Assembly (NCBI GenBank): GCA_965207885.1
Contig: OZ242311.1
Location: 1,632,001 to 1,696,000, forward strand
DNA: 64,000 nucleotides
Source of the DNA: Candidatus Latescibacterota bacterium
Lineage (GTDB): Bacteria; Latescibacterota; UBA2968
Direction: 5' to 3'
Below the pieces are notes generated by a model. That model had not been told where the DNA came from, searched no databases, and worked only from the letters and a program-made list of their open reading frames with translations. How positions within the stretch are numbered: the stretch's first letter is position 1; every line of letters begins with the position of its first letter. Below, piece after piece: positions 1-64,000 of the stretch. Both the position numbers and the translations under genes were made by a program.

Positions 1-1
1 A

Positions 2-331
2 CTGGGCTGATCGCTCGCGCGCCCGCTGTTTTCCCGGAAAAGAAAACTTCTGACTGACCACAAATTGATTCCCACTCATCGGCGTACTACTCAAATTGAA
101 ATCGCTCAACGGCACATTGCTCACCTCAAAGCGAAAAGACGGATCTTCCAGCGCGCCCGCCTGCGGAATTTTCGCTTCAAAAGCAGCCAACCGCGCCCGC
201 AGAACCGACAAATTGGGATTATTTTCCACAGCCTCCTGAATCAGCCCATCCAGATCCAGTTCATCTGCCCGCACAGGCAAAAAAGATATACCCATGAGGC
301 ATAGTCCGATCATGGCTCGGATAGCATACAC
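2..331 (-). CDS. TolC-family outer-membrane efflux protein, N-terminal part (runs off window start; not in ORF track)
   Basis: Read manually: GGAGG RBS, GTG at 331, then (M)YAIRAMIGLCLMGISFLPVRA (signal peptide) DELDLDGLIQEAVENNPNL...QAGALEDPSFRF...SQKFSFPGKQRARER, typical of CusC/CzcC-like OEP N-termini. Confidence 0.8.
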   Translation of the reverse strand, partial: MYAIRAMIGLCLMGISFLPVRADELDLDGLIQEAVENNPNLSVLRARLAAFEAKIPQAGALEDPSFRFEVSNVPLSDFNLSSTPMSGNQFVVSQKFSFPGKQRARERSAQ

Positions 332-466
332 AAGCCACCTCCAGAGAATCTATATTTAGTATTTAAAAAGGAAAAAGTCCGCAAAACATGCGGCAGAAAA
401 AACGACAATCGGGAACAATTTGTACACACCTATCCCCAAATGCCATTCACGCACAGGAAGGAAAAA

Positions 467-820
467 TCAGATGAGAAATGCAGCGTGGAGAAGATACAGA
501 TCGGGCGGTGATCGCAAAGCTCTCTGGCGATCATCCACCACAAAAGGAAGGAAATTACTCTGGGAAAGAACAACAGAGGAATACAACGTCACACAAGTCA
601 AATCCAACTTTGGATTTTGCCATCCACCGGGCAAAACAGCCACGTCGCCCGCTGGCATCTCCTGATCAACTGCTGCCTCTTTGGTACAACAGCAATCTTT
701 CATCTCTGCCGCAGCATGACACTCTGGCATCGACACCTGATGCGCCCAGCACAGACAGGGTGCAACCATTCCTATGAGCGTCAGCGCGACAATAAGAATG
801 TACGGAAAACGATGAAACAC
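467..820 (-). CDS. Small exported Cys/His-rich protein with C-terminal RSPP motif (DUF2946/CruR/CutF-like candidate)
   Basis: N-terminal hydrophobic segment, PCLC, CH and DCCC motifs, C-terminus RALRSPPDLYLLHAAFLI; lies directly upstream of the TolC gene. Confidence 0.6.
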   Translation of the reverse strand: MFHRFPYILIVALTLIGMVAPCLCWAHQVSMPECHAAAEMKDCCCTKEAAVDQEMPAGDVAVLPGGWQNPKLDLTCVTLYSSVVLSQSNFLPFVVDDRQRALRSPPDLYLLHAAFLI

Positions 821-897
821 GGCTCAAATCTCCAGAAGTTGGAAAGTTTACAAAAAAATAGCCAAAAGCGCTTATTTCGTCAAGACACATATTTTTT

Positions 898-1593
898 TTA
901 CCACCACCCGCGCCGCCGGCCTCGCCGACCCCGATCATTTTCCCGGTCTTCGGGCGACTCGCCAATCACAATATCAAAATTTGCCGTCAATTCGCCAATC
1001 TCAGACCCGGGCAATGGCTTAAACGGCACGGACAGCAAATCGTGAGACGCGCGACCAGTATTCCTGAAAATAGAATCCCACTCATTGTCCGGATTGTCTT
1101 TCACGTACATCTGCGAGGTCAAAAGCCGGTGCCCATTTTTATTAATCGCAAAATGAATATGAGCGGTTCGCGACCCCCCGTACCGCACGGGCTTAATCGT
1201 CCGAAAGCGATATTCACCCGTAGATCCCGTCTCAAAACGCCCAAAACCCTGAAAATTGGTATCTCGCCTATTGCGCCGCGGAGCCTCAGAATGGATATAA
1301 ACGCCATTGCTATCGACCTGCCAGATCTCCACTATGGCATCCTTTACGGGATTGGCATTCACATCCAGAACGCGCCCGGTCAAATGCGTAATCTCTCCCA
1401 CGGCTGGCGTAATCGCATCGTTGATTATCACGAGATCATTATCGACATCCAGCGGCATCTCATCCGGATAAAACGGACCCTCGGTTTGCCGGGGTGTAAG
1501 CGTCAGTTGCTCGGCAAAAACCCCTGGCGTCACAAAAACCGCAGCACCCAATGCAGCGGACTGATACAGAAAACGTCGGCGATTAACAGACAT
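898..1593 (-). CDS. Intradiol ring-cleavage dioxygenase family protein with Tat signal
   Basis: NRRRFL twin-arginine signal; TEGPFYP, VEIWQ, G.Y, Y..R.AHIH iron-ligand motifs; GGAGG upstream of ATG at 1593. Confidence 0.85.
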   Translation of the reverse strand: MSVNRRRFLYQSAALGAAVFVTPGVFAEQLTLTPRQTEGPFYPDEMPLDVDNDLVIINDAITPAVGEITHLTGRVLDVNANPVKDAIVEIWQVDSNGVYIHSEAPRRNRRDTNFQGFGRFETGSTGEYRFRTIKPVRYGGSRTAHIHFAINKNGHRLLTSQMYVKDNPDNEWDSIFRNTGRASHDLLSVPFKPLPGSEIGELTANFDIVIGESPEDRENDRGRRGRRRGWW

Positions 1594-1665
1594 CACAACC
1601 TCCATTGCATAAAATCTTCTACATTAGATAACCAAGCTCAATATAGGCAATTTGAATAAAAAACA

Positions 1666-2361
1666 CTAAGGCCGAATCTCCACGTACCGCTCCAGGCGTG
1701 CGACTTCGCCATCATCGACGTACTTGCCGATTTCGCGCCGGAACTGCTCCATGCTCGAATACGGACGGTACTCCTCAAACTCGTGTGCCATCCGCTTTCC
1801 CACGCCGGGAATGGCGAGGATCTCTTCCTCGGTCGCCGTGTTCAAATCGATAGGCACAAAAACATACTGCTCCATCCGCGCAACCTCGGTATCATCTACG
1901 TATTTACCCATCTCACGGCGCCATTGGGCGATAGCCGTATAAGGTCGGTACTCCTCGAACTCGTGCGCCATCCGCTTTCCCACGCCAGGCACCAGAAGAA
2001 TCTCCTCCTCGCTGGCGGTATTCAGATTTATCGGAATAAACATCTGAACGTAGAGTTTCTCGACCTCCCCCTCACCGAGATGCTGTGTGATGACCGGGTG
2101 CAATGCTTCCATACCCAGGAACGGGCGTTGCGCCATAATCGCGTCAACGAGTTCCTTGCCCATCCCGGGAAGTGCGCCGAGTTCATCGGACCCTGCGAGA
2201 TTTGGATTGACGACCATTGCACTACTCGCGGCTTCTTCCGCGGGAGCGTCAGGGGCGGGAGTCTCTTCCACATTCGACCCACCACAACTCCAGAGCATCA
2301 CAAAACACACGAGCAACACCACCATATTGGTAAACTTCACGCTTCTTCCACAAATACTCAT
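1666..2361 (-). CDS. Helix-hairpin-helix (ComEA-like) repeat lipoprotein
   Basis: Lipobox-like LWSC; three xNLNTA..EE....PG(V/M)GK repeats; repeats 2 and 3 nearly identical with a 180-nt period. Confidence 0.8.
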   Translation of the reverse strand: MSICGRSVKFTNMVVLLVCFVMLWSCGGSNVEETPAPDAPAEEAASSAMVVNPNLAGSDELGALPGMGKELVDAIMAQRPFLGMEALHPVITQHLGEGEVEKLYVQMFIPINLNTASEEEILLVPGVGKRMAHEFEEYRPYTAIAQWRREMGKYVDDTEVARMEQYVFVPIDLNTATEEEILAIPGVGKRMAHEFEEYRPYSSMEQFRREIGKYVDDGEVARLERYVEIRP

Positions 2362-2837
2362 GTTCCCTCCTGAGAATTTCTCACTTCACCAGCCCGCAAA
2401 CCGGGGTGGCGAAAACAAACCGCTAAACCGAGCAACCCGAGAAGTGTCATCGTACCTGGTGCCAAAGATGGGGTGGCACCTCCCAGAGCTTCCCAAACAA
2501 GCTCAAGCCCGCCGCGGGACGGATACATCTCCAACTCGAACTCGACATTTCCCTTGTAGTGAAGCCACTGACCGCCAAAGCCCGAAACAACGAACAGCAC
2601 CATCAAAATCTGAAAAACGCGGACACTCGCCACGCCAGGCGCAATAAAGAGCCAACCGGCGCATGGAAGTGCCGCCACAAAGAGCACGAGAGGAACCCAC
2701 TGCCAGAAATCCTCCATATGCTCAAGGAGAACAAGCTCGGCTCCCGTGCCGACAATTCCCATCATCAAAATAGCGAGAACAAAACGCCGAAGCAGGTCGG
2801 CGTCTCCTCGCCGAGATTGTTGGGTTGAGATATCCAA
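2358..2837 (-). CDS. Hypothetical 4-TM membrane protein
   Basis: Four hydrophobic segments; stop overlaps the start of the HhH gene by 4 nt. Confidence 0.7.
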   Translation of the reverse strand: MDISTQQSRRGDADLLRRFVLAILMMGIVGTGAELVLLEHMEDFWQWVPLVLFVAALPCAGWLFIAPGVASVRVFQILMVLFVVSGFGGQWLHYKGNVEFELEMYPSRGGLELVWEALGGATPSLAPGTMTLLGLLGLAVCFRHPGLRAGEVRNSQEGT

Positions 2838-2992
2838 AACGCATTCCTATTTTTAATCACTAAACCTTAGACCAACCAATATGCCAGAACGTTCCCACCT
2901 ATCATCTCCCATCCCACATCTAAACCTTTTTATTTTTTTTATTAAGAATTATATTACACATCCTCACCATTCATTCCCAAAAGGAGAACCCA

Positions 2993-3370
2993 ATGAAAAA
3001 ACAACCCTTCACCAGCACGCGCGGCAACATCCCCAAATTCCCCTACTCACAAGCCATAATCTACGGCGACCTCATCTTCATCTCTGCCCAACCCCCGGTC
3101 GATCCGGAAACCGATGAAATTGTCGGAGACGATATCAAAACGCAAACCCGGTGCATACTCACCAATATCTCGGGCATACTCGAAGACGCGGGAACATCGC
3201 TCGACAACGTTCTAAAAGTAACCGCCATCCTCAAAGACCGCTCTCTTTTCTCGGACTTCAACGACGCCTACGCCGAATTTTTCCCGGAGAATGCACCCAC
3301 GCGCACGCCCATCTTCGGCGATACCGGCGTACACCTCATACTCCTCGACGTCATCGCGGGGATGGAATAA
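2993..3370 (+). CDS. ridA: RidA/YjgF/UK114 family protein
   Basis: PYSQAI, IFISAQ, NV.KVT..L, F..FN.AY.EFF...PTR motifs; AGGAG RBS. Confidence 0.85.
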   Translation: MKKQPFTSTRGNIPKFPYSQAIIYGDLIFISAQPPVDPETDEIVGDDIKTQTRCILTNISGILEDAGTSLDNVLKVTAILKDRSLFSDFNDAYAEFFPENAPTRTPIFGDTGVHLILLDVIAGME

Positions 3371-4379
3371 CCTGAATCGCCAACTTACTCCCCACGCGAA
3401 TCGCCTGCAACATATTCACGGCCTTAGCGATGCCCTTGCCCGCGATATCATAAGCCGTACCGTGATCCACAGACGCCCGCACAATCGGCAAGCCCAGAGT
3501 CACATTGACAGCCTCATCAAACGCCACCAGCTTTGCGGGCACATGGCCTTGATCGTGATACATCGCCACCACGCCATCGTATATTCCATTGTAGGCCTTC
3601 AAAAAAGTCGTATCCGCAGGCAGAGGCCCATCAACGCGCCAGCCCTCACTCAGAGCCTTTTCAACTGCGGGACGGACGACCTCGGCATCTTCGCTACCGA
3701 ACAAGCCATTTTCGCCCGCGTGTGGATTTAACCCGCATACTGCTATCCTGGGGTCTAACTTACCCAGACCGACGAGCACATCGCGGGTAAGCCGAACCGT
3801 ATCGTAAATCAGATCAACCGTAAGCCTATCGGGAACCTCGTGCAACGCAATATGCCCCGTCACATGCGACACATTCATGCGATCAGATACCAGCATAAGA
3901 TGTGCGCGAGCTGCGCCCGATTTCTCAGCCAACAACTCCGTATGCCCCGCAAAAGGATAACCCGCCAGATTCATCGCCTCCTTATTTAAAGGCGCCGTCA
4001 CAATCCCGTCAATTCGATCCGCCATCGCCAGATCAACCGCGCGAATCACCCACTCAGCCGCTACTCTACCCGCCTCGCGACACACCTCGCCCATTGCAAT
4101 CTGATCCACATCCACATCGATCGGACACCAGACATCAACACACCCAAACTCAAACGCACCATCTTCGGGTTGCTTCACAACCCGCACATCCAATCGCACA
4201 CCAGCCACAGTCATATCGCGCTTCAATATTTCCGGATGCCCAATAACCAGCGGCTTACACACGCGATAGCTTTCCCCACGTGCCAGAGCCTTCAAAATTA
4301 CTTCCGGTCCTATACCACACGGATCGCCCATCGTAATGCCCATCAGCGGGCGTTTGTCTAAAACGTCTTTCTCTAACAT
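3351..4379 (-). CDS. pdxA: 4-hydroxythreonine-4-phosphate dehydrogenase (PdxA/PdxA2)
   Basis: ITMGDPCGIGPE, TAPLNKE, GHTE, GLNPHAGE, MYHDQG, SVDHGTAYDIAG. Confidence 0.95.
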   Translation of the reverse strand: MLEKDVLDKRPLMGITMGDPCGIGPEVILKALARGESYRVCKPLVIGHPEILKRDMTVAGVRLDVRVVKQPEDGAFEFGCVDVWCPIDVDVDQIAMGEVCREAGRVAAEWVIRAVDLAMADRIDGIVTAPLNKEAMNLAGYPFAGHTELLAEKSGAARAHLMLVSDRMNVSHVTGHIALHEVPDRLTVDLIYDTVRLTRDVLVGLGKLDPRIAVCGLNPHAGENGLFGSEDAEVVRPAVEKALSEGWRVDGPLPADTTFLKAYNGIYDGVVAMYHDQGHVPAKLVAFDEAVNVTLGLPIVRASVDHGTAYDIAGKGIAKAVNMLQAIRVGSKLAIQVIPSPR

Positions 4380-4388
4380 AAAAATCCC

Positions 4389-4417
4389 AAAAAAAGTGGC
4401 GGTCTCAAAACCGCCAC
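4389..4417 (-). terminator. Intrinsic terminator after the RND gene and small ORF
   Basis: GTGGCGGT/ACCGCCAC 8-bp stem followed by T7 on the minus strand. Confidence 0.8.
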
Positions 4418-4422
4418 AATCC

Positions 4423-4500
4423 TTACTTCTCTTTTCCCTGCCACCTCACCACCAGGACCGCAATGATATACACAACAATCATCCCAATCACTATTTCCAT
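4423..4500 (-). CDS. 25-aa single-TM small protein MEIVIGMIVVYIIAVLVVRWQGKEK (not in ORF track)
   Basis: AGAGGA RBS 6 nt upstream of ATG; hydrophobic core with a basic tail; lies between the RND stop codon and the terminator. Confidence 0.65.
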   Translation of the reverse strand: MEIVIGMIVVYIIAVLVVRWQGKEK

Positions 4501-4519
4501 TACACATCCTCTTTAATCA

Positions 4520-7500
4520 TCAATCATCGTCGGCCGTATCATAAGCCTCATCCCTCGCGCGAGAGGCAAATGCGCCAGCGCTCAAACGCCGAATCGCCAG
4601 ACGCAAATCGTCGAGCAAGGTATAAAACAGGGGCACAACCAGCAACGTCAGAAATGTCGAGGCCAACAGCCCACCCATCATCGTGCGTCCCAAAGGCGCA
4701 TAAGACGAACCCATTGCATTGCTATCGCCCACAGCCATGGGCAGCAAGCCAAAGACCGTTGTAAACGTCGTCATCAAAATGGGGCGAAAGCGATTGTGCC
4801 CCGCTTCCATAATGGCATCAAAGCGATTCATACCATCGGCACGCAAGCGATTGACCATATCCACCAGCACAATCGCGTTATTCACCACCACACCGATCAA
4901 CACAATCACCCCCACAGACGCCATCCTATCCATGGGCGTGCCTGTCAAATACAGCGTCCAGTAAACACCCAAAAAAGAAAATGGAATTGAAAAAAGCACT
5001 GAAAACGGCAAAATAAACGACTCGAACAAAACGCCCATCAACAAAAACACACATATCACCGCCATCACAATTCCCAGCCGCTCAGAGGCTTCGTCCTCTC
5101 TAAGTTGCTTGAAACTCTCTCCCTTGTCCCACGAATACCCGCGGGGCAACTCGAGACCATCCATCACTTTGTCAATCTCCTCGGCCAGACCCTTAATATC
5201 TGCACGCGTCGTATAAGCCCTGACACGCAACTTGACCTTGCCATCGTACCGCGCAATGCGCCCCATCCCCCGCGAGACCTGGAAGAAGGCGACTTCGCTC
5301 AAAGCCACTTCTGTACCATCGTCGGTCTCAAACGGAAAATTGCGCAACTGATTCAAATTTTGTCGGTCTGTCCTATCCAGAAAAAGCCGCACCCGCACCT
5401 CGCCGTCATCGGACTTAAAACGGGGCAACGACACCCCTTGCAGACCATAAGAGATATAGCGCGCAACATCCCGTACAGAAATCCCAAGTCGTTTCGCCCG
5501 CTCCCGATCAATCACGACCCGCACCTCGTCATCGGCAAGTTCCAAATCCGTGTCAACGCCTACAAGAGACGGGATTTGTCTCAAGCGTCGCTCGACCTCA
5601 TCGACGAGACTGACCAGGACCTCGGTATCATCGCCTTCCAGATAAATCGACACGCCCGGATCACTACCACCGCCCTCATTGCGAGCCCCTTCCACGGAAT
5701 GCCGCACACCCACATATCTGGGCATATTTTTGCTAATATCTTCCGCGACTTCAGCCCGTTCCATGGGTCCAGCAACGGGTATCCCCAGAGCACTGCGCGT
5801 ATTTTTGTACGCCACGTACCACCACGGATCATCGCTCTTAGCCGGCATATACAAGCTCAGATTACCGTAGCCAGGTCGGTAGTAAACGCGCAGGGTTTCA
5901 TAGCCGTATTTTTCACGCCGCGCCTCCAGAAATTCCTCAACCTCCCCCACAATATCCTCGGTTTCTTCTGGCGAAAAGTGACGCGGCAACCTCAACCGCA
6001 CATCCAAATCGTTAAACGCGCCACCGCGGGGGCGGTCTGCGCGCTTCAGATTATCCAGGGGATACATCGTCGTTGCCGCAAGTGCCAGCGCGATCAACAC
6101 CGCGTCCCGGCGGTGTCGCAATGTCCAACTCAACATGCGCTCATAAATTCCTCGCGCCTTCACAATAATTTTGGGATTGGGACGCACCCGACCTTTGCCC
6201 AATCGCACCGACGCCAGGGGAATAAACAACAGCGCCACAAATAGCGATCCCACCAGAGCTACCCCAACCGGAACGCCCAGGCGCGTCATGTAAAAAGTCA
6301 TAAACATATTGCCGCTAAACAACATCATAGGCAAAAACACCACCACCGTCGTAAACGTCGCCATAGTAATGGCCTGCCCCACCTCACTCGCACCAAAGAT
6401 AGCGGCATCTTCGGGTGCCTCGCCATTGCCCCGCCGGCGATAAATATTCTCCAAAATCACAATGGCATTATCCACAACCAGCCCAATCCCAACCATAAGT
6501 CCCATCATAGTCACCACATTGAGCGACCAGCCGACAAAATACAACGCGGTCATCGCAATCATCACACACAGCGGAATAGCCAATGTAATAATGGCCGTCA
6601 TCCGCACGGTACGCAAAAAGAACAACAACACCAGCGCGGCAAATAGCCCGCCCCAAAGCCCGGTTTCCCGAAGATTGCGAATCGATTCCTTAATAAAAAA
6701 CCCCTGATTGAACATCACCTGAAACGACACCTGCCCGGCCATGCGCGGATCTTCTTCGATAGCTTTCAATTTTGCCACAACCCTATCGGTCACATCCGCG
6801 ACATTTGCACCCGACTCCTGTTTGATGCCAAAACTCATACCTCTTTTGCCATCAATGCGCTGCGTCCACGATTTTTCGGGCACCTCGAAAACCACCGAAG
6901 CCACATCGCCAAGGCGCACCTTGCCTGCCCGCGATTGAATCTGGATATTTTCAATTTCCCGCAACGTGACATACTGCGCCAGCGACCGCACGTAAAATTT
7001 CTTTGGTCCCTCCCGCACATACCCCCCGGCAAGTGCGAAATTGTCGCCCCTCAAGGTCGAAACAATCTCGCCAATGCGCACACCGCGCGCCCTCATGCGA
7101 TCTTGATCCACCTCCACCATCACTTCCTTGCGATCCGCGCCAAAAATATCCACGCGCCCAACCCCATCCACGCGCTCCAGAGGATACTGCACAAAGGTCT
7201 CGATAAACTGAAAGGGTTCTGTAATGGCCGAGTCAATCGACACAGCCACATACATAACAGACTTCGAATCCTGATCGTATTTGTGAATACGCACCTCGTC
7301 TCGCGCCTCTTCTGGCAACAGGGGCTTGAGGCGCTCGAGCCGATCCGAAACCTGATTGTACGCAACCACCATATCTGTATATTGACGAAATTCCATATGC
7401 ACGCGCGCGCCCCGAGAGCTGTAGCTACGCAGGGTCTTAATACCCTTTACGGTACGCAGCGTCTCTTCCAGCGGCAGGGTGATCTGTTGCTCGGTCTCCT

Positions 7501-7687
7501 GCGGAGAGGCATTGCGAAACCCAACAGATACAGCTAAAAATGGCGGCGTCAAACCATCGGGCATCATCTCGACGGGCATACGCACATACGCCACCGCCCC
7601 CAGTACCAACAGCGCGACAAGGCACATGGTAACAGACACGGGTCGCAACACCGAAATACGCGGTAAAAGAGAAGATTTGGGATTCAT
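4520..7687 (-). CDS. AcrB/AcrD/AcrF-family RND transporter
   Basis: 1055 aa; GLVVDNAIVILENI (TM4), GVVVNNAIVLVD (TM10), RFRPILMTT. Confidence 0.95.
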   Translation of the reverse strand: MNPKSSLLPRISVLRPVSVTMCLVALLVLGAVAYVRMPVEMMPDGLTPPFLAVSVGFRNASPQETEQQITLPLEETLRTVKGIKTLRSYSSRGARVHMEFRQYTDMVVAYNQVSDRLERLKPLLPEEARDEVRIHKYDQDSKSVMYVAVSIDSAITEPFQFIETFVQYPLERVDGVGRVDIFGADRKEVMVEVDQDRMRARGVRIGEIVSTLRGDNFALAGGYVREGPKKFYVRSLAQYVTLREIENIQIQSRAGKVRLGDVASVVFEVPEKSWTQRIDGKRGMSFGIKQESGANVADVTDRVVAKLKAIEEDPRMAGQVSFQVMFNQGFFIKESIRNLRETGLWGGLFAALVLLFFLRTVRMTAIITLAIPLCVMIAMTALYFVGWSLNVVTMMGLMVGIGLVVDNAIVILENIYRRRGNGEAPEDAAIFGASEVGQAITMATFTTVVVFLPMMLFSGNMFMTFYMTRLGVPVGVALVGSLFVALLFIPLASVRLGKGRVRPNPKIIVKARGIYERMLSWTLRHRRDAVLIALALAATTMYPLDNLKRADRPRGGAFNDLDVRLRLPRHFSPEETEDIVGEVEEFLEARREKYGYETLRVYYRPGYGNLSLYMPAKSDDPWWYVAYKNTRSALGIPVAGPMERAEVAEDISKNMPRYVGVRHSVEGARNEGGGSDPGVSIYLEGDDTEVLVSLVDEVERRLRQIPSLVGVDTDLELADDEVRVVIDRERAKRLGISVRDVARYISYGLQGVSLPRFKSDDGEVRVRLFLDRTDRQNLNQLRNFPFETDDGTEVALSEVAFFQVSRGMGRIARYDGKVKLRVRAYTTRADIKGLAEEIDKVMDGLELPRGYSWDKGESFKQLREDEASERLGIVMAVICVFLLMGVLFESFILPFSVLFSIPFSFLGVYWTLYLTGTPMDRMASVGVIVLIGVVVNNAIVLVDMVNRLRADGMNRFDAIMEAGHNRFRPILMTTFTTVFGLLPMAVGDSNAMGSSYAPLGRTMMGGLLASTFLTLLVVPLFYTLLDDLRLAIRRLSAGAFASRARDEAYDTADDD

Positions 7688-7829
7688 GGCAAATTCAGTA
7701 GTTAGTTAGCACCACCAGAATATCGCTCTTAATTATCGAAGATTTACACAAATTTGGCAAACAGAGTTTGCGATGCCCTGTCAGAGGTCGGCGAGTTATG
7801 CAAATTAAAACGTCTTTTGTTAATTTAAG

Positions 7830-7857
7830 TTGCATTCTAATATATAAAGCCTATAAT
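7830..7857 (+). promoter_or_regulatory. Putative sigma70 promoter of the PhyH cluster
   Basis: TTGCAT-16nt-TATAAT in an AT-rich intergenic region. Confidence 0.45.
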
Positions 7858-7924
7858 TATATATTGCAGACCAACTCCCCGAAGAGAAATCGCCCAAATC
7901 TCCTCATTAACCCAGGAGCAGGCC

Positions 7925-8947
7925 ATGACGGACCAGATTGTAGAATTGCGCGTATCCAACGACGCGATCAACGATTCGGAAGAGTTGCGGCGGCGCATCC
8001 GAGAAGAGGGATACCTCTTCTTTCGCAAATTGCAGAACCCGGACAAACTCTGGGAATTGCGGCGGCAAATGCTCAACAAAATGACACCCTGGCTCGTCGA
8101 GGGAACCGACCCCATAGATGGCATCGCCGATATATCCAAACAATGTACCGAAGGCGACCCCGAATACACCGACGTATATCACGAAGTGTATAAACTCGAA
8201 GCCTTTCACCGCATTGCCCATGAACCAGAAGTTCTCGACCTGCTCGAAAAAGTAATGGACAGCCCTGTCTTCCCGCATCCGCACAAAGTCGCTCGCCTGT
8301 GGTTTCCCAAATACACGGCGCACACCACACCGATTCACCAGGACTTTGTCCACTTTCAGGGCAACTTCGACACCTACACCTGCTGGGCACCTGTTGGCGA
8401 CTGCCCCATTGAACTGGGTGGCCTCGCCGTATTGCCCGGCTCTCACAAAATCAATGCCGTGATGAACCACCACTTCTCCCTCGGCGCGGGCAGCCTGTGC
8501 ATCCACACCGACGAATTGAAAGGCCAATGGCACAGTACAGAATACGAAATCGGCGATACCCTCATCTTCCCTGCACTCACGGTACATCAGGCTCTACCAA
8601 ACCTCACCGAAGACCGCCTTCGTGTCTCCCTCGACAACCGCTATCAAAAACTCGGCGACACCCTATCTGAACACATGCTCGAACCCCATCTGAACATCTT
8701 TAACAATCTCACCTGGGAAGACGTGTACAAAGACTGGGCAAGCGACGACCTCAAATACTACTGGCAAAACCAGAACAATCACATCATACCCCGCGACCTC
8801 AGCTATTCAGAGAAAGGTTTTGCAGAAGCCCTCGAACTGGCTAAAGCGGGAGATGAGCGCGCGTATATTGCCATGAATCGCGCCATACGACGCGATCCCA
8901 ACTCACCTCAGGCTCAAGCTGCCAGAAAAGCTCTGGCACTTGCGTGA
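7925..8947 (+). CDS. Phytanoyl-CoA dioxygenase (PhyH) family Fe(II)/2-oxoglutarate dioxygenase
   Basis: TPIHQD (HxD), TCWAP.GD, LTVHQA..N, R.SLD.RYQ. Confidence 0.9.
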   Translation: MTDQIVELRVSNDAINDSEELRRRIREEGYLFFRKLQNPDKLWELRRQMLNKMTPWLVEGTDPIDGIADISKQCTEGDPEYTDVYHEVYKLEAFHRIAHEPEVLDLLEKVMDSPVFPHPHKVARLWFPKYTAHTTPIHQDFVHFQGNFDTYTCWAPVGDCPIELGGLAVLPGSHKINAVMNHHFSLGAGSLCIHTDELKGQWHSTEYEIGDTLIFPALTVHQALPNLTEDRLRVSLDNRYQKLGDTLSEHMLEPHLNIFNNLTWEDVYKDWASDDLKYYWQNQNNHIIPRDLSYSEKGFAEALELAKAGDERAYIAMNRAIRRDPNSPQAQAARKALALA

Positions 8948-9054
8948 TCGACATCATTTTCATACAACGCTTTTTCTCCAGGGAGGTTTCTATTTTTAGG
9001 CATGGCTTTTATCGAGACAGTATTTTCACACAACGTTTTTCAGGAGGACCGGTG

Positions 9055-10428
9055 ATGAAACACATCCGCATTATAGTTGTTATAGCCCTCGCCGCAGGAC
9101 TGATGTGGAACTGCGGTGGTGAGCGCGTCACGCAGTCAGAGACCGGGACAGACGAACAAATTGGACGTCCCCTGAGCAAATTGGTAGCGCACGGAGATGC
9201 CGTACAGGCTATAGTAAGAGCCACTGTGCACCGTGATGGCGCACCAGTAAGCGGTGCAACTTTAGAATTTTCGCGTTCTATTGCCGGACAGACGCCAGCC
9301 TATGAGTGGTCAGGCACAACCGATAAAAAAGGTCAGACACTGGTGGAAATCGCATCGGGCAATGGTTATTACCAGGCGCGTGCTTCGCAGGACGGAGTCG
9401 AGATCGGCTCCTGGTCCAGCATACCAATTAACGCAGGCTATAAGGTCATACTCTATTTACCCGTTGGTGGAAAAGCACAGGTGAAAGGTTCATACTCTCT
9501 GGAAGAGCCAACAAAACAGATCACAGCCAGAGATGTAGTAGATAAGAAAACCCTGAAAGCCTTTGTAGAAGCCGCAAAAGAATACGCGAAAAACTTTCCC
9601 CTTTCCGAGGACATCGAAGCAGAATTCAGACAAGAGGGTGGAAGGTGGAAACACGAAGCCATCTACCTCGTAATTGGAAATAGTGACGGCGTCATATTAT
9701 TTCACGCAGCCAATCCAGCCCTCGAAGGGCAAAACGTGTTTCACCTTGAAGACCCCAATGGTGTCAAATATACTCAGGAACTCATCGCCGCATCTGCTGC
9801 AGGTGGTGGTTTTGTCGAGTATTACTTCGATAACCCGACGATAGACGAGAATGGAGATGGCGAATTAGTAGGCGATCCCATTGGCTCACCCAAAATAAGT
9901 TACGCCATCCCATTCATAGACTCTGTGACTGGCATGGAACTAACCATGCTCTCTGGCTTTTATCCAGTCACGGCTCGTACTGTGATAGATAAAGAAACCC
10001 TGAAATCATTTGTCGGAGCCGCAAAAGAATACGCGAAAAGCTTCCCCTTTTCCGAAGACATCGCAGAAGAATTCAGACAAGAGGGCGGCAGGTGGAAACA
10101 CGAAGCCATCTACCTCGCAGTTTTAAACAGCGAGGGCGTCATAGTGTATCACGCAGCCAATGCAGATCTCGAGGGACAAAACCTGATTAACTTTGAAGAT
10201 CCCAATGGCGTCAAATACGTCCAGGAACTCATCGCTGCAGCCGCAGCAGGTGGCGGTTTTGTCGCGTATTATTTCGATAATCCGGCGGTAGATGAGAATG
10301 GTGATGGCGAATTAACCGGAGATCCCATTGGCTCGCCCAAGATCAGTTATGCCATCCCAATCACTGACTCACAAACCGGCAGGGAATTAACCTTCCTCTC
10401 GGGCTTTTATCCGCAGGTGAAAGAATGA
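9055..10428 (+). CDS. Lipoprotein with a beta-sandwich domain and two tandem Cache domains
   Basis: GGAGG RBS; LMWNC lipobox; two ~149-aa repeats with W.H..IYL, FHAANP.LEGQN...LEDPNGVKY.QELI, GGFV.YYFDNP, PKISYA. Confidence 0.8.
   Translation: MKHIRIIVVIALAAGLMWNCGGERVTQSETGTDEQIGRPLSKLVAHGDAVQAIVRATVHRDGAPVSGATLEFSRSIAGQTPAYEWSGTTDKKGQTLVEIASGNGYYQARASQDGVEIGSWSSIPINAGYKVILYLPVGGKAQVKGSYSLEEPTKQITARDVVDKKTLKAFVEAAKEYAKNFPLSEDIEAEFRQEGGRWKHEAIYLVIGNSDGVILFHAANPALEGQNVFHLEDPNGVKYTQELIAASAAGGGFVEYYFDNPTIDENGDGELVGDPIGSPKISYAIPFIDSVTGMELTMLSGFYPVTARTVIDKETLKSFVGAAKEYAKSFPFSEDIAEEFRQEGGRWKHEAIYLAVLNSEGVIVYHAANADLEGQNLINFEDPNGVKYVQELIAAAAAGGGFVAYYFDNPAVDENGDGELTGDPIGSPKISYAIPITDSQTGRELTFLSGFYPQVKE
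9521..10414 (+). repeat. Intragenic tandem duplication, period ~447 nt
   Basis: Copies begin at ~9521 and ~9968 and share long identical stretches such as GCCGCAAAAGAATACGCGAAAA and AGGTGGAAACACGAAGCCATCTACCTCG. Confidence 0.9.
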
Positions 10429-10435
10429 GAAGGGT

Positions 10436-11896
10436 ATGAAAAAAAGATCAGACACAAAACAAGAACTTTCAGACGAGGCGGATAACAGCCTCCATATGGC
10501 TCCCGAACTCATGCTTGAACTCGCGCGCAAAGCCGCGGAGCTTTTAGTAGCACGAACCGAGACCTTGCCAGGGGAAAATGCCTGGGACGGAGAGTTCCGG
10601 CAAGGACTGGAGAAACAACTCCTGAAGGATCCGCCCGAAACTGGGCGGCCCCCAGTGGAAGTCATTGAGCAGGCCGCACGCGAGATCCTCCCAATTGCGA
10701 TGCGACTGGACCACCCACGTTGCTTCGCGTTTATGCCGTCGTCACCCACCTGGCCCGGTGTGCTGGCCGATTTCATGGCCGCCGGATACAACGTCAACGC
10801 ATGCACCTGGCTGGTCGGGAGCGGCCCGAGTCAACTCGAACTGGTCGTTATTGATTGGTTGCGGCAGTGGGTCGGCTATCCAGAAAGCGCGGGTGGACTT
10901 TTCACAAGCGGAGGCTCCGCAGCCAGCCTCGACGCCTTTGTCGCAGCGAGAGAAGCGGTGGGCCACCCTGAACGCGCCACTGTTTATATGAGCGACCAGA
11001 GCCATAGCGCGCACATCCGCGCAGCCAGGATCATCGGCATTCGCACAGAGTGCATACGCCTGATACCGAGCGACGACCTCTTCCGCCTGGACATGGAAGC
11101 ACTCGCACAGACTGTAGCCGATGACCGCGCAGCGGGATTCACCCCCATTGCGGTATGCGCCAACGCAGGAACGAGCAGTACCGGGACTATCGATCCGATC
11201 GAAACCATGGCAGACTACTGCGAGGCAGAGGGTATATGGCTACACATTGACGCTGCATACGGCGGCTTCGCTGTCGTAACTGAGCAAGGCAAGGAACTCC
11301 TGCGCGGAATCGAACGGGCAGATTCCATCGGGCTGGATGCGCACAAATGGTTCTTCCAACCTTATGAGGCTGGTTGCCTGCTGGTGAAGGACCTGAGTAC
11401 GCTTGAAAACGCCTTCGGCGTTCATCACGATATTCTCCAGGACACAATATGGGGTGCGAACCACCCGAACTTCTCGGATCGCGGCCTGCAACTGAGCCGT
11501 TCGGTACGCGCTCTTAAGGTCTGGATGTCAGTCCAAACCTTCGGAATGGACGCATTCCGGGGGGCTGTAGCAAAGGGAATGGAACTGGCTGCCCGCGCCG
11601 AGGCATACGTCCGTGAAAGTCAAACCCTGGAAATGTTAAACCCCGCATCGCTGGGGATCGTATGCTTCCACGTCAACCCCGCTGACACAGCTGTTGACGA
11701 GGAAGAACTCGCAGAGATCAACAAGACAATACTCGCCCGCATCTTTTGGGAAGACAAAGCCTTTATATCCTCGACGCTTCTGCATGGAAAGTTTTCACTC
11801 CGGCTGTGCATCGCCAACCACAACACGACATGGGACGATGTGCGCGAGACCCTTGAGGCTGCCGAGCGATTTGGGCAAGAGGCGTTAGCCTATTAA
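10436..11896 (+). CDS. Group II PLP-dependent (aromatic amino acid-type) decarboxylase
   Basis: HPRCFAF, GLFTSGGS, SDQSHS, AGTSSTG, WLHIDAAYGG, LDAHKW (PLP lysine), ALKVW. Confidence 0.92.
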   Translation: MKKRSDTKQELSDEADNSLHMAPELMLELARKAAELLVARTETLPGENAWDGEFRQGLEKQLLKDPPETGRPPVEVIEQAAREILPIAMRLDHPRCFAFMPSSPTWPGVLADFMAAGYNVNACTWLVGSGPSQLELVVIDWLRQWVGYPESAGGLFTSGGSAASLDAFVAAREAVGHPERATVYMSDQSHSAHIRAARIIGIRTECIRLIPSDDLFRLDMEALAQTVADDRAAGFTPIAVCANAGTSSTGTIDPIETMADYCEAEGIWLHIDAAYGGFAVVTEQGKELLRGIERADSIGLDAHKWFFQPYEAGCLLVKDLSTLENAFGVHHDILQDTIWGANHPNFSDRGLQLSRSVRALKVWMSVQTFGMDAFRGAVAKGMELAARAEAYVRESQTLEMLNPASLGIVCFHVNPADTAVDEEELAEINKTILARIFWEDKAFISSTLLHGKFSLRLCIANHNTTWDDVRETLEAAERFGQEALAY

Positions 11897-11931
11897 AAAA
11901 AAGCCGCGAGCATAAACTCGCGGCTTTTTTT
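11895..11931. terminator. Bidirectional intrinsic terminator
   Basis: A8-GCCGCGAG-CATAAA-CTCGCGGC-T7 between convergent genes. Confidence 0.9.
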
Positions 11932-11945
11932 ATACATACCCGGAC

Positions 11946-14762
11946 TCAATCACCCACGCGCTGCAACCCCGGTCCCTCTTCGTAATAATAACTCCCCGGA
12001 AAGAACGTTTCATTATCGGGCATCGACTCAACCAACCGCACCTCTGCCGCACACACCTTGTACTCGGCAGTCCCCGTCACCGCATCGCCCACATCATTGG
12101 TCAGCACATTGGCGCGTGCCTCGGCAAAATGCAATGGCATCCAGATACATCCCGGACGCACTTGCCGCGACAAAATAGCCCGCAACTGCACACTCCCGCG
12201 CCGCGTCGTCACCTCCACCATATCCCCGTGGTGAACACCCCGCTTCCGCGCATCGCTCGGATGCAACTCTACAAAAGCCTCGGACTGTTTCGCATCAAGC
12301 CCGGACTCTCGGCGCGTCTGGGTTGCGGCATTGTAGTGATACAGCGTGCGTCCCGTAGAAAGAAAAAGACCGTAATCTTCATCTGGCAATTCCGCCGGTG
12401 GGATATAATGCACGGGCATAAACAATCCCTTACCGCGCAAAATGCCATCTTCGTGTAAAAATTTTGTACCCGGATGATCCGCATCGGGGCACGGCCACTG
12501 TAAGCCCGCTATGCTCTCTTCACCTGCTACGCGATCTATCTTTTCCAATTTCTCGTGACTGATACCGGCAAATTGGGGAACGTCTTTAACCATCTCGGCA
12601 TAAACTTCCGCTGGATCTTTATACGACCAATTCGCGCCCATCTTATTCGCCAGCATAACCAGAATCTCCCAATCTGGAAGCGCTTCCCCAGGAGGTTCAA
12701 CTGCTTTGCGAACCCTCTGAATGCGGCGCTCTGAATTGGTAAACGTCCCCTCCTTCTCGGCAAACACAGCTGCGGGCAAAATCACATCGGCAAAACGCGC
12801 CGTCTCATTCATAAACGCATCCTGCATCACGATAAAATCGACATTATTCAATCCCTTTTCCAACTCGAGAACATTGGGTTCGGACAACACAATATCTTCA
12901 CCCATCACAAAAAAGCCGCGCATCTGTTCCCCCACCGTCTTCATCATCTCATTGAGATTCAGACCCGGCACAGGGGACAGCGGAACACCCCAGGACTTTT
13001 CGTATTTTGCCCGCACTTCTGGATCATCCACACGCTGATAACCCGGATAAAACATCGGCGTAGCACCCGCGTCATTCGCACCCTGCACATTATTCTGTCC
13101 GCGCAGTGGATTCATCCCGGTCGATGGCTTGCCCAGATGCCCCGTCATCAAAACCAGATTTGCAAGCGCATACACATTATCCGTACCGTGTGCGTGTTCC
13201 GTAATGCCCAGGGTATAGTATATACCCGCTTTTTCTGTCGTAGCATACTGCCGCGCAGTCCAGCGAATATCATCTGCTGAAATACCCGTTATCTCTTCAG
13301 CCTTTTCGGGTGTATAAGACGCGACAGCCTCTTTGACCTGCTCAAAATTTTCAGTCTGATTTTCGATAAATTCGCGATCGATCAAATCCTCTGCCACAAT
13401 CACATGCGCCATGGCATTGAGCAACCACACATCTGTACCGGGATTGAGTTGCAAATGCTTTTCCGCAATAGACGTCATCCATATCGCCCGGGGATCGGCG
13501 ACAACCAAGGTCGCGCCTTTGCGAATCGCGCGCTTCATTTCCATAGCGATAATCGGATGTGCCTCGCTCGTATTGCTGCCAATCACAAACAGAAAATCAA
13601 CATCGCGTATCTCGCCAATTGAATTCGTCATAGCACCCGCACCAAATGTTTCGACCAGACCGGCCACAGTTGGCGCGTGTCACGTGGCCGCACACTGATG
13701 GACGTGATTTGCCCGAAACAGCGCGCGCGCCATTTTCTGAACGAGAAAATTTTCCTCCATCGTACACCGCGACGAACTCACAAAACCCAGGGCATCTGCG
13801 CCGTGTCGCTCTGCAACGCCCAACAATCCTTCCGCTGCTCTTTCGAGCGCATCGTCCCAGGTAGTTGGATACAATACACCATCCTCACCGCGCACAAGCG
13901 GCTCAGTCAACCGATCTTTGTGGTGCACAAAGTCATAGGCAAAGCGTCCCTTGACACACAAATTGCCGTCATTGGTCGTCGTGCCCGGCGGTGGACTCGT
14001 CACCTTTACAATCTGCCCCTTGCCATCGCGACCTCCTGGATCCACATTGAGGTCGAACTGACAACCCACCCCACAAAAGTTGCAAGTTGACCGAACCTTT
14101 ACCAATTCACGCTCGGGTTTTTGCCCGCGCATCAGTGGCAATTTTTCATTCATAGCACCAGTTGGACACACATCGATACATCCACCGCACAACTCGCACG
14201 TCGTATCCAGCAGAGATTTTTCTTCCACCGTAGAAATCGTCGTATGTGACCCTCTACCCGCAAGAGTAATAGCCGAAACACCTTCTATTTCCTCGCAATA
14301 GCGCACGCATCGCGCACACGCAATACAGGTATCGGGATTAAAATCCACATAGGGATTGCGATCCTCCCTATCTCCTCGCATCGGCTCCATCCATCCCCAA
14401 TCCATTGGCGCATCGAACTCGGCAGCCATATCCAGCAATAAATCCGGCGAACCGACTTCCGATACTTCCCGCTCGTGCGGATGATCGGTCATGTACAAAG
14501 CCATCAGAGTTTGGCGGTGCCGATCAATACGCTCATTCTCGGTCGTCACCACCATCCCGTCTTGTGCGATGCGCGCACAGGCCGGCGTCATCAACCGCTC
14601 GCCATCAACTTCCACAAGACAAGAGCGACACGCACCCGCGGGTTCTAAACGCGGATCGTGACACAGGGTCGGAATTTCCAATCCCTGACGAGATGTAATG
14701 TCCAGCAGGGTCTCGCCTTCGGCAAAGCATATCGTCTGTCCGTTCAATATCAATTTATTCAT
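11946..14762 (-). CDS. fdhF: Selenocysteine-containing formate dehydrogenase alpha subunit (Mo/W-bisPGD, N-terminal 2Fe-2S and 4Fe-4S domains); in-frame UGA at 13680-13682
   Basis: ORFs 13680-14792 and 11946-13667 are in the same frame and read HQCAAT-TGA-HAPTVAG at the Mo-ligand position; CNFCGVGC, LCVKGRF, PLRGQNNVQG, EKEGTFTNSERR. Confidence 0.92.
13638..13679 (-). promoter_or_regulatory. Bacterial SECIS element
   Basis: Directly after UGA: CGCGCCAA...UUGGUGCG lower stem and GGCC-GGUCU-GGUC apical hairpin, resembling the E. coli fdhF SECIS loop. Confidence 0.75.
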
Positions 14763-16344
14763 CAAACTCCTCGGGGAAGAATTTTTGGGCACTCGTCAGG
14801 GGGAGAGAAGCGATTTGCCCAAGACCACATATCGAACCCTCATTCATTTGCCACGCCACGTCTGCTGCGTGTTGCAAGTGAGGGTTGTGGTCCTGTTCCC
14901 GATTGCAAATGCGATTTTCCAGTGCCTCATGTAAATACCGCGTGCCAATGCGACAGGGGGCGCATTGCCCGCAGCTTTCATCGTGAAAAAATCTCAACTG
15001 TTGACTGACTGACCATTTTATATCCACCGTGTCGTTCAACACAACAACACCGGCCGAGCCGAGCAGCGAACCCAACCCATCCATTGTCTTAAAATCCAAT
15101 GATTGATCCCTGTATTTAGCCGGCAAAAAGCCCGAACTCGCACCCCCGGGACTAAACGCTTTCGGAGTACCAATATATCCGCCGGCCTCTTCGACCAACT
15201 CATCTAAAGTCACACCGAGCGGCAACTCATAGACACCGGGGCGTTTGACATGCCCGCTAATACAATACACTTTTGACCCCGCCTCTGTGCGCCCCAAATT
15301 GAGAAACCAATCGCCGCCTCTTGAAATAATCGAAGGCACGCACGCAATAGTTTCCACATTGTGAATAAGTGTGGGTTTTCCCCACAGACCGTATTCTGTG
15401 GGATAGGGTGGGCGCAAACGCGGCATTCCGCGCTTGCCTTCCAATGCCTCTAAAAGTGCCGTCTCCTCGCCGCAAATATACGCACCTTGCCCCGAGTGCA
15501 TGTGAAAACGGATATCGGGAAATATATTATATGATTCAAACTCTGCAATTGCTTTTGTCATCACAGCCTTTGGAAATGCGAACTCGCCCCGCAAGTACAA
15601 ATAAACATCTCTCGCCCCGATTGTATAAGCCGCAATCGCCAATCCTTCAACAACCAGATCGGGACGCCGCATCAAAATCTCGCGGTCTTTAAATGTACCT
15701 GGCTCGCTCTCATCGCCATTTAAAACCACATAACGCGTGGTCTCTTTTTCTGAACACACAGCATTCCACTTAAAAGACGCGGAAAAACCCGCGCCACCGC
15801 GCCCCTGCAACCCCGACATCTCTATTTCTTCGATAATTTCTTCGGGACGCATCTTCGCGGCCTTAGCAAACGCTTTCCCCGACCAATCGGCCTGCCCCAA
15901 CAAATTGATCGCCATAGTATCTGGATCATCCACCTCTGGTCCCACATGTCCCAAGTTGCCACTGGACACTATCTCTGGCAGGAGCCGCGTCCAATCGCCA
16001 TCTGCCCGCACCACATCCTCGACCGATACAGCGGGCAACACATCGCGGTCTCGCAACACCGCAGGCGGACGATCACAAGCTGCCAGACACGAACACCCCA
16101 TCGCGGGCAGGTCCGCATCTACCATCGCCTGCAGCACCTGATCTGCACCCGCCATGCGACACGACAAACCCGTACATACCCGCACTTTTTTATCCGTATC
16201 AGTCAACAAATCAAAAAAACTACCCACGCCATAGACCTGCGCTTCGGGAACGCCAGTTTGTTGCGACACCTCCCGCGACACGCCTGAATTTAACCCGCCT
16301 TCAATCTGAAGCAGATCGGGCACATCGGCCTGTTTTTTATTCAC
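14755..16344 (-). CDS. NuoE-NuoF fusion, NAD(H)/FMN-binding diaphorase subunit of the FDH
   Basis: N-terminal CTGLSC...CLAAC (2Fe-2S); GRGGAGF, NGDESEPGTFKD, GAYICGEETAL, ESCGQCAPCR...ICGLG; GTG start after GAGG. Confidence 0.9.
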   Translation of the reverse strand: MNKKQADVPDLLQIEGGLNSGVSREVSQQTGVPEAQVYGVGSFFDLLTDTDKKVRVCTGLSCRMAGADQVLQAMVDADLPAMGCSCLAACDRPPAVLRDRDVLPAVSVEDVVRADGDWTRLLPEIVSSGNLGHVGPEVDDPDTMAINLLGQADWSGKAFAKAAKMRPEEIIEEIEMSGLQGRGGAGFSASFKWNAVCSEKETTRYVVLNGDESEPGTFKDREILMRRPDLVVEGLAIAAYTIGARDVYLYLRGEFAFPKAVMTKAIAEFESYNIFPDIRFHMHSGQGAYICGEETALLEALEGKRGMPRLRPPYPTEYGLWGKPTLIHNVETIACVPSIISRGGDWFLNLGRTEAGSKVYCISGHVKRPGVYELPLGVTLDELVEEAGGYIGTPKAFSPGGASSGFLPAKYRDQSLDFKTMDGLGSLLGSAGVVVLNDTVDIKWSVSQQLRFFHDESCGQCAPCRIGTRYLHEALENRICNREQDHNPHLQHAADVAWQMNEGSICGLGQIASLPLTSAQKFFPEEFDE

Positions 16345-16358
16345 ACCAAACCTCGCTT

Positions 16359-18296
16359 TTATTGCCGTGCAAACACCTGAACGCCCCACACCATGCCCCT
16401 ATCTTTTGCCACAGCTACTCCCACATGTGTCCAGTGTCTCGCCAATATATTTGAACGATGGCCCGCACTTAACATCCAACTTGCCTGCATCGTTTCGACA
16501 AAATATCCGTTTGCCACATTTTCGCTCACCTGAGAAAAAGGCAAGCGTCGGGTGGTTACATGCCACATCACATCCAATCCCGATAAAGAAAAGTGGGATA
16601 CCTCACCCAAAGCCAGCATTTCCTCGAGGCGGATGCGCGCCACATGCATCAAATTGGGATGTGGAAGTACAGCCTGACGACCGATCCGCCTTCGCGCCGC
16701 ATTAATTTCATCAATCAAAAATTGTTCAGCCGCCTCATCGCCCGGATAAGGGACTATTGTCAAAACCTCGTCTTCTAACTTCTCGGGATTGCCAACAACC
16801 ACCGCCTGATGAGAAACCGTAAAGGTGCGTGCCTTGGGCAGGACAACCTGAACCTGTACGCGACAATGTCCCACCTCCCCAAACCGAAACCGCGCCTGAA
16901 ACCGCCGCCCCTGCCTTCGCACAGCCCCTTTGATCACACTGCCATCGGGCGCGAGAAAGGCCGCGATAGATATATCTTCCACCTCGCTGTGTAACTGTCC
17001 TGAAACCGTCAGTTCTTCACCTGCGGCAACCGAGTCTGGAAGCGAATTGACCACCGCGAGATCTGTTCGCAACGGACCGGGATAACTGTATGCTACTGGC
17101 ATCCGCACTTCTTTTCGACCATCGGGCCACGAGGTGATCTTTTGTCCAAAGCGATTACGCTCGATCTCTCGCCCATCGGGAAATGTCTCCCGACTTGAAC
17201 CATCCACCCCTTTCACAATCCTATACCCATCGGGCTGAATGGCAGGCTCATTTTCCTCTTTTTTGCGGGTTACTATAGTGCCATCGGGTATTACCTCTGC
17301 CGAAATCTTCGTCACCCTTTCCGAAGTGCGTTGCTCCATCGCGCGGCCAGCTACACCATTGCGAACCACCGACTCATCTGTCAAACGAGACACCTGCTGT
17401 TCATAGCCAGATACAACCCGTCCATCGGGAAATCGGGTTTCTTTCTTCACGCCCCCGGGCAATATCACCTCCACCCGCCCATCGGGATACTGCCAGCGCT
17501 GTCGCCCGTTGGGAAAAGTCGTCCACACACGCCCGTCCTCAAAGCGACGCCGGCGCAATCCACTACCCGGGAAGGATGCACTCCTGGGCGTTAGCAAAAT
17601 CCCCAGCAACACGCGCCAATAACCCGTGTCCGGAAGTTGTAACCCTCCAGGGCGCACATAATCCAACTGCGTTCTGGTGCGTGTATGGATGGCGTGTGCA
17701 TCTTCCAGAGCCTCCAAACTATCAATCACATCTCCCGAAAAACCCTTCAGGCGACTGTATTCATCGGGGTGCAAATGAACGTATAAGTAATGAAAAGCCC
17801 ACACAGCCTTTGCGGTATCAACCATCTCGTAAACTTTTCCGCGACCAAGTAACAACGCGACCAGCACGCCGCGCTCTGTCCACCCAGACACCAGGGCACC
17901 CGTGGGAATTTTGAGAATCCGATTCTCGTGCACCAATCGTACATCGCGCAAAACGTGAACCGTATCCAATCGCACGTCATAAACACGAGTTGGCACTTTA
18001 ATCTCATCACCGGGCAAAACTTCTGGATGCTCCGACAGGGGAATCGTCACACTTTTGATTATCTCTTTGCCAGAAGAGTCAACCAAACCTCGAACCAGAT
18101 ATGCACTATCGAGAAGCGCTTCTTCCGTCAGGCCACCGGCACCTTCGAGATAACTATTCGCCGATTTGTCGGGCTGATATACATAAGTACCCGGCTTTGC
18201 AACCGCACCCGAAACTGTCACCTGTTCACCAGGCTGACACCCCGCAAAAATCGGGACCAGAACCAGCGTGTGAATAATCAAATGGCTTTTAGACAA
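16359..18296 (-). CDS. Lipoprotein with SLBB domain, PDG beta-hairpin repeats and C-terminal CAP/SCP domain
   Basis: IFAGC lipobox; VTVSGAVAKPGTY...AGG; repeated (F/Y/W)PDGR; IN.AR...H...SENVA...WMLSAGHRSNIL...HVGVAV. Confidence 0.75.
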   Translation of the reverse strand: MSKSHLIIHTLVLVPIFAGCQPGEQVTVSGAVAKPGTYVYQPDKSANSYLEGAGGLTEEALLDSAYLVRGLVDSSGKEIIKSVTIPLSEHPEVLPGDEIKVPTRVYDVRLDTVHVLRDVRLVHENRILKIPTGALVSGWTERGVLVALLLGRGKVYEMVDTAKAVWAFHYLYVHLHPDEYSRLKGFSGDVIDSLEALEDAHAIHTRTRTQLDYVRPGGLQLPDTGYWRVLLGILLTPRSASFPGSGLRRRRFEDGRVWTTFPNGRQRWQYPDGRVEVILPGGVKKETRFPDGRVVSGYEQQVSRLTDESVVRNGVAGRAMEQRTSERVTKISAEVIPDGTIVTRKKEENEPAIQPDGYRIVKGVDGSSRETFPDGREIERNRFGQKITSWPDGRKEVRMPVAYSYPGPLRTDLAVVNSLPDSVAAGEELTVSGQLHSEVEDISIAAFLAPDGSVIKGAVRRQGRRFQARFRFGEVGHCRVQVQVVLPKARTFTVSHQAVVVGNPEKLEDEVLTIVPYPGDEAAEQFLIDEINAARRRIGRQAVLPHPNLMHVARIRLEEMLALGEVSHFSLSGLDVMWHVTTRRLPFSQVSENVANGYFVETMQASWMLSAGHRSNILARHWTHVGVAVAKDRGMVWGVQVFARQ

Positions 18297-18304
18297 AACC
18301 GTAC

Positions 18305-18916
18305 CTATAATTGATCTATTAGTCTTTGGGTCGCCTCAGTGGGATCGGGTTGACAACACACGGCTGAAATCACCGCAATGCCATGCGCTCCTGCGCGCAT
18401 CACCTCGTCGGCATTCTCTATTCCAATACCCCCAATGGCAACAATTGGAACACTGACTCCATCGACCATCTCGCGCAACTCCCCCAGCCCCTTCACCATG
18501 CCCGCATCGGCCTTTGAACCCGTTGCATAAATCGGTCCAAAACCGATGTAATCCGCACCTTCGGCAATGCACTGCTGCGCCTGTAAAAGTGTCTTTGCCG
18601 TACCGCCAATCACAGCATCTTCACCGAGCAAATCGCGTGCCTTTTCAATGGGAAAATCATCTTGTCCCAAATGCACTCCATCTGCCTCTGCAGCAATCGC
18701 CACATCAACCCGGTCATTCACAATCAAAGGCACATCACCACACGCATTCTTCACAGCAATAGCCGTCTCAATCAACGCGCGCGTCGAACCCTCTTTCTGT
18801 CGAAACTGAATGGTATCCGCTCCCCCAGCAACAGCCATTTGTGTCAGCGCACTGTGTGAAAAGCGGTCTTGCAAAACAACATCGGTTATGACGTGCAGCT
18901 TGCCAATTTTTTTCAT
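18305..18916 (-). CDS. thiE: Thiamine-phosphate synthase
   Basis: IQFRQK, LIVNDRVD, GVHLGQDD, GPIYATGSK, AIGGI. Confidence 0.95.
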   Translation of the reverse strand: MKKIGKLHVITDVVLQDRFSHSALTQMAVAGGADTIQFRQKEGSTRALIETAIAVKNACGDVPLIVNDRVDVAIAAEADGVHLGQDDFPIEKARDLLGEDAVIGGTAKTLLQAQQCIAEGADYIGFGPIYATGSKADAGMVKGLGELREMVDGVSVPIVAIGGIGIENADEVMRAGAHGIAVISAVCCQPDPTEATQRLIDQL

Positions 18917-18917
18917 G

Positions 18918-19712
18918 TTAGCGTTTAGCACAGTCTAAAAAATAAAAATGATTCGTAGGACCGTTACCTTTGCCAATATCCAGGCCATGCCGGATAGCTT
19001 CTGTAACATACTTTTTTGCCCGATCTATCGCATCGCACAACCCGTATCCCAGCGCAAAATTGGCCGCTATCGCCGATGATAGTGTACAACCTGTCCCGTG
19101 TGTATTCCCGGTATCTATGCGTTCACTTTCAAAAATCGTTTCACACGCCCCATCCCACAACACATCCACCGCAGCGCCCTCCAAATGCCCCCCCTTCACC
19201 AGCACAGCGCACGCGCCCAAATCGGCAATTTTTCGCGCAGCAAACCCGGCATCTTCTCGCGTCTTTATCTTTTTTTTACTTAACAATTCTGCTTCAGAGG
19301 AATTCGGCGTCGCCAATGTAGCCAGCGGCAACAAACGATCTGTGATGCATTGTATCGCATCGCCCTTAAGCAACGGAAATCCACTCGTCGAAATCATCAC
19401 TGGATCGACCACGAGCGGTTGCCCATTGCGAGTTGTCAGTTCATCGGCCACAGCCTCTACAATCTCACGCGAAGACAACATCCCCGTCTTCACCGCAGCA
19501 ATTTCAAAATCGTCAAACACGGCACTTATCTGAGCGCGGACAATCTCTTCGGGCAAATCACAAGCTGCACGCACCTCTTGCGTATTTTGAGCAGTAACCG
19601 ATGTAATCACAGACAGGCCAAACACGCCATGGGCGTGAAATGTTTTCAAATCCGCCTGAATGCCCGCGCCACCACCGGAATCCGAACCCGCAATTGTCAG
19701 GGCTTGTTTCAT
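18918..19712 (-). CDS. thiD: HMP/HMP-P kinase
   Basis: LTIAGSDSGGGAGIQADLK, VKTGML, DPVM, HGTGCTLSSAI. Confidence 0.97.
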   Translation of the reverse strand: MKQALTIAGSDSGGGAGIQADLKTFHAHGVFGLSVITSVTAQNTQEVRAACDLPEEIVRAQISAVFDDFEIAAVKTGMLSSREIVEAVADELTTRNGQPLVVDPVMISTSGFPLLKGDAIQCITDRLLPLATLATPNSSEAELLSKKKIKTREDAGFAARKIADLGACAVLVKGGHLEGAAVDVLWDGACETIFESERIDTGNTHGTGCTLSSAIAANFALGYGLCDAIDRAKKYVTEAIRHGLDIGKGNGPTNHFYFLDCAKR

Positions 19713-20323
19713 TCCCATGCCTTCAAAAATTCACATACCGCCCTGGCCGGATCTCTCGCTGCCAAAATACCCGACATCACCGCAACGCCCGCACATCCCG
19801 TCGTGCGACATTTGGCCGCACGAGAAGGTGTAATTCCACCCAGAGCGTAAACGGGTAAGCGAGAATACGCCACCGCATTTGCCAACCCCGCCAACCCTGC
19901 TTCCACGCCATCATACCCGGGCTTGGACCCCGGAGTAAAAATGGGACTATAAGTGACAAAATCTGCCCCATCAGCGCAATCTAATTCCGCACAGGTATGT
20001 GTGGAATAGCCGATTAAAAATGACGGCCCAACCCGATCTCGGACCGCCCGCGGCAATACACCACCTGGCAAATGCACACCCTGCGCGCCGATCTTCACGG
20101 CAATATCTGCTACTGAGTTAATCAACAGCATCGCATCATAACGCGCTGTCAGCGACAACACCTGCTCAGCCAGAGCCTCTAATACATCTTTATCCAGATC
20201 TTTTTCCCGCAACTGCACCAGCCGCACCCCCGCATCCAGCGCACGCGCGAGTACATCCAGCATTGGTCGATCACCGCACGTTGCCCGATCGGCAATCAGA
20301 TAGAGAGGCGGCAATGAATTCAC
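19709..20323 (-). CDS. ThiE paralog, probably TenI-like thiazole tautomerase
   Basis: VQLREK, GVHL, GYSTH, SPIF, YALGGI; the NDR motif is replaced by INS; adjacent to thiG. Confidence 0.75.
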
Positions 20324-21096
20324 ACTTCCACCCGTCCTTCCATCGCCGTCGAAGCCGTTGCATACAGCTTTCTGGGAATCCGCCCAGCTTCAAAAGCATA
20401 CCGTCCAGCTTCAACCCCCTTTTTCATAGCCATCGCCATCTTCACCGGATGCCGAGCACCTGCCACCGCCGTATTCAACAACACGCCATCGCAACCCAAT
20501 TCCATCGCCAGAGCAGCGTCCGATGCAGTTCCCACCCCCGCATCGACAATAACCGGCACCTTCACCGAATCCAGAATAATCTGAATATTGTACGGATTGC
20601 GAATCCCCATTCCCGAACCAATGGGCGCACCCAGAGGCATCACAGCGGCGCACCCCAAATCTTCCAACTTCTTACAGGTAATTGGATCGTCATTGCAATA
20701 GGGCAAAACAGTAAACCCATCATTTACCAGAGTCTCAGCAGCCTGGAGCAACCCCACCACATCCGGAAACAACGTGCGTTCATCCCCAATCACCTCTAAC
20801 TTAATCAAATCGGTTTCCAGCGCTTCGCGGGCCAACCGCGCAGTAAGCACCGCGTCTTGAGCTGTAAAACATCCGGCAGTATTTGGCAAAATGGTGTATC
20901 GCGATCGATCGAGCAAATCGAGAACACCCTCGCCAGATTCGTCATTCATATTAAGCCGTCGAATGCCCACCGTTACAATCTCTGCGCCACTGGCTTCCAC
21001 GGACTTCAGCATCACCTGCATATTGGGATAATGCGCAGTGCCTATCAACAGCCGTGAACGATATGTTACGCCTGCCATCTCAAAATCGCCTGTCAT
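20320..21096 (-). CDS. thiG: Thiazole synthase
   Basis: [37 protein letters not shown]. Confidence 0.97.
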
Positions 21097-21118
21097 AATA
21101 TCCTCACTGTTATTCCCA

Positions 21119-21325
21119 CTATCCCCCCTGAACCGCGTGAATAATATCCACCCGATCGCCATTGCGCAACCGCATATCTGCCCAAATCGCCCGCGCTATG
21201 ACCTCGGCATTTACAGCCACGGCAATACCTTTTTGTTCGGCTTTAAAATTCATCTCAATCAGCAAATCAAGTAACGTTGACGCATCATCCACTGATTGCT
21301 CTTGACCATTCACTATAAGTTGCAT
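21119..21325 (-). CDS. thiS: Sulfur carrier protein
   Basis: MQLIVNG...IAVAVN...[13 protein letters not shown] with C-terminal GG. Confidence 0.95.
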
Positions 21326-21329
21326 GAGT

Positions 21330-22469
21330 TCATAATCCAAATCGGTCAATCCCAAAAGGCCGAATAAGTGCCGGGGTACGCCGCTCCAAAATCACTCGGG
21401 CAATAGATAGCGCAGTCAACGGCGTCAGCAAAATACCCTTCCTATAATGGCCTGTTGCCATAATTAAACCCTCGATAGGCGTCTCGCCCAAAATAGGCGC
21501 GTCATCCCGGCTACCGGGACGCAATCCCGCCGTGGACTCGACCAGAGGCAAATCGTAAACCCCCGGCACCACTTCCCACGCGGCGCGCAACAACTCAAAC
21601 AACCCCCCTGCGGTCACATCTTCATCAAACCCCATCTCTTCTGACGTAGCCCCCAAGACGAGATGCCCATTATCCTTCGGCACGAGATACGCCACCGTAG
21701 AAGTCGCTACCCGCGAATACCAGACCATTGTATTGAGCGCGAAATCCTCTGTCAGGGCCAGACGCATAATCTGCCCGCGTACGGGGCGCACCGGAGGTCT
21801 GGCACAATCGGGCAAGCCCGGTATCAGACGCGACCAGCATCCCGAAGCCAACACCACTGTATCGCCCTCGAAAATTTCTTCGCCAACCCGCACCCCGCGC
21901 ACCCGCGCCCCATCTATCAAAAGTTCATCTACTCCCATCTCTTCAAACACTTCGCCACCCGCCGCCACAAGCCCCTTCTTCAACGCCATCACCAGACGTC
22001 GATTATCCACTTGATGATCGCCCGGACACCACACAGCAGCGCTCACTTGAGCCGACAAATGCGGCTCTCTTTCCCTTGCCTCATCACCTGAGAGGTAGGT
22101 AACAGACAACCCCAAATCGCGCTGATAGCGATACCGAAATTTTAAGTACTCCAGATCGTCTTGCGTAATACCCACCAGCAGCACCCCATCGCGGCGATAG
22201 CCCACACAGCACCCGGTATCGGCCTCCAATTCACTGACAAATTCGGGATAAACCTCCAGCCCCTTCAGGCCGAGATGCAGCAGGTCTTCCTCTTCAAATT
22301 GTACCTCAGACAGCGGCGACAACATACCCGCTGAAGCCCAGCTCGCCGAGTGCCCAACGCGACCCCTATCAAACAGCGCTACGGCACACCCCGCACGTGC
22401 CAACCGCCAGCCAATCGCGAGTCCAATTGCCCCACCCCCGACAATGAGCACGCGCTTTTGTGCCATCAC
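21330..22469 (-). CDS. thiO: Glycine oxidase
   Basis: GGGAIG FAD motif, ASWASAGML, PVRGQ, AGLRPG, TGHYRKGILL; thi operon context. Confidence 0.95.
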   Translation of the reverse strand: MMAQKRVLIVGGGAIGLAIGWRLARAGCAVALFDRGRVGHSASWASAGMLSPLSEVQFEEEDLLHLGLKGLEVYPEFVSELEADTGCCVGYRRDGVLLVGITQDDLEYLKFRYRYQRDLGLSVTYLSGDEAREREPHLSAQVSAAVWCPGDHQVDNRRLVMALKKGLVAAGGEVFEEMGVDELLIDGARVRGVRVGEEIFEGDTVVLASGCWSRLIPGLPDCARPPVRPVRGQIMRLALTEDFALNTMVWYSRVATSTVAYLVPKDNGHLVLGATSEEMGFDEDVTAGGLFELLRAAWEVVPGVYDLPLVESTAGLRPGSRDDAPILGETPIEGLIMATGHYRKGILLTPLTALSIARVILERRTPALIRPFGIDRFGL

Positions 22470-22480
22470 AACCTCAAGGT

Positions 22481-22517
22481 AAAAAAAACCACCCTTCGCA
22501 TAGAGTCGAAAAGTGGT
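22481..22517 (-). terminator. Expression-platform terminator of the thiO riboswitch
   Basis: ACCACTTTTCG...CGAAGGGTGGT stem followed by a U-tract just upstream of thiO. Confidence 0.75.
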
Positions 22518-22534
22518 CTCACCATCAGTTCAAC

Positions 22535-22612
22535 AAACTCCCTACGCCGGCACGATCCGGATCAGGTACAAAGGGTATAATCTCAGCTCACAGCAGCAAG
22601 CACCCCTGTCTT
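22535..22612 (-). ncRNA. TPP riboswitch upstream of thiO
   Basis: Minus strand: AGGGGTGC...GCTGAGAT-TATACCC-TTTGTACCTGATCCGGATCGTGCCGGCGTAGGGA. Confidence 0.95.
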
Positions 22613-22626
22613 CTTTTAGTTTTGCA

Positions 22627-22655
22627 AAGATACCATTTTCACATCCCCTGGTCAA
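22627..22655 (-). promoter_or_regulatory. Putative promoter of the thiO operon
   Basis: TTGACC-17nt-TATCTT with a TG extended -10. Confidence 0.65.
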
Positions 22656-22683
22656 GATATTCCCCTTATCAAATAGTCCGTAA

Positions 22684-24594
<1,911 letters not shown>

Positions 24595-24619
24595 GGCAAA
24601 AATATAAAACCGAGGAAGG

Positions 24620-24665
24620 GAATCAGGTATTGCTATATTTTTTAGAGCAATACCTGATTAAAAAA
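24620..24665. terminator. Inverted repeat between convergent thiC and mltF
   Basis: AATCAGGTATTGCT...AGCAATACCTGATT followed by an A-tract. Confidence 0.75.
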
Positions 24666-24675
24666 GGATGGAAAC

Positions 24676-26802
24676 TCAGCGACGGTCTTCTATAGCGGGC
24701 GGAGGTCCGACGAAGCCCGAGCTAAGTGGTTGTGTCACCTTCGCAGGTATTGTCGTATTCAGTATTTCGACATAAGCATCGTAGAAATTCTGAATATTTT
24801 CGACATAGTGTACGGGTTGACCGCCGCGACAAAAACCGTATCGCGCCCGCTCGTAATAGTCAGGTTGGGACAGCAAGCGCATCGCCTTTTCCACGTTGCC
24901 AAACCAGCGGTTGGAATCCCATCCCATTTCCTGCGCCAGACGGCGGGCGTCGAGCACATGGCCGTATCCGGCATTATAAGAAGCCAGAGCAAAGCGAATC
25001 CGCTCTTCCATCGGGAGATTGTGATCAAACCGGTTGATAAGCTGACGCATATACTTGACCCCTGCGTGAATGCTCTCCTGGGGTTCATGAAGATTGGTAA
25101 ATCCCAAATCCTGCCCGGTGCTCGGCATCACCTGCATCAGTCCCAGCGCGCCGACCCAGCTAACAGCCTCTGGATCGAATCTGGATTCCTGGTACATCTG
25201 TGCCGTAATCAACCGCCAGTCCTGCCCGTATTGAGAGGCGTATTTTTTTGTTAGATCATCATAAGGCGACAACTGTCCGCTCAAACCGACCCGCATTGAA
25301 TCTTTGGCTCTGGCGACAGCGCGCGTGCTCTTAAAATACCTCTTTTTCATCATATTAAAAAACAAGCCGCCTTTTTCTTCTTTTATGTATTGGTTGAGCG
25401 CCGCCAGCAACTCTGAATTGTCCTTGCGAACCGCCCAGCCCAGTGCCGTGGGCTTTATACTCAAGGCGGCTTTGAGGCGGCGGCCATACGCGCGTTCTAT
25501 ATCGAGCAAATGGGAATCGCACATCGTAAGGTCATAAATACCCTCTTCAACTCCAGCTAAAATATCTTCGGTTTCTACATTGTCGGGCACGATCGCAATC
25601 TCGAGACCATCTACGGAATCCCGCAACGCCATCAGCGTCGTATAAAACGAAGAACTGGCGCGCACATGTATCGTCCGTCCAGCCAGATCCTGGAGGCGGG
25701 CAATCGAATCGCCATCCGCATGCACCACCACCAGTTCACTCACTTCATTATAGGGTAGCGTAAATGCCGCCTGCTCTTGCCGTTCCTCAGTAATAGTCAT
25801 TGCCGAAGCCACGACATCGCCCTTGCCTCCATTCAAATACGACAACAGTTCGGCGTGACTATTCGGAATGACAATTTCGAGACGCAGGTCGTGCTGCGAG
25901 GCAAATCGCTTTATAAGCTCGTATTCGAACCCTATCTGCTGCCCCCGGTAAATAAAATAAGTCATCGCATTATTGCGCGTGATCATCCGCAACCGGCGGC
26001 GTTCTTTTAGACCGGGCAAATCATCGGTAAACGTTTGTTGTCGATGGCGCGTAAATTGATGTGCCAGCAAATACTCATCCACCACGACCTTGAGCTTTGT
26101 ATCATTTGGACGCATCATCAGAGCGAGCGGACGCTCTTCGGCCACAACGAGCGGTGCGACGAGATTATCGTGATAATTGGCGATGGCATGCCATAAATGC
26201 GCGTCACACAAGGTCGCTTTGTATTCGCCTTGAGCAATGCCTTTGACCAGCCCCTCGGTGCTGAGCGTATCTGACACAGTGTGGATGCGTAAAGACGGCA
26301 CCTCCTTTTGAACATCGATCAAGGTCTGATAATACGAACTGGACTGCCGCACGCTGATCTCCATACCGGCGAGATCGGCCACTGTCTCGGGCAGGCTATC
26401 TGCCCGCGCTGTAATCAAATATTCATCGACGTATAAATACGGAGCTGAAAACGCTGCTATCTTTTCTCGATCTGGCGTAACCGTCAAGCTGGAGGCGATA
26501 ATATCGCCCTCGCCTTCGAGTAGTTTTTCCAACATCTGAACGTAATTATCGGCCTTTACAAGCTCCAACTTCAGCTTGAGTGCATCCGCCAAACTATGGG
26601 CGATATCGTAGTCCAGGGTCACTGGCTCCGCCTGCCGGGGTATATAAGTAATCGGCTCCTCACTGACGATCACCCGCAATACGCCGCGATCCTGCAATTG
26701 CGGAAGATCACCGGTGTATTTGGGTGGCACGGGTTGTTTTTCGCTGCACTGTACAAAAGCACATAAGAACATCAGTGCTGGGGGAATCATACGATGCAAC
26801 AT
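24676..26802 (-). CDS. mltF: MltF-type lytic transglycosylase with two tandem SBP family 3 domains
   Basis: Two LR(V/M)I...GD(I/V)(I/V)AS..T.T..R...VR.SSS(Y/F)Y modules; SLT motifs YQESRF, GLMQVMP, ALASYNAG.GH. Confidence 0.88.
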   Translation of the reverse strand: MLHRMIPPALMFLCAFVQCSEKQPVPPKYTGDLPQLQDRGVLRVIVSEEPITYIPRQAEPVTLDYDIAHSLADALKLKLELVKADNYVQMLEKLLEGEGDIIASSLTVTPDREKIAAFSAPYLYVDEYLITARADSLPETVADLAGMEISVRQSSSYYQTLIDVQKEVPSLRIHTVSDTLSTEGLVKGIAQGEYKATLCDAHLWHAIANYHDNLVAPLVVAEERPLALMMRPNDTKLKVVVDEYLLAHQFTRHRQQTFTDDLPGLKERRRLRMITRNNAMTYFIYRGQQIGFEYELIKRFASQHDLRLEIVIPNSHAELLSYLNGGKGDVVASAMTITEERQEQAAFTLPYNEVSELVVVHADGDSIARLQDLAGRTIHVRASSSFYTTLMALRDSVDGLEIAIVPDNVETEDILAGVEEGIYDLTMCDSHLLDIERAYGRRLKAALSIKPTALGWAVRKDNSELLAALNQYIKEEKGGLFFNMMKKRYFKSTRAVARAKDSMRVGLSGQLSPYDDLTKKYASQYGQDWRLITAQMYQESRFDPEAVSWVGALGLMQVMPSTGQDLGFTNLHEPQESIHAGVKYMRQLINRFDHNLPMEERIRFALASYNAGYGHVLDARRLAQEMGWDSNRWFGNVEKAMRLLSQPDYYERARYGFCRGGQPVHYVENIQNFYDAYVEILNTTIPAKVTQPLSSGFVGPPPAIEDRR

Positions 26803-26951
26803 ACGATGTGTCTCCTTTCAATATATCGCCTCATCGCCGGCCCGATGGGGCTAAAATACTTTGAGATATTTTCTTCCCAAAAGAAGAAGGGATTGCGATA
26901 TAATCGCACCCCTTTTTTATGAACGAAATACAGATGATAGTTTGGGGCGAT

Positions 26952-27317
26952 TTATGTTTCCCGTCTCCCCGGCGGGTCGGATACAAAGCTTTCGATAGCC
27001 GCGTCAACGGATTCTAACGTTCGAAAATGCGACGACAACTTTCCGACCATCATCAAACTCTCCATCCGGTTTGCAATGCCGGCCAACCTGAGATCACCTC
27101 CAGCATTTCTCAACATCTCCAGGCTGACCGCCAATACTCCTAACATCGTACTGCCAAACCACTTCACCTTGGAAAAATCGACCACGACATTTGTAATGCC
27201 ATCGGCCATGACCTCTTCGACATAGTGCTGAAAAGGAACAACCGTAGGACCACTCATAAGGGTACCCGACACAGTCAGAACCGCAACGTGATCGCGAATG
27301 TCAACTTTGACTCTCAT
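26952..27317 (-). CDS. STAS-domain anti-sigma-factor antagonist (start uncertain)
   Basis: VAVLTVSG.L, VVVDFSKVKWFGSTMLG, GGDLRL. Confidence 0.85.
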   Translation of the reverse strand: MRVKVDIRDHVAVLTVSGTLMSGPTVVPFQHYVEEVMADGITNVVVDFSKVKWFGSTMLGVLAVSLEMLRNAGGDLRLAGIANRMESLMMVGKLSSHFRTLESVDAAIESFVSDPPGRRET

Positions 27318-27384
27318 CAATTTGGCGAACAGCTCTTCAAAAATTGGACGATTTGCGCCATCCATTGTCAACTTACAAAAATCT

Positions 27385-27735
27385 CTATGCATCCTGATCT
27401 GCAAAACTTTCCACCGCCCGATCTACAGTATCCAGGGTCGTAAAAATATTTGCCAACTGCGTAACCATTAAAATACTTTCAATCTTTCTGGTAACACCCG
27501 TCAATCTCAAATCCCCGCCTTCACTGCGCAACGTCGTCAAACTCGCCGTTAGCACGCCTAACATAGCACTGCCAAACCATCTCACCCTGGAAAAATCAAC
27601 CACTACCTTTTTTATATCCTCACTTGCAAGTTTTTTAATATGATCTTGGAATGGGGCAACCTCGGGGCCGCTCATCAATTCACCCGACAGAGTTAAGACA
27701 GCGACATCGCCGCGGATCTTTTCCGAAATTTTCAT
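27385..27735 (-). CDS. STAS-domain anti-sigma-factor antagonist
   Basis: GGAGG RBS; VVVDFSRVRWFGSAMLG, GGDLRL; clear paralog of the neighbouring gene. Confidence 0.9.
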   Translation of the reverse strand: MKISEKIRGDVAVLTLSGELMSGPEVAPFQDHIKKLASEDIKKVVVDFSRVRWFGSAMLGVLTASLTTLRSEGGDLRLTGVTRKIESILMVTQLANIFTTLDTVDRAVESFADQDA

Positions 27736-27835
27736 ACAAACCTCCAGGACCAGAACTTACTGAACATCGCACAGGGCACTGAAAATACGGCTGAACAAGA
27801 AAAAAATCAAGCTTATCAGTTGATATTATGCAGCG

Positions 27836-27884
27836 ACTCTATATCTTGTGATTTATTTAAAATGAGATATACAAGATATTGTGG
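27836..27884. promoter_or_regulatory. Tandem NrdR-box-like sites
   Basis: ACTCTATATCTTGTGA (27836) and ATACAAGATATTGTGG (27869), 33 bp apart, resembling acaCwAtATaTwGtg. Confidence 0.45.
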
Positions 27885-27922
27885 CAAAATAAAGCTTTTT
27901 TCGATAAACTGCGTGACATCCG

Positions 27923-28411
27923 TTATCGGTTATCAATTGTTTTTTTCGCCTCAATCACCATTTTCAAGGCAGCATCTGCTATCGCATCGCGAATCGCATC
28001 GCGATCCCCATCAAACTGAAAGACCTCACAAATTACACCTTCTGCACCGGCAACTGCGATATACGTCGTTCCTATGGGCTTGGGCGACCGTCCGCGAATG
28101 GGACCAGCGATCCCGGTCTCGGCCAGGCCCAAATCTGCACCACTCACTTTTCGCACGCCTTTGGCCATCTCGCACGCGGCTTCTGCGCTCACGGCACCGT
28201 ACGTATCCATCACCTGCACATCTATCCCCAGCATCTCGCGTTTAGACAGCGCGCTATACGCAATAACCCCCCGCTCGTAATAAGCCGAACTGCCCGGAAC
28301 CGAAACAATGCGGGCGCTGATCAACCCCCCTGTTGTGGTTTCTGCAACTGCAATGGTCCAGTCTCGTTCTCGAAGCAATTTGCCGAGCTTTACTTCCAAC
28401 TGTTCAGACAT
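27923..28411 (-). CDS. pncC: CinA C-terminal domain / NMN deamidase (PncC-like)
   Basis: AVAETTTGG, PGSSAYY, GAVS, TGIAGP. Confidence 0.85.
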   Translation of the reverse strand: MSEQLEVKLGKLLRERDWTIAVAETTTGGLISARIVSVPGSSAYYERGVIAYSALSKREMLGIDVQVMDTYGAVSAEAACEMAKGVRKVSGADLGLAETGIAGPIRGRSPKPIGTTYIAVAGAEGVICEVFQFDGDRDAIRDAIADAALKMVIEAKKTIDNR

Positions 28412-28426
28412 ATTTGAAACCGCATA

Positions 28427-29425
28427 TCACCGCTGATCAATAACCACAGGAGAACCCGATTTTGAAGACGCATAAGCTGCGCAAAAGAGCTCAACAGACT
28501 TTCGGCCCTCTTCACCCGACACCACAGGTACCGTGCCTTTGGTGATAGCAGAAACCATATCCTCTGCAATATCGGCAGGCGCATCGGGCACTTCAAAACG
28601 GCTCAAATCTACCAATTCCTCATCCTTTGTCATCACTTCTATACCGCCGCGTTGATCCCACCGCACAGTGCCTTCCGTGCCACTGATCTCCACTTGTGTC
28701 CCCAAATTTGGATAACTCGATGTCGTGGTCGTAATCAGCCCCCACGCGCCGCTTTGAAATGTCAACTGTGCAATTGTAATATCTTCCGTTTCAATATCGT
28801 GTGTCATGGTTGCACTGCGCCCATAAACTTCCTTTACCGGGCCGAGCAACCAGCAGATGAGATCGACAAAATGCACACCCTGATTGGCTATCGAGCCGCC
28901 CTCTGTCTCTTTGCGGCTACGCCACCCCATGGGAAAGCCCCCATTGTAATAGCTCTGCTCGCGCCACCACTTCATCTTCACATCACCCAAAAAAATCTGT
29001 CCAATGATCCCCTGATCAATGGCGGCCTTCAATTGCTGGTTTGCTTTAGAATAGCGATTCCCAAAATCCACTGCCAGAACCTTCCCCGCATCTTTTGCCG
29101 CCTGAATCGCCGCATCGCACTTTTCTACGAGAATATCCATCGGCTTGGTGACAAATGCATGTTTGCCTGCTTCTATCGCTTCAATGGCGTAATCGCAATG
29201 CGTACCACTGGACGTATAGATACCGATCGCATCGATATCATCGCGCGCAAACATCGCCTTGTAATTGGTCGTCCAGTCACATCCATACATTTCGGCCTGC
29301 TCCACGGCCTTGTCTTCCTGTAAATCACACACGCAAACCAACGCACTGCCCTCTGCTGCTGCCACCTGTTTTGCTGCTCCGCGGCCACGCCCCAATCCCA
29401 TAATACCAAATCTAACGTTCGACAT
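28427..29425 (-). CDS. Gfo/Idh/MocA oxidoreductase
   Basis: GIMGLG, H.FVTKPM, GGSIANQGVHFVD, ETED. Confidence 0.9.
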   Translation of the reverse strand: MSNVRFGIMGLGRGRGAAKQVAAAEGSALVCVCDLQEDKAVEQAEMYGCDWTTNYKAMFARDDIDAIGIYTSSGTHCDYAIEAIEAGKHAFVTKPMDILVEKCDAAIQAAKDAGKVLAVDFGNRYSKANQQLKAAIDQGIIGQIFLGDVKMKWWREQSYYNGGFPMGWRSRKETEGGSIANQGVHFVDLICWLLGPVKEVYGRSATMTHDIETEDITIAQLTFQSGAWGLITTTTSSYPNLGTQVEISGTEGTVRWDQRGGIEVMTKDEELVDLSRFEVPDAPADIAEDMVSAITKGTVPVVSGEEGRKSVELFCAAYASSKSGSPVVIDQR

Positions 29426-29426
29426 T

Positions 29427-32132
29427 TTAATCTCCCTCTGAAAGCACCGCAAAATTTTCCCGCAACTTCGACAGTGTATCCCGATACTCGCGCTCGCGCT
29501 CGCGCTCTTTTGCCACGACCTCTGCGGGGGCATTATTCAAAAAACCCGCATTGCTCAACTTCTTCTCCAATCCGCTCAACGCCTTTTCCAATCCGCCAAT
29601 CTCCTTCTCCAACCTCTGACGTTCCACAGTGAGATCAATCACGCCGGCCAAAGGCACAAAAATTTCCACATCACCAACCACAGCACTCGCAGACGCTGCC
29701 GGGCGTTCTAAAGCCGCGCCAAGGGTCAAATTTTCAACGCGCCCCAACGCCTTCATATAGCCCTTAACAGACGTCAAAATCGCACGCGCCTCCTCTGAAT
29801 CCGTCTTACACACCACATCCACGAGCTTGCCCGGCGGAATACGCATTGTACCTCGAATATGGCGCACAGCACCCACCACATCCCGCATCAAAGCCATTTC
29901 TCGCTCCGCCGCTTTATCAAATTGCGTTTTGTCGCATTTGGGCCAGGGCGCAGCAATAAGTGCCTCGCCTTCTCGTGGAAAGGTCTGCCACAACGCCTCT
30001 GAAATAAAAGGCGCAACGGGATGCAACAGGCGCAGCGTGCCTTCAAACACGACACACAAAACCGACTGCGCGGTTTGACGGGCGCTTTGATCATCGCCAT
30101 ACAGGCGCACTTTCGCCATCTCCACATACCAATCGCAATACGCGCTCCACACAAAATCGTACAACGCGCGCGCCGCCTCGTCAAAGCGATACGCCTCCAA
30201 AGCCTCTGTAACCTGCAACACCGTGCGATTGTACAAACTCAAAATCCACCGATCAGAAAGATCCGTAATCGGCTCGGGGACCGTCTGCAATGCCACATCG
30301 CGTATGTCGCGATCGTCCAGATTCATTTGTACAAACCGCGCGGCATTCCAGATCTTGTTGCAAAAATTGCGGCACATTTCCGCAATGGGCGAATCTTGCA
30401 ACTTATTGTCCTTCACATCGGCATCAAACCGAATATCCTGCGAACTGCCGCATTGATAAAAAAGCGACAGGCGCGTGGCATCTGCGCCATAGCGGTCAAT
30501 CAATTCGCGCGGATCAATCCCCGTACCCAACGACTTGCTCATGCGCTTGCCATCGCGCGTTTGCACCGTGGGATGAACCAGCACCGTCCGAAACGGAATC
30601 TCGCCCACAAATTCAACAGCCGTCATAATCATCCGTATCACCCACAGATACAAAATATCCCGTCCCGTAATCATCAAATCCGTCGGATGAAACAGCTTCA
30701 AATCCTCCGTATCTTCGGGCCAACCCAGCGTTGCAAAAGGCCACAGCGCCGAGGAAAACCACGTATCGAGCACATCTGGGTCTTGCGTCAACTGCTGACT
30801 GCCACACTTTGTACACACTTCGGGCGGCTCTGCATTCACAATCACCGCACTACAATTTTCACACGTCCACACCGGAATGCGGTGTCCCCACCACAATTGC
30901 CTCGAAATACACCAGTCGCGGATATTCTCCAGCCATTCAATCGAATATTCTCGAAACCGATCCGGCACATAATCGATCTTTTTTTCTCGCATCAGGGGCA
31001 AAATTAAATCGGCCAAATCGCGCATCGCCACAAACCACTGCTCCATAGGCATCGGTTCAATCACCGTGCCACAGCGGTCGTGATGGGGCACCGCGTGGGT
31101 ATAATCCTCAATTTTTTCCATCAACCCCAGCTCGTCGAGTGCCTCAACCACCGCCTTGCGACACGCATACCGGTCCTGCCCAGCATAAACACCCGCATTC
31201 TCCGTCATCTCGCCACTCAGACCAATAACCGCGATTTCGGGCAAATCGTGACGCTGCCCTATCTCATAATCATTGGGATCGTGTCCCGGCGTCACCTTCA
31301 CCGCACCACTCCCCATTTCCGGATCGGCATAGTCATCTGCCACAATGGGAATGGGGCGGTCCATAAGCGGCAACATCACCATTTTACCCACGGCATTGCG
31401 CCATCGCGCATCGGATGGATGTACCGCCACCCCGGTATCGCCCAGCATGGTTTCTGGACGCGTTGTCGCCACAACCACATCGGGCGCGTCATCTATTCCT
31501 TTGTACCGAATATGCCACAGGTGGCTATGGACCTCTCTTTCTTCCACCTCGAGATCGGAAATCACAGTGCCACACTGCGGGCACCAGTTCACCATGCGTT
31601 TGCCCCGATAAATCCAGCCCTTCTCGTAAAAACGCACAAATGTTTCCAACACTGCCCGCACGTACTCCTCATCCATTGTAAATCGCTCGCGCGACCAGTC
31701 ATAACTACAGCCCAACTCGCGCAATTGTCGCAAAATTGTGCTGCCGTATTTTTCCCGCCAGGCCCATATCCGTCTCAACAAGTCTCTGCGCCCAATTTCG
31801 CGGCGCGTCTTTTTTTCGTTCTCCCAGATCTCTTGCTCCACCTTCATCTGCGTGCCAATACCCGCGTGATCTGTACCGGGCAAACACAGCGTGCGAAATC
31901 CCCGCATCCGCTTATACCGAATCACCGCGTCGTGAATCGCGTGCTGTAGCGCGTGTCCCATGTGCAACTCCCCCGTCACATTGGGCGGAGGAATCGTCAC
32001 CGTATAGGCAGGACCTGTCGCGCGAAACTCCGGGCGAAAATATCCCTTCCTGTGCCAAAAATCATACCACGTCTTTTCAATATCTTTTGGATCGTAGGCA
32101 CGCGCCAAAGCTTTATCCTTCATCGTCTCCAT
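29427..32132 (-). CDS. valS: Valine-tRNA ligase
   Basis: PPPNVTG.LHMGH, DWCISRQLWWGH, DTWFSS, RMSKS, C-terminal coiled coil. Confidence 0.98.
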   Translation of the reverse strand: METMKDKALARAYDPKDIEKTWYDFWHRKGYFRPEFRATGPAYTVTIPPPNVTGELHMGHALQHAIHDAVIRYKRMRGFRTLCLPGTDHAGIGTQMKVEQEIWENEKKTRREIGRRDLLRRIWAWREKYGSTILRQLRELGCSYDWSRERFTMDEEYVRAVLETFVRFYEKGWIYRGKRMVNWCPQCGTVISDLEVEEREVHSHLWHIRYKGIDDAPDVVVATTRPETMLGDTGVAVHPSDARWRNAVGKMVMLPLMDRPIPIVADDYADPEMGSGAVKVTPGHDPNDYEIGQRHDLPEIAVIGLSGEMTENAGVYAGQDRYACRKAVVEALDELGLMEKIEDYTHAVPHHDRCGTVIEPMPMEQWFVAMRDLADLILPLMREKKIDYVPDRFREYSIEWLENIRDWCISRQLWWGHRIPVWTCENCSAVIVNAEPPEVCTKCGSQQLTQDPDVLDTWFSSALWPFATLGWPEDTEDLKLFHPTDLMITGRDILYLWVIRMIMTAVEFVGEIPFRTVLVHPTVQTRDGKRMSKSLGTGIDPRELIDRYGADATRLSLFYQCGSSQDIRFDADVKDNKLQDSPIAEMCRNFCNKIWNAARFVQMNLDDRDIRDVALQTVPEPITDLSDRWILSLYNRTVLQVTEALEAYRFDEAARALYDFVWSAYCDWYVEMAKVRLYGDDQSARQTAQSVLCVVFEGTLRLLHPVAPFISEALWQTFPREGEALIAAPWPKCDKTQFDKAAEREMALMRDVVGAVRHIRGTMRIPPGKLVDVVCKTDSEEARAILTSVKGYMKALGRVENLTLGAALERPAASASAVVGDVEIFVPLAGVIDLTVERQRLEKEIGGLEKALSGLEKKLSNAGFLNNAPAEVVAKEREREREYRDTLSKLRENFAVLSEGD

Positions 32133-32145
32133 TACTCCTTCTCTC

Positions 32146-33645
32146 CTAAACTGAATAACTCCGCCACTCCTCATAAATCGTCCGCACAGATACTTTAATC
32201 ACCGCTGTTGTGGGCACGGCCAATAACATGCCAACTGCGCCAAACAACTCGCTGCCAACGAACACCGCAAAAATGACGAGCAGAGGATGCAAATTAACAC
32301 TGCGCCCAACCACCATAGGAGCGACAAAAACATTATCTACGAGTTGAACGATCGCAAACACTATAATCACTGGAATAACCACACCAAAACTCAGCGCAGA
32401 ATATTGCAATACAGCGGCAACAACACCGGCAATAATCCCAATCGCAGGTCCCATATAGGGAATTACATTGGCCAAACCAGCGAGAAGACCAATCACCAAA
32501 AAATGTTCCAGACCGATGATATAAAGTCCGGTACTTGACAGAATCGAAACAATTATTACAGATAACACCATACCGCGCATATAGCTCCCCAATTGCCTGT
32601 CAATGCGATACAACAGATTTAATATCAGTTCAAAATATCGATTTGGCACCTGCTCGATAATCGCACGCTTGATCGTTCTGCCCTCTGCTAAAAAAAAGAA
32701 TAAAGCAAAAGGCACAATGATGAACAAGGTAAGTCCCGATAGCAATTGCCCGACCAATCCGGGAGTTTCCTTAAGCAAAATTGTCACGACATTTTGCAGG
32801 TACTGATTCGCGGCCTGTATCCAATCGCGGCCCTTGAGCATTGGCAAAATTTCTTCGAGATAGGTCTGAGATGATTTCTGCCACGGCAGGAATGAAGTTT
32901 CATAAACAGACTTGAGTGCCATCAAAGAACTGAGCTTGTATTTGCCAAACGCATGTTTTGTCGCCGAGATTAAAATTTTAGATGTGCCAAATTGAACCGA
33001 AGCCATTGTATCCGAAGCCGATGGCACATCCTCCATATTCCCTCTAAGCGTCAACACAATAGAATCTTCCCGGCTGCCAGACGAACCGTACAACCTCAAA
33101 GACGCCTGGCGCAGTTCATCCGCTTGTGGAGAAAATACCACGCGCAGTGTATCTCGCCCACCGACCACTTTTGGGTTGGCCTGTAGGGCAGCGGATTCCG
33201 CGTCTCTCCCACCGGGTGTCAATTCCAAGGGCAAGCCATCGACCTTAAAATCTTCGAGTTCGCTCTCAAACCGATCAATCTTCACCACATCATCGCCCGT
33301 ATTTTCCACCACACAGTACCATGTGCCCTGCTCACCAATAATGCTCTTGACCATATCCTCTGTACCGCGCACAATCATAGGCGCGACCACAATAAGCGGA
33401 ATGACCACAATTGCAAAAACAGCCAGCAAGACGACAACCACGGCGACAAGACGATTTAAGCGGTGCGATTCGAGAAAATCAACCACGGGCATGAGAAAAT
33501 ACGACAGCACAAACGCAATAAAAAAAGGGACCAGCGTACTTCGAATCGTATATAACAACCAGATCATCACAACGATGAGGCCCAAAAAAATCACAATACG
33601 CAAAATCTGAGCAGTGCCCAGGCCGCCAGAAGAGGGTTCATTCAT
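32146..33645 (-). CDS. AI-2E (PerM-like) transporter with an inserted Ig-like domain
   Basis: PFFIAFVLSY...P, NVIPYMGP, QLVDN...P..VG..VNLHP, GMLLAVP; ~140-aa soluble insertion after the second hydrophobic block. Confidence 0.85.
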   Translation of the reverse strand: MNEPSSGGLGTAQILRIVIFLGLIVVMIWLLYTIRSTLVPFFIAFVLSYFLMPVVDFLESHRLNRLVAVVVVLLAVFAIVVIPLIVVAPMIVRGTEDMVKSIIGEQGTWYCVVENTGDDVVKIDRFESELEDFKVDGLPLELTPGGRDAESAALQANPKVVGGRDTLRVVFSPQADELRQASLRLYGSSGSREDSIVLTLRGNMEDVPSASDTMASVQFGTSKILISATKHAFGKYKLSSLMALKSVYETSFLPWQKSSQTYLEEILPMLKGRDWIQAANQYLQNVVTILLKETPGLVGQLLSGLTLFIIVPFALFFFLAEGRTIKRAIIEQVPNRYFELILNLLYRIDRQLGSYMRGMVLSVIIVSILSSTGLYIIGLEHFLVIGLLAGLANVIPYMGPAIGIIAGVVAAVLQYSALSFGVVIPVIIVFAIVQLVDNVFVAPMVVGRSVNLHPLLVIFAVFVGSELFGAVGMLLAVPTTAVIKVSVRTIYEEWRSYSV

Positions 33646-34175
33646 GACTCGTCTTCTCCGTCCTCTTTTTGTTTTGCCGCCAGTTCATCTCGGGCAACCT
33701 GCAAACTGTGATTGGTTTGCCGCAATCGCTCCGCGACAATCCGCGCGAGTTGAATGGCAATTTTTACCCCCAGATGCGGTCGCTGTTCTGCCAACTGGTG
33801 CAGTGCGTCTCGTGAGAAAAGTGCCAATTTGGTATCTTCTGTCGCCACTGCTGCCGCTGTTCTCGGCACACCTTCCAGAAGTGCTGTTTCACCAAAAAAG
33901 GAACCGGATTCAGATTGGGCAAGCAGCACTTTCTTGTCCTCTTCGCCATCCTTCTGAACTACCTCTACATACCCTTTTAACACCACGTAAACGCCGTCTC
34001 CCGGTGCACCCTGTTCAAAAACAACATCGCCTGTTGAATACTTGCGAATTTCTATAAGTTGCACCACTGCCTCCAGCTCTCGGCGGTTCAGTTCCCGAAA
34101 CAGTGGAATAGCGCGCAATTTGGGAAATAATGGCTTTTCGCGCTCCAACCAGCGCTGTAGAAGTCGATTCATCAC
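33642..34175 (-). CDS. Stand-alone cyclic-nucleotide-binding domain protein
   Basis: IPLF, VFEQG..GD..Y....G.V, FFGE.ALL...PRTA; no HTH domain. Confidence 0.9.
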   Translation of the reverse strand: MMNRLLQRWLEREKPLFPKLRAIPLFRELNRRELEAVVQLIEIRKYSTGDVVFEQGAPGDGVYVVLKGYVEVVQKDGEEDKKVLLAQSESGSFFGETALLEGVPRTAAAVATEDTKLALFSRDALHQLAEQRPHLGVKIAIQLARIVAERLRQTNHSLQVARDELAAKQKEDGEDES

Positions 34176-34180
34176 AAATC

Positions 34181-34966
34181 CTATATCTCTGCGCGATAAG
34201 GCACCGCAGGCTCTGCTGCCCTTAAGCGTTCAAAAAAATCCAGCGCCTTTGGACGATAGCGCGATTCGATGTGTTGATCAAAAAACGCGCGCAATATTCG
34301 CGTCACCTCTGCGCGGTTTACACCCCGCAAGAGGGAAAGATCAATGCGGTCGGGACGCCCCACTTGTAGATGCGCCATAAAATTTATCGCTTCGAACTGC
34401 ACGCGCATGCCCGCCCCTGCATGATTGTCACACAGAGTGCCGCCCAGGCCGGGGCTGAACCCCAGACGGTGTCCCTGGAGACGAGCACCACATTGAACAC
34501 ACCCACTCATATGGGGGCGATACCCCACCGCACTCGCAGCGCGAATTTGGAAATACCACACCGGTACATCCAGCGCTATTTCGGCAATGCTCCCCACCCA
34601 TTGCATCGCTTCAAGTACAATACTTAACAAAAGTGGATTGCGGTCTTCATCCTCTGTAATATAATCCAGAAATTCGCATATCGCGCTTCCGGCTGCCATC
34701 CGACCATAGTGTTGTTTTACCGGTTCAAAAGCGTGTGCAATATCGCCTTCGCTCAATATTTGCAACTCTCGATTATCCTGTCGATAAAAAACATAATGCC
34801 CCCACGTCATCGGTTCAAGACTCGCGCCAAATTTGCTTTTGGGGCGTCGCGCGCCTTTGGCTACCAGACGCAACTTGCCGTAATCGCGAGAAAACAGCAC
34901 CACAACCTTGCTGCTTTCACTCATGCGAAAACCGCGCAACACCAACCCATCGGTCTGACAAATCAC
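34181..34966 (-). CDS. recO: DNA repair protein RecO
   Basis: GLVLR...ESSK.V...S...GK...AKGARRPKSKF; CVQC...LC Zn motif. Confidence 0.93.
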   Translation of the reverse strand: MICQTDGLVLRGFRMSESSKVVVLFSRDYGKLRLVAKGARRPKSKFGASLEPMTWGHYVFYRQDNRELQILSEGDIAHAFEPVKQHYGRMAAGSAICEFLDYITEDEDRNPLLLSIVLEAMQWVGSIAEIALDVPVWYFQIRAASAVGYRPHMSGCVQCGARLQGHRLGFSPGLGGTLCDNHAGAGMRVQFEAINFMAHLQVGRPDRIDLSLLRGVNRAEVTRILRAFFDQHIESRYRPKALDFFERLRAAEPAVPYRAEI

Positions 34967-35331
34967 GGCGACTCCAATGCTGTTGGTGGATTGGGATAGA
35001 CCATGTAAATCGATTCATTGGGATACACCATGCCATAGCGCTCTCGAGCAATGCGTTCAATTTCACCCAGATTGTTTTCCAGCAATTTCACCTCGCGTTC
35101 CAGCATCGCATTCTGCTGGCGAATCGTTTCAATTTCCTGTTTTAATACGGCAATTTGCTGCTTGCGCATTATGAGCTGGAAAATCCCACTATCTCCCGCA
35201 AAAAACAAATAAAGGGAAAGCACCACGGGGGCAAATATCAAAAATCTATTCAGGCGTCGCCTTGCACTTCCCGGTAACACCGGACTGTTTTCCGGCAACA
35301 CCGTACTTTGTCCTCGATAAAATGAGCGCAT
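34963..35331 (-). CDS. Septum formation initiator (FtsB/DivIC family)
   Basis: One TM, coiled coil, IERIARERYGMV.PNE. Confidence 0.85.
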   Translation of the reverse strand: MRSFYRGQSTVLPENSPVLPGSARRRLNRFLIFAPVVLSLYLFFAGDSGIFQLIMRKQQIAVLKQEIETIRQQNAMLEREVKLLENNLGEIERIARERYGMVYPNESIYMVYPNPPTALESP

Positions 35332-35363
35332 AACACAATCTCCAAAGTCAGTTGTCGGTTTTT

Positions 35364-36521
35364 CTACCTCCGATTTAACACCACCATATCATCCCGATGG
35401 ATAACCACCGCGCCATTGTTGATCCCGAGAATTTCTGCAACTTCTGGCGTTTTTTTCCCGCGAATACGCCGCACATCATCGGCGTCAAATCTCGTTAATC
35501 CGCGCGCGACCTCGACGCGTTGTTTTGATTCAACACCGATGAGTTCACCAACTTCAAAATCGCCAATAACGCGGATAATACCCGAAGGCAACAAACTTTT
35601 GCCACCATCGCTCAAAGCAACCACTGCGCCATCATCTACGACCACACCCCCTCGCTTTCGGGAATGCGCCAACCACAAATCTCTGCTGTTCAAACTGCGA
35701 TTATCCGCCACAAATAACGTGCCGCAATCTGCCCCATCCAGAATTTCGCGCAAACCGTTTATACATCCATTTGCAATTACTGCCATCTGCCCACCTTGCA
35801 TCACGGCCTCGGCTGCCCTGAGTTTTGTGCGCATTCCCCCACGTCCCAGCACACTCCCCGAAGACCCCACAGTTGCGTAGAGTTCTTCGGGCATCCCATG
35901 CACAGACCGAACCAATTGCGCGTTTGGGTCTTTTGAGGGATCACTTGAAAACAACCCATCGACATCGGTCAACAACACCAGCATGTCCGCATCCACCAGA
36001 TGCGACACCATTGCGGACAGGCGGTCATTTTCGCCCACAGACAATTGCAATTCTTCCACCGCCACGCTGTCGTTCTCATTGACAACAGGCACAACACCAT
36101 ACCGAAACAATTGGTCCAATGTATTGCGTGCATTCACATATCGCGTGCGATTGTCCAGATCATCCGATGTCAACAGCACCTGCCCCACCAAAATACCGTG
36201 TGCTTCAAATGCCCTTTTGTAAGCATCCATCACCAATCCCTGCCCCACCGCAGCCGTAGCTTGCAAATCAGCCAAACGCCTCGGCCGATTATTCAACTCC
36301 AATTGCCCCATGCCAGCACCAACGGCTCCGGATGTCACAATTGCCACCTGTAAACCGCGATCTCTCAAACGCGCCACATCGGCAGCCAGACGGTCAATCA
36401 CCGCGAGATTCAGTGTGTTGCCATGTGCCGTCACCACCCGCGTGCCCAATTTTACCACTACCCGCTGTATATCGGCGAATAAGGCTTTGCGATCAATTTC
36501 GTGTTCTTTTGTCCCACTCAT
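35364..36521 (-). CDS. proB: Glutamate 5-kinase
   Basis: VVKLGT, VTSGAVGAG, AAVGQ, NENDSV, GGM.TK, C-terminal PUA domain. Confidence 0.97.
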   Translation of the reverse strand: MSGTKEHEIDRKALFADIQRVVVKLGTRVVTAHGNTLNLAVIDRLAADVARLRDRGLQVAIVTSGAVGAGMGQLELNNRPRRLADLQATAAVGQGLVMDAYKRAFEAHGILVGQVLLTSDDLDNRTRYVNARNTLDQLFRYGVVPVVNENDSVAVEELQLSVGENDRLSAMVSHLVDADMLVLLTDVDGLFSSDPSKDPNAQLVRSVHGMPEELYATVGSSGSVLGRGGMRTKLRAAEAVMQGGQMAVIANGCINGLREILDGADCGTLFVADNRSLNSRDLWLAHSRKRGGVVVDDGAVVALSDGGKSLLPSGIIRVIGDFEVGELIGVESKQRVEVARGLTRFDADDVRRIRGKKTPEVAEILGINNGAVVIHRDDMVVLNRR

Positions 36522-37315
36522 GTCAAATCAATTTCGATTTTGGGGCGCACTGGTACCCCGCGTTCTGCGAGATAGGTTTTGACTTCCCCAATACTGTATT
36601 GATTGTAGTGAAAAATCGACGCAGCCAGTGCCGCGCTTGCCTTGCCTTCGGACAACACCGCGTACATATCCTCTGGCCCACCAGCACCACCAGACGCTAC
36701 AATCGGTACATCCACACGCTCGGCAACCCTGCGGTTCAATTCAATATCGTATCCATCTTTTGTACCGTCTGCATCAATACTGTTCAAAACCAGTTCGCCC
36801 GCGCCGAGATCTACCAGTTCCTCAGCCCATTCGAGGGCATCTCGCCCAGTATATGTGCGCCCGCCATTGATAACCACTTCCCAACGCCCATCCTCTATTT
36901 GATCGAGATTCGGTTGTCGAATTGCGTCAATTGACCCCACAATTGCCTGCGACCCAAAACTCTCAGCCCCCTGCGTAATAATTTCAGGCGTGTGTATGGC
37001 AGCCGAATTGATCGACGCTTTTTCTGCGCCCCCTTCGATAATAGTGCGAATATCATAATACGTGCGAACGCCCCCGCCAACCGTAAAGGGAATAAACACC
37101 TCTTCGGACACGCGCCGCACGAGTTTGCCGACAATATCGCGCTTCTCCGCCGATGCCGTAATATCGTAAAACACCAGTTCATCGGCACCTTCTGCATCAT
37201 AGCGTTTCGCGAGTTCAATGGGGTCGCCAGCGTCTTTATCGGCTGAAAACTTGACTCCGCGCACATTGCGACCGTTTTTCACATCCAGACACGGAATAAT
37301 TCGCCTGGCCAGCAT
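36518..37315 (-). CDS. hisF: Imidazole glycerol phosphate synthase, cyclase subunit
   Basis: [42 protein letters not shown]. Confidence 0.97.
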
Positions 37316-37316
37316 T

Positions 37317-37919
37317 CTACACCTTCTCCGCAAAATTCTTCAAAATTTTCAAACCCGCATCCTGACTTTTCTCGGGGTGAAACTGCACGCCAAAAGCCCG
37401 ATCATTTCCGGCAATTGACGCATAATCAATCCCGTAATCCGTCACCCCGACCACATCTTCATCGCGCTCAGACACCACAAAAAAAGAATGGACAAAATAA
37501 AAATAAGACCTGTCGGGCACGCCATCTAAAAGCGCTGTCTCGCGCTGAATTTGCACCTCATTCCACCCAATCTGCGGAACGCGCTGCCCTTCGGGAAAAC
37601 GCTTCACTTTTCCCGGCAAAATATCCAATCCCTTATGCCGCCCCATTTCTTCACTCTCGGCAAACATCAATTGCAATCCCAAACAAATGCCCAAAAAGGG
37701 TCGGCCTTCTGAAATAGCCCTTATAATGGGCGCGATCAATCCCGCTGTTCTCAAATTGTTCATCGCATCGCCAAATGCACCCACGCCGGGAAGCACAACG
37801 CGCTCGGCCGCGTCGATATCCTCGGGTCTATCGACAATAACAGCCTTTGCCCCAACGTGTTCAAACGCCTTTTGAACACTTCGCAAATTCCCCATCCCGT
37901 AATCGACAACCGCAATCAT
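37317..37919 (-). CDS. hisH: Imidazole glycerol phosphate synthase, glutaminase subunit
   Basis: DYGMGNL.SV, LPGVGAF, GICLG, YFVHS, QFHPEKS. Confidence 0.97.
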   Translation of the reverse strand: MIAVVDYGMGNLRSVQKAFEHVGAKAVIVDRPEDIDAAERVVLPGVGAFGDAMNNLRTAGLIAPIIRAISEGRPFLGICLGLQLMFAESEEMGRHKGLDILPGKVKRFPEGQRVPQIGWNEVQIQRETALLDGVPDRSYFYFVHSFFVVSERDEDVVGVTDYGIDYASIAGNDRAFGVQFHPEKSQDAGLKILKNFAEKV

Positions 37920-37920
37920 C

Positions 37921-38727
37921 TCATTCTCCCAACACACTTGATCGTTCTGTCGCAGCCAAAACAGCATCCATCAAAGCAGCGCGCAAACCGCCCTGTTCCA
38001 GCGCGTGCAAACCCGCAATCGTCGTTCCGCCCGCCGACGTCACCTGATCTTTCAAAATTGCCGGATGATCGCCGCTCTCGGCAACCATACGCGCAGCTCC
38101 CAGCACAGTCTGTGTCGCCAGTGTCAACGCCATATCTTTTGACAAACCAGACCGCACCCCGCCATCTGCCAGCGCGTCAATTACCGCGTACACATAGGCA
38201 GGTCCACTGCCCGCGAGTCCAGTCACCGCATCCATCTGTGATTCTGAAACAACGACCGCTGCACCAACCGCATTGAACAGAGACAGCGCCAGACTCAGAT
38301 GATCCTCACCCACATGTGCGCCAGCACATATTCCCGAACCCGCCGCACCGACCTGCGCCAGCACATTGGGCATCGCGCGAATAACGGGCAGAGAACCCAA
38401 TTCCGCTTCCAATGCCGCAATACGCACACCCGCCATGAAGGAAATAATCACCTGATCACCGTGCAACAAATCCCGAAAGCCCACAACGGTTTGCTTCCAG
38501 AACTGGGGCTTCACACCCAACACCACAATATCCTGATGGCCCACCACTTCGCGCGCATCTCCTGCAACCTGGACACCCAACTCGCGCCTTCTCTGATCCA
38601 ACACCTCAGCAATCAGATCCACCGCCGTGATATTTTCAGGCGCGATCTCTCCCGACCGAATCCAACCGGCCATCAGCGCGCCTCCCATATTGCCTGCACC
38701 AATAACAGCGATTTTTTTATTTTTCAT
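37921..38727 (-). CDS. proC: Pyrroline-5-carboxylate reductase
   Basis: IGAGNMG, VKPQ, RAMPN, GSGPAY, VTSAGGTT. Confidence 0.96.
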   Translation of the reverse strand: MKNKKIAVIGAGNMGGALMAGWIRSGEIAPENITAVDLIAEVLDQRRRELGVQVAGDAREVVGHQDIVVLGVKPQFWKQTVVGFRDLLHGDQVIISFMAGVRIAALEAELGSLPVIRAMPNVLAQVGAAGSGICAGAHVGEDHLSLALSLFNAVGAAVVVSESQMDAVTGLAGSGPAYVYAVIDALADGGVRSGLSKDMALTLATQTVLGAARMVAESGDHPAILKDQVTSAGGTTIAGLHALEQGGLRAALMDAVLAATERSSVLGE

Positions 38728-38748
38728 AGCAATCAGCTTTTTTTTACC

Positions 38749-39672
38749 TCATAAAACATACGTCAACCAGCCGCGCTTATCTTCCGCACGACCTTCCACA
38801 ACAGCAAAAAAGGCGTCCTGCAACTTCTTTGTGATCTCACCTCGAGAACCACAGCCGATATTGATATGATCAATAGCCGTAATCGGCGTGATCTCTGCCG
38901 CGCTACCCGTAAAAAATACCTCATCGGCAATATACAGGGACTCTCTTGGAATCGGTCGCGCCGTTACCGTATGTCCCAAATCTCGGGCAAGTGTAATAAC
39001 CGAATGTCGCGTAATACCGGGCAAAATAGACGACCCGGTAGAGGGCGTGTAAATCTGCCCATTCTTCGCCATAAAAATATTCTCGCCGCTACCTTCGCTC
39101 ACATAACCCTGTGTATCCAGGGCAATGCCCTCGGCATATCCATCGGCCATCGCCTCCATCTTGATCAATTGTGCGTTCATATAATTTGCCGCCACCTTGG
39201 CCAGCGAAGGCATGGTATTGGGCGCCAGGCGATTCCACGACGCAAACCGAACCGACACGCCTTTTTCCAGAGCTTCTGGACCCAGGTACTTACCCCATTC
39301 CCACACCGCGATCACCACCTCAACCGGACAGGGCATTGGATTGACAGCCAATTCGCCAAAACCCCGAAAAACCACGGGCCTGACATAACACGCCTGCAAG
39401 TTATTAATGCGAATCGTCTCCAAAATGGCCGCTTCCAGTTCATCTTGTGTATAGGGAATTTCCATGCGATAAATTTTGGCCGAATCGTAAAGCCTTTTCA
39501 CATGATCTCTCAGCCTGAAACAGGCCGGTCCTCTTTCGGTATGATAACACCGTATCCCCTCAAAAACACTCGAACCGTAATGCACCACATGGGACAGCAC
39601 GTGAATTTTGGCATCGTCCCAACCCACAAAATTCCCATTAAACCAGATCTTATCTGACTTTGGAATGGGCAT
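38749..39672 (-). CDS. ilvE: Branched-chain amino acid aminotransferase
   Basis: [17 protein letters not shown]...[25 protein letters not shown]. Confidence 0.96.
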
Positions 39673-39693
39673 AACAAATCCCTTTCTATAAAA

Positions 39694-40470
39694 CTATCGC
39701 ACAGCCAATGCGCGGCAAATCCGTTCAAATCCATCTATCGATATGGTTTCGGGACGCGCGCGACCATCGATATTCGCCTCTATCAAAATCTCATCATCTA
39801 CCACACCAGATAGCGCGTTGCGCACCATTTTCCTCCGCTGCTGAAATGCGGCGCGCACCACGCCAAACAAACGCCTTTCATCTGCAATATCATAAGCAGA
39901 ATTTGCTTCAAAATCCAGCACCAACACAGAAGAATGCACTTTGGGTCGCGGATAAAAATGCGCGGGAGGCAGATCAAACAACCGTTTTGCGACACACCGC
40001 ACCTGTGTAACAACCGACAACACGCCATATATTTTGCTGCCCGGCGGCGCGATCATGCGTTGTCCCACCTCGCGCTGCACTGTAATCACAGCGCGTTTCC
40101 AAACCCTTCGAGCATCTGTAATTTGCCTGATAAGCGCGCCCGTAATATGATAGGGCAAATTGCCCACCAAAATCGCCTTTTCACTTTTTGACGTTTCAAC
40201 AAGCGCGGGCAAATTGACCTGCCGCACATCGTCTGATACAATTTTTAACCGCGAACCAAACCGATCCGAAAGCAGATCACACAACGCCCCATCAATCTCA
40301 ATAGCGACCACCTGACCTGCCCGCTCAACCAAAAGGTCCGTCAACGCACCTCGTCCAGGACCAATTTCTACGACCAGATCTTCTTTTTCAACCTGTGCGG
40401 CCTCTACGATTCGCTCGATAGATGCGCCATCTGTGAGAAAATGTTGGCCCAGCCGCGTCTTTGTTTTCAC
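39694..40470 (-). CDS. rsmA: 16S rRNA dimethyladenosine transferase
   Basis: LGQHFL, EIGPG.G.LT, GNLPY, QREV, F.P.PKV.S, F.QRRK. Confidence 0.95.
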   Translation of the reverse strand: MKTKTRLGQHFLTDGASIERIVEAAQVEKEDLVVEIGPGRGALTDLLVERAGQVVAIEIDGALCDLLSDRFGSRLKIVSDDVRQVNLPALVETSKSEKAILVGNLPYHITGALIRQITDARRVWKRAVITVQREVGQRMIAPPGSKIYGVLSVVTQVRCVAKRLFDLPPAHFYPRPKVHSSVLVLDFEANSAYDIADERRLFGVVRAAFQQRRKMVRNALSGVVDDEILIEANIDGRARPETISIDGFERICRALAVR

Positions 40471-41237
40471 GTTGATCCCAATCCAAACAAAGCCTGAGCA
40501 TTTTGCGTCGTCTGCCGACAAACATCTTCAGTATCCCCGCATCCTGCATCGGCCAGATACTCGGCGACATAGCGCACATAAGCTGGCTCATTGCGCTTGC
40601 CGCGTTTTGGCGCCGGTGCCAGAAACGGACAATCCGTCTCCAAAAGCAACCGCTCAGCGGGCACATCTAATGCAACCTCCAACGCACCCGAATTTTTGAA
40701 AGTAACAATACCGCCAAACCCCAGATAAAAATTGAGATCCACCGCGCGCTTGGCTCCTTCGACATCCCCGCCAAAACAATGCATCACACCGCCCACATCG
40801 GATCCACCTTCTTCCTCCAACACATCTAACACCCGCGTTTCAGCACCCCGACTGTGAATAATCAGCGGCAGGCCCATCTCTCTCGCCAGACGAATATGTG
40901 CCCGAAACGCCCGTTCCTGAACCTCGCGCGGCGCGTAATCGCGATAAAAATCCAGCCCAGTCTCGCCAACCGCAACAACCCTGTGATGCTTCAAAAGCGC
41001 GGGCAACTTTTTCAAAGCCGCTTCATCCGCCTTCGCAGAATCCGACGGATGAAACCCCGCCGAAGCAAAAACATCGTCCCGCGCCTCAGCAAGAGCGATA
41101 GCCGCGCGGCTCGTATCCAAATTTGTACCCACATTCACAATCTGCCCCACCCCCGCGGCTCGCGCCCGGGCAAGCAAATCGTCCAGATCCTTCCTGAATT
41201 GTGGAAACATCAAATGAGCGTGTGAATCGACAAGCAT
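40467..41237 (-). CDS. tatD: TatD family nuclease
   Basis: DSHAHL, GFHP, GETGLD, IIHSR, MHCF, ETDCPFL. Confidence 0.95.
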   Translation of the reverse strand: MLVDSHAHLMFPQFRKDLDDLLARARAAGVGQIVNVGTNLDTSRAAIALAEARDDVFASAGFHPSDSAKADEAALKKLPALLKHHRVVAVGETGLDFYRDYAPREVQERAFRAHIRLAREMGLPLIIHSRGAETRVLDVLEEEGGSDVGGVMHCFGGDVEGAKRAVDLNFYLGFGGIVTFKNSGALEVALDVPAERLLLETDCPFLAPAPKRGKRNEPAYVRYVAEYLADAGCGDTEDVCRQTTQNAQALFGLGST

Positions 41238-41312
41238 GGAAAAATCCTGAAAATCGAAATAATAGGTCTAGCAAAAAAGTTTGTTTATGAACTTAATCCA
41301 GAAGGCTTTGGC

Positions 41313-41345
41313 TGTCATCGCGGCATGGTGTTAGCCGCGATCCAG
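41313..41345. repeat. Palindromic element (RPE/REP-like)
   Basis: TGTC-ATCGCGGC-ATGGTGTTA-GCCGCGAT-CCAG; perfect 8-bp stem inside a TGTCAT...GATCCAG frame. Confidence 0.5.
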
Positions 41346-41373
41346 AGTTTTTTTTAAGACCAATAGTCTATAA

Positions 41374-41781
41374 TCATGTCAATGCGGCGTAATCATATAC
41401 AGGTGTCTCAATCGTGCGAACGGGTTGACATCTTTCCCAAACCGCCTGTTGCAAACATTCGACAGTCTCTGGAGAAAAGAATCTTTCCCCCGTCTCAACA
41501 TTGACCCGAGCAGGAACATCTTCAATAATAACAAACCGCCCATTGACTTCAATGCTATATGTAACGTTCATCTCAACCACGGCTACGACCAATGCCTCAA
41601 AGTGTTCATCGGGAACTGGCAATCCATCTTCTTCAAGAGAGAGAACATATCCCTCAATGGCCTCTTTGATATTGGCGACAGCTTCCGGTTTTGTTTTTCC
41701 CTGACTGATACAACCTGGCAAGCTGGGGCATTCAGCGACCCAATAGCCATCTTCGCCCGGATAAATAATCACTTGTCTCAT
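41374..41781 (-). CDS. HicB-like antitoxin fused in frame to a YgiT/MqsA-type domain (chimera; no toxin adjacent)
   Basis: aa 1-68: YWVAECPSLPGCISQG.T..EA..NIKEAI (HicB); remainder: VTYSIEVNGRFVIIEDVPARVNVETGERFFSPET (YgiT-like). Confidence 0.7.
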   Translation of the reverse strand: MRQVIIYPGEDGYWVAECPSLPGCISQGKTKPEAVANIKEAIEGYVLSLEEDGLPVPDEHFEALVVAVVEMNVTYSIEVNGRFVIIEDVPARVNVETGERFFSPETVECLQQAVWERCQPVRTIETPVYDYAALT

Positions 41782-41837
41782 TGTTTTGCCACCGTTCTGT
41801 CTAACATTTGGGTACAACTTATGTCATTCCCTACTTT

Positions 41838-42383
41838 TTATTTATGCACCGCCATCCACGCCTGTCGGATCAGTTGGAACCGCCGTGCGGGTTCGTTTTT
41901 AAACTTAGAACTATTATATAGGAACCCATCCATCTCCTGAAACCCATTCTTCTCCAGAACACGAGCAGAAGCCGGATTGCGCTTCAGGCAAGCCGAATGA
42001 ACAATCTCCATGCCGAGTTCACAGAACGCGTAGTTTAGCGCGAGAGCGACAGCCCTGGTAGTGATTCCCTTGCCCCAATGGGATGATGCGATTCCGTAAT
42101 CACATCGGGCGCTACGTTTTTCGTAATCAACTGCCCCGAGTTCTACCACGCCAATCATATCGCCATCTGCAACAATAGCAAAATAGAAAGCCTCTCGATT
42201 TCTGTGTGCTCTAACGCCTTTCCTGACGAAAGTTTCTCCGCCATTTTCTGGATATGGTTGGGGTATAGTAGTAGTACGCGCAACGCGCTCATCAGAGGCA
42301 TAGCGCTGTACTGCTGCTGCATCGCTGAACCGCAATAGGCGAATTTTAACCTCTACTTGCTCCCTAATTAACCTCTGCCCCAT
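41838..42383 (-). CDS. RimJ/RimL-type GNAT acetyltransferase (start uncertain)
   Basis: IPQPYP, Y.I...HWGKGI.T.A, NPASARVLEKNGF. Confidence 0.85.
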   Translation of the reverse strand: MGQRLIREQVEVKIRLLRFSDAAAVQRYASDERVARTTTIPQPYPENGGETFVRKGVRAHRNREAFYFAIVADGDMIGVVELGAVDYEKRSARCDYGIASSHWGKGITTRAVALALNYAFCELGMEIVHSACLKRNPASARVLEKNGFQEMDGFLYNSSKFKNEPARRFQLIRQAWMAVHK

Positions 42384-44250
42384 CGCTAATCTCACTATCT
42401 GGTGTCACGAGTGTGAGGCCGTTATCGTCGGCAGCAGCCAGCAGCATACCCTGGGACTCGACACCGCGAATAGTCGCTGGCTCCAGATTGGCAACCACCA
42501 CAATCTGCTGTCCCACGAGTGCCTCCGGCTCGTAAAACTCGGCAATCCCGGCAACGATCTGGCGCTGCTCATCGCCCAAACTGATCTGCAACTGCAACAG
42601 GCGATCCGCCCCCTTCACGCGCTCGGCCGCGTCAATTTTTGCCACGCGCAATTTGAGCTTCTGAAAATCTGAAAAAGAAATCAACTCTTCTTCTGGTCTT
42701 TCCTCTGCCACATTGACCTCCTCAATACGCGGGAACACTGGATCGCCAGGTGCAACCTTCAAATTGGCGTCCAGACCTCCCCATGTTTTTAAATCATCCA
42801 AATGAACATCTTCCGGCGAACCCTTTGCACCGAGTTGTCGCCAAATCTCACAGGCCTTTGAGGGAATCACTGGAAACAGCAATACAGATAGTTGCCGCAT
42901 AGTCTCCAGCAACGCGTAAATCGTCACCTCAAGCTCGGCCCTCTTGCTCACATCCTTCACCAAATTCCAGGGTGCCTGCACCTCGACAAACCGATTGGCC
43001 TCCCGCACCAATCGCCAAACCGCATCCAGCACCGCATTGGGATTCATCTCATCAATAGCTTTGCCCACCGCATTGAGCGTCTCATCCGTCTGCGCTTTCA
43101 AAGCGTCGAGCGCAGCGTGGTCGCCATCAACAGCAGGCACAACCCCATCCAAATATCGCGCAGCCATCACCACCGAGCGATTCAGCAAATTGCCCAACTC
43201 ATTGGCCAACTCGGTATTATAACGCTGAACAAAAGCCTCTTCGCTAAAATCGCTATCTTGCCCCAGCGTCATATCGCGCACCAGAAAATACCGAAACGCA
43301 TCCACCCCGTATTTATCCGCCAGATCCAGAGGCCGAATCGCATTGCCCAGCGACTTCCCCATCTTTGTCTCATCCACGAGCCAAAAACCATGCCCCATAA
43401 TCGTTTTGGGCAATGGCACACCTATCGCCTTGAGCATCGTGGGCCAATACACGCAATGCGTGGTCAAAATATCCTTGCCAATCAAATGACAAGACGCCTG
43501 CCACCAGTGCTCAAAACGCGCATCATCGGCGATATAACCCGGTGCCGTGATATAATTGATCAGCGCATCGAACCAAACATAACAAACATAATCGTCATCA
43601 AAAGGAAGCGGAATCCCCCATTCCAAACGCGACCTGGGACGAGAAATACACAGATCGCCCAACGGTTGGCGCAAAAATCCGAGGATCTCGTTGCGCCGTT
43701 TTTCCGGCCGAATAAAATTGGGATGTGTCTCGATATACTCAATGAGCCAGTCCTGATATTTACTCATTTTAAAAAAGTAATTCTTCTCCGAAATTTTCAC
43801 CGTAGGCCGACCGCAATCCGGACAATTACCATCAACCAGATCCTTTTCCGTCCAGAACCGCTCGTCCGGAATACAATACCAGCCCTCGTAATTATCGGAA
43901 TAAATCTCGCCCGCATCGTAAATGCGTTGCAAAATCTCGGAGACAACGCGCTTGTGCCGCGCTTCGGTTGTGCGAATAAAATCATCGTTAGAAATATTTA
44001 AGACCTCCCACAACGCCTGAAATCGCACCACCATCTCATCTGCCTGTGCCTGCGGCGACAAATCGCGTTTTTTCGCCGCCTCATCCACTTTCTGCCCGTG
44101 CTCATCCGTACCCGTCAAAAACAACACATCATCGCCTGCCAGACGGTGAAAACGCGACAGCACATCAGCCATAATCGTCGTGTATGCATGCCCAATATGG
44201 GGTTCATCGTTGACGTAATAAATCGGTGTTGTAATATAAAATGTGCCCAT
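42364..44250 (-). CDS. metG: Methionine-tRNA ligase with C-terminal tRNA-binding domain
   Basis: YITTPIYYVN..PHIGH, GTDEHG, YVWFDAL, KMGKS, NL.P...RG..SQGM. Confidence 0.98.
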   Translation of the reverse strand: MGTFYITTPIYYVNDEPHIGHAYTTIMADVLSRFHRLAGDDVLFLTGTDEHGQKVDEAAKKRDLSPQAQADEMVVRFQALWEVLNISNDDFIRTTEARHKRVVSEILQRIYDAGEIYSDNYEGWYCIPDERFWTEKDLVDGNCPDCGRPTVKISEKNYFFKMSKYQDWLIEYIETHPNFIRPEKRRNEILGFLRQPLGDLCISRPRSRLEWGIPLPFDDDYVCYVWFDALINYITAPGYIADDARFEHWWQASCHLIGKDILTTHCVYWPTMLKAIGVPLPKTIMGHGFWLVDETKMGKSLGNAIRPLDLADKYGVDAFRYFLVRDMTLGQDSDFSEEAFVQRYNTELANELGNLLNRSVVMAARYLDGVVPAVDGDHAALDALKAQTDETLNAVGKAIDEMNPNAVLDAVWRLVREANRFVEVQAPWNLVKDVSKRAELEVTIYALLETMRQLSVLLFPVIPSKACEIWRQLGAKGSPEDVHLDDLKTWGGLDANLKVAPGDPVFPRIEEVNVAEERPEEELISFSDFQKLKLRVAKIDAAERVKGADRLLQLQISLGDEQRQIVAGIAEFYEPEALVGQQIVVVANLEPATIRGVESQGMLLAAADDNGLTLVTPDSEISDGAEVN

Positions 44251-44264
44251 TTTTCTACACCCAC

Positions 44265-45353
44265 TCAAAAAGACCTGATCTGTCGCCAGAGCGAAATCAA
44301 GCCCAGATTCATATTTACATTGCGGTGATTCATCTCCCGCAGAGATTCAATCTTTTTTACTGTTGCGGCGAGTTGGTCCAGATCAAAAACCTCTGCCAAA
44401 CGCCCGACATTGACCTCCTGCGCGGCATTGGCTATACAATCACCCCGACCACATTGCAGCAACAGCGCGTCCCTGAGCCAGATTTCTGCACCTGCCAAAA
44501 TATCCAACGCCTCTTGTCGGTCGAGTTTTGCCAGTGCTTCAAACGTGCGCTCCTCCTGCTCCCACAACAACGCTTCCAAAAACTTGAAAGATCTATCTTG
44601 CCTATCTGCGATATGGCCATCGGTCATATCCAATGCCCTGCGCAAGTCGCCGCCACACGTGCGTGCAATAAAATCTGCCGTTGTCTCATCAACGCCCCTC
44701 GCCGTCAACCCAACACTGATATCCTGAGCCGAAAGCGCGGGAAATTTCACAAACTGACACCGCGACACAATGGTGGGCAACAACGCATCGCCATGGGACG
44801 CAATCAAAATCATCAGCGACCGAACAGGCGGTTCCTCCAGAGTTTTCAACATAGCGTTGGCCGCCTCTGCGCGCATTTGATCCGCGTGTAAAATAAGCGT
44901 CGTGCGCCAGCCCCCCGCAAAAGCACTGTGCGTAAACTGCCGCTGCATCTCCCGAACGCGATCAATAGCAATCGCTGCATTGTCATCGGGCAATGAATAG
45001 TGATAAGGCGATTGCCATACCTGAAACAGTGCAGCTTGCCTATCTTCCTCTTTCACGCGAGAGGTAAAAGGAAAGAGCAACGCACTATCCGGATGATTGA
45101 GATTTGTCACCTTGTGGCAGGCAGCGCAACGTCCACAGGCCACAGCAGCATTTCCCTGACAATGCAATGCCTGCACAAAATCCAATGCCGCAGCCACTGC
45201 ACCCGTGCCAGAAGTGCCCAAAAACAACAACGCGTGCGGGACTCGATCTCTTTCAATCAATTCGGTCAAAAACCGAACCGCTCGCTCCTGTCCGATCACC
45301 CGTTCCAAGTATCGCCTCTCAATATGAAAAGCCGCTGGAACGGAACATTCCAA
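44265..45353 (-). CDS. holB: DNA polymerase III delta-prime subunit
   Basis: HALLF.G, CG.C.AC, NHPD, AANAMLKTLEEPP, LLPTIVSRCQ. Confidence 0.92.
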   Translation of the reverse strand: MECSVPAAFHIERRYLERVIGQERAVRFLTELIERDRVPHALLFLGTSGTGAVAAALDFVQALHCQGNAAVACGRCAACHKVTNLNHPDSALLFPFTSRVKEEDRQAALFQVWQSPYHYSLPDDNAAIAIDRVREMQRQFTHSAFAGGWRTTLILHADQMRAEAANAMLKTLEEPPVRSLMILIASHGDALLPTIVSRCQFVKFPALSAQDISVGLTARGVDETTADFIARTCGGDLRRALDMTDGHIADRQDRSFKFLEALLWEQEERTFEALAKLDRQEALDILAGAEIWLRDALLLQCGRGDCIANAAQEVNVGRLAEVFDLDQLAATVKKIESLREMNHRNVNMNLGLISLWRQIRSF

Positions 45354-45365
45354 CGGCTTTTTTTA

Positions 45366-45514
45366 TGCAAACGACTAAAATGATCCGCTATCCATGCTCC
45401 TGCTCACAATGGGAATGTACAACACGAGTAGCCCGTACAACGACGGGCATCGGCATTTGCATTGTTGGCACAAAAAACAACATGGAACGGCTCCATAATC
45501 AAAAGTATATTACA
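45366..45514 (-). ncRNA. Candidate rod-like structured RNA (holB leader or independent sRNA)
   Basis: Nested complementary blocks around the GCCCGU/ACGGGC apex, folded by eye; starts just downstream of a near-consensus promoter. Confidence 0.4.
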
Positions 45515-45525
45515 ACGCGATGAAA

Positions 45526-45554
45526 ATAATATACCTTATCCATCCATTTGTCAA
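45526..45554 (-). promoter_or_regulatory. sigma70 promoter towards holB
   Basis: TTGACA-17nt-TATTAT. Confidence 0.75.
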
Positions 45555-45589
45555 GATTTTATTATTCAAATAGTTTTACCCCTAAACTG

Positions 45590-45618
45590 TTGACACTTGC
45601 GATACAATTTTTTAAGTT
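45590..45618 (+). promoter_or_regulatory. sigma70 promoter of the GroES-like gene
   Basis: TTGACA-17nt-TAAGTT. Confidence 0.65.
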
Positions 45619-45669
45619 TCACAAATAATTGTTCAGATGTGTGACGGACTCATTGAGCGAGAAAATGCA

Positions 45670-46089
45670 ATGCAAATAGGAAACAAAGAACTCGTCGTTA
45701 TTGGCGACCGCGTTTTGGTCAAACGAGAAGATTTGGAAGAGCGAACCAAAGTGGGGCTTTATTTGCCTCAAACCGTAGTCGAAAAAGAGGAAGTACAGAG
45801 CGGTCGCATTATGGCCACAGGCCCTGGTCTGCCGCTGCCAGAAACGCCCGAAGACGATGAACCCTGGCGCAATTCTCCAAAAGAACCGCGGTATTTGCCC
45901 CTGCAAGTTGAGAAAGGCGATTTTGCCTTATTTTTGCAAAAAGCCGCGATGGAGATCTCTTTTGAAGGGAAGAAATATCTCATTGTGCCCCAGGCGTCCA
46001 TTCTGGTAGTGATTCGAGAGTCGGATACCATAGTAGGCGAAGACGAGGTATTGGATGAACTGGAGGGTTTGGACGACCTCGACCTGTAA
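45670..46089 (+). CDS. Orphan GroES-like co-chaperonin
   Basis: GDRVLVK, T..GLYLP, G.I.ATGPG, V..GD..LF, EGKKYLIV....IL; internal insertion and acidic tail. Confidence 0.85.
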   Translation: MQIGNKELVVIGDRVLVKREDLEERTKVGLYLPQTVVEKEEVQSGRIMATGPGLPLPETPEDDEPWRNSPKEPRYLPLQVEKGDFALFLQKAAMEISFEGKKYLIVPQASILVVIRESDTIVGEDEVLDELEGLDDLDL

Positions 46090-46108
46090 TGGTTTTGTGA
46101 AAGTTCAC

Positions 46109-46138
46109 AAAAAAAGCCGCTGATTTGGCGGCTTTTTT
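46109..46138. terminator. Bidirectional intrinsic terminator
   Basis: A7-GCCGCT-GATTT-GGCGGC-T6. Confidence 0.88.
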
Positions 46139-46146
46139 ATTTTAAC

Positions 46147-47085
46147 TCACTGTTTCGCCTGTGCCTCAGTATCCGATCTGGCACATCGAAAACCCAGAGA
46201 AGGATAGGTTTTATCGGGCTTTTCACCTCGCCGTCGGGCCATATGAATATGGGGGGCACTCCAGCCTCCACCCCTTATAACGCGCTTTTTTCCAGCCTCG
46301 GGTCCCGTGGGATTATGGAGCGGAGAGACGCGGTAATATCCTTCGTCAAACCAATCCCAGCACCACTCCCATACATTGCCCGACATATCGAGCAAGCCTT
46401 CACTGGTAGCACCTTCGGGGAAGGCCCCCACAGGCAATGGGCGCCGGTTCCGAGTCTCTCGGGTATTTGCTCGCGTGACGTCAAAACGGTCGCCCCAGGG
46501 ATAAAGACGGCTTTGTGCCCCTCGTGCTGCGCGTTCCCACTCTGCTTCAGTGGGCAGTCGTTTGCCCTTCCATGAACAATAGGCATTGGCGTCATCCCAC
46601 GAAACACCCACAACGGGTTGGTTGGGATCGTTGTATTTGGCTTCGCCCCAATACCGGGGAGCCGAATGCCCTGTGCTCGTCACAAATTCGCGGTACTGAG
46701 TATTGGTTACTTCGCGTGTGTCAACCCAGTACGCATCGAGATAAACCTTGTGTACAGGCGCATTTTTATCTCGAGTATCTCCCATGAGAAAATCGCCTGC
46801 GGGAATTTGCACTTCCATTTTACCTGTACTATCGGAAGACACAGCCGTGCGGGATCTTGGCTGTTCAAAAGGAGAACGTCCATCAATCGTCTTGATACTC
46901 AACTTGGAAATTTCAATCCGACTGGAAGAGAGCTGAAGCGTAATAGAAGTCGCGGTCTCCCGAACCAGTTCGCCTCGCACAACGCGACCCGATTTGAGAA
47001 CGACTTCAACGGCCTCAGTTGTATCGACCAGGCCAGATAACACCCCAAATACGATCAAAAATACTCCCATAATATACCGCCGCAT
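46147..47085 (-). CDS. Secreted FGE-sulfatase (SUMF1/EgtB/PvdO) domain protein
   Basis: Signal peptide; F.MGD, EVTN.QY, PVVGVSW.DA..YC, RLPTEAEWE.AARG, DMSGNVWEW, GFRCA; lacks the catalytic Cys pair of FGE. Confidence 0.9.
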   Translation of the reverse strand: MRRYIMGVFLIVFGVLSGLVDTTEAVEVVLKSGRVVRGELVRETATSITLQLSSSRIEISKLSIKTIDGRSPFEQPRSRTAVSSDSTGKMEVQIPAGDFLMGDTRDKNAPVHKVYLDAYWVDTREVTNTQYREFVTSTGHSAPRYWGEAKYNDPNQPVVGVSWDDANAYCSWKGKRLPTEAEWERAARGAQSRLYPWGDRFDVTRANTRETRNRRPLPVGAFPEGATSEGLLDMSGNVWEWCWDWFDEGYYRVSPLHNPTGPEAGKKRVIRGGGWSAPHIHMARRRGEKPDKTYPSLGFRCARSDTEAQAKQ

Positions 47086-47193
47086 TTTGCCTCCTTGGCG
47101 ATTGGATTATCGCTTTCTGGTTGCGACTTTGAAAGTAATCATTTCGCGGTATTTTGTCCAGTCCCGCAAAACATACCCACAATAAGAAAAAAT

Positions 47194-47222
47194 AAAAGCC
47201 CAACCTTAAAAGGCTGGGCTTT
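47194..47222 (-). terminator. Intrinsic terminator after HU
   Basis: AAAAGCCCAACCT-TAAA-AGGCTGGGCTTT. Confidence 0.75.
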
Positions 47223-47249
47223 GCGACGGTTCCCTAAATGCGACAATTG

Positions 47250-47567
47250 CTAAACCATGTCTTTCAGTTTTTTGAGAGCTGAAATTCTTACACCCTGCGA
47301 AGCGGGCTTGGCTGCAATGGTTATTTTTTCGCCAGTGAAGGGATTGACGCCCTCTCGTTCTGCGCGGGCCGGTTTTTCGACCCTTTTGATTTTGAGCAGA
47401 CCAGGCAACACAAATTCACCGACAGAACCTGCTGTGATATGGCTTTCAATGGCACCGTCCAACCCATCGAGAACGCTACCTACATCTTTTTTGCTCAGAC
47501 CAGTGCTTTCTGCGATCGCGCTTACAATCTGGGCTTTGCTCCATCGTTTTGTTACAGCTTGCGACAT
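47250..47567 (-). CDS. hup: HU-family DNA-binding protein
   Basis: SKAQIVSAIAESTGLSKKDV, LPGL.K, AREGVNPFTGEKITIAAKPA. Confidence 0.92.
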   Translation of the reverse strand: MSQAVTKRWSKAQIVSAIAESTGLSKKDVGSVLDGLDGAIESHITAGSVGEFVLPGLLKIKRVEKPARAEREGVNPFTGEKITIAAKPASQGVRISALKKLKDMV

Positions 47568-47648
47568 AATTCTCTCCCTTTGTGAAAATGGTTATAATCT
47601 CAAACCTAATGCCTCCACGAAGGCAGATAGGTCGAAGGCTATGTCTTA

Positions 47649-47678
47649 ATTATAGTCCAGCATGCTTTAATTTGTCAA
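47649..47678 (-). promoter_or_regulatory. Consensus sigma70 promoter of HU
   Basis: TTGACA-18nt-TATAAT. Confidence 0.8.
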
Positions 47679-47718
47679 GTATAGATTGCCCATTCCCTAT
47701 TTTTTATATCTTTTTAGC

Positions 47719-48702
47719 CTACTCCACCCAAATATCCGGGCGCGTATCCACCCCGTAATTCTCAAATATCGCATCAATAGCACACTTATCGTCTTCGGAT
47801 AACGCCACCTCCAATGCCCCCATATTCGACACCACCTCCTCGGGTTTACGCACGCCAACCAGTGCGGTGCTGATCACGGGGTTGGACAACACCCACGCCA
47901 GCGCGAGGTGATATATAGCTGTACCGCGATCCGCTGCCATCTGTTTTAACGCTTCCACCACCTTCAGATTGCGCGGGAAATTCTCCTCGGTAAACAAAGG
48001 CATATTAAACAACCCACCCTTAGACCGCCAATCTTCTGTCTCAAATGTCGTATTCTCATCAAATGCTCCGGCGAGCAACCCATGCGCGAGAGATCCATAT
48101 CCCATCATCCCAATACCGTGCGTTTCGCAATAGGGAAAAACATCCCTCTCCATGCGCCGATCAAACATGTGATAGCCGTATTGCCCCACATCTACCCGCC
48201 GCGTCTTCATGCACGCATCGATCTCTTCCGCCTTGAAATTCGATACACCTCCAAAACGCACCTTACCCTGCTGAATCAAATCTTCCAGCACCTGCATAGG
48301 CTCTTCAAAAGGCGTGTGCCGATCGGGCCAATGAATCAAATAAACATCGATATAATCCGTATCCAAAAACTGCAAACTATTCTCTACCGACGCCATAATC
48401 CGCTCCCTGCGACTGTCGCGCCCCTTTTCCCGTCCCGAATCCGTATATCCAATACCGACCTTTGTCACCACAATCACATCCTTGCGTCGATTCCCCAGCC
48501 CGCGCGCGAGCAGGGCCTCTGATTTTCCCTTTCCATAGCCCTCGGCCGTATCAAAGCAATTAATCCCCAGATCCAGTGCCTTGTGAATACCCGCAATCAC
48601 TTCGCCTTCATCAAAATAACCATAATTCCCACCGAGTTCCCAGCACCCAAATCCAATCGCCGAAACATCCAAACCGGTCTTCCCAAACGGCCTGTATTCC
48701 AT
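47719..48702 (-). CDS. Aldo/keto reductase
   Basis: IGFGCW, FDTAEGYG.G.SE, TK, DYIDVYLIHWPD, GVSNF. Confidence 0.93.
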   Translation of the reverse strand: MEYRPFGKTGLDVSAIGFGCWELGGNYGYFDEGEVIAGIHKALDLGINCFDTAEGYGKGKSEALLARGLGNRRKDVIVVTKVGIGYTDSGREKGRDSRRERIMASVENSLQFLDTDYIDVYLIHWPDRHTPFEEPMQVLEDLIQQGKVRFGGVSNFKAEEIDACMKTRRVDVGQYGYHMFDRRMERDVFPYCETHGIGMMGYGSLAHGLLAGAFDENTTFETEDWRSKGGLFNMPLFTEENFPRNLKVVEALKQMAADRGTAIYHLALAWVLSNPVISTALVGVRKPEEVVSNMGALEVALSEDDKCAIDAIFENYGVDTRPDIWVE

Positions 48703-48730
48703 ATCAAATCTCCAAAAAAATGTTGTTTAA

Positions 48731-49498
48731 TCACCGCCCCATCCATCCACCATCCACCGTCAAAATCGCACCATTGACATAATTGGCCGCATCCGAACAC
48801 AAAAACACACACGCGCCTTTCAAATCATCCGGCTGTCCCCATCTCCCCTGGGGAATCCGCGTCAAAATTTGCTCGGAACGGACAGAATCATTGCGCAGGG
48901 CCTCGGTATTATCCGTTGCAATATACCCCGGCGCAATAGCATTGACATTCACCCCCTTGCTCGCCCACTCATTTGATAGTGCCATCGTCAAAGTCGCAAT
49001 ACCCCCTTTGGCAGCGGCGTAACCCGGAACTGTAATACCCCCCTGAAAACTCAGCAACGACGCTGTAAAAACAATTTTGCCACCTCCGCGCGCGACCATC
49101 TCTTTGCCAAACTCGCGTGCGAGAACAAATTGGGCATTCAAATTTACCTCAATGACCTCGTCCCAGTATTCATCGGGATGATCCACCGCGGGTTCCCGCA
49201 AAATCGTACCCGCGTTATTCACCAATATATCGACCTGAGCGACATCTGCTTTCACCTGTGCTATAAAAGCCCGCAAAGCATCTCGATCGGAAAAATCACA
49301 CGCATAAGGGAGAAAACTACGGCCCAATGCCGCGACATCCCTTTCTACTTCACTACCCGACGCCAGCGATGCACTCACCCCCACAATATCGGCACCTGCC
49401 TCTGCCAGCCCCTGGGCAAAAGCGCGGCCAATACCGCGCCGACACCCCGTCACCAGTGCAGTCTTACCGCTCAAATCAAACTTATCCAAAATTCCCAT
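48731..49498 (-). CDS. kduD: 2-dehydro-3-deoxy-D-gluconate 5-dehydrogenase-like SDR
   Basis: TG..RGIG, NNAG, ASLLSFQGGI.VPGYAAAKGG, APGYIATDNT, VDGGWMGR. Confidence 0.88.
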   Translation of the reverse strand: MGILDKFDLSGKTALVTGCRRGIGRAFAQGLAEAGADIVGVSASLASGSEVERDVAALGRSFLPYACDFSDRDALRAFIAQVKADVAQVDILVNNAGTILREPAVDHPDEYWDEVIEVNLNAQFVLAREFGKEMVARGGGKIVFTASLLSFQGGITVPGYAAAKGGIATLTMALSNEWASKGVNVNAIAPGYIATDNTEALRNDSVRSEQILTRIPQGRWGQPDDLKGACVFLCSDAANYVNGAILTVDGGWMGR

Positions 49499-49507
49499 CA
49501 CGACTCC

Positions 49508-50524
49508 TTACGCCTGACAATCTAAAAGCACCTTCATCACTTCGCCACCCGCCACCATCTGTTCAAACCCTTTTGCCGCATCATCCAGTGGCAGCGTATC
49601 CGTAATCAGTGCTTTTACATCAACCGCGCCAGATGCCGCCAATCGAATTGCCCGCTCAAAATCTATGGGTTCGTACACGCGACACCCCACCAGATGCAAT
49701 TCCCGCCAAAAAAACCGCTGCAAATCCACAGGCGGCGGTTCAGCGTGTACTCCAACCAGCACAATGGTTCCGCGAACCCGGGCCAACTCGGTCATAATCT
49801 TTGCGCCGGGCGCACTGCCGCTAACTTCAAACACGAGATCTGCCCCCGCGCCCCCGGTCCAATCTTCTGTATATGCGAGAAGATCTGTTTCCAATGGATT
49901 CACAACCTCAAAGCCCAATGCCCTCGCCTTTGCCAAACGAAAGGGATTCACTTCGGAAATCACCACCTCGGCCCCATCCAATCGCGCCGCCATTGCAATT
50001 AGTATCCCAATCGGACCGCCGCCAATCACAACCGCGCGATCGCCCAATTCCACTTTTGCACGCCGAACATCGTGGACAGCGACCGCAAGCGGTTCAATAA
50101 GTGCGCCAGCATCGTCATCCAGTGCATCGGGTACGCGGTGCAGGCGGTCGAGAGGTGCATTCCAAAAAGCCTGAAATGCCCCCGCAGAGTCAATACCCAA
50201 AAAATCCAGATTCTGACAAATATGTCGATGACCCCGTCGGCAAGCCGCACACGCGCCACATGCCACTGTGGGTTCAACCACCACGCGATCCCCCACTTTG
50301 AACTCGGCATCTTTCGGAACACCTACAATTTCGCCGCACATCTCGTGTCCCATCACCAGAGGAATTTGCACCCGCTGATCCATGTGCCCCTGATAAACAT
50401 GCAAATCCGTACCGCACAAACCCGCCCGTGCCACCTTGATGAGCACCTCATCATCACCCGGTTTGGGTTCCGCAATATCGCGCAATTCAACCCGCTCGGG
50501 TCCCAGATAAACAGACGCCTTCAT
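49508..50524 (-). CDS. Zn-dependent alcohol/sugar-acid dehydrogenase
   Basis: CGTD, GHE, CG.C..C.......C, EPLAVA.H, GGGPIG. Confidence 0.92.
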   Translation of the reverse strand: MKASVYLGPERVELRDIAEPKPGDDEVLIKVARAGLCGTDLHVYQGHMDQRVQIPLVMGHEMCGEIVGVPKDAEFKVGDRVVVEPTVACGACAACRRGHRHICQNLDFLGIDSAGAFQAFWNAPLDRLHRVPDALDDDAGALIEPLAVAVHDVRRAKVELGDRAVVIGGGPIGILIAMAARLDGAEVVISEVNPFRLAKARALGFEVVNPLETDLLAYTEDWTGGAGADLVFEVSGSAPGAKIMTELARVRGTIVLVGVHAEPPPVDLQRFFWRELHLVGCRVYEPIDFERAIRLAASGAVDVKALITDTLPLDDAAKGFEQMVAGGEVMKVLLDCQA

Positions 50525-50687
50525 CTCACCTCCGCAATAACCCTTGAAATTCAGGGCTTTGTAATGTATGTTATCTCAAGTCAAAACGCTATCAAAAGCC
50601 GATCGGAAAATCAAACTGGTCGGCATTTATGATACCGCACAGAAATCAAAGAGTCAACCCAAAGCATTCAGGATCTTTTCATTCTAC

Positions 50688-53537
50688 ATGTCTATCCTCC
50701 ACACCTACATAACCCTTGACCTCGAAACCACGGGTCTGAACCCGAAAGAAGACGAAATAATCGAAATCGGTGCTGTCAAAGTCAAAGATGGCGAAATAGT
50801 GGATCGCTTTCAAACTTATGTGCGCCCCCAAATGGGTGTACCCGAAGAAACAACGCGCCTGACGGGCATAGCATTCAAAGACGTGAGAAACGCACCCCGC
50901 ATCAACGCGGCAATCGAAAACTTTATGACCTTTGCCGGCGACCAGCCCCTCATCGTACACCAGGGTCGATTTGAAACCCGCTTTTTATCTGACGCCTCTG
51001 GCCTGCCCTTTGGCAACAACATACACAGCGTGCGCGACCTCGCGCGGATTGCCCTGCCCAATTTATCCGACCATCGGGCGAATACGCTCGCGGACTATTT
51101 TGAAGTCAAATCCCGCTCAACACACAAAGCTCTTTGCGACGCCGAGCAACTCGCAGGCATATACCCGGGTGTCGTCGGGGTCTTGCGCGAAACCTCATTG
51201 CAAAACAAACAAAACATCCTGCGGCTTTTGCAAGGCACAAATAGCCCCTTGCTCAACATCTTTGTCGATCTGGGCAACGAAGCGGTCAAAAGCGAATTTA
51301 TGAACCGCATTCGCGGTGGCGGGGCAGATGGCCTTCCACTATCCAACGTGGGCGGCGAAGAACCCCGAACTGAAACAGAGGACCACGCGCCTCTCGACAC
51401 CGACATGCTCTGCACCCTGTTTGAATCCGGCGGCACATTTGACCAACAAACCGAAGGATATGAAGTTCGCACCGAACAAATTGAGATGGTACGCGCCATT
51501 GCCGATGCCTTCAACAACAACCATCTCCTCGTCGCCGAAGCGGGCACAGGCGTGGGCAAATCCATGGCCTATCTCACCCCGGCCATTCACCACGCCGCAC
51601 AAAATGACCGCCGCGTCATTGTTTCCACCAATACCAAAAATCTTCAGGAACAATTATTCTTCAAAGACCTGCCCCACCTCGAACGCACCCTGAATGTACC
51701 CTTCAGCTATGTCCTGCTCAAAGGTCGCAACAACTATATATGCCGCAATCGGTGGCATGCCGCACTCGCCAATATCGAAACCTTTTTTAACGAAGACGAG
51801 CGCGAAGGCGCTTTATCCCTCGTAATATGGGCAGAACAAACGCAAACCGGCGACATTTCGGAAAACAACGGCTTTGATATGCGTCGCTATGCCGGTCTGT
51901 GGTCAAAAGTGTGTTCCGACTCGGGGTATTGCCGCTCGCAAAAGTGCCGCACCAACGGGCAGTGTTTTGCCAACATCGTGCGCCGTTCTGCCCAAAAAGC
52001 ACATATCGTGGTCGTCAATCACTCCCTGCTCTTTTCCGACATCGTCTCGGAAAATGCCGTGCTGGGCGAATACGAAGACCTCATCCTGGACGAAGCCCAC
52101 AACATCGAAAAAATTGCCGCACAATATTTGGGGTGCGAACTCAATATATGGCAAATCAAAAATTTTTCCGATCAACTGCGCAGTCCGGGTTTTCAGAGCA
52201 CCGGCACCCTGCCCGCATTGCGTCACTGGATCGGTGTAGCCGATCTCAAAGACAATATCTTCGCCACCTTTGACAAAGGCATTGGGCGGGCCGTAAACGC
52301 CGCCGAAGACATCTATCTCAAAGCGCAGACCTTTTTTCAAGACCTCACGGAATTTTTGTACGGAAAACAGGGCAGCCGCAAATTTTACTACACGCCAAAA
52401 GTGCGCTATCGCCCGGGTGAAAATACATTTGAGGCGGTTGGTGAAAGTCTTGGGGACTTTGCCAAAGCGGGTGCAGAACTCAATAACAGCTTAAAAAATC
52501 TGTGCGATTGGCTCAAAGACTTGCCCGACGACACCTTTCCCAACCAGGACGAACTCGTCAACGAACTCGACGGACGCGCACAGGAATGCAGCGACCTCCT
52601 CGCAGCCCTCAACCACTTGACCCATCCCGAAGACGAACAATGCGTTTACTGGGTTGAATTGCCAACCCGAGAAAACAGCAGTGATACGCGCCTGTTCTCC
52701 GCGCCCCTGCATGTCGCCGAAGTATTGCGCGACGCGCTCTACGACAAAATGCGCACCATCGTCTTCACATCGGCCACTCTGGGCATTCGCGGCAAACTCA
52801 TCTACTTTCTTCAACGCATGGGGCTCGACACCATGCCCGATGAGCGCGTACAAACGCGTTGTCTGGGGTCGCCCTTTGACTACAATTTACAAGCCCTCGT
52901 CTGCGTACCGCAATTTATGCCATCACCCAAATCCCCTCATTTTCAACAGGCTGTTGACGATTTGCTGCGCCATCTGGCACGCAAAATCGGACGGGGCACG
53001 CTGGCATTATTTACGTCCTACAGCATGCTCAACCAGTCTTATGATGCACTCAAAAACGATCTATCGTCCGATGGTATCTTACTCCTGGGACAGGGAATAG
53101 ACGGTGCGCGCGGCAGCATTACCGACCGCTTTAAGACCCACCGCCGCGCAATGCTGCTTGGAACCGACAGTTTCTGGGAAGGGGTAGATATCCCCGGCGA
53201 AGCCCTCGAAATCCTGGGTATTATTCGCCTGCCTTTTGCCGTTCCATCTGAACCCCTCGTTGCGGCGCACATGGAAGAACTCGAAAAACAGGGCAAAAAT
53301 CCATTTTTACACTATTCGGTCCCCGAAGCCATTCTCAAATTTCGCCAGGGTTTTGGCCGCCTGATACGCAACAAATCCGACAAAGGTATTGTCATCGTCT
53401 TTGACAGTCGGGTTTTATCCACCTTTTATGGGCGGGCTTTTCTCGAAGCATTGCCAGTTCAACATCGGGCGTTTCGAGCACCAGACCATTTGTTACAAGC
53501 CATCAAAAGCTGGTTCGACAAAGCGAGCGCGTCGTGA
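50688..53537 (+). CDS. dinG: DnaQ-type exonuclease-DinG helicase fusion
   Basis: LDLETTG and H.A..DA exonuclease motifs; AEAGTGVGKS, LKGR.NY.C, Fe-S Cys cluster, DEAH, TSATL, FWEGVD, QGFGRLIR. Confidence 0.93.
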   Translation: MSILHTYITLDLETTGLNPKEDEIIEIGAVKVKDGEIVDRFQTYVRPQMGVPEETTRLTGIAFKDVRNAPRINAAIENFMTFAGDQPLIVHQGRFETRFLSDASGLPFGNNIHSVRDLARIALPNLSDHRANTLADYFEVKSRSTHKALCDAEQLAGIYPGVVGVLRETSLQNKQNILRLLQGTNSPLLNIFVDLGNEAVKSEFMNRIRGGGADGLPLSNVGGEEPRTETEDHAPLDTDMLCTLFESGGTFDQQTEGYEVRTEQIEMVRAIADAFNNNHLLVAEAGTGVGKSMAYLTPAIHHAAQNDRRVIVSTNTKNLQEQLFFKDLPHLERTLNVPFSYVLLKGRNNYICRNRWHAALANIETFFNEDEREGALSLVIWAEQTQTGDISENNGFDMRRYAGLWSKVCSDSGYCRSQKCRTNGQCFANIVRRSAQKAHIVVVNHSLLFSDIVSENAVLGEYEDLILDEAHNIEKIAAQYLGCELNIWQIKNFSDQLRSPGFQSTGTLPALRHWIGVADLKDNIFATFDKGIGRAVNAAEDIYLKAQTFFQDLTEFLYGKQGSRKFYYTPKVRYRPGENTFEAVGESLGDFAKAGAELNNSLKNLCDWLKDLPDDTFPNQDELVNELDGRAQECSDLLAALNHLTHPEDEQCVYWVELPTRENSSDTRLFSAPLHVAEVLRDALYDKMRTIVFTSATLGIRGKLIYFLQRMGLDTMPDERVQTRCLGSPFDYNLQALVCVPQFMPSPKSPHFQQAVDDLLRHLARKIGRGTLALFTSYSMLNQSYDALKNDLSSDGILLLGQGIDGARGSITDRFKTHRRAMLLGTDSFWEGVDIPGEALEILGIIRLPFAVPSEPLVAAHMEELEKQGKNPFLHYSVPEAILKFRQGFGRLIRNKSDKGIVIVFDSRVLSTFYGRAFLEALPVQHRAFRAPDHLLQAIKSWFDKASAS

Positions 53538-54955
53538 ATACCAAACACCTGATTTCCATACGCGAGCCTCTGCGGAAATTGCTGGTACAAATTCCCCAGC
53601 GCAATCATCCGCTCGTCGGGCATGCCTACCACTTTGCCAATGCCAGCCACGAAGGCCAGGACCGCGATGCCGGGCAACCGTATATCACCCATCCCATTGG
53701 CGTGGCACTCATCCTGGCTTCTGAATTGGGCTTTGCGAGCGACGCGGAAATGATGGCAGCGGCACTATTGCACGACGCCGTTGAAGACTCTGCCCTGACC
53801 CTTAACGACATTGAACCCACCTTTGGCAAAAACATTGCCACCCTCGTCAGCGGCGTTACAAAAGTAGAAGGATCAAAAGCCGGTCGCACGGCGCGGCGCA
53901 TTGCCACCTTGCAACATCTGTTCACCCATGCCAGAAGAGACCCGCGCGTACTCATTCTCAAATTAGCTGACCGCATGTACAACATGCGTAGCCTCGACGG
54001 TATTTCAGAAATCGACAGGCGACAACGCATTGCGCGAGAAACCATTGATATATATGCGCCCCTATCGCACCTATTGGGCATGGCCCGCATTCGTCGCGAA
54101 CTCGAAGACCGCAGTCTTTGCTGCCTTGAACCGCGAATCGCGAATCAGATACAGACTACATTTAGAACAGAACAGACCGGGCACCTCGCAAAATTCCAGG
54201 ACATAATTCGCAACTTGCTCAACGCCAACGGCGTGCGGACAAGTGTGCGCGTACAACAGAAAAGTTTGGGTAGCATCTACCGCAAAATGCAACATCGTCC
54301 CCTCAATCAAATTCAGGATCGCTACGCAGTCGAAGTCATTGTCTCGCGTCGTCGTCTGTGTTATTTGGCTTTGGGCATTTTGCACGAGCACTTCCTGCCC
54401 GTTATGGAGCGTTTCAAAGACTTTATAGCCCTGCCCAAACGCAATGGTTATCAAGCCCTGCATACCTGTGTCCACCACAGGGATCAACGCTACGAACTCC
54501 ACATTCAAACCCCTGCAATGCATCGTCTGGGAGAATTTGGAATAGCCGCATTGCGCGGAGACGCGCAGCATGAAGAACGGCGCACGCGCTGGTTGCACGA
54601 TTTTGTCGATTGGTACGACCGCGCCGATGCCTCCCATCACCTGATGACGGAACTCAAACGCATTCTCTTTACCCGAGAAATTGTCGCCCTCACACCCAGA
54701 GGTGATCCCTTTATATTGCCCGAAGATGCAACCGTCGTCGATTTTGCCTTTGCCGTGCATACCGACCTCGGCTTACAATGCAAAGGAGGCCGTATCAACG
54801 GCGCGCGGGCTTATCCGTTCTCCAAACTCACCTGGGGCGACACCGTTGAAATTGACACCGATCCAAACCAACATCCCAAAAAGAGCTGGATTAGCCGCGT
54901 TAAAACCTACCGCGCCCGCCGTCACATCCAGCACCATCTCAATAGTCAAAAATAA
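53534..54955 (+). CDS. Truncated RelA/SpoT homolog (HD + degenerate synthetase + TGS; no ZFD/ACT)
   Basis: R..G.PY..HP, LLHDAVED, KLADR..NM; SIYRKM, PK.NGYQALHT; TGS DFAFAVHTDLG; start overlaps the dinG stop by 4 nt. Confidence 0.88.
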   Translation: MNTKHLISIREPLRKLLVQIPQRNHPLVGHAYHFANASHEGQDRDAGQPYITHPIGVALILASELGFASDAEMMAAALLHDAVEDSALTLNDIEPTFGKNIATLVSGVTKVEGSKAGRTARRIATLQHLFTHARRDPRVLILKLADRMYNMRSLDGISEIDRRQRIARETIDIYAPLSHLLGMARIRRELEDRSLCCLEPRIANQIQTTFRTEQTGHLAKFQDIIRNLLNANGVRTSVRVQQKSLGSIYRKMQHRPLNQIQDRYAVEVIVSRRRLCYLALGILHEHFLPVMERFKDFIALPKRNGYQALHTCVHHRDQRYELHIQTPAMHRLGEFGIAALRGDAQHEERRTRWLHDFVDWYDRADASHHLMTELKRILFTREIVALTPRGDPFILPEDATVVDFAFAVHTDLGLQCKGGRINGARAYPFSKLTWGDTVEIDTDPNQHPKKSWISRVKTYRARRHIQHHLNSQK

Positions 54956-54956
54956 T

Positions 54957-55274
54957 ATGCCTCGCTTTCTCTTATTTTTTGCCATTATCCTGATTTTTGC
55001 GTGTTCGGGAACCAATCCCGTTCTCGAAAGTCAAAAGACAAAAGTCTCACAAGCCCAAAAGACGCTGCGCGAAGAACGCATCCGCCTGCAAACCCTGCGC
55101 GACAGCCTGCAAAGCGAAATTCGCCGCAATATCGCCCTGGGCATTCCAGAAGAACAGGCAGAAAAAATAGAACACGCCCGTATCAAAATTCAGGAAACCA
55201 TTGTCGTGGTATCGGAAAAAAATCTGGCGGCGCAACGCGCATTGCTCGATTCCCTCACAAAATATTCTCCCTGA
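54957..55274 (+). CDS. Small coiled-coil lipoprotein
   Basis: MPRFLLFFAIILIFAC lipobox; helical body; starts 1 nt after the RSH stop. Confidence 0.7.
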   Translation: MPRFLLFFAIILIFACSGTNPVLESQKTKVSQAQKTLREERIRLQTLRDSLQSEIRRNIALGIPEEQAEKIEHARIKIQETIVVVSEKNLAAQRALLDSLTKYSP

Positions 55275-55298
55275 GGCTTTGTATTTACAAATATTTAC

Positions 55299-55420
55299 AA
55301 ATATTAACTTGCTCTAATAGCACAAATTTATCATCATAACTTATACCTGTATTTAATATCCAATAGCAAATATTTGTATGTCCAAAATATTAACTTGCAC
55401 TAATAGCGCAAATTTATCAT
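55299..55420 (+). repeat. Two 36-bp direct repeats (34/36 identical) separated by 50 bp
   Basis: AAATATTAACTTGC(T/A)CTAATAGC(A/G)CAAATTTATCAT at 55299-55334 and 55385-55420. Confidence 0.9.
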
Positions 55421-55482
55421 ATTCACCACATATCTGCGCTTAATCAGCATCCCGAAAATTTCCATCAAGAGGAGGAGCATCC

Positions 55483-56955
55483 GTGTCCAATCGCGAACAT
55501 TTTCCTGTTGCGCCCAAACTTGCGTATGCATCCACGGGACTCGAACCGTATATCCCCTCGGCAGAACAGCCCTGGGATGAGCACCGGGCGGCACACCTCT
55601 TGCGGCGCACCCTCATTGGCCCAACGCCAAAAGAAATTGCAGAAGCCGTGCAAAGCACGCCAGAAGCCGTTGTAGATCGTCTTCTGGAAATGCCTTTTTT
55701 GCCTCCCAATCCACCCGCTCAGTGGGTTTATCAGGATCCATTTCAAAAACCCAATGCAGACCAGCGCAAAATCGAGCGAGCGCGCGTTGACGAGACCCGC
55801 GTCTGGTGGATGGAACTCATCGTCAACCAGGAGTTCTCAATTCAAGAGCGCATGGTGCTCTTCTGGCACGATCACTTTGCCACTCAGGCCAAAGATGTCA
55901 GACGTCCACAGTGGATGTATCTTCAGAATTTCCTGTTTCGCAAGCGTGCTGTCGGCAATTTCAAAACACTTGTCAATGAAGTCACAATAGATCCGGCCAT
56001 GATCTACTACCTCGACAGCAACTCCAACAGAGTGGGAAGACCCAATGAGAACTACGCTCGAGAACTCATGGAATTGTTCACCATGGGCGAAGGTGGCGGC
56101 TACACAGAACAAGACATCGGAGAAGCGTCACGCGCACTCACTGGTTGGATTGTCGTAGGCAGGCAACCCACTTTTAGAGCGGGTCGGTTCGACAAAGGCC
56201 AGAAGACCTTCCTGGGACAAACTGGCAACTTTGATTATCGGGACATTATCGACATCATCTTCCAGCAAGAAATCACAGCTGAATTTATATGCGGCAAACT
56301 CTATCGCGAGTTTGTCTATGAGCATCCAGACAAAAACGTCGTGTCGGAACTCGCGCAAATCATGCGCGACAACAACTACGAAATCAAACCGGTTTTGAAG
56401 ACATTGCTCTTAAGCCAGCACTTCTTCGATCCAGCCATCATCGGCTCCAAAATCAAAAGCCCCGTCGAACTCGTCGCTGGCACAGCGCGCAGTCTCGGTT
56501 TCAAAGCTGGCAAAGGCAGGAGCATCAGTTCCGAGTACCTCGTTTACCTCGCTCAGGTACTCGGTCAAAAACTGCTCGATCCCCCCAATGTGGCCGGATG
56601 GCCGGGATATCGGTTATGGATCAGCACGTCAACACTGCCCGAACGCCACAAAATGACCGACGAAATGGTCGATGCCAAACCGCGCAATCCCAACCGTTAC
56701 ACCATCATCAACCCGGATACTGTGGGATTCGTCAAGGCATTTCCCGAACCCTACGACGCGGAAAAACTCGTTCGCGACATGGGAGAATGTCTGACTGCCT
56801 TTCCAGTTGACGAATATCGCCACGGAATGTTTTTGGAAGCGCTGCTCGAAGGCGCCGATGTCTATGACTGGAATCCCGACGCGATTGCAGCCCCCCGACG
56901 CATCAAGAATATTCTCAAACTCATCTTTGAATTGCCCGACTATCAACTGAATTAG
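55483..56955 (+). CDS. DUF1800 family protein
   Basis: AAHLLRR, E.M.LFWHDHFAT, DPAM..YLD, PNENYARELMELFTMG, KIKSP.E, GQ.L..PPNV.GW. Confidence 0.92.
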   Translation: MSNREHFPVAPKLAYASTGLEPYIPSAEQPWDEHRAAHLLRRTLIGPTPKEIAEAVQSTPEAVVDRLLEMPFLPPNPPAQWVYQDPFQKPNADQRKIERARVDETRVWWMELIVNQEFSIQERMVLFWHDHFATQAKDVRRPQWMYLQNFLFRKRAVGNFKTLVNEVTIDPAMIYYLDSNSNRVGRPNENYARELMELFTMGEGGGYTEQDIGEASRALTGWIVVGRQPTFRAGRFDKGQKTFLGQTGNFDYRDIIDIIFQQEITAEFICGKLYREFVYEHPDKNVVSELAQIMRDNNYEIKPVLKTLLLSQHFFDPAIIGSKIKSPVELVAGTARSLGFKAGKGRSISSEYLVYLAQVLGQKLLDPPNVAGWPGYRLWISTSTLPERHKMTDEMVDAKPRNPNRYTIINPDTVGFVKAFPEPYDAEKLVRDMGECLTAFPVDEYRHGMFLEALLEGADVYDWNPDAIAAPRRIKNILKLIFELPDYQLN

Positions 56956-56994
56956 ACTTGAGGCCTGCCTGTTAGCCTCCAGAAGGAGCTCGTT

Positions 56995-58419
56995 ATGAAC
57001 AGACGCGACTTTATGAAAAATGCGACCCGAGGTGGTGCCGGGTTTGCACTCGGCGGTTTTATGACGCGGGCTTATGGGCGCGCCGAAGCTGTTGGTCCCC
57101 TGGCCGCATCAGCTCTCAGCGAGACCGATCGCGTGCTCGTCATCATTCGCCTCAATGGCGGTAACGACGGCCTCAACACCCTGGTCAATTTTGAAAACGA
57201 TGCCTATTATCAGGCGCGTCCCAAAATCCACATCACAAAACAAGAAGCCCTCAGACTCACCCCAACACAGGGTCTGCATCCCCAACTCACCGGATTCAAA
57301 GAACTCTATGACGAAGGTCAGTTGATGGTCATGCAGGGGGTGGGCTATCCCAATCCCAACCGGTCGCACTTCCGCTCAACCGACATCTGGTTGACCGCAT
57401 CGAATTCCAACGAATTTTTGAACAACGGTTGGCTGGGGCGCTATTTTGAATCCCAGACTCCGGGCTTCCCAGACACCCTGCCAGAACATCCTCTTGCCGT
57501 TGACATCGGTCCCGTGCTTTCCCTCGCCTTATTGGGCAAAAACGGTGCCATGGGCATTGCCCTGCGCAACCCCAGGCAATTTGTCAATCTCGTGGAACGG
57601 GGCAACAAAATTATCGAAGACGGTAAAATCCCCACACCGGCAGGATATGAACTCGACTTTATCCGCCGCATCAACTTTGAATCCCTGCAATATTCCTCAC
57701 AAGTCAGAGATGCTGCAGATAAAGGCGCAAACAGGGTTGAATATCCCACCGGGAATTCGCTCGCCACCCAGCTCAGTCTGGTCGCGCGGTTGATCGCAGG
57801 CGGCTTGAAATCCAAAGTGTATCTGGTCTCACAGGGCGGATACGACACACACTCCAATCAGCTCAACCGCCACAACACCCTGATGAGATATCTCAACGAA
57901 GCAGTCACGTCTTTTGTTCAGGACCTGCGGCAACACCAGTTACAAGACCGCGTGCTCGGCATGAGCATTTCGGAATTTGGTCGTCGGACAAAAGAAAACG
58001 GCAGCGCAGGCACCGATCACGGCACATCAGCGCCCATGTTCTTCTTTGGCCCATCGGTTCAAGCGGGCATTGCAGGTCCGCAACCCAACTTTGGGCAGGT
58101 TGACAGGCGCGGTGACTTTTACTACGATCACGATTTCCGACATGTCTATGCCTCGGTGCTCAACCAGTGGTTTGACGTATCACAAGATGTTGTCTCAAGC
58201 ATATTTTCATCCAATACGTCTCACATTCCCATTCTCAGACCGCCACCCCTCGATCTCGCCAAAGTTGACTTTAATGCCGACGGCAAACTCGACTTTAACG
58301 ACTTTCTCGAATTTACCCAGGCTTTCGGCACCAACGAAGCCAAATACGACTTAGATGGCGATGGCAACGTTGGATTTGGCGATTTCCTGAAATTTGTCAA
58401 TGCCTACCGAAACCGTTAA
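56995..58419 (+). CDS. Tat-exported DUF1501 protein with C-terminal EF-hand/dockerin-like module
   Basis: MNRRDF; L.GGNDGLN, VGYP.PNRSHF.S, GWLGR, GGYDTH, SEFGR, GTDHG; DFNADGKLDFNDF...DLDGDGNVGFGDF. Confidence 0.92.
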   Translation: MNRRDFMKNATRGGAGFALGGFMTRAYGRAEAVGPLAASALSETDRVLVIIRLNGGNDGLNTLVNFENDAYYQARPKIHITKQEALRLTPTQGLHPQLTGFKELYDEGQLMVMQGVGYPNPNRSHFRSTDIWLTASNSNEFLNNGWLGRYFESQTPGFPDTLPEHPLAVDIGPVLSLALLGKNGAMGIALRNPRQFVNLVERGNKIIEDGKIPTPAGYELDFIRRINFESLQYSSQVRDAADKGANRVEYPTGNSLATQLSLVARLIAGGLKSKVYLVSQGGYDTHSNQLNRHNTLMRYLNEAVTSFVQDLRQHQLQDRVLGMSISEFGRRTKENGSAGTDHGTSAPMFFFGPSVQAGIAGPQPNFGQVDRRGDFYYDHDFRHVYASVLNQWFDVSQDVVSSIFSSNTSHIPILRPPPLDLAKVDFNADGKLDFNDFLEFTQAFGTNEAKYDLDGDGNVGFGDFLKFVNAYRNR

Positions 58420-58442
58420 GCACTCAGCATCGTCTGAAACAT

Positions 58443-58471
58443 AAAAAGCCCCGGTCACGCACCGGGGCTTT
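58443..58471 (+). terminator. Intrinsic terminator
   Basis: A5-GCCCCGGT-CACGC-ACCGGGGC-TTT. Confidence 0.8.
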
Positions 58472-58501
58472 ACTCATGGGCAATAGAGACGAGGCAAACC
58501 C

Positions 58502-60640
58502 ATGCAAAAACCCAAATCCGAAATCACAATTTCCAATCGCTATCTCTACTTCTACGCCAGTCTGGTCAAACGCATCTACGGTCTGATCATCCGAAATGAA
58601 CACAAAAACCAACCCAACGAGCGCTACACGGGCCGTCTGGATGAAGATGGAATACCGATTTCCCAGGATGCGTCCCATACAAAAGGTAGGTTACCCGGCA
58701 TACCTGTCCAGGATGAAATTATCCTGTTTCGCTTTCGGAAACGCCTGCTCATAGGAACATGCCAGGCTGTTTTGCCCCGCAAAATTTCCGAAATCACAGT
58801 TTTATCAGAAGATGGTCGGCGCCTCCGCTTTCGCCACACCAACCTCGTTTATCTCACCGGCACCTCCGATGTACCACTCAAAACTTATGCAACGGCCGTC
58901 CGCGCTTTGAGCCGGGAAATAGACCTCGAAGCCGTCTGGGAAATCGCCGTTGAATCTGCAACTCCGCTTCCGCTTTCAGAAATCGCCGACCTCTTCTACA
59001 ACACAGAAATCGATGCGACACAATGGATTGCCCTCTATCTTCACCTGCACCATGCCTCTCCTTATTTTCAGCCTCAATCTTCCAACTCGTATTCGCCCTA
59101 TACGGCTGGTCAAGTACATGTCCTCCACCAACGCGACAAACTTAGAAAAGATCGGGATGAAGAGCGCGAAGAATTTATCCACGCCATGGCGAATCCCGAC
59201 GATTCCATTGCAGAACACACGCTGACTCCACGCCAGCAAACCTATCTGGAACAGATTCGACAATACGCATTGTGGGGCAGCGAATCCCAACACGCAACTC
59301 ACGCTCAGGCATTGATCTCTGAAATTTGCAAAACAAAAAAAACCCGCCAAAAATCCGCAGTCGAACTACTCATCAAAAAAAAGGTCTGGAAACGCGATCA
59401 AAACCTCGACTTGCTCCGCGCCGAAGTTCCAACTGCATTTTCAGACCTCGCCATCCGCCAAGCAGAAACACTCGCGCCCACTTGTGGCAACCTGAAAAAA
59501 CAACCCGTCTTTGTGATACACCCGCCCGATCATCCAAACATCGCCCTCTCGTATCGCCGCAGGCTCTTTGGAGGTGCAGAGTTTGGCGTACACATTCCAG
59601 ATATCGGCGCACTCATCCCCAAAAATTCGCACATCGACCGCGACGCTGCCGAGCGCATGGCGCACATACCCTTTCCCGATCAACCCGTTCCCATGCTACC
59701 CACGCGCTTTGCTCACGACCTGGGCCAATTTCAGAGCGACAAAGCGCATCCAGCACTCAGCATCTTCTGGCGCGTGAATAGGGATAGCCACATCAAAGAT
59801 TTTTGTATCGCGCAAACGGCTGCAATCAATAAAGCAGACTTTTCACCTGAAAACATTGACCATGCACTAAACGACCCTGCTCACCCGCAGCACCGCGCCA
59901 TACGATTCTTCTCGCAATTATCCGCACGCCTCCACAAAACGCGACAAACGGCCATGCACGACCTCGAAGAACAATCACCTCCCAACCACGCGCGTCACAT
60001 TGCCGATGAATTATCCCTGCTCGCTGGCATAGCCGTTGGTCGGTGGTGCGAAAATAAAGGGATCCCCGCAATTTACGAAACACGCGATCCCATTGAAAAT
60101 ACCGAGTCCATCGTACAAATCTCTCACCCTATCGTGCGCCACCACGAACTTCACCGCCAGACCCCGAACATCGGCCTCAACACAACGCCAGAAACACATC
60201 ACGGCTATGGCATATCGCATTATTGTCCCATCACCCAACCCACCGCCCGATACACAGACCTGGTGATGCAACGCCAGATCAATCACTATCTTAAAACCGA
60301 GCAATCCCTTTACACGGTTGACGACCTCAACACCCTGCGCTACCGCATGTGGGAAACGCTGGCCCTCATCGACGACCTGGTTCACCGCCGTACCCGCGAT
60401 TTGATATTACAAAAGTGGGAAAATCAAATTGGCCGGGAATTTCGCGCCGTAGTTCTCCACCTCAAAATGCGCGGCGTCCTCGTCGAACTCCTCGGCCACC
60501 CCTTCAAAACAGTCATCTATCCGGGTTATCCCGTAGAAGTCGGCGACGAAATTGACCTGCGCCTGACGGGTATTGATCGCTGGAAAGGCTGGGCACACTT
60601 CACGGAAAAAACCTACCAGCAATCAGCAGTAGGCTTTTAG
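58502..60640 (+). CDS. RNase II/RNB-domain protein with degenerate active site (start uncertain)
   Basis: GVHIPD, ID.DA..R, VPMLP, PALS, H.G.G...Y...T.P..RY.DL..QRQI and S1-like C-terminus; catalytic Asp cluster missing. Confidence 0.75.
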   Translation: MQKPKSEITISNRYLYFYASLVKRIYGLIIRNEHKNQPNERYTGRLDEDGIPISQDASHTKGRLPGIPVQDEIILFRFRKRLLIGTCQAVLPRKISEITVLSEDGRRLRFRHTNLVYLTGTSDVPLKTYATAVRALSREIDLEAVWEIAVESATPLPLSEIADLFYNTEIDATQWIALYLHLHHASPYFQPQSSNSYSPYTAGQVHVLHQRDKLRKDRDEEREEFIHAMANPDDSIAEHTLTPRQQTYLEQIRQYALWGSESQHATHAQALISEICKTKKTRQKSAVELLIKKKVWKRDQNLDLLRAEVPTAFSDLAIRQAETLAPTCGNLKKQPVFVIHPPDHPNIALSYRRRLFGGAEFGVHIPDIGALIPKNSHIDRDAAERMAHIPFPDQPVPMLPTRFAHDLGQFQSDKAHPALSIFWRVNRDSHIKDFCIAQTAAINKADFSPENIDHALNDPAHPQHRAIRFFSQLSARLHKTRQTAMHDLEEQSPPNHARHIADELSLLAGIAVGRWCENKGIPAIYETRDPIENTESIVQISHPIVRHHELHRQTPNIGLNTTPETHHGYGISHYCPITQPTARYTDLVMQRQINHYLKTEQSLYTVDDLNTLRYRMWETLALIDDLVHRRTRDLILQKWENQIGREFRAVVLHLKMRGVLVELLGHPFKTVIYPGYPVEVGDEIDLRLTGIDRWKGWAHFTEKTYQQSAVGF

Positions 60641-61233
60641 CCCCCTTCCCATGCCGGATACAAATCGTGCTCAATGCCCAATAAACTCAAAATTCGGCCA
60701 ACCACGAAATCCGCCAAATCATCAAACGTCTCCGGTTTTTGATAAAATGCTGGCATCGCCGGCACCACAACAGCACCCGCTTCGGCCACCGCCACCATAT
60801 TGCGCAATTGAATCAAATTCATCGGCGTCTCCCGCGGCACAACGATGAGCGTCCGGCGCTCTTTCAACGCGACATCAGCGGCGCGCTCAATCAAATTGCG
60901 CGACAACCCATGTGCTATACTCGCCAGTGTTTTCATCGAACACGGCACCACCACCATACCGTCTGATTGCGCCGAACCACTCGCCAGCGTTGCAGCGAGA
61001 TTCTTAAGTGGATGCAGTGCCATATTATCTACCGAAACACCGTAAAGTTCCCGAATGAATCTCCCAAAATCTCGCTGTTTTCCTTCAAAGCCCGCCTCGT
61101 CACGAAGCAACATCCAGCCAAATTCGGATATCACCACATCCACCGCAACCTCGCGCATCAGCAATGCGCGCAACGTGCGCAACGCATATATGGCCCCACT
61201 TGCCCCGGTAATTGCAACCGTAATTCGTTTCAT
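60637..61233 (-). CDS. ubiX: Flavin prenyltransferase
   Basis: AITGASG, ASGS, PCSM.TL, RAADV.LKERR, PRETP, PAFY..P. Confidence 0.96.
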   Translation of the reverse strand: MKRITVAITGASGAIYALRTLRALLMREVAVDVVISEFGWMLLRDEAGFEGKQRDFGRFIRELYGVSVDNMALHPLKNLAATLASGSAQSDGMVVVPCSMKTLASIAHGLSRNLIERAADVALKERRTLIVVPRETPMNLIQLRNMVAVAEAGAVVVPAMPAFYQKPETFDDLADFVVGRILSLLGIEHDLYPAWEGG

Positions 61234-61264
61234 AGCAAACAGAATCCCAGATACAGCGGAATGA

Positions 61265-62119
61265 TTACAACAACAAATCGACCAGCGTTCCCGCAAAATA
61301 CACCACACTAACCACACCATTCATCGTCAAAGACGCCATGCCCGCTTTTGACAAATCCCGGTGTCTCACCAGATAATGCTCGTAAATCAGCAAACCGCCC
61401 ACGCACGCCACGCCAACCACATAAAACATCCCCAGATCAAACACCTGTCCCACGCACACCATCAAACCAAAAGCAATCACATGAAATATTCGCGCAATCC
61501 ACAACGCGGGACCAATCCCAAATTTCTGCGGAATCGAATACACACCAAACCGTTGATCAAACTCGGCATCCTGACAGGCATAAATCACGTCAAATCCTGC
61601 GACCCACATCAACACCGCACCACCGAGCAGTAAAATCTTTGCATCCAATTGTCCCGTCACCGCAATCCACGCTCCCACTGGCGCGAGAGCCAACGCCAAA
61701 CCGAGAAAAAGCTGCGTCGTCCACGTAAAACGCTTTGTATAAGAATAAAAAAACACAATGCCCAATGCCACGGGTGACAGCATCAAACACAGTGGATTTA
61801 ACTTATAAGCCGCAAAAACGAGCAACGCAGAAAAAACGCACACAAACACCTTCACAGCACCCGCAGAAATAACCCCCCGCGGCAACTCGCGATTGGCCGT
61901 GCGCGGATTGGCCGCATCCATCTTCCGATCCACGAGCCGATTAAAACCCATGGCAGCACTTCTCGCACCCACCATCGCCACCACAATCCAGAACACCTGT
62001 TCGGACGAAATCCCGTATCCAGCCGCCGCCAATGCCGCGCCCGAAAGCGCGAATGGCAAGGCAAAAATACTGTGGCCGAATTTAATCATCCGACCATAAG
62101 TAACAATACCCTCAATCAT
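61265..62119 (-). CDS. ubiA: UbiA-family (MqnP-like) polyprenyltransferase
   Basis: IKFGHSIFALPFA, ARSAAMGFNRLVDR..D..NPRT..R, YSYTKR, GFDVIYACQD. Confidence 0.9.
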   Translation of the reverse strand: MIEGIVTYGRMIKFGHSIFALPFALSGAALAAAGYGISSEQVFWIVVAMVGARSAAMGFNRLVDRKMDAANPRTANRELPRGVISAGAVKVFVCVFSALLVFAAYKLNPLCLMLSPVALGIVFFYSYTKRFTWTTQLFLGLALALAPVGAWIAVTGQLDAKILLLGGAVLMWVAGFDVIYACQDAEFDQRFGVYSIPQKFGIGPALWIARIFHVIAFGLMVCVGQVFDLGMFYVVGVACVGGLLIYEHYLVRHRDLSKAGMASLTMNGVVSVVYFAGTLVDLLL

Positions 62120-62126
62120 TACCGTC

Positions 62127-62984
62127 TTACCTTTGCCGGATAAACTTTTGCAACCGGCCATCTGTCTGCACTTCCCCCACGTACAAATCGCCGTGTGAAT
62201 CCAGCCAGATACCGTGTGGGCACTTCTTGAACTCACCCGGAATATCGCTTTCAACCCCGCGCCCCCACTCGGACAATTTCTCGCCATCAACCGTCCAGAT
62301 ACTCACCCGCTGATCCAACTCCGCGATATAAACAACCTCGTCATCAATATAAACCGTATCGGGCTGGTGCAAACCCGTCCACTCGCCCTGAAAATTGCCC
62401 TCAGTATCGAAAAATTGAATGCGATTATTGCTCCGATCTGCCACCCACAAACGGTCATCTTTATCGACCCGCACAGAATGCACCAGATCAAATTGCCCCG
62501 GACCAGTACCCGGTTCCCCCCAGGACTTGATCAACTCGCCATCGGGAGTAAACTTATGCATTCTCGCATTGCCATACCCATCGGACACGTACATAAACCC
62601 CTGAGAATCAAACGCCACATCGGTCGGCAACCGAAACGGCTCGCCCTCATCGCCTTCCCGATCCGGCGTCCCCACCGTCATCAACAACTCGCCATCACTG
62701 GTAAATTTCCGCAAACAATGCGTGTTGCGCTCCACGCAATAGACGTGATCCTCCGCATCGATATAAATGCCATGCGCATCTTTTAACACATCTTCGCCCC
62801 ACGAAGACAAAAAATTGCCCTCGCGATCAAAAACCACCATCGGGTGCTCGCTGCGACTGTACACATAAACGCGATCCTGCGAATCGACGGCCACCGCCGG
62901 TACCCATCCAAACGACCAGCCTTCGGGCAGCGTCCACCAGTTTTCCTGCACCGTATAGACATAATCACCTTGTCCGAATGTCAT
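62127..62984 (-). CDS. NHL-repeat protein (peptidyl-alpha-hydroxyglycine lyase-like)
   Basis: VAVDSQDRVYV, SWG, HGI..D, PTDVA, YVSDGYGN.R, G.GPGQF, VADR.N.RIQ.F. Confidence 0.9.
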   Translation of the reverse strand: MTFGQGDYVYTVQENWWTLPEGWSFGWVPAVAVDSQDRVYVYSRSEHPMVVFDREGNFLSSWGEDVLKDAHGIYIDAEDHVYCVERNTHCLRKFTSDGELLMTVGTPDREGDEGEPFRLPTDVAFDSQGFMYVSDGYGNARMHKFTPDGELIKSWGEPGTGPGQFDLVHSVRVDKDDRLWVADRSNNRIQFFDTEGNFQGEWTGLHQPDTVYIDDEVVYIAELDQRVSIWTVDGEKLSEWGRGVESDIPGEFKKCPHGIWLDSHGDLYVGEVQTDGRLQKFIRQR

Positions 62985-63056
62985 CCTATCCTCCTTGGGA
63001 AAAATCTGTAAAGTCACGCGTCATTGCAATATACATCACAATTTAGGGGTACAAAG

Positions 63057-63088
63057 AAAAAAAGCTCTGGAAATCCAGAGCTTTTTTT
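63057..63088 (-). terminator. Intrinsic terminator
   Basis: A7-GCTCTGGA-AA-TCCAGAGC-T7. Confidence 0.85.
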
Positions 63089-63105
63089 CGGGAAATTATC
63101 GCATA

Positions 63106-63999
63106 TCACGCTGTTCTTCCGAAAACACTGGTAAACAAAATAAAATCGCCGAAATTGACCTGACCATCCCCATTTAAATCAAAACGCGCATCGGGACTCT
63201 CAGCACTAAAAGCGGCGACAAACAGGAGAAAATCGCCAAAGTCGATCTTGCCACTGCCATCGAAATCCGCTTTACCGGCTATCTCCTTCAAAGGCAGAAA
63301 CACAGCCGGCTGAGAGCGCACCGCCATACCGCGCGGCATATTCTCAAAACTCAGCGTTCTCAAAATCTGAAACGACTCCGCATCAAAAATAACCAGCTCA
63401 TTCGAATTCTGGTTCGCCACATACACCTGCGACCCATCGCGCGACACAAACAAAGAGCGCGTCTCTTCACCTTCGGGCAAAACCTTTACAGTATTCACAA
63501 TGCGATTTTGCGCCACATCGACGACGATTAATTGGGCATTTAAGCGGTCTGTCGCATACAACCGGGAACCATCTGGCGATAAAGCGAGGCGAAATATCCC
63601 ACCATCCATACGAATCGTTGTCACCACAGACTCCGCATCGGTGTCAATCACTGCAACACCACCACCGCCATCGTCACCAAAGTCCCCACCCGACACATAA
63701 AGCCGCTTCCCATCCGCAGATATAACCAGTGATCGGGGTTCCTCAATCACATCAATGCGACCAATAGTCGCCCTGCGTGCGGTATCAATAACCAATACCT
63801 GATTGCCATTGATATCTGTAACATAAAGCCGCTTCCCATCCGGGTGAATCGCCACACCATAAGGACCGCGATCTCCGCTAATCGGCACCCGAATGCGAGA
63901 ACGCACAGTCAAACTCGCCACATCTATAACCGAAATACTCCTGGACTCTGAATTGGTGACATAGAGCAACTGCCCATCCGCGCTCAAAGCGAGATCCAA
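63106..63999 (-). CDS. YVTN beta-propeller protein with C-terminal EF-hand/dockerin-like module (5' end outside window)
   Basis: Repeated S.DG..LYV(T/S/A)....V.VID; DFDGSGKIDFGDF...DLNGDGQVNFGDF. Confidence 0.88.
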   Translation of the reverse strand: MDLALSADGQLLYVTNSESRSISVIDVASLTVRSRIRVPISGDRGPYGVAIHPDGKRLYVTDINGNQVLVIDTARRATIGRIDVIEEPRSLVISADGKRLYVSGGDFGDDGGGGVAVIDTDAESVVTTIRMDGGIFRLALSPDGSRLYATDRLNAQLIVVDVAQNRIVNTVKVLPEGEETRSLFVSRDGSQVYVANQNSNELVIFDAESFQILRTLSFENMPRGMAVRSQPAVFLPLKEIAGKADFDGSGKIDFGDFLLFVAAFSAESPDARFDLNGDGQVNFGDFILFTSVFGRTA

Positions 64000-64000
64000 A

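Follow-up and report, generated by a model that had tools for sequence, protein, structure and literature searches.

The 25-codon open reading frame (ORF) found behind an RND permease gene in the window, i.e. the whole 64,000-nucleotide stretch of DNA that was analysed, is, on the evidence of sequence comparison, a genuine coding sequence under purifying selection. It belongs, as far as the searches described below indicate, to an unnamed family of single-helix microproteins that is restricted to one genus. The reading that we favour, and that we consider moderately probable, is that of a selected micro-gene, born by truncation from a membrane anchor, whose product is a single-pass inner-membrane peptide. 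The known single-helix microproteins of bacteria thereby gain an unnamed family, from a phylum without cultured members. It also provides a fairly clear case of microprotein origin, not from non-coding DNA but from an anchor left by an internal deletion, which was then kept, diversified and duplicated. Finally, it carries a caution. The position between pump gene and terminator had suggested an AcrZ-like subunit to the initial annotation, but the comparison points to an inherited position and to a family that also occurs away from pumps.

The ORF and its signals

The window lies in a complete genome of 6.2 Mb, and the genus is represented by 21 species genomes. The microprotein gene occupies positions 4500..4423 of the minus strand (25 codons and a stop, with the ATG at 4500-4498 and the TAA at 4425-4423). 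The RND gene ends with a TGA at 4522-4520, and the ATG follows after a gap of 19 nt. The ribosome binding site (RBS) is a Shine-Dalgarno-like purine-rich heptamer (4507..4513, minus strand) with a 6-nt spacer to the ATG; it is unpaired in the centroid fold of a 147-nt region. An intrinsic terminator (4389..4417, minus strand) comes next, its stem (4417..4396) beginning 5 nt past the microprotein stop and consisting of 9 bp (6 of them G-C) with a 4-nt loop, followed by seven T. Its folding energy is -19.3 kcal/mol (z = -4.5), and none of 200 shuffled sequences was as stable. The start 19 nt past the RND stop, the RBS and the terminator right behind the ORF had all been placed correctly by the initial annotation, which left only the minus strand unstated.

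Translation of 4500..4423 likewise agrees with the 25-aa peptide described there, with a single predicted helix and a basic C-tail. A short acidic N-terminus (the acidic residue is at position 2) leads into a hydrophobic helix some 16 residues long, followed by Arg-Trp-Gln and a tail rich in Lys. According to the positive-inside rule, the one or two residues of the acidic N-terminus would lie outside, and the Arg-Trp-Gln and Lys tail would be cytoplasmic. A library of predicted proteins contains an entry identical to the 25-residue microprotein. An alternative frame of 44 codons (4373-4507, minus strand) starts within the RBS and reads through the terminator; it is open at 11 of the 15 loci described below and broken at the other 4. 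Because the 25-codon ORF has its own RBS and is placed between the pump gene and the terminator, the microprotein is most likely translated from that RBS and, by position, on the pump mRNA.

The pump gene and its transcripts

The RND permease gene (4520..7687, minus strand) encodes 1,055 aa with 12 predicted membrane helices (Pfam ACR_tran, E 1.9e-199), and scores under all curated NCBIfam subfamily cut-offs. It is an orphan pump gene, with neither an adaptor nor an outer-membrane-factor gene beside it. Its neighbours are a divergent PhyH-family gene upstream and, downstream, pdxA, which encodes 4-hydroxythreonine-4-phosphate dehydrogenase (3351..4379, minus strand; TIGR00557, 358 bits against a cut-off of 290). 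A promoter-like site (7732..7760, minus strand) matches 10 of 12 consensus positions and stands 45 nt upstream of the RND start; such sites are defined by consensus match only, and the whole region contains 4 of them for 6.0 expected from shuffles. This site is a candidate for the start of a transcript that would comprise the RND and microprotein genes, and perhaps pdxA. The consensus scan found no promoter-like site between the pump gene and the microprotein ORF. The ATG of pdxA (4379) is located 9 nt past the T-run of the terminator, which therefore leaves no room there for a promoter of its own.

Public RNA libraries labelled as sponge metagenome contain near-identical short pieces of the pump gene, one of them differing at a single letter out of 208. 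A contig of 4,913 letters in one of the runs, from a relative, spans 3378-7778 with about 92% identity (341 differences and 17 gaps); such a contig does not establish a single transcript and could stem from DNA present in the library. It includes the pump gene, the ORF, the terminator and pdxA, and the length changes within the ORF are in frame and sum to 12 nt. The runs X1, X2 and X6 contain short pieces within the pump gene only, for which absent cover over the ORF is not evidence.

Conservation and selection

An ORF is present in frame behind the orthologous pump gene in 15 of the 21 genus genomes. All 15 loci keep the start codon and have a matching RBS core with the same 6-nt spacer. The conservation of ORF and RBS by synteny, which had been proposed as a check, is borne out at these 15 loci. 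The distance of 5 nt between stop and terminator is found at 14 loci; at the 15th the stop is lost, and the frame, of 35 codons, runs on and ends inside the hairpin loop. The ORF lengths are distributed as follows: 25 codons at five loci, 28 at two, 29 at five, and 26, 20 and 35 codons at one locus each. All length differences are multiples of three, and the reading frame is preserved. The invariant columns (window numbering) are M1, E2, V4, I5, L16, V18, R19, W20 and Q21, at the two ends. Central indels of 2, 3 and 8 residues shift the helical register between these conserved ends, which makes a rigid interface over the full length of the helix less likely.

Codon-level selection, the other check proposed at the outset, gave a concordant result. 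The 15 ORF sequences were grouped by similarity into type A (5 sequences), type B (6) and type C (4). Within types, the variable columns fall at codon positions 1, 2 and 3 in 6, 5 and 21 cases respectively. The summed within-type pN/pS is 0.17 in the ORF frame, compared to 0.77 and 1.37 in the other frames, with the limits that the pairs are non-independent and that grouping by similarity could inflate the silent excess. Between-type figures are independent of the grouping: type B versus type C gives a pN of 0.15 and a pS of 0.72, i.e. a ratio of 0.21. Types B and C, each compared to the paralog described below, give a pN/pS of 0.25-0.28. Across these comparisons the other frames give 0.54 to 2.2, and pS ranges from 0.72 to 0.96.

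We also considered chance. A degenerate pattern built on the two ends has one match in the window, for 0.00 expected (100 shuffles). As a genome baseline, stop-to-stop frames of at least 300 codons were searched for an ATG ORF of 18-45 codons within 40 nt and with a similar RBS core: 42 of 3,487 long frames have such a small ORF behind them, and only 2 of these ORFs are hydrophobic, the microprotein being one. In-frame conservation, low pN/pS and this baseline together argue for a coding sequence under purifying selection.

Some alleles are damaged. Besides the stopless locus, one of the 15 retains only 20 codons, not enough for a membrane-spanning product. The 8 other library entries include two that cross into the alternative frame and one without a stop. 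Some of these damaged alleles and frame-switch hybrids may be homopolymer errors of long-read assemblies.

Range of the family

The two-end pattern was scanned against one genome per species (about 185,000 species). It retrieved 12 records, all of this genus, and one chance match that was discarded for an in-frame stop after 10 codons. The sole match among JGI metagenome contigs was also discarded, as the longer frame that contains it is not hydrophobic. When 1.84 billion representative proteins were searched with a profile, 9 reached E 0.001 or better; every one belongs to the microprotein family, and among them are the window peptide and a divergent 29-residue member (P0010). In 168 genomes of the phylum, searched by profile in all six frames, the 15 known loci were recovered, with E from 1e-18 to 5e-8. 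The family has no match above noise in Pfam, NCBIfam, PADLOC or PDB. The best score of the 35-residue paralog against the ESM Atlas is 0.82, which is below the meaningful level.

A longer form and a probable origin by truncation

The weakest credible match in the phylum (E 0.006, in G018) corresponds to the N-terminus of a 198-residue protein, of which a 194-residue ortholog is found in G011; both genomes belong to sister species of the ORF carriers. This long form is present in only 2 of the 53 genomes of the order (G011 and G018), and in none of the other 51. It has 8 close relatives (P0011-P0018, 76-95% identity) among 5.8 billion proteins, none of them with a Pfam family or a name, and PADLOC gave no match for it. 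Profile-profile comparison of the microprotein family with the N-terminus of the long form gives a probability of 94.8% and an E of 4.9e-8 over 26 columns. The first 28 or so residues of the long form, together with the RBS context upstream, match the microprotein. At the DNA level the short and long forms align from the end of a 66-residue gene, through the RBS, to the Lys codons. The C-terminal part of the long form has a pN/pS of 0.30 and is therefore a real domain; the structure model of the 198-residue protein (10-row alignment) has a mean pLDDT of 46.6.

Gene order was compared in the three genomes that link the two forms. In G005 the RND gene is followed by a 66-aa gene, a 29-codon ORF, the terminator and pdxA. 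In G011 the order is RND gene, 70-aa gene, inserted element, 194-aa gene, terminator and pdxA. In G018, which is rearranged, it is an ABC ATPase gene, a truncated 64-aa gene, the 198-aa gene, the terminator and pdxA. The short ORF and the long gene hence occupy the same slot before the terminator and pdxA. The terminator itself is conserved at all ORF-bearing loci, at the ORF-less locus of G001, and downstream of the long gene in both G011 and G018. The shared slot and the N-terminal homology argue that the micro-ORF was not born as a pump subunit.

A mechanism is suggested by a short purine-rich repeat which is present twice in the long genes, once after the Arg-Arg-Gln-Ala-Lys codons and once after the stop, before the terminator. 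A deletion of about 0.5 kb between the two repeats would remove the cytoplasmic domain and yield nearly the junction of the short form. That the change went from long to short, with the micro-ORF as the anchor left by this internal deletion, seems to us likely; the direction is drawn from the mechanism and the repeats, the outgroups having neither form. After truncation, the stub would have been kept by selection on its amino acids, and would have split into allelic types shuffled by recombination. The anchor stub would also have been copied to a second locus, where it would have given a stand-alone gene of 35 codons.

The 66-70-residue gene codes for a protein with two hydrophobic stretches, unrelated to the microprotein (L010 1269-1466, minus strand; L019 1284-1493, minus strand; L108 1456-1647, plus strand). 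It is found in 3 of the 21 genus genomes: in G005 and G011 it directly follows the pump gene, and in G018 a 5'-truncated copy remains. Neither Pfam nor PADLOC has a family for this protein, which is a candidate for another small partner within the pump operon. The inserted element of G011 (L110 2143-3576, minus strand) lies between the 70-residue and long-form genes; judged by translations alone, it carries a serine-recombinase-like gene and a TnpB-like gene of 469 residues.

Losses and allelic types

A maximum-likelihood tree was built from 27 pump proteins, leaving out G006 (truncated match) and G016 and G031 (in-frame stops). The 16 close orthologs form one clade with a support of 100/99. 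The short form is absent behind the pump orthologs of the sister clade (4 of 4) and of other genera (9 of 9). Two genomes without the ORF, G012 and G014, are nested within the clade of close orthologs. In both (L007 and L015) the ORF and the terminator are cleanly absent, the pump gene is kept, and pdxA begins within the final codons of that gene. An 8-nt string common to the pump end and the pdxA start in related species would allow this deletion. The G001 spacer aligns at the terminator and partly at the RBS, with no start codon or open frame; it may be a decayed copy or the ancestral state. The microprotein gene is dispensable, because it was deleted in G012 and G014 and because the second copy is missing from 14 of the 21 genomes.

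Types A, B and C are scattered across the pump tree, and three species with 99% identical pumps carry A, C and B. Between species, the identity of the flanking DNA is 86-100%; for the ORF core between types it is only about 51%, with silent sites near saturation. From the scattered types and the near-saturated silent sites we infer that the types are old alleles moved by recombination. Among the 16 close orthologs, no variable position in the membrane helices of the pump tracks the microprotein type.

A stand-alone second locus

The six-frame search of the phylum also detected a paralog of the microprotein (paralog 2) at a second locus in 7 of the 21 genus genomes, all of the same clade (E 6e-6 to 9e-5). 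It has 35 codons and is about 50-60% identical to the microprotein over the helix. It has its own signals: an RBS, a promoter-like site about 70 nt upstream (10 of 12 consensus positions) and a hairpin with a T-run. The flanking genes are a divergent HEAT-repeat gene and a convergent WG-repeat gene, and no RND gene is present within the 10 kb examined around it. Its pN/pS is 0.21 overall, with 0.07 for the first 25 codons and 0.80 for the tail. The 14 genomes from which it is missing include the window's genome, where a gap of about 276 nt leaves the site empty except for the hairpin. Since paralog 2 is solitary, the peptide is a functional unit on its own, for which co-transcription with the pump is not needed.

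Comparison with known small membrane proteins

AcrZ of Escherichia coli has 49 aa and binds the RND pump AcrB; the available text of PMC7267776 reports that a proline near position 16 is required for this, the P16A variant losing the AcrB interaction. None of the 19 aligned family sequences has a proline in the helix. The microprotein shares with AcrZ a small inner-membrane format, an N-terminal single helix, a polar C-terminal tail and some link with RND pumps; moreover paralog 2, like acrZ, is encoded away from pump genes. It differs in being half the size, in occurring in one genus only, and in being derived from the anchor of a longer protein. The initial annotation saw no evident sequence relation to AcrZ, and the searches confirm this: the 19-member family profile has 0 matches at E up to 10 against all PDB chains, AcrB-AcrZ entries included, and no Pfam or NCBIfam family was assigned. 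Pfam at E up to 10 returned only sub-threshold generic helices, the best being TM_ErbB1 with 19.5 bits for a cut-off of 27.1.

KdpF (29 aa, part of KdpFABC) resembles the microprotein in size class, in its single helix and in a place in the transporter operon, which for the microprotein is putative, to the extent that the accessible part of PMC12648545 describes it. However KdpF travels with its transporter, whereas the microprotein is missing behind most pump orthologs outside one clade and its family has a pump-independent paralog. In numbers, the ORF accompanies 15 of the 21 orthologs in the genus and 0 of the 9 in other genera, and a pump-free locus exists in 7 genomes. WatS1-5 of Methylomonas sp. 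DH-1 are small ORFs of about 50 aa that alter the specificity of the RND pump WatABO, according to the available sections of PMC10355033. They are, like the present family, homologous single-helix small ORFs in several copies with a link to an RND pump, a likeness judged from their description. Unlike the microprotein, and as far as those sections go, they are twice as long, co-regulated with the pump without standing behind the permease gene, and functionally linked to it by genetics. The type I toxins Fst, Ibs and TisB, in the portion of PMC12648545 that covers them, are alike in size, single helix, charged ends and narrow, patchy range; by the definition given there, the microprotein is a small hydrophobic one-helix peptide of that kind. 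It differs in that a simple consensus scan gave no sign of an antitoxin RNA, that the RBS is exposed, and that the window copy lies inside a putative operon. The microprotein is not a member of the AcrZ, KdpF or WatS families; by analogy, it may at most work like them.

Possible functions

In the favoured reading, that of a selected anchor-derived peptide, the product would be a free membrane helix whose conserved ends dock onto a larger inner-membrane protein, or alter the lipids around it. The co-encoded RND permease is the first candidate for the binding partner, a possible one that we would not call probable, and we give much the same chance to a partner that has nothing to do with the pump. 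A complex prediction with the microprotein and the transmembrane pieces of the permease (residues 1-45, 325-565 and 855-1035, 27-row alignment) gave 0.00 and 0.00 for a mark of 0.32; as it was run without controls, it is uninformative either way on pump binding. We regard as a long shot the idea that the bare anchor helix became a free-standing regulator of RND permeases, with types A, B and C and the paralog as specificity variants under balancing selection that recombination carries from species to species; a microprotein born by truncation would then retune a pump. If the link with the pump were true, the microprotein would be, to our knowledge, the first case outside Proteobacteria of a helix modulator encoded in the operon of its RND permease.

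The closest alternative in content is the operon-encoded RND modulator of the initial annotation, of which the selected ORF between pump gene and terminator stands, the accessory role having been drawn from position alone. The peptide would then be a dedicated accessory subunit of the adjacent RND permease, made from one mRNA with it, that binds the transmembrane domain and tunes or stabilises it in the way of AcrZ or KdpF. An RBS of its own 19 nt past the pump stop and a terminator directly after are what one would see, and in both clades of the genus a membrane-anchored product is encoded in the slot behind the pump (the long form in G011, the short one in G005 and 14 others). The second small membrane-protein gene (66-70 residues) directly behind the pump in G005 and G011 points the same way, and AcrZ (PMC7267776, PMC12648545) and WatS1-5 (PMC10355033) are precedents, as presented in the available parts of these papers. 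We nevertheless judge this alternative rather unlikely. Paralog 2 is monocistronic and far from RND genes. The long form is intact in G018 though a rearrangement moved it away from the pump gene, G012 and G014 kept the pump and lost the ORF, and none of the 13 orthologs of the sister clade and other genera has the short ORF behind it. Transmembrane positions of the pump do not co-vary with the peptide, pumps that are 99% identical carrying A, B or C, and the peptide is devoid of the proline kink that AcrZ needs for AcrB in the accessible account of PMC7267776. A membrane-active peptide of the type I toxin kind, which depolarises the inner membrane in excess and of which a copy landed at the end of the pump operon, appears quite unlikely. 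With fewer than 60 residues, one helix and short charged ends it fits that class as outlined in the available text of PMC12648545. The very narrow range, the presence/absence polymorphism at both loci, the old shuffled alleles, and the solitary short transcription unit of paralog 2 with its strong promoter-like site would also suit a toxin. Yet a simple consensus scan found no antisense promoter-like site around paralog 2, the RBS of the window copy is exposed and not sequestered in the fold, and constitutive co-transcription with a 3.2-kb permease gene would be unusual. No PADLOC, Pfam or NCBIfam match to known toxin families was obtained, and in the homologous long form this helix serves as a plain anchor.

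Two further explanations dispense with a function of the peptide. A stop codon close to a hairpin weakens termination, and the ORF could act only in cis: a ribosome stopping 5 nt before the stem would hinder the hairpin and set the read-through into pdxA. The constant 5-nt distance at 14 of 15 loci fits this scheme, as do the pdxA ATG 9 nt past the T-run and the one RNA-library contig that bridges the terminator. In G012, G014 and G016, pdxA adjoins the end of the pump gene or overlaps it, so that the two would normally be co-transcribed. Selection, however, acts on the amino-acid sequence and not on ORF length alone, paralog 2 is equally constrained though its next gene is convergent, and the fold offers no alternative anti-terminator structure, so that we find a purely cis role very unlikely; a cis effect on the terminator and on pdxA read-through may coexist with a peptide function. 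The remaining alternative, a functionless and slowly decaying leftover of the deleted long gene, perhaps still translated, is in our opinion very improbable. It would explain the derivation from a longer gene, the damaged or shortened alleles, the clean losses and the very narrow range. It agrees poorly with a pN/pS of 0.17-0.28 and silent sites saturated between types, with a frame intact at all 15 loci that have the sequence, and with a duplication that has its own signals and whose second copy is still more constrained. A leader peptide or attenuator was also considered and rejected: there is no competing structure in the fold, the amino acids are constrained, and the paralog has no downstream gene in the same direction.

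Additional observations

Several features of the pump gene and of the genome were noted in passing. In the permease, residues 404-407 and 935-937 are Asp-Asn in helix 4 and Asn-Asn in helix 10, and are invariant in 27 relatives; AcrB has Asp-Asp and Lys at the matching positions. The orthologous pump genes of G016 (L020) and G031 (L026) contain one in-frame TGA each. The only other hydrophobic small ORF of this genome that has an RBS and directly follows a long gene (L105 730-825, minus strand, i.e. about 4229730-4229825 of G000:C1) has 31 codons, is located 41 nt past a gene of the Na+/H+ antiporter family, and has no family. Elsewhere in the window, two molybdopterin-oxidoreductase ORFs of the minus strand (14792..13680 and 13667..11946) are in the same frame, with a single TGA (13680-13682) between them. 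The context of this TGA presumably resembles the selenocysteine site of formate dehydrogenases, and the pair is probably one selenoprotein gene and not two genes.
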